A program made the position numbers and the translations under genes. From assembly GCA_964507075.1 (NCBI GenBank), contig CAZDOL010000003.1:30246-59172 (forward strand): a DNA stretch of 28,927 nt, written 5' to 3'. Positions 1-28,927 of this stretch are shown here, piece after piece. The notes under the pieces were generated by a model. It worked only from the letters and a program-made list of their open reading frames with translations, made no database searches and was not told where the DNA came from. Origin of the DNA: an uncultured Gammaproteobacteria bacterium (lineage in GTDB: Bacteria; Patescibacteriota; Patescibacteriia; UBA2591; UBA6264). Every line of letters starts with the position of its first letter. The stretch's first letter is position 1.

Positions 1-939
1 TTATTTTAACAGAAACTGGACAATAGTAAAAGTGATATAAAAAAATAATAAAATCATTGCTTCTTGCCATGAAATTCTTTTTTGAGAATAAGAAAAAATT
101 CCAAATAATAAATAAGCTACTAATAAAGCTATAATACTGCTTATGAATAAAGCGCTGTTTTCAATTATAATTGGAGAAATAAGCGCTGTGATTCCCAAGA
201 CAGCAGTTGAATTTACAGCCACAGATCCTAATATCCCCCCCAAAATCATATCTTTGTGTTTTCTGTGAGCAGCTCGAATTCCAAAGATTAGTTCAGGCAA
301 AGATGTCCCAATAGCGACCATAAATAAGCCGACTATAAATAATGGAATATTAAGCTTAATAGCTAAATTATTAGCTGCGTTTACTATAATTTGAGCGCTA
401 AGCAAAAGCAATGCAATACTAATAATAAATAAAAAAATATTTTTTGTTAGTTCCTTTTTTTTGGTCTTAACTACAATTTTATTTATATCTTGACCTTGAT
501 GTATGAGAATTAAATTATATAACAGAAAACTAACCAATAAAGCAACGCCGTCCAGACGAGAAAGAATGCCATCTAAACATAAGAGTAAAGAATATATCAT
601 TAAGAGTGCAGTATAAATTATATTGCGATTAATCGTTTTTATTTTTATATCTAACCCCCTAAGCAAGAGAATAGTTATTCCTAATACCAAGGTTATGTTG
701 GCTATATTTGAGCCAATAATATTAGACAAAGAAAGGATGGGTGTTTTATTTAAAGCTGAGGAAATACCCACAAAGAGTTCAGGAAGTGAAGTTGCTATGC
801 CTGCTAAAATAAAAGCAATGACAAATTCAGAGATTTTCATTCGTTGCGATAAATAAATCAAAGATTTGATTACCCAATGAGCAGCCTTGACCAGAACTCC
901 TGAAGCCAAAATAATTATAACAATATAAGAAAGAGTCAT
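1..939 (-). CDS. CaCA-family cation/Ca2+ exchanger membrane protein (YrbG-like)
   Basis: 312-aa polytopic membrane ORF. It has the two alpha-repeat signatures of the family (GIATSLPELFVG in the N half, GTSLPELIFG in the C half). It lies 10 nt downstream of the Ca-ATPase-like gene on the same strand. Confidence 0.85.
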   Translation of the reverse strand: MTLSYIVIIILASGVLVKAAHWVIKSLIYLSQRMKISEFVIAFILAGIATSLPELFVGISSALNKTPILSLSNIIGSNIANITLVLGITILLLRGLDIKIKTINRNIIYTALLMIYSLLLCLDGILSRLDGVALLVSFLLYNLILIHQGQDINKIVVKTKKKELTKNIFLFIISIALLLLSAQIIVNAANNLAIKLNIPLFIVGLFMVAIGTSLPELIFGIRAAHRKHKDMILGGILGSVAVNSTAVLGITALISPIIIENSALFISSIIALLVAYLLFGIFSYSQKRISWQEAMILLFFYITFTIVQFLLK

Positions 940-949
940 ATTAAATTTT

Positions 950-3538
950 TTAAATGTTTTTTAGTTTCATTTTTTTATTAATAAATAAAAGTTTACCTAA
1001 CTCAATAGCTAGAAGATTGAACAAGCCGATGCTAATCAATATCAACCAATCATAGATATTAAGCGGAATTAACTTAAGAATATTTTGGAGAAATGGAAAA
1101 TAAACAGCTAAAGCTATCATCAGAAAGCCAAAGATTACGCTTATGATAAGGAAACTGTTATCAAATATATTGTATCTCCATATTGATTTTTTTAAATTTT
1201 TACAGGAAAAAATATAGAATAAACTATCAACGCCGATGGCTGCGAAAACCATAGTACGGATATGGTTTATTTCCCATCCTGCTTTATAAAAATAAATAAA
1301 TAATCCAAATAAAACCAAGGAAGTAATTGTACATATAACGCCAACAAGGAACTTTATTTCTTTGTTTAAAATCTTATTTTCAGATTTTTTAATTTTTTCT
1401 TGTAGAATATCTTTTTTTTCTTTTTCATAAGACAAAGCCATGGCAGGCAAGGTATCTTCAACAATATTTATCCAGAGGATTTGAGCAGCCAATACTGGCA
1501 AAGGAAAACCAAATAATAACGCTCCACCGATTAGGATAAATTCTGAAAAGCTACCACTTAACAGGAAAAGAATTACCTTTTGAATATTTTTAAAAATATT
1601 TCGTCCAGTTTTTATAGCTTCAACAATAGTTTTAAAATTATCGTCAAGGAGCACAATGTCTGCGGTTTCTTTAGTTACCTCTGTTCCTGAGCCCAAAACA
1701 ATTCCAATGTCAGCTGCCTTAATAGCTGGAGCGTCATTTATCCCATCTCCAGTCATAGCTACTATTTCGCCCTGATCTTGTAGGATTTTAACTATTCTTA
1801 TTTTGTGTTTAGGTTCAACTCGCGCGAAAACGTTTACCTTTTTTATTTTTTCTCTTAATTCTTCATCAGAAATTTTGTCTAAATCTTGTCCTTCTAAAAT
1901 TTCTTCATTATTTTTCAAAAGCCCAATTTCTTGAGCAATCGTTTGAGCTGTCAATTTATGATCTCCTGTCACGATCAAGGGACGGATACCAGCTAATTGG
2001 CAGGCCCGAATAGTTTCTTTGATGCCCGGCCTCAAAGGATCTTTAAGGGCGATTAAGCCTACGAAATTAAGGTTTTCTATTTTTTCTTGATTTAATTTTT
2101 TAACGCTCGTTTCCTTGCTAGCAACAGCAAGAACGCGGAGTCCTTTTTTGGTTAGAATTTCAAATTCTTTTTTAATCTTATTTTTTTCTTTTGAGCCAAG
2201 CTCACAAAGGTTTAATATCTTTTCTGGAGCTCCTTTTACAAAAATGATTTGTTTACTTGATTGCGAATCAAGATGAAGAGTTGCCATATACATGTTTTCT
2301 GAATCAAATGGAATTTCATCAATTCTTGTATAATGGGTCATAACCTTTTCCCTGTTAAGTCCAGATTGTAACGCAGCTTTTAGGAGCGCCGTTTCGGTTG
2401 TATCTCCTTTTATTTTCCATTCCTGTAAAGGATCTTCTGAATTTTCAATAATAGCATCATTGCATAGAATACTAATGTTGAATAACTCTTCTGAGTTTCT
2501 TTTTAAATATGGAATTATTTTATGGACAGTCATTTTACCCTCAGTGAGGGTTCCAGTTTTATCAGTAGCAATAATTGTGATTGACCCTAAAGTTTCAGCA
2601 GCAATTAGTTTTTTGACTAAAGCATTCTTCTTTAAGATTTTTTGCATACCAATGGCAAGACAAATAGTAACAGCAATAACCATTCCTTCGGGAATACCTG
2701 CCACTGCTACCGCTACAGATGTTAAAAGCATTTCAGACAAAGAATATCCCCTTAACATTCCGGTTAAAAATAAAAGAACGCATAATCCTCCTAGAATTAT
2801 GCTAACGTTTTTAGCTAAGGATGTTATTTTTTTCTGGAGCGGAGTTTTAACATTTTTTGTTTCTTTTATTAAATTTGCAATATGTCCTAATTCAGTGTTG
2901 TGACTTGTGGCAATTACTACAGCTTTTCCTTTGCCACGTACAATATCGGTTCCAAAATATACCATATTTTCCCGATCAGCCAAACTTACGCCCTTTTCAA
3001 GAATATCTATTTTTTTGAGAGAGGTAACTGATTCTCCCGTGAGATGAGCTTCGCGAGCTTGTAAATTATAGGTTTCTATAAGACGAGCGTCAGCTGGAAC
3101 AATGTCCCCAGCTTCTAAAATAATGATATCTCCAGGAACGATTTTATTATTTGGTATAACACTTATATTCCCTCCCCTTATTATCTTGGCTGAATAATGG
3201 ACTAATTCCTTTAAACGTAAAAAAGTTTTTTCTGCTTTATTTTCTTGGAAAAATCCAATACTGGCATTTATTAAAAGGGCAACGAAAATTATACCAGCAT
3301 CGGTAAATTCTTTTAAGAGAAAAGATATAATGCTAGCTATTATTAAAACGTAGACCAAAGGAGTTTTGAATTGATCTATAAATATTTCTCCAGCTGAAAA
3401 TCTTTTTTGAGAAGGGAGCTCATTTAATCCATATTTTTTAAGACGTTTTTTTACTTCTATTCCTGAAAGCCCGTTTTCAGAGGTTTTTAATATTTGTTGA
3501 ATTTTTGAACCTGATAAATTGTGCCAAATTGAATTCAT
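950..3538 (-). CDS. P-type cation-transporting ATPase, P2 (Ca2+ pump-like)
   Basis: 862-aa ORF with TGES, the DKTGTLT phosphorylation site, IPEGM in M4 and the MTGDGINDAPA hinge. It has multiple C-terminal TM helices. Confidence 0.9.
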   Translation of the reverse strand: MNSIWHNLSGSKIQQILKTSENGLSGIEVKKRLKKYGLNELPSQKRFSAGEIFIDQFKTPLVYVLIIASIISFLLKEFTDAGIIFVALLINASIGFFQENKAEKTFLRLKELVHYSAKIIRGGNISVIPNNKIVPGDIIILEAGDIVPADARLIETYNLQAREAHLTGESVTSLKKIDILEKGVSLADRENMVYFGTDIVRGKGKAVVIATSHNTELGHIANLIKETKNVKTPLQKKITSLAKNVSIILGGLCVLLFLTGMLRGYSLSEMLLTSVAVAVAGIPEGMVIAVTICLAIGMQKILKKNALVKKLIAAETLGSITIIATDKTGTLTEGKMTVHKIIPYLKRNSEELFNISILCNDAIIENSEDPLQEWKIKGDTTETALLKAALQSGLNREKVMTHYTRIDEIPFDSENMYMATLHLDSQSSKQIIFVKGAPEKILNLCELGSKEKNKIKKEFEILTKKGLRVLAVASKETSVKKLNQEKIENLNFVGLIALKDPLRPGIKETIRACQLAGIRPLIVTGDHKLTAQTIAQEIGLLKNNEEILEGQDLDKISDEELREKIKKVNVFARVEPKHKIRIVKILQDQGEIVAMTGDGINDAPAIKAADIGIVLGSGTEVTKETADIVLLDDNFKTIVEAIKTGRNIFKNIQKVILFLLSGSFSEFILIGGALLFGFPLPVLAAQILWINIVEDTLPAMALSYEKEKKDILQEKIKKSENKILNKEIKFLVGVICTITSLVLFGLFIYFYKAGWEINHIRTMVFAAIGVDSLFYIFSCKNLKKSIWRYNIFDNSFLIISVIFGFLMIALAVYFPFLQNILKLIPLNIYDWLILISIGLFNLLAIELGKLLFINKKMKLKNI

Positions 3539-3583
3539 TTGGATATATTTTATTAATTAATAATTACTTATGGTATAAAAAAA

Positions 3584-3654
3584 TACCCCCTGTAGGAATC
3601 GGACCTACGTCAACTGCTTAAAAGGCAGCTGCTCTACCATTGAGCTAAGGGGGC
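3584..3654 (-). tRNA. tRNA-Lys (anticodon UUU)
   Basis: Hand-folded cloverleaf on the minus strand: acceptor GCCCCCU/AGGGGGU (one G-U pair), D arm GCUC..GAGC, anticodon stem GCUGC/GCAGU with loop CUUUUAA, T arm GUAGG-UCCGAUU-CCUAC. No encoded CCA. Confidence 0.85.
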
Positions 3655-3789
3655 ACCAACTTCGCTTCGATTTACATCGAAGCTCCGATGGGCAAGTAAA
3701 CACCTTAATATTGATACTTGTCCTTTCGAAGCTCAAGTGCAAATTTGAGCGTAGGAGGAAGCTAAGGGGGCTTATAGTTTTAAGAATAT

Positions 3790-4014
3790 TTACCATCCAC
3801 TTCTTTTTTCAAGCAAAAATGTTCCTATTGTTTTGCTTTTGAGCGTAAAATTTCTACCAGCTCTGTCTTCAAATTTAACTTCACCTGACATTTGAACGGC
3901 CTGAAAAAGAGAAAAAGCTTCATCAAAGCTTAAAACATAAGCTAAATGCTCAGCGCCTTTATGAGCGTTATTTTTATAATTTACAATATAGCCATGAATA
4001 TTTTTTTGAGGCAT
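3790..4014 (-). CDS. hypothetical small protein (74 aa)
   Basis: ORF track gives 3790..4050, but that start is a TTG. The first ATG (MPQKNIHGY...) is at 4014. No family recognised. Confidence 0.45.
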   Translation of the reverse strand: MPQKNIHGYIVNYKNNAHKGAEHLAYVLSFDEAFSLFQAVQMSGEVKFEDRAGRNFTLKSKTIGTFLLEKRSGW

Positions 4015-4094
4015 ATATATAATTATGAAGAGATGGTGGCTTCGTATCAAAAGAGATTATCCTTCTATGTTGATAAAATGTGTAAAAAGAGAGC

Positions 4095-4122
4095 TTGAAT
4101 TAAAATAGAATTATTATACAAT
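4095..4122 (+). promoter_or_regulatory. candidate sigma70-type promoter upstream of dnaB
   Basis: TTGAAT (4095-4100), 16-nt spacer, TACAAT (4117-4122), about 50 nt upstream of the dnaB ATG. AT-rich context, so chance matches are easy. Confidence 0.3.
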
Positions 4123-4170
4123 AAGATTATACAAGAAAAAGATTAAAATGTAAATGTAAAAAAATATTTT

Positions 4171-6855
4171 ATGGCTAAGTCTGAAAAAATTATTGAAAAA
4201 CTTCCTCCTCAAAATATTGAAGCCGAACAAGCAGTGCTTGGGTCTTTGTTGATTGACAAAGATGCTATTGTTAGGGTAGCTGATATAATTGTGTCTGAAG
4301 ATTTTTATAAAGATATTCATCAGATAATTTATTCAGCTATGTTAGTGGTTTGGGAGCAAAGGGAACCGATTGATATTTTAAGCATAGCTAATCGTTTAGA
4401 GGAAAAAAAGAAGTTGGATTTGGTTGGTGGACGTAGTTATTTAGCTTCTTTAGCTAACATCGTTCCCACTTCTAGTCATATCACTTCTTATGCTCAAATT
4501 GTACAGAAAAAATCAATTTTAAGGAAAGCAATCAAAGCATCTACGGAAATAGTGAGAATGGCTTATGAAGAAGAAACAGATGCTCTTAAGGTTTTAGATA
4601 AAGCTGAACAAAAATTATTTGATATTTCTCAAAAGTTCGCTAGGCAAAATTTTACTTCTTTAAAAGATACTTTAGCTAATTCTTTTGAGAGATTAGATGA
4701 ATTACAGAAAGGAGATAGATCCATTAGGGGCATTTCAACTGGATTTACAGCTTTAGATAATGTTCTGGCTGGTCTGCAAAAATCAGAATTAATAATTCTA
4801 GCTTCTCGTCCTTCTGTCGGAAAGAGTAGCTTGGCTTTGGATATCGCGCGCAATGCAGCTGTTGCTAATAAAGCGCCAGTTGGTATTTTTAGTTTAGAAA
4901 TGTCTAAAGAACAGGTTAGTGATAGAATGATTTGCGCCGAATCAGGGGTCAATCTTTGGCAATTGCGTACGGGCCGATTTTCCAAAAGTAAAGGAGATGG
5001 CGATTTCAAAAAATTAGGCAAAGCCATTGGACTTTTAGCCGAAGCTCCTGTTTATATTGATGATTCTGCAACCCTTACAATAGCTGAAATAAGAGCAAAG
5101 GCCAGAAGATTGCAATTTGAACATAAGATTGAATTATTGATAGTTGATTATTTACAATTGATGGAAGGAGATAGGGCTAGAGATGGAAGGGTTCAAGAGG
5201 TTTCGGAAATTTCACGTGGATTAAAGGCAGTTGCTCGTGATTTGAATATTCCTGTTTTAGCTCTTTCTCAACTTTCTCGTGCTCCTGAAGCTCGCACTCC
5301 AGCTATTCCTCGTTTGTCTGATTTGCGTGAAAGTGGTTGCTTGACTGGCGACACCCTCATTACTAAAGCTGATACAGGCGAGCGTATTTCTATAAAAGTT
5401 TTAGCTGAAAGAAAAAAACAAATACCGTTTCCTGTCATGGCTGTTGAGGATGATTATAAGGTAAAGCAACATTCTATGGTTAAGGTGTTTTCGTCTGGAA
5501 AGAAAATGGTTTTTGAATTGAAAACACGCAGTGGCAGAAAAATTAAAGCATCAGCTAATCATCCATTTCTGCGCTTAAATGGTTGGACGAAGTTGGGTCA
5601 GTTAAAAACAGGAGATTATCTTGCTCTCCCAAGAAATTTTTCTCCCAAAAAGTCTAAGAATCCTTTAAATAATAAAGAATTGATTTTGTTAGCTCATCTT
5701 TTGGGCGATGGTTGCATTTTGCCGAATCAACTTTTCCATTATACTAGTGCTGACGAAGAAAATATAGAAAGCGTAAGGCAAGCTGCTAAACAAATTTTTA
5801 ATATTAACGGAAGGATAGTTAAGCAAAAGAATTGGTGGCACATTTATTTGACTAGCCCATATCATCTCACTCATGGGAAATATCATCCCATTACTAATTG
5901 GTTCAAGAAGCTTAATATTGAAAGAGTTCATTCGTGGAAAAAGAAAATATCTGATGCTGTTTTTCAATGCGACAACAAGCATATTGCGCTCTTTTTAAAA
6001 CATTTATGGGCAACAGATGGTAATTTAAGCTGGAAACGTATACCCAAAAGAAAACCAGCAGGTGAGATTTATTACGCCAGCAGTAGCGAGATTTTAGTTC
6101 ATCAAGTTCAACATCTTTTATTGCGATTAAATATTCAAAGTTCTTTGAGGGAGATTTCGTCAAAAAAATATAGGACAATGTATCATGTTTATGTTGAGGG
6201 TTCAACCGAACAATTGAAATTTCTTTCCCAAGTAGGTATAGCGGGCAAAAAACGCCATATTATTCCCGACATGGTTATAGCTTTAAAAGAAATCAACCCA
6301 AACCCAAATGTTGATATTATACCAAAGCAAGCATGGAAAATAATTATTGAACCAGCGAAAATTGCTGTGGGCGTTAGCTGGCGTGATGTTTGTCGGGGGA
6401 TAGACACTGCTTATTGTGGGAGCACTCTTTTTAAGAGTGGTTTAAGCAGGAATAGGATGATGAGAGTGTATAATTTTTTAAAAATTCCCATGTTATATAA
6501 TCTTGCTACTTCCGATGTATTTTGGGATAGAATAATCTCTATCAAGAAATTAGGAGTGGAAGAAGTGTATGACGCTACAGTTAAAGGCGCTCATAATTTT
6601 GTCGCTAATGATATTATATTACATAATAGCTTAGAGCAGGATAGTGATGTTGTTATGTTTATTTATCGTAAGTTTATGGATAAAGGTATTAAAAATTGTC
6701 CAGAAGAAGACAAGAATATTGCTGAAATTCATATTTCTAAGCATAGACATGGTCCAGCAGGAATAATGGTGCCCCTATATTTTGATAATGCTACTGCTAG
6801 TTTTAAAAATTTAGATAAGGCGCACACCGAAGGGATAACGGAAGATCCATTTTAA
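4171..6855 (+). CDS. dnaB: replicative DNA helicase DnaB, interrupted by an intein
   Basis: 894-aa ORF with an N-terminal DnaB domain, Walker A SRPSVGKSS and Walker B LLIVDYLQL. The conserved motif is split into LSDLRESG and SLEQDSDVVMFIYR by a 430-aa insertion. Confidence 0.95.
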   Translation: MAKSEKIIEKLPPQNIEAEQAVLGSLLIDKDAIVRVADIIVSEDFYKDIHQIIYSAMLVVWEQREPIDILSIANRLEEKKKLDLVGGRSYLASLANIVPTSSHITSYAQIVQKKSILRKAIKASTEIVRMAYEEETDALKVLDKAEQKLFDISQKFARQNFTSLKDTLANSFERLDELQKGDRSIRGISTGFTALDNVLAGLQKSELIILASRPSVGKSSLALDIARNAAVANKAPVGIFSLEMSKEQVSDRMICAESGVNLWQLRTGRFSKSKGDGDFKKLGKAIGLLAEAPVYIDDSATLTIAEIRAKARRLQFEHKIELLIVDYLQLMEGDRARDGRVQEVSEISRGLKAVARDLNIPVLALSQLSRAPEARTPAIPRLSDLRESGCLTGDTLITKADTGERISIKVLAERKKQIPFPVMAVEDDYKVKQHSMVKVFSSGKKMVFELKTRSGRKIKASANHPFLRLNGWTKLGQLKTGDYLALPRNFSPKKSKNPLNNKELILLAHLLGDGCILPNQLFHYTSADEENIESVRQAAKQIFNINGRIVKQKNWWHIYLTSPYHLTHGKYHPITNWFKKLNIERVHSWKKKISDAVFQCDNKHIALFLKHLWATDGNLSWKRIPKRKPAGEIYYASSSEILVHQVQHLLLRLNIQSSLREISSKKYRTMYHVYVEGSTEQLKFLSQVGIAGKKRHIIPDMVIALKEINPNPNVDIIPKQAWKIIIEPAKIAVGVSWRDVCRGIDTAYCGSTLFKSGLSRNRMMRVYNFLKIPMLYNLATSDVFWDRIISIKKLGVEEVYDATVKGAHNFVANDIILHNSLEQDSDVVMFIYRKFMDKGIKNCPEEDKNIAEIHISKHRHGPAGIMVPLYFDNATASFKNLDKAHTEGITEDPF
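5338..6627 (+). mobile_element. DnaB intein with LAGLIDADG homing-endonuclease domain (aa 390-819 of the ORF)
   Basis: Starts with Cys (CLTGDTLI, block A). Block B is KASANHPF. The two LAGLIDADG-type motifs are LLAHLLGDGCI and FLKHLWATDGNL. It ends HNFVANDIILHN followed by the +1 Ser. Removing it restores the canonical RESG-S(L)EQD DnaB motif. Confidence 0.9.
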
Positions 6856-6882
6856 TTTTTTATAGTTTATATTATTCTTTTT

Positions 6883-7494
6883 ATGTTTTATTCAAGGGAA
6901 ATTCAAAATTTAGTTGAAGTTTTTAGTCATTTTCCTGGAATTGGTCCGAAAGCCGCGCAGCGGTTTGTTTTTTATTTATTAAGCCAATCAGTGAAAGACA
7001 GAATAGAGCTTATTGAACGTCTCAAGGCTTTAGAAAATATTCATTCTTGTTCAATTTGTCATAATTTTTCTAATTACAAGATTTGTCCTATCTGTGAAGA
7101 TTCTCAAAGAGACCACTCAATGGTTTTAATTGTGGCTAGGCCCCAGGATTTGATAGCTATTGAGAGAATGGGGCATTACAAAGGACTTTATCATGTTTTA
7201 GAAAGAGAACTGGAAGTTATTGAGCAAGCTAATTTTGCTAAGATTATAACTGATAATTTATTGACTCGGTTGAAAAAGAATAAAGAAATAAAAGAATTAA
7301 TTTTTGGTTTTGATTTAAACATCAAAGGAGAGGGAATGACTCTCTATATTTCCAATCTAATCAAGCGAGATATAGAATTAAAGAAACGTTTGAAATTAAG
7401 CAAAATGGCAAGAGGTTTGCCGTTGGGAGCAGAAATAGAATATGCAGATGAAATTACCTTGGGTGATGCTTTGAAAAATCGTAACAATATTTAA
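6883..7494 (+). CDS. recR: recombination protein RecR
   Basis: 203 aa with the helix-hairpin-helix FPGIGPKAAQRF, a C4 zinc finger (CSICHN...CPIC) and a Toprim-like C-terminal half. Confidence 0.9.
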   Translation: MFYSREIQNLVEVFSHFPGIGPKAAQRFVFYLLSQSVKDRIELIERLKALENIHSCSICHNFSNYKICPICEDSQRDHSMVLIVARPQDLIAIERMGHYKGLYHVLERELEVIEQANFAKIITDNLLTRLKKNKEIKELIFGFDLNIKGEGMTLYISNLIKRDIELKKRLKLSKMARGLPLGAEIEYADEITLGDALKNRNNI

Positions 7495-7518
7495 AGAGAA
7501 AATTTTTATAAAAAAGAT

Positions 7519-7538
7519 GAGCAGGATTTCTCCTGCTC
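7519..7538 (-). terminator. intrinsic terminator hairpin between convergent recR and ORF 7551..7757
   Basis: GAGCAGGA-tttc-TCCTGCTC, an 8-bp stem. On the minus strand it is followed by a TTTTTT run, so it best fits termination of the minus-strand ORF. It may also stop recR. Confidence 0.55.
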
Positions 7539-7550
7539 AATGTTATGGAA

Positions 7551-7757
7551 TTAGAATTTATTTCTGGCTCCAGGGCAATTTTCCTGGATAATTCTTTTGC
7601 CCTCGTCAGCATCTTTTTGGGAATTGAAATTCCAGGTATGTACGCTGGCGTAAGAGCCATACTTAAAAGATAAATGTTTTAAGTGATTGTTATTGATTTT
7701 TTCTATTTTAACATTATCTTCATCTTTGATCCTAAAGAAAATTCTATATTCGTCCAT
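7551..7757 (-). CDS. hypothetical small protein (68 aa)
   Basis: ATG preceded by an AAGGGGG Shine-Dalgarno-like sequence and followed by the terminator at 7519..7538. No family recognised. Confidence 0.5.
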   Translation of the reverse strand: MDEYRIFFRIKDEDNVKIEKINNNHLKHLSFKYGSYASVHTWNFNSQKDADEGKRIIQENCPGARNKF

Positions 7758-7823
7758 TTTGCCCCCTTGGCTACTTTAATTATTTAAATTATATCAAAAT
7801 ATTTATATTTTGTCAATAAATAT

Positions 7824-8060
7824 ATGTTAGTTAAGATTAAAGCCATTGTTGGCTCTAAAAAAAATAAAATAGTTCCCTTGTCAGAAGATTCTTTTGAAAT
7901 TCATGTTAAGGCTAAACCTATCCAGGGTTTAGCTAACTTAGCTATAATTTCTATATTAGCTCAACATTTTCAGATTCCAGAAGAAAATATTAAGATTATA
8001 AAAGGATTTAAAACAAGAAACAAGATATTTAAAATTAAAAGGGTTGACGTAAGCTCTTAA
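7824..8060 (+). CDS. DUF167 (YggU-like) family protein
   Basis: 78 aa. The pattern IHVKAKPIQGLANLAII..LA..F.I....I.I..G..... matches the YggU/DUF167 family as I remember it. Confidence 0.65.
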   Translation: MLVKIKAIVGSKKNKIVPLSEDSFEIHVKAKPIQGLANLAIISILAQHFQIPEENIKIIKGFKTRNKIFKIKRVDVSS

Positions 8061-8072
8061 ATTTGTCATAAT
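8044..8072 (+). promoter_or_regulatory. candidate promoter for the 8.1-8.4 kb locus
   Basis: TTGACG (8044-8049), 17-nt spacer ending in TG, CATAAT (8067-8072). It overlaps the DUF167 stop codon. Confidence 0.35.
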
Positions 8073-8102
8073 ATATGTAAATAAGTTAGATGGAGGTACG
8101 CA

Positions 8103-8366
8103 ATGGAAAAAATAGAATTTAGATTAGAGGTTCCTTCTGTTACCGCCGTTATCGAGGTTAACGGCAGGGAGTACAACGAAGAGAAAGGTTGTACATCTCT
8201 GGAGATAGTATCTCCAGTTCTTCATATCGTTTTTGACTTGCCTGGCAAGTATAAATCTCAATTTGCTCAAAAGCGTCTTGCCGAGGCTGTTCGTAGGCTT
8301 GACGTAAAAGGACTTTTGTCTTTGGCAAAGACGCGGTTGTGGCCAGTTGTGCAACAATTGCCATGA
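8103..8366 (+). CDS. 87-aa ORF with a strong SD: hypothetical protein, or alternatively the body of a structured RNA (see findings)
   Basis: GGAGG sits 6 nt before the ATG and a terminator follows. However, GC content and codon choice (gag, aag, gac, ggc, acg, cgg) are atypical for this window. The region is open in three frames on both strands and is packed with perfect hairpins. Confidence 0.4.
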   Translation: MEKIEFRLEVPSVTAVIEVNGREYNEEKGCTSLEIVSPVLHIVFDLPGKYKSQFAQKRLAEAVRRLDVKGLLSLAKTRLWPVVQQLP

Positions 8367-8388
8367 GATTTCTCTATTTTTCATTTTG

Positions 8389-8423
8389 ATAAGCCAGTAT
8401 AATGCTGGCTTATTCATTTTTTT
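8389..8423 (+). terminator. rho-independent terminator
   Basis: ATAAGCCAG-tataatg-CTGGCTTAT (9-bp stem) followed by tcaTTTTTTT. Confidence 0.75.
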
Positions 8424-8441
8424 CCAACATTTTTTTATGAT

Positions 8442-8458
8442 GGGACCCCTGGGGTCCC
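8442..8458. repeat. REP-like GC palindrome GGGACCCC-T-GGGGTCCC
   Basis: It shares the GGGAC/GTCCC arms and the flanking ATAGGGAC (on the minus strand) with the palindromes that flank the Y1 transposase at 20859 and 21602. Confidence 0.5.
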
Positions 8459-8510
8459 TATTTATTCGTAAGAGTTTTTTGGCTGGAAATTGAAGGAGAT
8501 ATATGTTAGA

Positions 8511-8560
8511 ATAAGAACCTGCTACGCAGAACCTTGTTATTCATTGCGTTAATAATAAGA
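8511..8560 (+). repeat. AAGAACC dispersed repeat, copy R1
   Basis: ataagaacctgctacgcagaaccttgttattcattgcgttaataataaga aligns with the 54-nt unit at 10800..10961. Shared parts are ATAAGAACC, AGAACCTTGTTA and AATAAGAA. Confidence 0.55.
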
Positions 8561-8563
8561 ATT

Positions 8564-9502
8564 ATGGAAATTGTTGAGATTAAAAATCAAAAAGATTGGA
8601 AAGATGGGAGTCAGTTTTTGCAATCCTGGCAATGGGGAGATTTTCAACAAAAATTGGGACGCAAAATATGGCGTTGGGCGATCAAAAAAGAGGGAAAGAC
8701 AATTATTCAGACCTTAATTATCAAGCGTCAATTGCCATTGGATCTTAGTTATTTATATTGTCCGCGAGGACCCTTTTTTCAGGACGATTACAACAAAGAA
8801 GCTTCAGAGTTATTAATGATCAGGATTAAATCTATAGCTAAAAAAGAAAAAGCAATTTTTTTTCGCTTAGAGCCACTGAAAGAGGTGGGCATGGTTTCTC
8901 CCAATTTGCAAGTTGATTCGATTCAACCCCATCAAACTGCTCTTCTGGATTTAACAGTGTCGGGGGATGAGATTTCAAAGAAAATGCATTCCAAAACCAG
9001 ATATAATATTCGTTTGGCTAAAAGAAAAGGAGTTGTAATCCAAGAAAGCAAAGATATAGAATCCTTTTGGAGCTTATTAAAACAAACCACTCAAAGAGAA
9101 AAATTCAAATCACACATTTTTTCTTATTATAAAAAATTATTAGATTGTCCATTTACTAAATTGTATTTAGCAAAATATAAGGATAGAATTTTATCAGCTC
9201 ATTTGATTATATTTTTTAACAAAACAGCCTTTTATGTTCATGGGGGGTCTTCGCGGGAATTTCAGCAAGTTATGGCGCCTCATCTTTTGCATTGGCATGT
9301 CATTAAGAAAGCCCAAAGTATGGGATATAAATTTTATGATTTTTGGGGTATTGATGAAAAAAAATGGCCGGGATTTACTAAATTTAAAATGAGTTTTGGG
9401 GGAGAAAAAATTGTTTATCCAGGTACTTTTGATTTACCTTTTTCGTCCTTTTGGTATACTTTATATAAGATAGGCAAGAACATTAGAACATGGGAACATT
9501 AG
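8564..9502 (+). CDS. FemAB-family peptidoglycan interpeptide-bridge aminoacyltransferase
   Basis: FLQSWQWGDFQ N-terminal motif and overall FemABX-like layout. The ATG at 8564 is preferred over the TTG at 8534 of the ORF track, because that extension is encoded by repeat R1. Confidence 0.75.
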   Translation: MEIVEIKNQKDWKDGSQFLQSWQWGDFQQKLGRKIWRWAIKKEGKTIIQTLIIKRQLPLDLSYLYCPRGPFFQDDYNKEASELLMIRIKSIAKKEKAIFFRLEPLKEVGMVSPNLQVDSIQPHQTALLDLTVSGDEISKKMHSKTRYNIRLAKRKGVVIQESKDIESFWSLLKQTTQREKFKSHIFSYYKKLLDCPFTKLYLAKYKDRILSAHLIIFFNKTAFYVHGGSSREFQQVMAPHLLHWHVIKKAQSMGYKFYDFWGIDEKKWPGFTKFKMSFGGEKIVYPGTFDLPFSSFWYTLYKIGKNIRTWEH

Positions 9503-9615
9503 AACATTAGAACATTAGAACAGTTCAACAATTAACAATCAACAATTTTCGTTTGGAATTTGGAATTTTGAACATTTGGTATTGTTTAGGATTTGAGATT
9601 TAGGATTTAGGATTT
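9478..9615. repeat. cascade of four short tandem-repeat blocks
   Basis: GAACATKR x6 (9478-9525), AACAATY x3 (9527-9547), TGGAATT x2 (9554-9567), one more GAACATT (9570-9577), RRGATTT x4 (9588-9615). Confidence 0.9.
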
Positions 9616-9625
9616 ATTTTTATTT

Positions 9626-10558
9626 ATGCTTTTAACATCTTTAGCTACAATTTTTTTTCTTATTGCTTCTCCTCTTTTGCCACAGGTTGTTTTTTGGGAT
9701 ACCATAATAAAGGCAGATTATCCTAAAGATAATTTTTCGTATTCTTTTGGACCGAAATTAACTGCGAAAAGCGCTTTGGTTATTGATTTTGATTCCGGGG
9801 ATGTTTTGTTTGAAAAAGATTCAAGTAAAATATTACCTATTGCCAGCATAACCAAGCTTATGACAGCTTTAGTTTTTTTAGAAAGAAATACTAGAGAATG
9901 GGATGAAGAAATTGTAGTTTTGGAAGAGGATTTAATCAAGTGGACTAATAATGGTGGAGAAGAAATTCAGCCAGCAATGCTTAGTATTAAAATTGGCGAC
10001 GAATTAAACGTTAAAGATATATTTTATTCTGGATTAATAAAATCAGCTAATAATTCAAGCAAGATTTTGGCTAGATTAACCCCTACTTGTTGTGGGCAAA
10101 CATTTCCTGACCTCATGAATCAAAAGGCAAAATCTTTGGGCATGACAAATACTTATTTTGCCGAACCAACAGGTCTTAGCTTGTCTAATAAATCTAATTC
10201 CGAAGATTTGTCCAAAATGATACGAGAGGTTTTTAATAAAGAGGAAGTCAAAGAAGCTTTATCCTATCAAACTTATGATATCAAAATTAAAAGAAATGGA
10301 TTGTCTTACAAGCAACGTCTTTATAACACTGATAAATTATTGGGTAATTTTATCAACCTTAAGGGAGCAAAAACTGGTTATTTAGAAGAAAGCGGTTATT
10401 GTTTGGCTGGGGTTAGTAATTATTTAGAGAAAAAATTAATAGTGATAATTCTGGGGGCTGAAACTGACGAAGATAGATTTCAGGAAGCAAAGTCCTTAAT
10501 ATGGTGGACTGTTCGGCAAGAACAGTTAAAAGGAGAAATAAATGTGGTTAGAGATTAA
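9626..10558 (+). CDS. D-alanyl-D-alanine carboxypeptidase (S11, PBP5/6-like)
   Basis: SITK (SxxK), SAN (in KSANNS, the SxN position) and KTG (GAKTGY) motifs in the correct order, with an N-terminal hydrophobic anchor. Confidence 0.8.
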   Translation: MLLTSLATIFFLIASPLLPQVVFWDTIIKADYPKDNFSYSFGPKLTAKSALVIDFDSGDVLFEKDSSKILPIASITKLMTALVFLERNTREWDEEIVVLEEDLIKWTNNGGEEIQPAMLSIKIGDELNVKDIFYSGLIKSANNSSKILARLTPTCCGQTFPDLMNQKAKSLGMTNTYFAEPTGLSLSNKSNSEDLSKMIREVFNKEEVKEALSYQTYDIKIKRNGLSYKQRLYNTDKLLGNFINLKGAKTGYLEESGYCLAGVSNYLEKKLIVIILGAETDEDRFQEAKSLIWWTVRQEQLKGEINVVRD

Positions 10559-11162
10559 AACAATTCTTTTGGCAATGATGCCGATTAATGAATTGAGGGG
10601 AACTATCCCAATTGCTATCTTACTTTTTGAATTAACCCCTTTGAAGGCTTTTTTTCTGGCTTGCCTTGGCAATATGTTGCCTATTGTTTTTTTGCTCTGG
10701 TTTTGGAAATATTTGTCTGAGAACTGGGCGTCTAAAAATAAATTGGTAAAGAAATTTTTAAAATGGATTTTTCAAAGAACCAGAAAACGCTTTTATAAGA
10801 ACCTTCCTCGCTCCGCTCGAAAGAACCTTGTTACTCGCTTCGCTCGTAATAAAAACCTTCCTCGCTCCGCTCGAAAGAACCTTGTTACTCGCTTCGCTCG
10901 TAATAAGAACCTTCCTCGCTCCGCTCGAAAGAACCTTGTTACTCGCTTCGCTCGTAATAAAAAATATGCGATTTGGGTAGACTTAGGTCTAATTTTGTTG
11001 GTGGCTATTCCATTGCCATTTACTGGGGCTTGGACTGGGAGTATTGCTGCTTTTCTTTTTGGAATTTCTTACGGTCGCAGTTTAGGCCTTATTTCAATAG
11101 GGGTTTTAATCGCTGGTGCGGTAGTAACCATAATAACTACAGGAATTTATTCTTTCTTATAA
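10542..11162 (+). CDS. small multidrug export family (COG2426-like) membrane protein with repeat-derived loop insertion
   Basis: INELRGTIPIA at the N terminus and VAIPLPFTGAWTGS in the C half fit the family. AGGAG lies before the ATG. The central loop contains 3 x 18 aa (KNLPRSARKNLVTRFARN). Confidence 0.65.
   Translation: MWLEIKTILLAMMPINELRGTIPIAILLFELTPLKAFFLACLGNMLPIVFLLWFWKYLSENWASKNKLVKKFLKWIFQRTRKRFYKNLPRSARKNLVTRFARNKNLPRSARKNLVTRFARNKNLPRSARKNLVTRFARNKKYAIWVDLGLILLVAIPLPFTGAWTGSIAAFLFGISYGRSLGLISIGVLIAGAVVTIITTGIYSFL
10800..10961 (+). repeat. 3 tandem copies of a 54-nt unit (AAGAACC repeat family, copy R2), in frame inside the CDS
   Basis: Units at 10800, 10854 and 10908. Each unit is itself two related sub-repeats (24 + 30 nt) that begin (A)AGAACCTT. 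The copies differ only at the last unit base, position 54 (a/g). Confidence 0.9.
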
Positions 11163-11169
11163 ATATAAA

Positions 11170-11940
11170 ATGAAAAAATCAATTATTGTGGCTAATTGGA
11201 AAATGAATCTAGTTGGTCCCAGTGCTAAAAATTTGGCAAAGAACATCAAAGAACAATCCCGGGGCATTAACGACATGGATATTGTGCTTTGTCCTTCTTT
11301 TCTTGACATAGAGGCCATTGCGGAAATATTAAAGGATCAAAAAATTCTTAAGTTATTTTTGGGAGCTCAAGATTGTTTTTGGAAATTAAAAGGAAATTTT
11401 ACCAGCGGAATTTCACCATCTTATTTAAAGAGTATGGGATGCGATTATGTTATTTTAGGTAATTCAGAAAGGCGTAAATATTTTCAAGAGACAGATGAAA
11501 TGGTTAACCATAAGGTACAAGCATCTTTATTGGCTGGTTTAACGCCGATCATTTGTGTAGGAGAAACCATGGAGGAAAGAAAGAAAGGCATTAAGGATTA
11601 CATTGTTTTGGGGCAAATTTCTTCCGCCTTTAAAGGTATTAATTTAAGAGCTATACAGAAAATTGTTATTGCCTATGAGCCAGTTTGGGTTATGGGTTCA
11701 ACACAAATAATTGAACCCGAGGAGGCAATATATATGCACAAAATAATTATGCAAAGAATGATTGATCTTTATCCTTTGCCATTGGTTAATAATAATATTA
11801 GATTTATTTATGGGGGGAGCGTTAACTCTGACAACATGGGTTCGTTTTTTGAAAAGGGATTAACTGACGGATTTTTGATTGGGAAAGCCAGCTTAGAGGC
11901 AGATGAATTTATTAATATGTGTAGTTTAATTAAAAGATAA
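11170..11940 (+). CDS. tpiA: triosephosphate isomerase
   Basis: IVANWKMN start, catalytic-region AYEPVWVMGS, YGGSV near the C terminus. Confidence 0.9.
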   Translation: MKKSIIVANWKMNLVGPSAKNLAKNIKEQSRGINDMDIVLCPSFLDIEAIAEILKDQKILKLFLGAQDCFWKLKGNFTSGISPSYLKSMGCDYVILGNSERRKYFQETDEMVNHKVQASLLAGLTPIICVGETMEERKKGIKDYIVLGQISSAFKGINLRAIQKIVIAYEPVWVMGSTQIIEPEEAIYMHKIIMQRMIDLYPLPLVNNNIRFIYGGSVNSDNMGSFFEKGLTDGFLIGKASLEADEFINMCSLIKR

Positions 11941-12245
11941 TGATTGAAGTTGTTTTTTTGATAATTTTCTTTGCTTGTTGGGGAGGAATCATTTTTATCA
12001 TTAGCCGTAAATTATTTTTTCTTTCTAATCTTGATATTTCTAAAATACCAAAAGAAAAAATGGCTAAAATGAAGAGAGAATTATTAGAAAAAAAGATTGC
12101 TCGAGAGATGACAGAATTAACAAACAAAATAGTCAAACATTTGAATATTTTGGCTTCTAAGCTCAAACCCAAATTCAATAAGGGCTTGATTTATTTAAAA
12201 AATACGATAAAATTGATTAAAAAGAAGCATAAGTCATTGAAGTGA
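11940..12245 (+). CDS. hypothetical membrane-anchored Lys-rich protein (101 aa)
   Basis: The ATG overlaps the tpiA stop by 1 nt. It has one N-terminal TM helix and is co-directional with its neighbours. The antisense ORF 11930..12178 is judged spurious. Confidence 0.5.
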   Translation: MIEVVFLIIFFACWGGIIFIISRKLFFLSNLDISKIPKEKMAKMKRELLEKKIAREMTELTNKIVKHLNILASKLKPKFNKGLIYLKNTIKLIKKKHKSLK

Positions 12246-12258
12246 TTTCCTGTCAAAG

Positions 12259-12333
12259 GCCAACGTAGCTCAGTGGTAGAGCAACTCCATGGTAAGGAGT
12301 AGGTCGTCGGTTCAATCCCGACCGTTGGCTCCA
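12259..12333 (+). tRNA. tRNA-Thr (anticodon GGU), CCA encoded
   Basis: Acceptor GCCAACG/CGUUGGC, anticodon stem ACUCC/GGAGU with loop AUGGUAA, T arm GUCGG-UUCAAUC-CCGAC. Confidence 0.9.
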
Positions 12334-12338
12334 TTCAT

Positions 12339-12423
12339 GGGTGGGTACCCAAGTGGCCAAAGGGATTTGGCTGTAAACCAAATGGCTCTGCCTTCGTAGG
12401 TTCGAATCCTACCCCACCCACCA
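12339..12423 (+). tRNA. tRNA-Tyr (anticodon GUA), long variable arm, CCA encoded
   Basis: Acceptor GGGUGGG/CCCACCC, anticodon stem UUUGG/CCAAA with loop CUGUAAA, T arm GUAGG-UUCGAAU-CCUAC. Confidence 0.9.
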
Positions 12424-12432
12424 TAAATCATA

Positions 12433-12456
12433 GAACATTGGAACATTGGAACATAA
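12433..12456. repeat. GAACATTG x3 tandem repeat
   Basis: gaacattg gaacattg gaacataa. This is the same 8-mer family as at 9478-9525. Confidence 0.8.
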
Positions 12457-12484
12457 AAAACTCTCTATAGTAGAGAGTTTTTGT
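12455..12484. terminator. bidirectional intrinsic terminator
   Basis: AAAAAACTCTCTA-tag-TAGAGAGTTTTT. There is an A run on one side and a T run on the other, between the convergent tRNA-Thr/Tyr pair and tRNA-Gly. Confidence 0.7.
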
Positions 12485-12500
12485 ATATAATATGAAATAA

Positions 12501-12575
12501 TGGAGCGGGAGACGGGGATCGAACCCGCGATCTTCTCGTTGGCAACGAGACGCTCTACCACTGAGCTACTCCCGC
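12501..12575 (-). tRNA. tRNA-Gly (anticodon GCC), CCA encoded
   Basis: Minus-strand cloverleaf: acceptor GCGGGAG/CUCCCGC, anticodon stem UCUCG/CGAGA with loop UUGCCAA, T arm GCGGG-UUCGAUC-CCCGU. Confidence 0.9.
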
Positions 12576-12580
12576 CTTAT

Positions 12581-13861
12581 TTATTTTGTTTTTTTTAATA
12601 TATCAATTACTTTACGATTCGTTAACAAATTTTTCAAATAATTTTTTCCAGATTCAGTAGCAAAATTTTTTAATAGTTCTTCTTGGTTTTTGTATAATTT
12701 TGATATTTTTTTTATTTCTTCTTCGCTTTCTTCTTCGCTTACGGTTATCTTTTCCTTTTGAGCAATTTCGCGAATACATAAAGCGCTTTTTATTCTTTCT
12801 TCTGCCTTGGGAATAAATTGTTTTTGTAATGATTCAACGCTACCCTTAATACTTTGGAGATAATCTTCAAATTTCCCCGAAGATTGTTCAATAGAAGCCT
12901 TTAATTCTTCTATCATTTTATTTATTTCATTGTCAATAAGTATTTTTGGCATTTCTTCAAATTGAGTTTGTTTAATCAACTCTTGTAAAATTTCTACTTC
13001 TCGTCGTTGTTCTTCTTTGAGGCGAGCATTTTCTTCTAAATTTTCTTTTATTTTCTCTTTAAGATTTTCTAAGGAATTAAATTTTCCTACGCTTTGAGCA
13101 AATTGGTCGTCAATTTTAGGTAAATCAATATTGTATACACTGTTAATTTTTACTTTAAAATCAATAAGTTTGCCAGCAGTTTGTTTGTCTGGATGAGATT
13201 CGGGATAGCAAAATGAAAATTCGGTTTGTTCATTTTTTCCTAAACCAATAATTTTATCATTTAGGCCAGGGAAATATTCTTTTCCCGAACCTAAAATTAA
13301 GGAGAAATTTTTGATTTGTCCATTCTCCAAGGGAACTTTGTCGTGAAATAATTCTAAATCGACGCTTGCTTTGTCGCCTTTTTTGGCTTTGCGTGAAACT
13401 AATGTTTCTTTGCCACGCATAGTTTGCAATTCTGAAATTACTTTTTCTATTTGGTTATTTTCAATTTTAGTTTTTTTCTCTGATATTTTTATATTTTTAT
13501 AATTCCCTAATTTAATTTTTGGAATCAGAGGAATTTTTAATTTGAAAATTAAAGGATTATTTGGCGCAAGTTTGATTATTTCAACTTGTGGGGGAGCTAC
13601 GGGTTCTAATTTTTCTTGCTTGATAATTTCAGGATATTTTTTGTTAATGGCTAAATCAGCCATCTCTTCCAAGATTTTCAATGGAGATATCCTTTGTTTC
13701 AATATTTCGTTTGGAATTTTTCCTGGACGAAATCCCTCTACTTTAGTATTGAGAGATAAGTTATTCAATGCTTTTTCCTCAAATTCAGATATTTCTGTGA
13801 CTGACAGTTCAACAGTAATCTCAATTAAATTTTGTGGAAATTTTTTGGCCTCAACTTTCAT
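12581..13861 (-). CDS. tig: trigger factor
   Basis: MKVEAKKFPQNLIEITVELS... with GFRPGKIP in the ribosome-binding N domain. The ORF-track start at 13903 is a TTG that would overlap nusA by 53 nt, so the ATG at 13861 is preferred. Confidence 0.9.
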   Translation of the reverse strand: MKVEAKKFPQNLIEITVELSVTEISEFEEKALNNLSLNTKVEGFRPGKIPNEILKQRISPLKILEEMADLAINKKYPEIIKQEKLEPVAPPQVEIIKLAPNNPLIFKLKIPLIPKIKLGNYKNIKISEKKTKIENNQIEKVISELQTMRGKETLVSRKAKKGDKASVDLELFHDKVPLENGQIKNFSLILGSGKEYFPGLNDKIIGLGKNEQTEFSFCYPESHPDKQTAGKLIDFKVKINSVYNIDLPKIDDQFAQSVGKFNSLENLKEKIKENLEENARLKEEQRREVEILQELIKQTQFEEMPKILIDNEINKMIEELKASIEQSSGKFEDYLQSIKGSVESLQKQFIPKAEERIKSALCIREIAQKEKITVSEEESEEEIKKISKLYKNQEELLKNFATESGKNYLKNLLTNRKVIDILKKTK

Positions 13862-15137
13862 CTTTTTTCTTTTTGACAGTTTTCTTTTTAACTTTTTTGA
13901 CAACCTTTTCTTTTTTAACCTTTTCTTTCTTAACCTTTTCTTTCTTTTTTATTTTTTCTTTTATTTCCCCGTCTTCTTTTTCTTTCTCAATTTTTTCTTT
14001 TTTTTCTTCCTCCTCAATATATTCCTTAATATTAATTTTCCAGCCCGTTAATCTGGCAGCTAATCTAACATTTTGGCCAGATTTCCCAATAGCCAAAGAG
14101 AGTTGATCTTGCTTTACTTTAACCAAAGCTATTTTTTCTTTTTTGTTAATTTTTATTGACGAAATTTTGGCTGGAGAAAGTGCGTTGGATATAAATTCTT
14201 GGGAATCTTCAGAGTATCTAATAATATCTATTTTTTCTCCTCCAGACTCCGCGATAATTGTTTGGATTCTTATCCCTTTTTGACCAACGCAACTACCAAT
14301 TGGGTCTAAATTTTTTTCTTCAGTCCAAACAGCCACCTTAGAACGTGAACCAGGTTCGCGAGCAATAGCTTTAATTTCTACGGAATTATTGGCTACTTCT
14401 GGGATTTCAATTTTAAATAGTTCTTTTAGAATTTCTGGATGACGTCTGGAAACAATAATTTCTGGGCCCTTAGATCCCTGATTGACTGACATTATAAAAA
14501 CTTTTATTTTTTGATCTGAAGAATATCTTTCTTCTAATATTTGTTCATGTGAAGGTAAGATAGCAGTGGTATCTCCTAAGTCAATAAAAGTGGTATATTT
14601 CTCTTGTCTTTGTACAGTTGCATTAATTACTTTTCTTTCTTGGCCTTTATATTTTTGAAAAATTATTTCTCGTTCTGCTTCTCTTAATCTCTGAGTAATA
14701 ACTTGTTTGGCGGTTTGAGCTGCTATTCGCCCAAATTCTGATGGCACCTCTAAAGGAGTTTTGATGATGTCTCCAATTTTAACTTTATTTTTAGCAATTT
14801 TTTTATTATTAGGGCGCAGTAGCTTAGCTTCAGAAATTTGTATCTCGGTTCGCGGATTAAAACGTTTTTTTTCTTGTTTTTCTTCTTTGTCATTATTTTC
14901 AGTTTCTTCTTCAGTTTCTTCTTCGTCTAAAACATCCTCAACCACGGTCTTAATATCAAAGACCTTCATTCCTTTGTTTTCGGGGTTAAATTTAACTTTA
15001 ATGTTTTGATTTTTTTCGCCGAAATCTTTACGAAAAGCTGCTGCCAAAGCTTGTTCTATGGCCTCTAAAACCTGCTCTGGAGAGAGATTTTTTTCTTCGC
15101 AAATTTGTTGTATGGCGGACAAAATAGTAGATTCCAT
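13851..15137 (-). CDS. nusA: transcription termination/antitermination factor NusA with Lys/Glu-rich C-terminal tail
   Basis: NusA N-terminal domain (LEAIEQALAAAFRK), then an S1 domain and two KH domains (GPIGSCVGQKG, LAIGKSGQNVRLA). There is an acidic insert near aa 70-95 and a KE-rich tail. Confidence 0.9.
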   Translation of the reverse strand: MESTILSAIQQICEEKNLSPEQVLEAIEQALAAAFRKDFGEKNQNIKVKFNPENKGMKVFDIKTVVEDVLDEEETEEETENNDKEEKQEKKRFNPRTEIQISEAKLLRPNNKKIAKNKVKIGDIIKTPLEVPSEFGRIAAQTAKQVITQRLREAEREIIFQKYKGQERKVINATVQRQEKYTTFIDLGDTTAILPSHEQILEERYSSDQKIKVFIMSVNQGSKGPEIIVSRRHPEILKELFKIEIPEVANNSVEIKAIAREPGSRSKVAVWTEEKNLDPIGSCVGQKGIRIQTIIAESGGEKIDIIRYSEDSQEFISNALSPAKISSIKINKKEKIALVKVKQDQLSLAIGKSGQNVRLAARLTGWKINIKEYIEEEEKKEKIEKEKEDGEIKEKIKKKEKVKKEKVKKEKVVKKVKKKTVKKKKDES

Positions 15138-15233
15138 ATATTTTATTTTTTAGACAAAGATAACTAACCCGACTTTAGGTTAGTTTGTTGTGTTAAAACT
15201 ATACAGTATTTTTCAAAAAATACAACCCATTTA

Positions 15234-15809
15234 TTATGATGTATGGTTCTTGATAAAGATTAGGGCGTAATGATATGGTCCAGCTTCTAGTTCTTTTTGA
15301 AATTGCAGCCCCGCTCGTTCGGCATATTTTTTAGTTTCTTCAATTGAAAGACGATTTTCTATGGGAGGGCCCAAAGGCGCTTTAGTCTTTTTCCATTCGG
15401 TAATTAGAAGTTTGCCCTGTTTTTTCAATATACGAAATGCTTCTTCCATAACTTGTTCTATTTTTTCATTTTGAAAAAGTATATTATTGAGCATAGCCAA
15501 ATCTATGCTTTCTTTTGGTATTTTGGTTGATTCAGGGACTTCTAAATCCGCCCAAATTGTTCTTAAATTTGTGATACCGAATAAATGAGCAGTGTTTTTT
15601 ACATTTTGTAGAGCTGGTTTGATAATATCCACAGCATAGGCCAAACCGTCTTCACCTATTAGCTTAGCGGCCTGAATGGCAAAATATCCCCTGCTTCCGC
15701 AACCCAAATCAGCAATTTTCATTTTTTCTTCTATACCTGCTTCTTCTAATAAACTGCGTGCATCAATTACACTATCTTTGATTATGTTTTGCTTATTTTC
15801 GTTAGCCAT
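15234..15809 (-). CDS. class I SAM-dependent methyltransferase
   Basis: 191 aa with motif I IADLGCGSRG and a Rossmann-like layout. Confidence 0.75.
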   Translation of the reverse strand: MANENKQNIIKDSVIDARSLLEEAGIEEKMKIADLGCGSRGYFAIQAAKLIGEDGLAYAVDIIKPALQNVKNTAHLFGITNLRTIWADLEVPESTKIPKESIDLAMLNNILFQNEKIEQVMEEAFRILKKQGKLLITEWKKTKAPLGPPIENRLSIEETKKYAERAGLQFQKELEAGPYHYALIFIKNHTS

Positions 15810-15821
15810 ATTATTGATAGT

Positions 15822-15860
15822 ATAAGAACCCTTCGCTTCGCTCAGGAACCTTGTAATTAA
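15822..15860 (+). repeat. AAGAACC dispersed repeat, copy R3 (shorter)
   Basis: ataagaacccttcgcttcgctcaggaaccttgtaattaa shares ATAAGAACC, CGCTTCGCTC and GAACCTTGT with R2. Confidence 0.45.
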
Positions 15861-15919
15861 ATATTATTATATATAAATTAATGTATTTTAATTATAAATA
15901 AATTTGTTAATATTCGCAA

Positions 15920-15949
15920 GCCCCCACACCTATGCATAGGTGTGGGGGC
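15920..15949. repeat. perfect 30-nt GC-rich palindrome, possible murA terminator hairpin
   Basis: GCCCCCACACCTATGCATAGGTGTGGGGGC, located 59 nt downstream of the murA stop. No clean U run follows on the minus strand. Confidence 0.5.
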
Positions 15950-16007
15950 AAGTTCTAAGATTTCTTTTTTAAAAATCCCGATTACCCAATTAACCGATTA
16001 CCCATCT

Positions 16008-17303
16008 CTATATTATTTTAATTCTGGCTCCTATTTTATTTAAACGATCGCTCAATTTTTCATAACCACGATTAATAGAATAAACATTGCGTAAAATTGA
16101 GGTTCCTTGAGCTTTGAGCATAGCAATTAGGATTATGGTTGCTGGCCGCAATGCAGAGGGACAAATAATTTCAGTTGCTTTTAGCTTGGTCGGACCATTG
16201 ATATAAACTCTATAAGGGTCTGCTAAAATAATTTTAGCACCTAATTTTGCTAACTCAGTATAATAAATAGCTCGATGTTCGTAAACCCAATCGTGAATTA
16301 GAGTTTGTCCCCGAGCTTGAGTAGCAATAGGTACAAAAAAGGGCAGGTTATCAATATTTAGTCCTGGGAATGGTCGAGCGTAAATTTTTTCCTCCAAAGA
16401 TTTTAATTTAGAGGGGAATGTTTTAATATCTACTAAGTTTGTAAAATGATTTCTCCCCTTATATTTTTTAATAATTTCAAAATTGAAGCCCATTTTTTCT
16501 AGTTTTAATAATTCTAACTCAAGAAAATCAATAGGACATCTTTTGATGGTTAAAGGAGAATTCGTAGTTGCGGCTACGGACAAGAAAAACATTGATTCAA
16601 TGGGATCTTCGCTTAGGCAGTATTCAACAGGAGTTTTTATTTTGGGTTTGCCAGACACAATCAAGGTTGTTGTTCCTATGCCTTTAATTTTGACTCCTAA
16701 TTTAGTTAAAAAATAGCATAAATCTTGAACTTGATAATTGGCAGAGGCTAGTTTGATAGTAGTTTGACCCTTTATTCTGGCTGCTGCCATTAAAACATTT
16801 TCGGTAGTGGTATCTCCTGATTCATAGAGAACTATTTCATTGCTTTTTGTTTTTTCGCGGCTTATCTCATATTCTTTAGAGAGGGTTTTAATTTTAACGC
16901 CTAATTTTTCTAAAGCGAATAAATGTGGTCTAACTGTTCTCAGGCCCAATTTGCATCCGCCAGGTTGAGGAAGGGAGAATTTTTTAAATTCATGAACAAG
17001 GGGACCCATAAGCATAATAATACTTCTGGTTTTGGCTGCTGCTTTTTTGTTGAGATTTTTTATTTTTAATTTTACTGGAGGAATGATTTCTAAATCATAT
17101 TTTTTTATCCATTCTACCTTAACGCCTAAACTGCGCAATACCTCAGTCATACGATTAACTTCTTCAATGTGAGGAACTTTCCTAAGAACAGTTTTACTTT
17201 TATTCAAAAGACTAGCTGCCATTAAACCCATAGCAGAATTTTTTGATGTATTTGTGATAACTGTTCCTTTTAATTTTCGTCCCCCTTTAATTTCAAGATT
17301 CAT
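16008..17303 (-). CDS. murA: UDP-N-acetylglucosamine 1-carboxyvinyltransferase
   Basis: 431 aa with the EPSP-synthase/MurA fold pattern. The active-site loop PGGCKLGLRTVRPH carries the Cys. Confidence 0.9.
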   Translation of the reverse strand: MNLEIKGGRKLKGTVITNTSKNSAMGLMAASLLNKSKTVLRKVPHIEEVNRMTEVLRSLGVKVEWIKKYDLEIIPPVKLKIKNLNKKAAAKTRSIIMLMGPLVHEFKKFSLPQPGGCKLGLRTVRPHLFALEKLGVKIKTLSKEYEISREKTKSNEIVLYESGDTTTENVLMAAARIKGQTTIKLASANYQVQDLCYFLTKLGVKIKGIGTTTLIVSGKPKIKTPVEYCLSEDPIESMFFLSVAATTNSPLTIKRCPIDFLELELLKLEKMGFNFEIIKKYKGRNHFTNLVDIKTFPSKLKSLEEKIYARPFPGLNIDNLPFFVPIATQARGQTLIHDWVYEHRAIYYTELAKLGAKIILADPYRVYINGPTKLKATEIICPSALRPATIILIAMLKAQGTSILRNVYSINRGYEKLSDRLNKIGARIKII

Positions 17304-17356
17304 ATGTTAAAATTTATATTACTTCATGGTTTGACCCTGAAGTGTCTGGTGATTTT

Positions 17357-18235
17357 TTATTCTCCAGTGAAGAGACAACAAATTGGTCCATTAAATTTCC
17401 AATTATTTTTTTGAGCTTTAAGTAGGCCCGCTATAGATAATAAACTATCATAGCTTATTTTAGCAAGATCTGTATTTATTTCAATTATTTTTCGAGCCGT
17501 TTTTAATTCTCTGTCGCTAATTACCCAAGCCCATCCAGCTGATTCTTGGATGGCTCTGATAACATCCATTTTTCTTTTAGCTGTTTTATCCACAATAGCC
17601 TTTGCTAAGGATTTCTTTTTGACCTTAAATTCTTTGTCAAAGTCCCAGGCTAAGGGATGAGTTTTTTCTGTTTGGATTATATGGATTTCTACATTTTGAT
17701 TTATTTTTTTAAAGTATTCAAATGTTCCCAAGCTAGTTATTCCAGAGGAGGTAGGAATAAAAATTGCTTGCAAATTTGGTATTTGCGCCATTTCTTCTCC
17801 TAATCCAACATAAGCTTGTTCTGCTTGGGATTCAGTGGACCCTCGCAGGAATATAGCTCCTGTTTCTTTAGAAAACTTAAAGGCATCTTGTTTGGCTTTT
17901 CTTGATTTTTTAATTTTAATTTGTGGAGAATTGTTTCGAGCTAACTGTAAACGTTTCCATTTTTTAGAGTCTATAGCTAAGGGAACGAAAACCATTAAGT
18001 TTATTTGAGGATTTTTAATTTTTTCTAAATAGTAACAAGCAGCAATAGCAGCGTTGCCAGAAGAAGAGATAACAAATTTTTTTTCTCCCTGAGGAATATA
18101 TTTTTCAAATAAATATGAAAGAAGCCTGATTTTGTGGGAGCCAGATTCATTAAGATATTCATGTTTAATCCAAACTTCTGGTAAATTTAATTTTTGCGCC
18201 AAATTGGGATATTTTTTTTGTTGAGTATTGTTCAT
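17357..18235 (-). CDS. PLP-dependent enzyme, fold type II (Trp-synthase-beta/threonine dehydratase-like)
   Basis: 292 aa with the ESGSHKIR PLP-lysine motif and SSSGNAAIA and IPTSSG loops. Exact activity is not assignable. Confidence 0.65.
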   Translation of the reverse strand: MNNTQQKKYPNLAQKLNLPEVWIKHEYLNESGSHKIRLLSYLFEKYIPQGEKKFVISSSGNAAIAACYYLEKIKNPQINLMVFVPLAIDSKKWKRLQLARNNSPQIKIKKSRKAKQDAFKFSKETGAIFLRGSTESQAEQAYVGLGEEMAQIPNLQAIFIPTSSGITSLGTFEYFKKINQNVEIHIIQTEKTHPLAWDFDKEFKVKKKSLAKAIVDKTAKRKMDVIRAIQESAGWAWVISDRELKTARKIIEINTDLAKISYDSLLSIAGLLKAQKNNWKFNGPICCLFTGE

Positions 18236-18242
18236 AAAGGCC

Positions 18243-18270
18243 TTGACATTGATATTTATTTTCCTAAAAT
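18243..18270 (+). promoter_or_regulatory. near-consensus promoter giving a probably leaderless mRNA for the LysW-like ORF
   Basis: TTGACA (18243-18248), 16-nt spacer, TAAAAT (18265-18270). The ATG is at 18277, only 6 nt after the -10 box. Confidence 0.5.
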
Positions 18271-18276
18271 GTTATT

Positions 18277-18444
18277 ATGTTTAATTTAATTTGCCCCGAG
18301 TGCAAAAACAACATTAATATTTCTGATCTTTCTGAAATTAAGGAAGGCAGTATTATTGAATGCGACACTTGTGGAATTACATTAGAAGTTTCGGGAATTG
18401 AAGGGGATAATGTTGGTTTAGATGTGATAGACGAAGGCAAATAA
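18277..18444 (+). CDS. LysW-like zinc-ribbon protein (55 aa), not in the supplied ORF track
   Basis: Own translation: MFNLICPECKNNINISDLSEIKEGSIIECDTCGITLEVSGIEGDNVGLDVIDEGK. The CPEC...CDTC spacing and the G.I.EC..CG..LEV core resemble LysW/ArgW carrier proteins. The C-terminal EDWGE is absent (the ORF ends DEGK). Confidence 0.6.
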   Translation: MFNLICPECKNNINISDLSEIKEGSIIECDTCGITLEVSGIEGDNVGLDVIDEGK

Positions 18445-18446
18445 TT

Positions 18447-19874
18447 TTATTTGGATGAGATTTGCCTTACACTTTGTTCAATCATTCCCCGAAAACCATG
18501 AGACCCTAAAAAAATAATCACGTCTCCAGGTTTTGTTTTTGTTTCTAAAAAATGAACCAATTCGTTGTCTGCTTCAAAATAGAAAACCTTTAGGTTTTTT
18601 TTATTTTTTTCTTTAATTGTTTTGGCTAATTCTTCTCCGTTCATTCTCTTTTCTTGTTCTGTGTTTGTTTTGGTCTTTGATAGCCGTGGAATTAAAACAA
18701 AATTAGCAGAAGAAAATACTTGTTCATAAAATTTTTTACTAGTTTCGGTGCGATTACCTACGTTTGGCTCATAAACGGCAAAGATGCGAGCTTTAGGGAA
18801 ATAGAGCCGAATAGCCATTAACGAACTTTTGGCTTTAACTGGAGAATGAGCTAAATCATCAAATATGAAAATATCTTTTTTTGAAGATTTGAGTTCTAAA
18901 CGACGTTTCACGCCTTGAAAATTTTTTGTTGCTTTTTTGATCTTATTTAATTCTACACCTATTGTATGGCACATAGCAATCCCCGCCGTTAGGTTTTCAA
19001 TCATATGTTCTCCGAATAGTTTAGTTTCAAATTTTTCTAATACTCTACCTTTATTATAAATAGTAAAACAGGATTTTTTAGATGATAAAGAATTTATTTC
19101 ATAAGAGTAATCTTTTTTACCATTAACTACTTTTTTTTCGCCGTAACGGATTATTTCAGTATTTGTTAAAGAAATAATTTTTTCTAAATTTTTATCTTTT
19201 TCTTTTTTTATGCTGGCCAAGATTTTTCCTTGAGGGGGTAATAATTTTATTAGTTTTGCAAAACTGGTCAAATAGTCTTTTTCGCGAGGGAAAATATCAA
19301 CATGATCCCAAATAATAGAAGAAAGAATAAGATGGGTTGGTTTATACCATAAAAATTTAGAACGAATATCCCAACGAGCTGTACTATACTCGTCTCCTTC
19401 CGTTACGCTCCACTCACTTTGTCCACAATATGCGCCATTTTCTAAGTCAGGAGCTATTCCCCCCACGAACCAGCTGGGATTTTTTTTTGCCTGTTTTAAT
19501 ATATGGGTCAAAAAAGCACTGATAGTGGTTTTAGCGTAAGTGCCAGCAACTACTATGGAGTTTTTTTTAATAATATATTTTTTTACTAACTCGGGAAACG
19601 ATTTTATATTTAGCTTTTCTCTAACAACTTTCAAATATTCTGGATTTTTCAAGGAGATAAAATTGCCCACTACTACTATTTGAGGTGAGCCAATATTTTC
19701 TGGATGCCAACCTGGATAAAAATTAATCTTAGCTTTTTTAAGATGTTCGCTAATAGGAGGAAAAAAACCTTTGTCAGAGCCAGTCACCTTCCAACCCATT
19801 TTTTTGAACATTACCGCTAAAGCTCCCATCCCAACTCCGCAAATTCCAATAAAATGAATGTGTTTTTTTGTCAT
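18447..19874 (-). CDS. mpl: Mpl-type Mur ligase (UDP-MurNAc:tripeptide ligase-like)
   Basis: N terminus IHFIGICGVGMGALA...GSDKGFFPPIS matches Mpl (YPPMS). Other matches are EGDEY...DIRSKF...DHVDIF, KRRLEL and DDLAHSP. The P-loop reads GTYAKTT instead of GTxGKTT. Confidence 0.8.
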   Translation of the reverse strand: MTKKHIHFIGICGVGMGALAVMFKKMGWKVTGSDKGFFPPISEHLKKAKINFYPGWHPENIGSPQIVVVGNFISLKNPEYLKVVREKLNIKSFPELVKKYIIKKNSIVVAGTYAKTTISAFLTHILKQAKKNPSWFVGGIAPDLENGAYCGQSEWSVTEGDEYSTARWDIRSKFLWYKPTHLILSSIIWDHVDIFPREKDYLTSFAKLIKLLPPQGKILASIKKEKDKNLEKIISLTNTEIIRYGEKKVVNGKKDYSYEINSLSSKKSCFTIYNKGRVLEKFETKLFGEHMIENLTAGIAMCHTIGVELNKIKKATKNFQGVKRRLELKSSKKDIFIFDDLAHSPVKAKSSLMAIRLYFPKARIFAVYEPNVGNRTETSKKFYEQVFSSANFVLIPRLSKTKTNTEQEKRMNGEELAKTIKEKNKKNLKVFYFEADNELVHFLETKTKPGDVIIFLGSHGFRGMIEQSVRQISSK

Positions 19875-19877
19875 TTT

Positions 19878-20849
19878 TTATAAAAGATTATTTTTTAAAA
19901 AATCTTTTTTTAATTGGTTATGATATGTTAAGTTTTTTAGTCCGCTTGTTTTTACATCCCAGAATCCGCCTATCATTCTGCTGGCTAAAATTGGCCTGAT
20001 AGACGCATCAAATCTATTTTTTTCTGGATTAGGAAGATCCTGGCGAATTTTATTTAAATAATATTTCGCGAATTTTGGTGAATTAGCGCTTGTATATATC
20101 CTGTGATAAAAATAACAGATATCATAATATCTTGGTGACTGACTACTTGCGTGTTCGCCGTCAATTAGCACGAATCTCTCGTTATCTTGAATCATATGCC
20201 AAGGAACAAAATCTCCGTGAGATATCCCAGCTGTATATGTATTTTTTAGTTTTTTTACTTCGTCAATAACGCCTTGAAGTTGATTTTCTTTTACTTCTTC
20301 GTACCAACCATTAACTTTTTTAAAATAATCATTCCATTTTTCTGTAAAATTTTTTGAATATTTGTCTCTATAAAAATTTATATTTTTTAACGAAAGAAAA
20401 AATAAATTTGTTTTTATGATTTTATCAATCCATTTATTCAATTTTTTTACATTAAATGGATTTTTTTGCGACAAAAATTGTCCGGCATGATAATTTGATA
20501 AATAGTAAAATTTTCCCTGATAATGTCCATAATCATAAACCTTAGGAACATTAAAATAGTCAATATTAGATTTTTTAATCAGTTTATAAATTTGTTCATT
20601 CCAAGAAACTTCATTTTGCGTTCTTTCTCCAATATCAGGAGTTGAGGACATTTTAAAAAAGAAAATTTTATTATTTTTTTCTAATTTTCCGTGAATATGC
20701 CTCCATAGTTGTTTAATATCAAGGACATTAAATCCTTTTTTTGAAAAGTAGTTTTTAATATCTGTTTTATTCACAACCTTGCTTTTTCTGTAATTTTTTC
20801 CATTTTTAGTTGTAAATAAATCAATATTTAGTTTATCTTTTTGTGCCAT
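19878..20849 (-). CDS. APH/choline-kinase-fold phosphotransferase
   Basis: ISHGDFVPWH (HGDxxxxN-type catalytic loop) and LIDGEH (metal-binding motif). Substrate unknown. Confidence 0.65.
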   Translation of the reverse strand: MAQKDKLNIDLFTTKNGKNYRKSKVVNKTDIKNYFSKKGFNVLDIKQLWRHIHGKLEKNNKIFFFKMSSTPDIGERTQNEVSWNEQIYKLIKKSNIDYFNVPKVYDYGHYQGKFYYLSNYHAGQFLSQKNPFNVKKLNKWIDKIIKTNLFFLSLKNINFYRDKYSKNFTEKWNDYFKKVNGWYEEVKENQLQGVIDEVKKLKNTYTAGISHGDFVPWHMIQDNERFVLIDGEHASSQSPRYYDICYFYHRIYTSANSPKFAKYYLNKIRQDLPNPEKNRFDASIRPILASRMIGGFWDVKTSGLKNLTYHNQLKKDFLKNNLL

Positions 20850-20858
20850 ATTTTTTTT

Positions 20859-21623
20859 ATAGGGACAGTCACCCCATTTTAATCTGCCTTAATCAAGCCA
20901 CTTTTGGTCTGCCAGATGACGAAATAATTAATTTTCTTTTATAAAGACATTCTAAATTTTCAATGAAATTTTTATCACCCAATGGTCGGCCAGTTAAAAC
21001 ATGGTTCTCAATTTCTTTAATTATTTCTTTTTTATTTTCCTTTTCAAGATATTCTCGCCAATTATTTATTCCGATTAATTCATTTATGTCAGCTAAAGTA
21101 ATGCCATTTTGATCTTTACCTTTTAGTCCTTTTATGTGAGCACTAGCGCTTGACCATCGCCAATCCCAAGCTTTCTCAACCAGTCCTGCTTTTACTGGAT
21201 TTCTTTCTACATATCTAATGGCAACATAAAAATGTTTTTCATCCAAAACACAAGAATAAAAGCGATCTTGCCACAAGTGTCCTCTAAAATTATGTTTTTT
21301 ATTAAAAAATTGTGAATATAGTCCGTGAGCCACGCCAAAACTTTTGGCTAATGAATCCTCTTTTTGAGGAGTGGCAATAAAATGAACGTGGTTTGGCATT
21401 AAAGAATAAGCAAAAATTAAAAGTAGATATCTTTTACAATACTCCTCAATCCAATTGAGATATTGTGTGAAGTCTTTTTGAGATCTAAAAGTTTTTTGTT
21501 TGTAGTTGCCTCGTTGAGTTATATGGTGAGGATAACCAACAGCAACTAATCTAGCAATTCTTGACATAATAGTCTAATTTTCGGCTTAAATAAGGGCTTA
21601 GAAAATAGGGTGACTGTCCCTAT
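20859..21623 (-). mobile_element. Y1 (HUH) transposase unit bounded by 22-nt inverted REP-like repeats
   Basis: Left end atagggacagtcaccccatttt (20859-20880). Right end aaaatagggtgactgtccctat (21602-21623). They match in 21/22 positions in inverted orientation. Confidence 0.65.
20893..21567 (-). CDS. IS200-like / REP-associated tyrosine transposase (Y1 HUH family)
   Basis: HHITQRGN, the HUH motif MPNHVHF, RYVERNPVKAGLV with the catalytic Tyr, and WRWSS. Confidence 0.85.
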   Translation of the reverse strand: MSRIARLVAVGYPHHITQRGNYKQKTFRSQKDFTQYLNWIEEYCKRYLLLIFAYSLMPNHVHFIATPQKEDSLAKSFGVAHGLYSQFFNKKHNFRGHLWQDRFYSCVLDEKHFYVAIRYVERNPVKAGLVEKAWDWRWSSASAHIKGLKGKDQNGITLADINELIGINNWREYLEKENKKEIIKEIENHVLTGRPLGDKNFIENLECLYKRKLIISSSGRPKVA

Positions 21624-22713
21624 GAAAAAGAGTTGTCCAATCTTTTGGATAGCGAATCTGATCTGTTGTCGGTAATCCTGTTTTCTTTTCTGTGTCTATA
21701 ATTGCTTTTTTTGCTTCTTGGTCTGTCATTCCGCTTGTATTTAGAGCAATTGCTACTACCTTAGTGTTTAAGAATGAAGGAATAACAGTTTTTTCTGCGA
21801 GCTCAATGACTGTCTTTATGTCTGGGACAGGCAATAATTGACATCCTGTAATGCGTTTTCTTAAAGGTCTATGAACTAAAACTAAATGAGTGGGACAGGC
21901 GCCATGTATTAATGCTATTGCCGTTGTAGAAAAGGCAGGATGAGACAAGGACCCTTGCCCTTCTACAAAATATATATCTGGATTTTCTTTTTTTTCTTTT
22001 TCTAAAATCATTTTTTCAACAGCTCCAGCCATAAAATCGCCTTCACATTTATCAACAGCAATACCCCAGCCTTCAATCATAATACTAGTCTGTCCTGTTG
22101 GAATTATACAGGTATTATATTTTTTGCTAGCCATTTTTGCCAATTCATAAGTGGTCGTTAGTTTTCCAATGGCAGCATCTGTTCCTATTGTTAATACAAT
22201 TGGTTTTTTTATTTTATATGCTTGGCAACTTGCGATTGGTAATTCTGCTGGGGATGGGCGTGTTTCCCATATTTTGCAAGAATTTTGTTTAGCTGTTTTA
22301 AATATTTTAGAATGCAAAGAAAGTGGCACGTGCATACCACTCACTATATCAAAATTATTTTCTAAAGCCCAAACCAAATCATCAATGAATTTTTGGGGCA
22401 TTTTGCCTCCCTGGGGGGCAATGCCTATTATTAGTACATTTGCCGAAGTTTTAGTTTTGGCGTCTTTAATTGTTTTGAATATTGGAATCTCTTTTTTAAC
22501 ATCTTTTAATATTTCAGAAACATATATTTTTTTACAATTATTATCAACCACTCCAACGATATTATGTTTAGCATATCGTAGTATTCCGTCAGCTGTTTTC
22601 GGCCTACTGGGCATTATTTTACGGGCATCTAATCCAAAAGAATCCCCAGTATAAATGAGAATTTTTTTGTTTTTTAAGTCAATATGTTCGTTGACTAATG
22701 CATTGCTACCCAT
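21598..22713 (-). CDS. DUF1611 family protein
   Basis: IIGIAPQGGK, VSGMH, GTDAAIGKLTT, PTGQTSI, DFMAGAVE and VEGQGSLSHPAFS match the DUF1611 (PF07755) pattern as I remember it. The last 8 codons are encoded by the right REP-like repeat. Confidence 0.8.
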   Translation of the reverse strand: MGSNALVNEHIDLKNKKILIYTGDSFGLDARKIMPSRPKTADGILRYAKHNIVGVVDNNCKKIYVSEILKDVKKEIPIFKTIKDAKTKTSANVLIIGIAPQGGKMPQKFIDDLVWALENNFDIVSGMHVPLSLHSKIFKTAKQNSCKIWETRPSPAELPIASCQAYKIKKPIVLTIGTDAAIGKLTTTYELAKMASKKYNTCIIPTGQTSIMIEGWGIAVDKCEGDFMAGAVEKMILEKEKKENPDIYFVEGQGSLSHPAFSTTAIALIHGACPTHLVLVHRPLRKRITGCQLLPVPDIKTVIELAEKTVIPSFLNTKVVAIALNTSGMTDQEAKKAIIDTEKKTGLPTTDQIRYPKDWTTLFHRDSHPIF

Positions 22714-23822
22714 AAACCCAAAAACATCATAAATAAATTAATAATCCAAAATCGCATTACTATTTTTTCTTCGCTCCAACCCAAACATTCTAAGTGATGG
22801 TGTAGGGGGGCCATTTTAAATAAGCGTTTGCCTAAAATATGACGCCAGAATATTTGCAAAATTACAGAGACAATTTCTATTAGGAATATAAAACCAAAGA
22901 AGGGGATAATTAAAAGTCTGTTTTGGGCAATAGCTGTTACCGCAAACAGAGCGCCCATACTAAGAGAGCCCACGTCTCCCATTTGGAAACGAGCGGGCTT
23001 GATATTAAAATAAATATAGGCAATTAGCGCTCCAATGACACTGGCGTTTAGAATAGCAAAATGAGAATTATTTTGCAAAAAGCCAATAATGGCCAGTCCA
23101 CAAAATGCTGATAACAAAACACCACCAGAGAGTCCGTCCAGTCCGTCAGAAATATTTACTGCATTAGCAAAGAACATTACAGTGAAAATAACTACGGGTA
23201 TCATCCAATATCCCAAATAAACCTCACCATTAAATGGTATCCAAATATAAAGCCATTGATTTCCTAATTTAAAGACTATCCACCAAGCAGTAATAACTCC
23301 GGTTAGAAATTGAAGAATTATTTTTTCATGAGGCAAAACACCGCGCGTAGGATGGGAACTTAAAATGCGAAAAGCATTTTTAAATAAAGTCCAAGGTAGG
23401 GCGAAAATTAACCAAACACGATAAGATTTATTCTTATGGCAGTGGATTAATTTTAGAGTTAATCTTAGAGATCTGATTTTTCTTTTTTTACCAAAGACAT
23501 TTAAGACATCATCTATTCCTCCAAGAAGCGCAGATAAACACATTACGCCTATAGGCACATAAGTGAATTTTTGTTCAAAATTAAAAAGTAAAGTGACAAT
23601 AAGGATGGTGGCTATTATTAACAAACCTCCCATAATGGGCGTACCCGCTTTACTGGCGCGTTGATTGTTTGCTTTTAATGAAGGGTCTAGCTCTATCTTA
23701 TTTTGGATTTTTAGTTTATAAAGCAAGTGGATAATTAGAGGAGCTAAAACAAAAGCTATTAAACAAGAAAAAATAATGAAAAACAGAATTGTTGTTAGTA
23801 AATTTTGATAAAAAAAATCCAT
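22695..23822 (-). CDS. mraY: phospho-N-acetylmuramoyl-pentapeptide transferase
   Basis: GTPIMGG, IDDVLN, NAVNISDGLDGL, MGDVGSLSMGA and APLHHHLE. There is an extra basic segment of roughly 40 aa after the DD motif. Confidence 0.9.
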   Translation of the reverse strand: MDFFYQNLLTTILFFIIFSCLIAFVLAPLIIHLLYKLKIQNKIELDPSLKANNQRASKAGTPIMGGLLIIATILIVTLLFNFEQKFTYVPIGVMCLSALLGGIDDVLNVFGKKRKIRSLRLTLKLIHCHKNKSYRVWLIFALPWTLFKNAFRILSSHPTRGVLPHEKIILQFLTGVITAWWIVFKLGNQWLYIWIPFNGEVYLGYWMIPVVIFTVMFFANAVNISDGLDGLSGGVLLSAFCGLAIIGFLQNNSHFAILNASVIGALIAYIYFNIKPARFQMGDVGSLSMGALFAVTAIAQNRLLIIPFFGFIFLIEIVSVILQIFWRHILGKRLFKMAPLHHHLECLGWSEEKIVMRFWIINLFMMFLGLWVAMH

Positions 23823-23827
23823 ATTTT

Positions 23828-24550
23828 TTAAAATTTTAAACGGCGAATAATTATTTTTTCTTCGTTTATTTGTTCTTGTAAATTTTCTATATTAGGTTGG
23901 TGTAGTCCAACAAAAGAGACCCTTATTTCTTGCACGCCAGGACCGTGATATTCTTTTTTAATTGGTTTTGGAGCGTGAACAAGTGTTATTCTTTGGATAA
24001 TATTATTTTCAATCTCTACTTCTTTAATCAAAAGAACATGCCTTAGGTTGTGGCGAATTACCATGTCGCCAGGAAGAATTTGACTTAGATTTTCAATTTC
24101 TTGACTATTTTTATTATTGACCAATACTTTAACGCTAATATTTTCTATTGGTCTGGTTAGTGATATTAAATATCGGAAAGGATTTTTCCAAAAGGAGACA
24201 ATGTGAATTTTGGGAATAATATTGATTTGTTTTTCTTCTTTGTATTCTGATTTTAAAACATAGGTCGCTAGAGCCGAACAATCAATTCCCAGGTGATGCT
24301 TATTAAGAATTTGGTATAGTTCTTCTTCTGATATTGTTTCTAAATTAATATTTTTTTGTTGAGCGATTGATTGTGCTTCTTCAATAATTTCATTTGCTGT
24401 TCCTTTTCCCAAGAACACGCGTAAGCCAGCATAAGCTCTAAGATGATTGATAAAATAAGGACAGGCAATGGTTTTATTGCCAATTTTCATCTTTAGATAA
24501 GAATCAATGGTTTGTTGGGCCGAAGAAGATAAAGAAAGTTTCTGCCTCAT
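23828..24550 (-). CDS. hypothetical protein, possibly NlpC/P60-like Cys/His hydrolase
   Basis: 240 aa with no signal peptide. GIDCSALATYVL resembles the NlpC/P60 catalytic Cys motif and PGDMVIRHNLRHVLLI resembles the His region. This is a weak, motif-level call only. Confidence 0.5.
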   Translation of the reverse strand: MRQKLSLSSSAQQTIDSYLKMKIGNKTIACPYFINHLRAYAGLRVFLGKGTANEIIEEAQSIAQQKNINLETISEEELYQILNKHHLGIDCSALATYVLKSEYKEEKQINIIPKIHIVSFWKNPFRYLISLTRPIENISVKVLVNNKNSQEIENLSQILPGDMVIRHNLRHVLLIKEVEIENNIIQRITLVHAPKPIKKEYHGPGVQEIRVSFVGLHQPNIENLQEQINEEKIIIRRLKF

Positions 24551-24560
24551 ATTTGTTTAT

Positions 24561-25766
24561 TTAAGTTTTTTGATCGGATAATATTTTTATAATTTTCTGA
24601 GCATCTGAATTCCATTGATTGTGTTTTTCAATAAAACCCCCCTTTTCTTTTTGAACAGAACAAACAACCTCATTGGGGACAGTCCCCATTTTCTGCTTGC
24701 CGCAAACCCACTCCTGTTCTGGGAGAGAGAGCAATTTTTTCAATTTGGCAAGATTTTGCCCTTTTTTCTTTCTTATTAGAATTCGCGCGCCTTGTTTCAG
24801 TTTTTGGACAGATCTTTGCATTTCTAAAGAATCAGCAGGAAGGGGGATGTCTAATAAAGCAGCTAAATGAATGGTCATGACGGTTAGCCCTGGTCCTTGT
24901 TTTTGTTGATAAATTGTTTCTAAATTTACTGAAGCTGGTTGGCGAGCATTGACTTCAATTACAAACCAATCTTCTTCAGAACGAATAAAATCTAAACCAA
25001 ACAATCCTTTCCATCCATCTTGAAGCATAGCAATGCCTATTTTTTCTGTAATCCTTTTTATATCTTCTATATTTTTTTTTGAAATATTCTGGTTTGCGTA
25101 CGACCAATCATTGCCAATGGTAGCAAAGGGCAAATCAGTGAATTCTTTAAGTCCAGTTATCTGATAGCTGATATTTCCCAATAATATACATTTTTTCCAA
25201 AGGCAAACATTAATAGTAAATGTTTCTCCAGAGATTAATTTTGAAAGTCGCAGTGGACGTTCGGGAAATTTTTTTTTCAACCTCTCCCAATCTTTTTTAT
25301 TTTTAATTATTTGAGTTCCTTCTCCGCTGTGACTGCGATTAAATTGACATATAAATGGTTTGCCTACTTTTTTTTCCAATTTTGAAAATAAAATGGATTT
25401 AGGAATACTGATAATAGTTGGAGGAAGATATTCTGGAATAATTTTTTCTAACCATTGATATTGGCTTATTTTATTCTCGTATTTTTCTACCAGACGAAAA
25501 TCAGGATTCAGTAATTTGATTTTTTTTTCTTTACTTAGTCGCTGTATTTTAGAATTATTCTTAAAAACAATTGCCATACCCTTGGGAATATCTGTTGTTT
25601 CAATAATTTCAGCAGTATCTTTCAAGGGAAAAGCTGTGATTATTTTATAATTTGTTAATAGTTTTTCTATCCCTGTTGCTCGCAATTTGTTGCGTGTGAT
25701 ATAAAAAAGAGGCTCTTTTTCTATTTTTTTATTGATTAAATTAATAATTTGTTTATTAGTAATCAT
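24561..25766 (-). CDS. ATP-grasp domain ligase-like protein
   Basis: 401 aa. GLFGLDFIRSEEDWFVIEVNARQPAS is a typical ATP-grasp C-terminal motif. Substrate unknown. Confidence 0.75.
   Translation of the reverse strand: MITNKQIINLINKKIEKEPLFYITRNKLRATGIEKLLTNYKIITAFPLKDTAEIIETTDIPKGMAIVFKNNSKIQRLSKEKKIKLLNPDFRLVEKYENKISQYQWLEKIIPEYLPPTIISIPKSILFSKLEKKVGKPFICQFNRSHSGEGTQIIKNKKDWERLKKKFPERPLRLSKLISGETFTINVCLWKKCILLGNISYQITGLKEFTDLPFATIGNDWSYANQNISKKNIEDIKRITEKIGIAMLQDGWKGLFGLDFIRSEEDWFVIEVNARQPASVNLETIYQQKQGPGLTVMTIHLAALLDIPLPADSLEMQRSVQKLKQGARILIRKKKGQNLAKLKKLLSLPEQEWVCGKQKMGTVPNEVVCSVQKEKGGFIEKHNQWNSDAQKIIKILSDQKT
24675..24687. repeat. REP-like palindrome GGGGACAGTCCCC inside the ATP-grasp CDS
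   Basis: Perfect 13-nt palindrome followed by ATTTT, the same flank as the transposase-flanking copy at 20859. Confidence 0.6.
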
Positions 25767-25856
25767 TGTGTAGATTTTATATTTTTTGACAGAATCGTGC
25801 GAAATTGAAAAAATCGCTCTATAATCTTTTACTATAGCGAATTATACGATGGCAAT

Positions 25857-25877
25857 AAAAGGGGACAGTCCCCTTTT
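25857..25877 (-). terminator. REP-like palindrome acting as a probable terminator after tRNA-Ala
   Basis: AAAAGGGGAC-A-GTCCCCTTTT. On the minus strand it lies 5 nt after the tRNA-Ala 3' end and is followed by TTTTATT. Confidence 0.55.
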
Positions 25878-25882
25878 AAGAA

Positions 25883-25953
25883 TGGACCTAGGCAGAATCG
25901 AACTGCCGTTTCTACGTTGCAAACGTAGTGTTCTGCCACTGAACCATAGGCCC
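25883..25953 (-). tRNA. tRNA-Ala (anticodon UGC)
   Basis: Acceptor GGGCCUA/UAGGUCC with the G3:U70 identity pair, anticodon stem CUACG/CGUAG with loop UUUGCAA, T arm GGCAG-UUCGAUU-CUGCC. No encoded CCA. Confidence 0.9.
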
Positions 25954-25956
25954 ATG

Positions 25957-26199
25957 TTATTTTATAAATATCCCAGCAATTCCTCCCATAATATCTTGCC
26001 AAATATTGCTGATAACAAAAAGTCCTAATAAAATAATAGCTACTCCCACTAATTTGTAAAATAGATGGCTTCCGCCTTCATATTGAAGGTGTTTTTCAGC
26101 CCAGGCGCTTTTTCCGAAAAAGCCCAAAACTTTTTCTGATTTCCAAACAATCATAAATCCAATGATGGTAATTAATATTCCGATAAATACTCTTAGCAT
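25957..26199 (-). CDS. small membrane protein (80 aa, two TM helices)
   Basis: A clean hydrophobic ORF between the tRNA-Ile array and tRNA-Ala on the same strand. No family recognised. Confidence 0.5.
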   Translation of the reverse strand: MLRVFIGILITIIGFMIVWKSEKVLGFFGKSAWAEKHLQYEGGSHLFYKLVGVAIILLGLFVISNIWQDIMGGIAGIFIK

Positions 26200-26232
26200 A
26201 TTAGTTTTAATTTAATTATTATAAATCTCAAG

Positions 26233-26272
26233 TGGGCGTAGCAGGATTTGAACCTGCGACATCCACTTTATA
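26233..26272 (-). pseudogene. orphan tRNA-Ile 3' half (positions 34-73)
   Basis: Part of the exact 58-nt duplicate 26215..26272 = 26331..26388. On the minus strand, upstream of position 34, it joins unrelated sequence. Confidence 0.85.
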
Positions 26273-26348
26273 TCAACAACTACGATTATTATATATTGTA
26301 TGGTTGTTGTTTGATATATCGATAACAATCATTATTATAAATCTCAAG

Positions 26349-26421
26349 TGGGCGTAGCAGGATTTGAACCTGCGACATCCACTTTATAAGAGTGGCGCTC
26401 TGACCCCTGAGCTATACGCCC
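26349..26421 (-). tRNA. tRNA-Ile (anticodon UAU)
   Basis: Acceptor GGGCGUA/UACGCCC, D arm GCUC-AGGGGUCA-GAGC, anticodon stem CCACU/AGUGG with loop CUUAUAA, T arm GCAGG-UUCAAAU-CCUGC, discriminator A. No encoded CCA. Confidence 0.85.
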
Positions 26422-26465
26422 ATATTTACGCCCACTTGAAATTGTAATAAAGAAGAAGTTATCGC

Positions 26466-26502
26466 TATAAGAGTGGCGCTCTGACCCCTGAGCTATACGC
26501 CC
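26466..26502 (-). pseudogene. orphan tRNA-Ile 5' half (positions 1-37), copy 2
   Basis: Identical to 26385..26421. The identity continues 16 nt into the leader, so 53 nt are identical in total. Confidence 0.85.
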
Positions 26503-26545
26503 ATATTTACGCCCACTTAAGACAGTAATAAAAAGAAGTTATCGC

Positions 26546-26602
26546 TATAAGAGTGGCGCTCCCTGCCTACCGGCAGGCAGGTGACCCCTGAGCTATACGC
26601 CA
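26546..26602 (-). pseudogene. orphan tRNA-Ile 5' half, copy 3, with a 20-nt hairpin insertion in the D loop and a changed position 1
   Basis: Same as copy 2 except for the insertion cctgcctaccggcaggcagg (26562-26581) and G1 changed to U. Confidence 0.8.
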
Positions 26603-26784
26603 GTATTTAATTATTTAGAGGTCGAACCTCTGAACTTTTAAATATTTTGTAGTATATTTATAATAACATTTTAGGGCATGATGTCAAAATATGTTTTTCT
26701 TGTTAAAAGATTTGATTTTGTTATAATAATATAAACGTTAAGTCAAGAATAACTAATTTAATTATTTTTTTAATTTTAGACATT

Positions 26785-27798
26785 ATGTCCAAAGTGCCGC
26801 CAGAAAATATTATTAGTCAGGAAGAATTACCAGAAGACCAAGGAGTTGATTTAACTTTGCGGCCAAAAACATTAGATGAGTTTGTTGGGCAAAAAAAATT
26901 AAAAGAAGGGCTTAAGATATTTATTCAGGCTGCCAAGCAGAGGGGAGAGCCATTGGAACACATATTATTTCAAGGGTCTCATGGCTTGGGAAAAACTACG
27001 CTTTCACATATTATAGCGCATGAGATGGGTATTAATATTCAAATTACATCTGGACCAGCATTAGAAAGGGCAGGTGATTTGGCCGCTATTTTAACTAGTT
27101 TACCAGAAGGTGGTGTTCTGTTTATTGACGAAATCCATCGCCTCAATCGGCATATTGAAGAAATTCTTTATCCAGCTATGGAAGAGTGCGCTTTAGATAT
27201 AATAGTAGGTAGAGGACCTAGCGCTAAAACTTTACGCTTAGATATTCCTCGTTTTACTTTGGTGGGCGCTACAACTAAGCCCAGTTTAATATCTCCTCCC
27301 CTGCGTGACCGTTTTGGTATGACGTATCGCTTGAATTTTTATGAAACCCTAGAGATAGAAGATATTATCAAGCGTTCATCTAAAATTTTGAAAATAGATT
27401 TAGAACCAAAAACAGTTCATGAACTAGCCAAACGCTCTCGTTTCACTCCTCGTATAGCTAATCGTCTTTTAAAAAGAACCCGAGATTTTGCCCAAGTAAG
27501 AGGAGAAAAGATTATTGGGGCATCTACTCTCTTTAATCTTTTAGATATTTTAGGCATTGATGATTTTGGTCTTAGTTTTATAGATCGCGAGATCCTTTCT
27601 TCTCTAATTAAAAAGTTTGCTGGTGGTCCAGTAGGACTCAAAACCTTGGCTGCGAGCACTGGCGAAGATTTGGCGAGCATAGAGGAAATATATGAGCCCT
27701 ATCTAATTAGACTTGGTTTTTTGAATAGAACTCCTAGGGGAAGAATAGCAACGAAATTAGCATATAAGCATTTAAAAAATAATACTATTGTAGGTTAA
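26785..27798 (+). CDS. ruvB: Holliday junction branch-migration helicase RuvB
   Basis: LRPKTLDEFVGQ, Walker A GSHGLGKTTL, Walker B LFIDEIHRL, and a C-terminal winged-helix part. Confidence 0.95.
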   Translation: MSKVPPENIISQEELPEDQGVDLTLRPKTLDEFVGQKKLKEGLKIFIQAAKQRGEPLEHILFQGSHGLGKTTLSHIIAHEMGINIQITSGPALERAGDLAAILTSLPEGGVLFIDEIHRLNRHIEEILYPAMEECALDIIVGRGPSAKTLRLDIPRFTLVGATTKPSLISPPLRDRFGMTYRLNFYETLEIEDIIKRSSKILKIDLEPKTVHELAKRSRFTPRIANRLLKRTRDFAQVRGEKIIGASTLFNLLDILGIDDFGLSFIDREILSSLIKKFAGGPVGLKTLAASTGEDLASIEEIYEPYLIRLGFLNRTPRGRIATKLAYKHLKNNTIVG

Positions 27799-27808
27799 TG
27801 TATTTTTT

Positions 27809-28927
27809 ATGAAAACTATCAGCAAAAAAAGAGCTATAATTTTAATTTTTGTGTTTTGTTTTTTTGGGTTTTTAATTGGCTTTTTTTTAGATAAAGATTT
27901 TACTACTTCTCCAGAAATAATTATTTCTGGTCAATCAGCAAGTAGCATTGATGATCAATTTGATGTTTCTTTGTTTGAAAAGGTTTGGACCACGATTGAA
28001 AAAGATTATGTAGTGCAACCAGTTTCAGAAGAAGATTTGTTTTATGGTTCTCTGCGCGGATTAGTGGAGGGATTAAAAGATCCTTATTCTATTTTTTTAA
28101 AACCAGACCTGGCCAAAAAGTTCTTAGATGATGTTTCTGGAAGTTTTGAAGGAGTGGGGATAGAGATTGGCATTAAAGATGATAGGCTCACGGTTATAGC
28201 GCCCTTAGATTATACTCCAGCTTTTCGAGCTGGTTTACGGTCAGGAGATAAAATTTATGGCATTGATGAAAAAAGTACTTTAGGCATGGGGTTAGACGAA
28301 GCCGCTCATTTAATCAGGGGCGAAAAAGGAACCAAGGTTGTTTTGACTATTTTAAGAAAACCAGAGAAAATTACCAAAGAAGTAGAGATTATTCGTGATA
28401 CCATTGATATTAAAACAGTTTCTTGGGAATTAAAGGGAGAAAATGATAAGATTGCTTATATTAAAATAACTCATTTTTCTGATGACACTTGGTCTGATTT
28501 TCAGAGCATTGCTCAAGTGGTTTTAGCTTCTAACCCAGATGGTTTAATTTTAGATTTGCGCAATAATCCTGGTGGATATATGGACACAGCAGTGAACATC
28601 GCCGGTTATTGGCTAGGAAGAAAAGTAGTAGTTATTGCCCGGGATGCTAATGACCGAGGAAAAGAATATAAATCCTCTGGCCCTCAGCATTTTGATGATT
28701 TCCCAACCATTGTTTTAGTTAACCAAGGATCAGCTTCAGCTTCAGAGATTTTGGCTGGAGCTATGCAGGACTATCAAAAGGCAACAATCTTGGGCGCGCA
28801 AACATTTGGCAAGGGCTCGGTACAGGAATTAAAGAATTTATCTGACGGCTCAGCCCTTAAGCTTACTATTGCTAATTGGTATACACCATTAAATCGTTCT
28901 TTTAATGAAGAGGGAATTACCCCAGAT
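27809..28927 (+). CDS. S41 C-terminal processing peptidase (partial, runs off the window end)
   Basis: Own translation from the ATG at 27809: N-terminal TM, PDZ region (GVGIEIG...GDKIYGID), LDLRNNPGG, catalytic GSASASEILAG and TFGKGS. It is open to the last base of the window. Confidence 0.85.
   Translation, partial: MKTISKKRAIILIFVFCFFGFLIGFFLDKDFTTSPEIIISGQSASSIDDQFDVSLFEKVWTTIEKDYVVQPVSEEDLFYGSLRGLVEGLKDPYSIFLKPDLAKKFLDDVSGSFEGVGIEIGIKDDRLTVIAPLDYTPAFRAGLRSGDKIYGIDEKSTLGMGLDEAAHLIRGEKGTKVVLTILRKPEKITKEVEIIRDTIDIKTVSWELKGENDKIAYIKITHFSDDTWSDFQSIAQVVLASNPDGLILDLRNNPGGYMDTAVNIAGYWLGRKVVVIARDANDRGKEYKSSGPQHFDDFPTIVLVNQGSASASEILAGAMQDYQKATILGAQTFGKGSVQELKNLSDGSALKLTIANWYTPLNRSFNEEGITPD

Follow-up and report, generated by a model that had tools for sequence, protein, structure and literature searches.

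A GC-enriched, hairpin-dense locus in a Patescibacteria-type genome very probably encodes a small protein from an orphan family, with hairpins particular to one lineage

Dual-function RNAs such as SgrS/SgrT and RNAIII/hld carry conserved base-pairing regions and structures that lie outside or beside their open reading frame (ORF). The locus described here, on a window that comprises the whole 28,927-nucleotide stretch of DNA analysed and supplies all positions unless another contig or locus is named, resembles these RNAs in that a short, strongly structured transcript with a small ORF is predicted to be transcribed independently. However, the ORF of this locus fills the transcript, and only the protein and the expression signals are conserved. 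A dual-function sRNA/mRNA was rejected as a candidate because the orthologous loci hold no conserved non-coding or base-pairing region beyond the expression signals. The locus also recalls REP/RAYT-type repeats in its short GC-rich palindromes, one of which lies just downstream of the terminator at 8442-8458; it is perfect, with 8-nt arms 1 nt apart, and is unique in the window. Different GC-rich palindromes were present at the corresponding downstream site of the orthologous loci, and the divergent orthologue in genome G012 has one upstream of its promoter; these flanking palindromes may be hairpins of the REP type. Unlike REP/RAYT-type repeats, no two hairpins inside the ORF are alike. Dispersed repeats of the REP type were rejected, since the 344-nt segment that holds the ORF is single-copy in genome G000 and the hairpins of the G012 coding sequence had no significant second copies in the G012 genome.

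Another process known to produce perfect stems, and to do so in one event, is template switching (Monttinen and Loytynoja, 2022; PMC8794818), and a yeast study (PMC3820800) reports that quasi-palindrome mutations increase in highly transcribed DNA. Like the template-switch hairpins of the former study, those in the window are short, perfect, lineage-specific inverted repeats that can be read on both strands, and they include clustered multi-base changes that match one arm to the other. The stems in that study arose in RNA genes and were then conserved, whereas the stems in the window are unconserved and fall within a reading frame that codes for protein.

Positions 8044-8423 very likely form a self-contained single-gene transcription unit, in which a promoter close to consensus and a strong ribosome-binding site precede an ORF of 87 codons and an intrinsic terminator follows. 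The candidate promoter that the initial annotation had placed at 8044-8072 was recovered on the plus strand by a consensus scan as a sigma-70-type element, TTGACG-17 nt-CATAAT, which matches the consensus at 10 of 12 positions, with a TG preceding the -10 hexamer. The promoter shares sequence with the final codons and the stop of the DUF167 gene upstream and is conserved in orthologues: the promoter block GGGTTGAC...TTAAAT.TGT was nearly invariant when four orthologous loci were aligned, and an equivalent promoter, TTGACA-17-TAAACT, precedes the G012 orthologue. The Shine-Dalgarno sequence GGAGG, which had also been proposed at the outset, stands on the plus strand at 8092-8096 and is separated by 6 nt from the start codon (ATG, 8103). 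GGAGGT and the ATG were invariant in all four aligned loci, and G012 has AAGGAGG. The coding sequence at 8103-8366 (plus strand) is predicted, from the ORF listing, the orthologues, dN/dS and AlphaFold2, to specify an 87-aa cytoplasmic protein of an orphan family with four beta strands followed by two helices. A strong terminator had been annotated at 8389-8423; the consensus scan placed it on the plus strand at 8388-8414, and the whole element, a stem-loop with a T run after it, spans 8388-8423. Its stem core was kept in all orthologues with one compensatory change, A-U to G-C, and the G012 gene is also trailed by a GC-rich stem and a T run. Outside the coding sequence, conservation was confined to the promoter, the Shine-Dalgarno sequence, the start codon, a short pyrimidine stretch and the terminator stem. 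Because the gene always has its own promoter and terminator, it is probably monocistronic.

The ORF keeps its position, immediately before a FemAB gene, in four further species and in each genome of the genus that we examined. Two protein clusters were related to it at 75% and 66% identity, and further orthologues came from a genome of the same genus (60% identity), three metagenome loci and one locus of a genome collection, so that the identities overall were 75, 66-69 and 60%. The 60% orthologue stands in the public record L007 (CAZTWG010000017.1), whose gammaproteobacterial title is probably wrong, since its gene content, its relatives with genomes of roughly 0.6 Mb and the source name of a related protein indicate Patescibacteria. 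These loci collapse to four distinct DNA sequences. A fifth is G012, the third genome of the genus, in which a copy with 32% identity occupies the same place and matches the family profile at E 4.9e-11. The gene order RecR, DUF167, the small gene, FemAB-family, D-Ala-D-Ala carboxypeptidase-like was kept. The link to FemAB is positional only, since a terminator separates the two genes. In two species a gene for an MscS-type mechanosensitive channel lies between DUF167 and the small gene (L006 1889-2941; L003 1812-2864; L009 2244-3218). The window lacks this channel gene, and there the stop of DUF167 overlaps the promoter of the small gene; the difference amounts to a gene-sized indel in conserved synteny. 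Between RecR and DUF167 the window also holds a 68-aa ORF on the minus strand (7551-7757), with a perfect 12/12 sigma-70 promoter with TG at 7816-7788. Since a 51%-identical counterpart stands at the same place in L005 (E 2e-21), this ORF is probably a second real small gene. Farther upstream, at 4171-6855, a DnaB helicase ORF of 894 aa contains an in-frame insertion that resembles an intein with a homing-endonuclease region.

The family is small and narrowly spread. Its profile matched all three genomes of the genus, and it found nothing in the other 51 genomes of the order save one weak match and nothing in 400 sampled genomes of the class. Among 1.84 billion protein representatives the family comprised six clusters at 50% identity, with lengths of 83-92 aa. 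A profile search over all lengths found no fused or longer forms; a 532-aa match was discarded as a low-complexity repeat. The weak match in the order was MYX07_02515, an 82-aa hypothetical protein of Patescibacteria group bacterium AH-259-L07 (name as given in the source). It is like the family in being small (about 82-92 aa), soluble and without an assigned family, and the motif pattern around strands 3 and 4 and helix 1 is common to both (hhalign E 4e-6, probability 87%). It differs from the protein of the window in that identity is only 27% over 51 columns, the genus is different and the genome is larger; its gene lies at a contig end. A 111-aa ORF near MYX07_02515 (L010 1153-1488, minus strand) shows a family-like central motif by eye and was set aside because its profile match was non-significant (E 0.26).

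The hairpins that had drawn attention to the locus were all present where they had been reported, both on reading of the sequence and in an independent inverted-repeat search, and all lie on the plus strand inside the coding sequence. They are H1 (8145-8165, 7 bp), H2 (8171-8194, 7 bp), H3 (8199-8217, 8-9 bp), H4 (8236-8250), an imperfect hairpin at 8273-8305 (-11.8 kcal/mol), H5 (8318-8332) and H6 (8344-8360, 7 bp including one G-U). Because the 7-nt arms of H4 and of H5 are only 1 nt apart, each of these two in effect forms a stem of 6 bp closed by a loop of 3 nt. H3 together with a T-rich tail (8199-8226) scores as terminator-like within the coding sequence, and this feature is not conserved in the orthologues. 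The GC content was 0.42 at 8100-8400 and 0.24-0.34 in the flanks, in keeping with the enrichment described earlier. The claim that the segment is open in three frames on both strands held only in part: the plus strand has one long frame and the minus strand two. These long minus-strand ORFs, found in the window and in L004, were considered as an antisense gene and rejected: no minus-strand ORF of at least 70 aa overlaps the gene in L005 or L006, so the antisense ORFs are not conserved.

How unusual the hairpins are was estimated by counting perfect stems of at least 7 bp with loops of 3-12 nt. Such stems occur at 2.0 per kb in the window, so that about 0.44 are expected per 216 nt and 3 were seen, which by our own arithmetic corresponds to a Poisson P of about 0.01. 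The initial annotation had expected well under one hairpin of this kind by chance, which was too optimistic. With N-run artefacts set aside (low-count bins only), about 1.5% of 216-nt windows genome-wide had at least three stems. The segment 8080-8423, terminator included, folded at -106.7 kcal/mol, with a z score of -4.58 against shuffled sequences. Its reverse strand was nearly as foldable (z -4.32), as expected of Watson-Crick palindromes. For the coding sequence alone the z score against dinucleotide shuffles was -2.53 (antisense -2.52). When 2002 windows of the 613-kb genome were ranked by GC-adjusted minimum free energy, the coding sequence came 36th and the segment with the terminator 15th, and the windows ranked above them were mostly tRNA or non-ORF sequence. 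The hairpin region is thus a real outlier, in the top 1-2% of the genome.

Sequence comparison of the orthologues argues strongly that 8103-8366 is under purifying selection as translated-type sequence, and the locus is very probably a protein gene and not a structured RNA. In the codon alignment the orthologue differences at codon positions 1, 2 and 3 numbered 20/9/41, 21/16/44 and 23/19/46; the one 9-nt indel among the orthologues is in frame, and the reading frame was open in five species. The dN/dS ratio (Nei-Gojobori) was 0.09-0.17 where dS was computable; these ratios come from four to five sequences whose dS is near saturation. For RecR and FemAB, next to it, the range was 0.07-0.26, and the small gene was similar to RecR, DUF167 and FemAB. 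Together with the conserved Shine-Dalgarno sequence and ATG, these data support the 87-aa ORF that had been proposed to fill the segment.

The alternative offered alongside that ORF, an unclassified structured non-coding RNA in which the ORF is incidental, is very improbable. It would fit the dense hairpins and raised GC of the segment and its z of -4.58, a rank of 15th to 36th among windows whose better-ranked members are mostly non-coding, and the presence of a promoter and a terminator of its own. Against it stand not only the third-position excess, the in-frame indel, the low dN/dS, the conserved translation signals and a confident fold prediction for the protein family but also the fate of the hairpins themselves, since the protein is conserved while drift, synonymous and in some places non-synonymous, breaks H2-H6 in the orthologues. 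The initial annotation had named this very pattern as the sign of a plain coding sequence. H1 was retained only in the nearest relative. The pairs kept in orthologues were 4-5 of 7 in H2, 2-4 of 8 in H3, and 3-5 of 6-7 in H4, the 8273-8305 stem, H5 and H6. Covariation on H1-H6 did not rise above shuffled controls (70.7% vs 69.5% of pairs formed; 3 vs 2.3 double changes), and the RNAalifold consensus of the orthologues recovered none of these hairpins. The dinucleotide-shuffle z scores of the orthologous coding sequences were 0.03 (nearest relative), -1.51 and -2.22, and their structures were unrelated. Five species underlie the tests of covariation and folding z score. No Rfam family was matched by the locus, for which the best scores were 11-20 bits against thresholds of 42-249 (E 0.45 or worse), and none was matched at the gathering threshold in the four orthologous loci. 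On these comparisons the hairpins of the window are a nucleotide-level feature of one lineage, with no conserved RNA structure. A type I toxin or small membrane peptide, usually shorter than 60 aa and with a hydrophobic transmembrane segment, was also rejected, as the protein is 87 aa long and charged throughout, with a maximum 19-residue Kyte-Doolittle mean of 1.17.

Two properties of the coding sequence were examined further across the orthologues, the GC content at third codon positions (GC3) and foldability under synonymous shuffling. GC3 was 0.32-0.48 in all five orthologues, compared with a genome mean of 0.257 (sd 0.033), and it stayed raised although dS is saturated. The genes for EF-Tu and ribosomal proteins had an ordinary GC3 of 0.22-0.31; codon optimisation was therefore rejected as the cause, and the raised GC3 is not expression-linked codon choice. 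The synonymous-shuffle z scores were -1.65 in the window, where 9 of 150 shuffles were as stable, -0.31 in the nearest relative, -1.62 and -2.61 in two other orthologues and -6.79 in G012. In the control set of 22 neighbouring-gene segments the mean was -0.41 (sd 0.73) and the minimum -1.64. In several lineages the gene leans towards unusually strong folding. The G012 coding sequence reached a dinucleotide-shuffle z of -7.55 in the sense and -5.31 in the antisense direction, and it was the most structured of 405 windows in the 80 kb of G012 that was sampled. Five hairpins, different from those of the window, tile nearly the whole of it. The final three codons of this copy, stop included, repeat in reverse complement three codons that lie shortly upstream and replace the C-terminal QQLP kept by most members, and the position of a conserved Trp is overwritten by a palindrome arm. 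The GC3 raised in all five orthologues and the different hairpins in G012 suggest lineage-specific gain of palindromes, through either selection on mRNA stability or template-switch mutation.

For the window by itself the hairpin excess is modest (z -2.5 with dinucleotide and -1.65 with synonymous shuffles), and chance is a fair explanation. As about 1.5-2% of genomic windows are as hairpin-rich or as stable, roughly one such case is expected by chance in a 29-kb scan, and under synonymous shuffling the lowest control, at -1.64, came close to the window. That the cluster is a chance event on a GC-richer coding sequence, and biologically meaningless, is quite possible, though we lean against it: in G012 this gene is the strongest outlier, and its GC3 is raised in every orthologue. 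With low confidence, we take the raised GC3 and the hairpin load as signs of a pressure that acts at the nucleotide level. One form of it would be selection favouring an mRNA that is compact and resists nucleases; another would be template switching that repeatedly perfects quasi-palindromes in a heavily transcribed unit.

Under the former, the gene would encode its protein and, in each lineage separately, its mRNA would also be selected for compactness and hairpin tiling, the folded state being kept while the individual pairs are not; the benefit might be a long half-life in an AU-rich transcriptome exposed to RNases, or control of translation. The GC3 data, which high-expression codon usage does not explain, agree with such selection, as do the synonymous-shuffle z scores, which in four of the five orthologues lie below those of controls from neighbouring genes, and the stronger structure of the sense strand in G012. 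We nevertheless regard it as somewhat unlikely, because the nearest relative shows no excess by either shuffle, because strand asymmetry is not consistent (the two strands are equal in the window, and in L006 the antisense strand is the stronger) and because five lineages only are available. Template switching between the nearby arms of quasi-palindromes as the DNA is replicated, with a protein that tolerates the changes, would make the hairpins mutational by-products, and to this we give the same rather low credence. The mechanism is documented (PMC8794818; for the link to transcription, PMC3820800), the palindromes are Watson-Crick on both strands, and in G012 palindrome arms have overwritten C-terminal codons and the Trp position. 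In the lineage of the window, 8 of 13 unambiguously derived substitutions fell in hairpin arms where 4 were expected, although the choice of hairpins on the sequence of the window itself biases this test; some of these substitutions are non-synonymous and clustered, as in H3. However, template switching leaves the raised GC3 unaccounted for, and the high transcription that it calls for is deduced from the promoter only. A broader proposition, that a lineage-specific force tiles the coding sequences of this family with palindromes and in G012 (z -7.6) does so to the point of overwriting conserved residues and the C-terminus, is in our judgement unlikely. Were it correct, the transcript would have to be a compact structured RNA as well, or else the gene would be a natural template-switch hotspot that visibly reshapes its protein.

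The protein itself was compared with sequence and structure collections. Sequence profiles from Pfam, NCBIfam, PADLOC, PHROGs and PDB gave nothing below E 0.03 and nothing common to more than one family member, and a search of the ESM Atlas with the protein returned nothing. Since no family was matched, the profile search, which the initial annotation had seen as a way of deciding for a coding sequence, is silent on the choice between RNA and protein. AlphaFold2 with 10 sequences gave a model with pLDDT 91.8 and pTM 0.79, while with 4 sequences the pLDDT was 56. The predicted fold has four long strands (residues 4-47) and two helices (53-68 and 72-85). The best match was E 0.38 with Foldseek against the PDB, E 0.085 in BFVD and, with VIA-align over 48,161 chains, Z 5.5 (RNA polymerase beta-lobe and Mur-ligase fragments), the best background Z of this tool being typically 7-8. 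The MurE/MurF chains scored Z 5.2-5.5 over 70-71 residues, against the same background, and covered only a fragment of the domain (Foldseek E 0.8-1.3). Because the structure-search scores lie at or below background, no fold was assigned.

In the ten family members, the invariant and near-invariant positions were mostly those of the hydrophobic core, with no catalytic-looking motif, and no hydrophobic segment was found in the family protein. The net charge ranged across the ten members from 0 to -7 in the strand half and from +2 to +8 in the helical half. The basic half was present in all ten members and the full charge dipole in eight, the N-terminal half having a net charge of 0 in P0004 and P0009. 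With medium to low confidence, the product may be a small soluble non-enzymatic binding protein in which the four-stranded sheet is acidic and the helical hairpin basic. In this model the basic helices suggest a nucleic acid or another polyanion as the partner, nucleic acid being the most obvious candidate. The strong predicted promoter and ribosome-binding site suggest that the protein is probably abundant.

To judge from its sequence and its conservation, then, the locus is a conserved small protein gene, predicted to be independently expressed, of an uncharacterised orphan family in an ultra-small bacterium of the Patescibacteria type. Since it is a protein gene and not a new class of RNA, there is no case for pursuing it as a riboregulator. 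The recurrent palindrome load is a curiosity and is not established; it nevertheless offers a modest natural example of codons on which the gain of palindromes and the conservation of the protein both act, and the locus could serve for the study, in reduced genomes, of selection on mRNA structure or of mutation by template switching. The further value of the locus, likewise modest, lies in its genus-restricted small protein, apparently strongly expressed by prediction, whose fold is predicted with confidence and resembles no solved structure. In a host genome of 0.6 Mb, every gene that is retained is likely to matter.

Follow-up and report, generated by a model that had tools for sequence, protein, structure and literature searches.

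A tRNA-Ile(UAU) gene probably nested within the anticodon loop of an older tRNA-Ile gene in an uncultured bacterium

We analyzed a 28,927-nt stretch of DNA from an uncultured bacterium (the window; contig CAZDOL010000003.1 of GenBank assembly GCA_964507075.1) in which a tRNA-Ile(UAU) gene is surrounded by partial copies of tRNA-Ile sequence. This locus is probably a nest, in which one tRNA gene occupies the anticodon loop of an older gene for the same kind of tRNA, the older gene having been split by a cassette lacking an open reading frame (ORF). The ancestor would have been a single tRNA-Ile(UAU) gene of one sequence type (type 2), located between ruvB and the gene of a small membrane protein. 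An ORF-less cassette of ~190 nt would then have inserted at the anticodon-loop TATA of this gene, bringing with it a complete tRNA-Ile(UAU) gene of another type (type 1), inverted repeats of ~37 nt through which the leader pairs with the 3' end of the tRNA and its trailer, and a short hairpin segment rich in AT. With TATA left on both sides, the old gene would have been broken into two orphans, a 5' half (nt 1-37) and a 3' half (nt 34-73), and the cassette's own tRNA would have assumed the function. Later, in the lineage of the window, the orphans may have been turned into type 1 by gene conversion from the functional copy, an additional 5' half (unit 2) may have arisen by unequal crossing-over between the orphan and functional 5' halves, and a 20-nt palindrome (PAL) may have entered the D-loop of the outer orphan. 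We found no published description of either a nested tRNA cassette or PAL-marked tRNA copies.

Anatomy of the tRNA-Ile array

ARAGORN called a tRNA-Ile(tat) at 26348-26421 on the minus strand, and the Rfam tRNA model scored 76.1 bits for 26349-26421 on the same strand. This intact, functional-looking type 1 gene (26349..26421, minus strand), also supported by its identity in siblings, would be the cargo of the cassette. No Rfam family besides tRNA matched the array at the gathering or E-value threshold; the insert gave no match at these thresholds in a test for the group I catalytic core. The 18-nt trailer and the right arm of the cassette (IR-R) occupy 26319..26348 on the minus strand, as judged by arm pairing and covariation. 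IR-R also takes in tRNA nt 67-73, and its terminus, GTTATCGA, is followed by TATA at 26315-26318. An AT-rich hairpin segment of 42 nt (TCAAACAAC...GTTGTTGA; 26273..26314, minus strand) comes next, with TATA on each side; it could be the right-hand end of the insert or else a small insertion of its own. The segment is kept in siblings, where it is expanded to a varying degree, and within the window and the loci examined, further copies of it or of the left arm occurred at the orthologous locus only. Exact repeats identify the orphan 3' half of the older gene (nt 34-73, TATA first; 26233..26272, minus strand), which adjoins ORF80 at its original position, and a second copy of the 18-nt trailer (26215..26232, minus strand). 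Together they make 26215-26272 identical to 26331-26388 at 58/58 positions, the content being tRNA nt 34-73 plus the trailer.

On the other side of the intact gene, the left arm of the cassette (IR-L, 44 nt; 26422..26465, minus strand) was delimited by shuffles, folding and covariation and lies directly after TATA in the array. Unit 2 follows at 26466..26502 (minus strand); recognized by its identity to unit 1, it is another orphan 5' half (nt 1-37) and lacks PAL. Repeat analysis placed a second, 43-nt copy of the left arm at 26503..26545 (minus strand), which with unit 2 forms an extra 80-nt unit. Unit 2 is probably a secondary duplicate produced by unequal crossing-over. The outer orphan, unit 3 (26546..26602, minus strand), ends in TATA and holds nt 1-37 of the older tRNA-Ile gene at its original position. 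It carries an insertion of 20 nt at 26562-26581 and, once this is set aside, matches type 1 at 36/36 positions, with position 1 altered and position 2 polymorphic. The tandem units of ~81 nt start at 26385 (TRF period 81, 2.2 copies), and the first 53 nt of unit 1 recur unchanged in unit 2.

These searches (ARAGORN, Rfam, TRF and repeats) confirmed the intact tRNA, the 3' copy, the 5' units and the insertion in unit 3 that the original prediction had described. Its observation that all junctions share TATA also held: the 5' copies terminate in CTTATA followed by GCGATAAC, and the 3' copy opens where TTGA is followed by TATAAAGTGG. The junction of units 2 and 3 is common by descent, so that the independent breakpoints number only two rather than three or four.

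The locus is real. The same 585-nt interval from ruvB to ORF80 is present in a single-cell genome (GCA_000405165.1), in several JGI metagenomes and in ENA MEGAHIT assemblies, with one SNP at nt 2 of unit 3 as the sole difference. An assembly artefact was ruled out by the recurrence of this interval in independent assemblies. The gene context (RuvB, L27 and FtsW) identifies the organism as bacterial.

IR-L is an imperfect inverted copy of the tRNA 3' end, the trailer and 11 nt more, a match reached in 0/2000 shuffles. Folding gave -59.4 kcal/mol (z -7.5), and the arms of the cassette form 31 pairs, with 92.8% paired as opposed to <=48% when the arms are slid. Six arm pairs were changed on both sides in a compensatory manner, and the covariation score of the arms was 0.169 as opposed to 0.085, a value reached by 0/500 shuffles. 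Palindrome-correcting template switching, instead of selection, could have produced these compensatory changes. At its ends the cassette reads TATA, GCGATAAC...GTTATCGA, TATA, with the inverted repeats abutting a short duplicated target, as in MITEs. Two points had been absent from the original prediction, namely the recurrence of the 20-nt insertion elsewhere and the identity of the 44-nt "leader" as an inverted copy of the 3' flank.

A promoter-like site, TTGACA-16-TATTAT with TG (11/12 matches), was predicted at 26660..26687 on the minus strand, ~57 nt upstream of unit 3, and was the only good promoter found for the array. The block ttgacat...ttattataaat lies upstream of the tRNA in every sibling, including the empty allele described below, and the predicted site thus appears to be the native promoter of the old gene. 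No minus-strand terminator was predicted within the array, so read-through from the upstream promoter is likely. The old leader also contains a small palindrome, AGAGGTCGAACCTCT (26614..26634). At this position, two filled siblings (L217 and L220) have another sequence that is still palindromic, and the empty allele has none.

Sibling alleles and alternative origins of the partial copies

In the relative L228, the site is occupied by one plain type 2 tRNA-Ile(UAU) gene, and orphans are absent. The intergenic region of L228 and L229 measures 271 nt, with the single type 2 gene and no orphans. L217, a relative with 96% RuvB identity, has a filled allele in which the type 2 gene is cut at the anticodon TATA. 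Its insert is ~190 nt long, has TATA on each side and no ORF, and contains an intact type 1 tRNA-Ile(UAU) between covarying inverted repeats. The order is type 2 nt 1-37 (36/36), TATA, GCGATAAC...type 1 tRNA (73/73)...GTTGTTGA, TATA and the type 2 3' half. The 3' orphan of L217 is type 2 at 36/40 positions, with hairpin insertions, and the type 2 halves match the inner gene at only 28/36. In-situ duplication is therefore excluded as the source of the halves, which are of the other sequence type.

The inner tRNA was identical at 73/73 positions in six alleles (the window, L217, L218, L219, L220 and L222). The orphans of siblings showed identities of 35/37, 33/34 and 29/34, and some were lost or interrupted. 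By these comparisons, the inner tRNA appears to be constrained and the orphans to be decaying. Siblings have 0, 1 or 2 orphan 5' halves, which are type 2, type 1 or chimeric, with PAL present or absent; as for the 3' orphan, L217 has a type 2 homologue, and those of L218 and L219 are chimeric. In a RuvB neighbor-joining tree, the filled L230 and L010 formed the outgroup, and the empty allele fell within a group of filled alleles. This position implies loss, excision or re-gain of the cassette, with the reservation that the tree is crude and that allelic recombination could equally have put the empty allele inside the clade.

The unrelated contig L152 offers an independent case, in which a tRNA-Ile(UAU) of yet another kind is enclosed by terminal inverted repeats of 10 bp that match perfectly. 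TTATA borders this unit on one side; on the other lies TATA together with a decayed tRNA-Ile 3' half that starts from nt 34. The window, L217 and L152 thus have in common a short identical core, TATA, inside the tRNA at either junction. No second copy of the cassette was found at another locus in the 29-kb window and the loci examined, and mobility is accordingly deduced from the parallel in L152, the heterologous halves and the occurrence of both filled and empty sites.

Comparison with siblings, which the original prediction had proposed, yielded empty, filled and converted alleles and supported insertion at TATA, not a split tRNA. Among the earlier suggestions, an integration scar came closest to the truth: sibling alleles bear out an insertion into the anticodon TATA, which recurs on either side of the insert. 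The part that failed was the remnant of an integrase-bearing island, as the insert is a ~190-nt ORF-less cassette with a whole tRNA-Ile gene. Repeated integration and excision also fell away, the orphans being the two halves of one interrupted older gene. Classical scars, in which phage or island integrases with an anticodon-loop att site would have integrated and excised repeatedly and the cargo would later have been deleted, are very unlikely. The anticodon loop is reportedly a recognized sublocation of integration, and a large serine recombinase lies beside a broken tRNA-Lys in L131. However, Pfam scans of 20 ORFs revealed no tyrosine or serine recombinase, and no integrase was found, in the 29-kb window; in this search, the RuvB, Glycos_transf_4 and ATP-grasp proteins were identified from precomputed Pfam hits, and three ORFs (950-3538, 11170-11940 and 12581-13903) were judged only by eye. 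The "cargo" consists of an entire tRNA gene and is no island remnant. Integrase attP sites bear the 3' part of a tRNA and duplicate that part only, so they leave no 5'-half orphans, but both 5' and 3' orphans exist here. Moreover, both orphans of L217 are type 2 and its inner gene is wholly type 1, and thus not a hybrid. IMG/VR gave no exact match to the 3' or the 5' half, by which a phage attP with tRNA halves was rejected, and the type 1 halves had no hit in viral contigs.

Local duplication, by which slippage or unequal crossing-over at TATA would have made all partial copies from one gene, is slightly less credible still. Over 53 nt, unit 2 is a recent and perfect duplicate of unit 1, and the number of units varies across siblings. 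This process offers no route to type 2 halves around a type 1 gene, as in L217, nor to the non-duplicated 44-nt and 58-nt flanks, which are mutually inverted copies. As the primary cause it is refuted by the sequence comparison of L217 with L228. Unequal crossing-over, another of the earlier proposals, is retained for the extra unit 2 and dropped for the remaining partial copies. A functional arrangement, in which the halves and the helix would be retained for some use, such as forming a two-piece tRNA, providing decoy RNAs or giving RNase III a stem at which to process a long transcript and free the inner tRNA, seems to us the least probable of all. It could draw on the compensatory changes in the helix, on the likely read-through across an array with no predicted minus-strand terminator, and on a formal resemblance to archaeal split tRNAs, in that IR-L, which lies after each 5' half, is complementary to IR-R, which is upstream of the 3' half. 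But the intact inner tRNA lies between IR-L and IR-R, and the 3' half is 46 nt away from IR-R. The empty allele does without halves and helix, and to our knowledge the archaeal splicing endonuclease is absent from bacteria. The split-tRNA system entertained in the original prediction is disfavored by the presence of an intact gene (76 bits) invariant in six alleles, by orphans that decay, are lost or interrupted in siblings and carry hairpin insertions, and by the acceptor end of unit 3, which is damaged, mismatched and polymorphic in the population. A processing role of the helix alone is possible and compatible with the nested-gene explanation.

Capture during break repair is also unlikely, if less so than these three. 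An anticodon-loop break, possibly made by a homing nuclease, an enzyme often encoded at loci of this type, would have been end-joined at TATA microhomologies, capturing foreign DNA with a tRNA-Ile gene, and the survivors would be those captures that restored tRNA-Ile function. The cassette lacks an enzyme gene, relatives have homing-type genes adjoining tRNA-Ile or other tRNA genes (L012 and L131), and the 4-nt identity at the junctions fits microhomology. Yet long inverted repeats delimit the insert and directly adjoin TATA at their outer ends, L152 has an independent tRNA-Ile cassette built in the same way, with perfect terminal repeats of 10 bp, and intact tRNAs flanked by inverted repeats recur in loci with small GIY-YIG genes (L140 and the Val tRNA of L152). 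Random capture is disfavored because it does not predict these regularities.

The PAL palindrome and small GIY-YIG loci

If the array arose by insertion of a cassette, as we consider probable, the cassette may be a selfish, self-complementing element, able to break into an essential single-copy tRNA gene since it supplies a substitute. It might spread by transposition into TA or TATA, or by repair of a nuclease-induced break in which the orphan halves act as homology arms. No nuclease, transposase or integrase was found in or adjoining the array. A search with a family profile revealed no GIY-YIG ORF or remnant in the window, its 44-nt and 58-nt spacers, or L010. The only recombinase-like genes in the 29 kb were that of a DnaB intein and, at a distance of 5 kb, that of a RAYT-like Y1 transposase (20893-21567). 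Neither showed any link to the array; the 16-nt repeats flanking the RAYT-like gene occurred nowhere else in the window or loci.

PAL is a GC-rich palindrome of 20 nt (CCTGCCTGCCGGTAGGCAGG on the tRNA strand; 26562..26581) expected 0.00 times in the window. It sits between tRNA nt 21 and 22, in the D-loop of unit 3. The insertion is polymorphic: PAL occupies the same site in L010, L218, L220 and L224 and is missing from the homologous orphan of L217, L222 and L226. The sequence CCTGCCTGCCGGCAGGCAGG is nearly invariant, with covarying variants, and was identical across contigs of 31-67% G+C. A sequencing or linker artefact was rejected on the grounds of its precise positions in host-specific tRNA sequence, its presence in assemblies from different centers and its natural variants. 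PAL is not solely linked to tRNAs: 3 of its 58 occurrences in 47 viral-contig stretches lay in tRNA sequence, namely in a 5' half (L131), a full tRNA-Met (L120) and a truncated tRNA-Met (L092), and among these L131 alone was also beside a GIY-YIG ORF. PAL-bearing tRNA fragments matched no Rfam family at the gathering or E-value threshold, and no published occurrence of the PAL sequence was found. PAL may be a putative nuclease site or a structure-specific mini-element. If the reading proposed here holds, a palindrome so conserved across phyla would have to be recognized by something.

We collected 80 metagenome loci with a small UPF0213-type GIY-YIG nuclease gene. Frequencies in this set are biased upward because the loci were chosen by similarity to two tRNA-linked ORFs; with this bias, an intact tRNA was located <=120 nt from the ORF in 63/80 loci, a partial copy of the adjacent tRNA lay across the ORF in at least 50/80, and PAL was present in 31/80. 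A partial copy was found near 56 of the 91 tRNAs of these loci, as opposed to 0/15 in control loci. PAL-like palindromes occurred in ~50 of 57 partial tRNA copies, with a modal site at nt 20-22, the same D-loop site as in the window. These data link PAL and the nuclease by correlation only. The partial copies ended anywhere from ~nt 22 to nt 74, and a fixed crossover position was rejected as a rule of the family. PAL insertions favored the D-loop, the anticodon loop and the T-loop, the same kinds of positions as archaeal tRNA introns.

The ORFs of these loci encode single-domain UPF0213 proteins of ~80 aa (PDB 1YWL and 1ZG2). Some arrangements had no ORF: in L151, L154 and L199, a 5' part with a palindrome was followed after 31-50 nt by an intact tRNA, and in L187 a palindrome-bearing 5' part preceded an intact tRNA with a 34-nt spacer. 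Intact tRNAs flanked by inverted repeats were seen in L140 (16 bp) and at the Val tRNA of L152 (14 bp). Other enzymes also occurred near tRNAs: a LAGLIDADG-like ORF, read by eye, in L012, and in L131 a GIY-YIG gene together with a group I intron (RF00028, 86 bits) that has an HNH ORF. A tblastn search of plasmids and phages for annotated cultured examples returned only housekeeping-type UPF0213 genes of 35-49% identity, and we found no literature joining small GIY-YIG genes, partial tRNA copies and palindromes.

Two features of this family are present in the window: PAL in the D-loop of a disabled copy, and an intact same-strand copy nearby, downstream of the native promoter. The third, a small GIY-YIG ORF between the disabled and intact tRNAs, is not. 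The cassette may thus be a non-autonomous relative of the tRNA-associated UPF0213 GIY-YIG elements, whose displaced copies also bear PAL. Tentatively, and with somewhat less than even confidence, we suggest an undescribed bacterial class of selfish elements that invade tRNA genes with a functional copy of the interrupted tRNA, the autonomous form encoding a UPF0213 GIY-YIG nuclease of ~80 aa and the non-autonomous form consisting of a tRNA bounded by inverted repeats, with PAL in the displaced copies.

Relation to known systems and significance

Known MITEs and REP/REPIN elements are mobilized in trans, by IS630-type enzymes with TA duplication or by RAYT Y1 transposases. The cassette resembles them as a small non-coding insert with inverted repeats and TA or TATA on both sides, with a RAYT-like gene 5 kb away, but it bears a functional tRNA copy and had no other copies in the sequence examined. 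We know of no MITE or REP that carries a functional copy of the interrupted gene. REPs are also lineage specific, whereas PAL is identical at 31-67% G+C. Group I introns likewise insert in the anticodon loop of bacterial tRNAs, as seen once in L131; the insert here is too short for one, and rescue is by a second gene copy, not by splicing.

Phages, ICEs and islands insert in tRNA genes and restore the displaced part from their own copy, as stated in passages of PMC9897764 that cite Reiter 1989 and Williams 2002. The cassette shares with them the tRNA-gene target (in this case the anticodon loop), tRNA sequence on the insert by which a functional gene is preserved, a displaced partial copy and a short identical core at both junctions. 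Unlike them, it is ~190 nt rather than kilobases long, has no integrase, and has long inverted repeats and a complete gene with flanks, hence orphans of both the 5' and 3' kinds. The SegB gene of phage T4 encodes a free-standing GIY-YIG homing endonuclease and lies among tRNA genes; its proposed spread, as outlined in PMC2330249, involves cleavage of tRNA-gene DNA and copying in with the flanks. PAL-marked tRNA fragments are likewise found beside GIY-YIG genes among tRNAs. However, SegB is a multi-domain, site-specific phage enzyme, whereas the ORFs here are putative nucleases of ~80 aa with a single domain, and the window has no such ORF. We know of no partial tRNA duplication or palindrome associated with SegB.

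Archaea have split and intron-containing tRNA genes, including the Nanoarchaeum halves and non-canonical introns (reviewed in PMC4390854 and PMC4033280). The array resembles these in its interruption at or beside the canonical 37/38 position, formally in the complementarity of the sequences flanking the halves and, as with non-canonical introns, in the small hairpin insertions in the D-, anticodon and T-loops of disabled copies. It differs in the bacterial organism, for which a splicing endonuclease would be unexpected, and in its intact gene and decaying halves, with no evidence of joining.

If our reading is correct, the cassette represents a way to invade and replace an essential single-copy tRNA gene. 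The host could not easily lose an invader that brings its own tRNA copy, which would amount to genetic addiction of a sort and would let lineages exchange one tRNA gene for another; among close relatives, the same locus has tRNA-Ile of type 1 in some and of type 2 in others. It would also account for tRNA gene fragments that annotation pipelines may miscall, and would give a first functional context to the widespread small GIY-YIG proteins of UPF0213, which have solved structures and no known role. The natural empty and filled alleles would then make a mobile-insertion origin of interrupted and split tRNA genes testable in bacteria. If the selfish class is real, it would provide a living model of how tRNA genes become interrupted and split.

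The tRNA-Ile(UAU) array and its sibling alleles

The array on the minus strand between ruvB and a gene for an 80-aa protein (26215-26602) has the composition given in the original prediction. An intact tRNA-Ile(UAU) was called at 26349-26421, also on the minus strand, by ARAGORN and Rfam (76.1 bits). Positions 26215-26272 are an exact 58-nt second copy of tRNA nucleotides 34 to 73 plus the 18-nt trailer, and tandem 81-nt units, each consisting of the leader and nucleotides 1 to 37, start at 26385. Unit 1 is the 5' half of the intact gene, unit 2 is an extra orphan 5' half, and unit 3, the outer orphan, carries a 20-nt insertion (26562-26581) and a changed base 1. The 585-nt interval from ruvB to the 80-aa gene was identical across independent assemblies (one from a single cell, several JGI metagenomes, and ENA assemblies made with MEGAHIT), apart from a single SNP at the acceptor end of unit 3; this agreement shows that the array is real and not the assembly artefact that had been considered. 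As predicted, TATA (the anticodon plus nucleotide 37) is common to all junctions, but the independent breakpoints number only two because the junction of units 2 and 3 is shared by descent.

The DNA is from a patescibacterium; the best named relative of the RuvB encoded in the window, 82% identical, belongs to a metagenome-assembled genome. Sibling loci were fetched via homologues of the adjacent 80-aa protein (75 to 88% identity), yielding about 10 related populations in addition to L010; every sequence used comes from a metagenome or single-cell assembly, and the L218 locus includes an assembly gap. In two siblings, L228 and L229, the locus is plain: a promoter, a single tRNA-Ile(UAU) of a different sequence (GGGCATG..., type 2), and the 80-aa gene. 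In L217, whose RuvB is 96% identical to that of the window, nucleotides 1 to 37 of the type 2 tRNA (36/36 matches to L228) are followed by TATA. The insert then runs from GCGATAAC through 44 nt, an intact tRNA-Ile identical to that of the window (type 1), and its trailer to GTTGTTGA, and it ends at TATA, where the type 2 3' half begins. Since type 2 halves enclose a type 1 gene with TATA on each side, the orphans are the halves of one older gene, split by an insert with a different, complete tRNA-Ile gene.

This arrangement bears on how the partial copies arose. Local duplication, proposed as the source of all of them, cannot yield type 2 halves around a type 1 gene. Unequal crossing-over does not explain the type 2 halves of L217 either, but it is the origin to which we attribute unit 2, and the identity of the window orphans to the inner gene is attributed to gene conversion. 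Of the proposed integration scar, insertion at the anticodon TATA stood, whereas the insert turned out to be a tRNA cassette that lacks a recombinase and leaves both old halves behind. Judged from the alleles, a tRNA-bearing, repeat-bounded, ORF-less cassette has thus been inserted into a resident tRNA gene for the same isoacceptor, at the TATA of its anticodon; the orphans appear to have been subsequently duplicated, converted (itself an attribution), decayed, and invaded by palindromes.

The inner tRNA is identical (73/73) across six alleles, whereas the orphans decay and vary among siblings, being of type 2, type 1, or chimeric sequence. The 5' orphans number none in L219, one in L217, L220, L222, L224, L226, and L230, and two in L218, L010, and the window; the 3' orphan is missing in L220. 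In a simple neighbor-joining tree of one protein, RuvB, the empty allele was nested inside the filled ones, and the insert was therefore gained, lost, or exchanged more than once at this locus. All syntenic relatives (L010-L014, L018, and L217-L231) retain the UAU anticodon here, with at least three sequence types of this tRNA replacing one another between close relatives. In siblings L222 and L223, the 3' orphan is separated from the 80-aa gene by about 430 extra nt (~1175-1600), absent from the others. In L012, an ORF with a LAGLIDADG-like motif, read by eye, stands free directly upstream of the syntenic tRNA (1710-2500, minus strand of the locus), and GAACAT-rich repeats fill the stretch upstream of tRNA-Ile in L011 (~1400-1700). 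Similar short tandem-repeat clusters occur in the window at 9477-9616 and 12433-12454 (AGAACATT, AACAATT, TTTGGAA, and TTTAGGA, with GAACATTG after tRNA-Tyr). A 54-nt tandem repeat (10795-10963; 3.1 copies, 97% identical) encodes an in-frame 18-aa repeat within a small multidrug export family ORF.

Structure of the insert and independent parallels

The 44-nt segment that precedes the inner tRNA repeats, imperfectly and in inverted orientation, the last seven bases of this tRNA and the 29 to 30 nt downstream; the score was reached by 0 of 2,000 shuffles. As RNA, the region is predicted to form a long stem capped by the tRNA (-59.4 kcal/mol; z = -7.5). In seven distinct alleles, the stem pairing held in 92.8% of cells, as opposed to at most 48% when slid; six pairs changed on both sides, with a covariation score matched by none of 500 shuffles. 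At their outer ends, GCGATAAC and GTTATCGA, the arms abut TATA, and a 42-nt AT-rich hairpin segment, next after the arms, likewise lies between TATAs. The stem may be a processing helix or else the terminal-repeat pair of a transposable unit. The only good promoter is situated ahead of unit 3, and terminator prediction gave nothing on the minus strand within the array, so transcription probably reads through the orphans to reach the inner tRNA.

A similar arrangement was found on an unrelated contig (L152), where a third kind of tRNA-Ile(UAU) is enclosed by 10-bp terminal inverted repeats that match perfectly (TCAGCAGTTT and AAACTGCTGA). This cassette, predicted to fold as a rod throughout, is preceded by TTATA and followed by TATA and a decayed tRNA-Ile 3' half starting at nucleotide 34 (31/41 identity to the tRNA of L014). 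Inverted repeats likewise directly flank an intact tRNA in L140 (16 bp) and the tRNA-Val of L152 (14 bp).

Palindromes and tRNA-linked GIY-YIG genes

The insertion in unit 3 is a palindrome, PAL (CCTGCCTGCCGGTAGGCAGG), placed between nucleotides 21 and 22. In the homologous orphan, PAL occupies the same site in L010 (two copies), L218, L220, and L224 and is absent from L217, L222, and L226; it is therefore a secondary, recurrent insertion. PAL is also present in orphan 5' halves of the tRNA-Leu of L017 and the tRNA-Lys of L131, each followed by a small GIY-YIG ORF, and, outside tRNA sequence, in many viral contigs. It was found in 3 of 80 control loci, L010 and L017 included. In two high-G+C viral contigs, a tRNA-Met(CAU) has PAL in its variable loop: ARAGORN still calls a 92-nt tRNA in one (L120, 2239-2330), and the T-arm is deleted in the other (L092, ~8570-8660).

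Several hairpin-insertion families accumulate at the tRNA-Ile locus. A small palindrome lies in the leader of the old gene (26614-26634); this site holds other palindromic sequences in the filled L217 (ggaggccgagccttc) and L220 (gggagtccgactccc) and none in the empty L228. Palindromic insertions of about 20 nt with other sequences (cttaagggtcggacccttaag; atcaggtcattcgacctgat; gcccagtcggatgactgggc) are found downstream of the inner tRNA in L220 and L230 and in the T-loop of the 3' orphan in L217 and L224. In L131 (480-1420), several kinds of elements are stacked on a single tRNA gene. In order, a tRNA-Lys(UUU) 5' half with PAL is followed by the GIY-YIG ORF and another 5' half, after which come a group I intron (RF00028; 86 bits) bearing an HNH-like ORF and, last, a large serine recombinase.

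A metagenome scan with the GIY-YIG ORFs of L017 and L131 yielded 80 loci, a biased sample; in 63 of them an intact tRNA lay no more than 120 nt from the ORF. Partial copies of this tRNA were located upstream of the ORF in 35 loci, downstream in 13, and on both sides in 2. Overall, 56 of 91 tRNAs in these loci had a nearby partial copy, as opposed to 0 of 15 in RuvB control loci. PAL was present in 31 of the 80, and in about 50 of 57 partial copies a loop-encoding position held PAL or a GC-rich palindrome related to it. The D-loop (nucleotides 20 to 22) was by far the most common site; others were at 9/10, in the T-loop and variable loop, and in the anticodon region. PAL variants stay palindromic; in one of them, CCTGTCTRCCGACAGGYAGA, R and Y covary. 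An ORF-less arrangement, consisting of a 5' part with a palindrome, a 31- to 50-nt spacer, and an intact tRNA, was found in L151, L154, L199, and L187 (34-nt spacer in the last). The GIY-YIG ORF belongs to UPF0213 (PDB 1YWL and 1ZG2; SLX1 is distant). In a Komeilibacteria MAG (L023), an ORF of this family (3485-3880) is found immediately upstream of ruvB, and no tRNA was called nearby. In Listeria monocytogenes (NZ_LR134402.1, 109346-109543), a housekeeping UPF0213 gene is annotated beside the gene for tRNA1(Val) (adenine37-N6)-methyltransferase, a hint that the entire family may be tRNA related.

Possible routes of spread

The cassette would be a selfish element that could afford to interrupt an essential gene since it brings the replacement along. 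It might spread by transposition with TA/TATA duplication, the enzyme being supplied in trans, or by homing, in which a nuclease would cut type 2 genes that lack the insert, and the orphan halves on either side of the donor's cassette would provide the homology arms. Both routes fit the data. Because the carried tRNA differs from the interrupted one in the anticodon stem, it could escape a sequence-specific nuclease.

No enzyme gene is encoded at the array locus, and no copy of the window's cassette was found at a second locus in the 29-kb window or the fetched loci. The only recombinase-like genes in the window are a RAYT-like Y1 transposase gene and a DnaB intein, and no evidence was found linking either to the array. 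The former (20893-21567, minus strand) encodes 224 aa that match Pfam Y1_Tnp (2.7e-13) and the NCBIfam REP-associated tyrosine transposase (70.7 bits, whereas the cut-off is 80). Inverted 16-nt repeats, TAGGGACAGTCACCC(C), flank the gene at 20860-20875 and 21607-21622, and its protein is a candidate for the enzyme that would make the hairpin insertions in trans. Its position amid housekeeping genes resembles that of a domesticated RAYT. The intein, with a LAGLIDADG homing-endonuclease domain, splits the DnaB helicase gene (4171-6855, plus strand), a second selfish insertion within 29 kb.

The closest known elements are those that restore their target upon integrating into a tRNA gene (PMC9897764); unlike those, the cassette is tiny, has no recombinase, carries the whole gene, and leaves both old halves. 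In form it is like MITEs; in context, like T4 SegB and other free-standing GIY-YIG homing genes (PMC2330249); and in insertion position, like archaeal interrupted tRNA genes. A full-text literature search returned no paper with the PAL sequence and none in which small GIY-YIG genes are tied to palindromes or to partial copies of tRNAs. The chance is substantial that PAL, GIY-YIG genes, and tRNA cassettes, taken together as a wider system, represent a new class.
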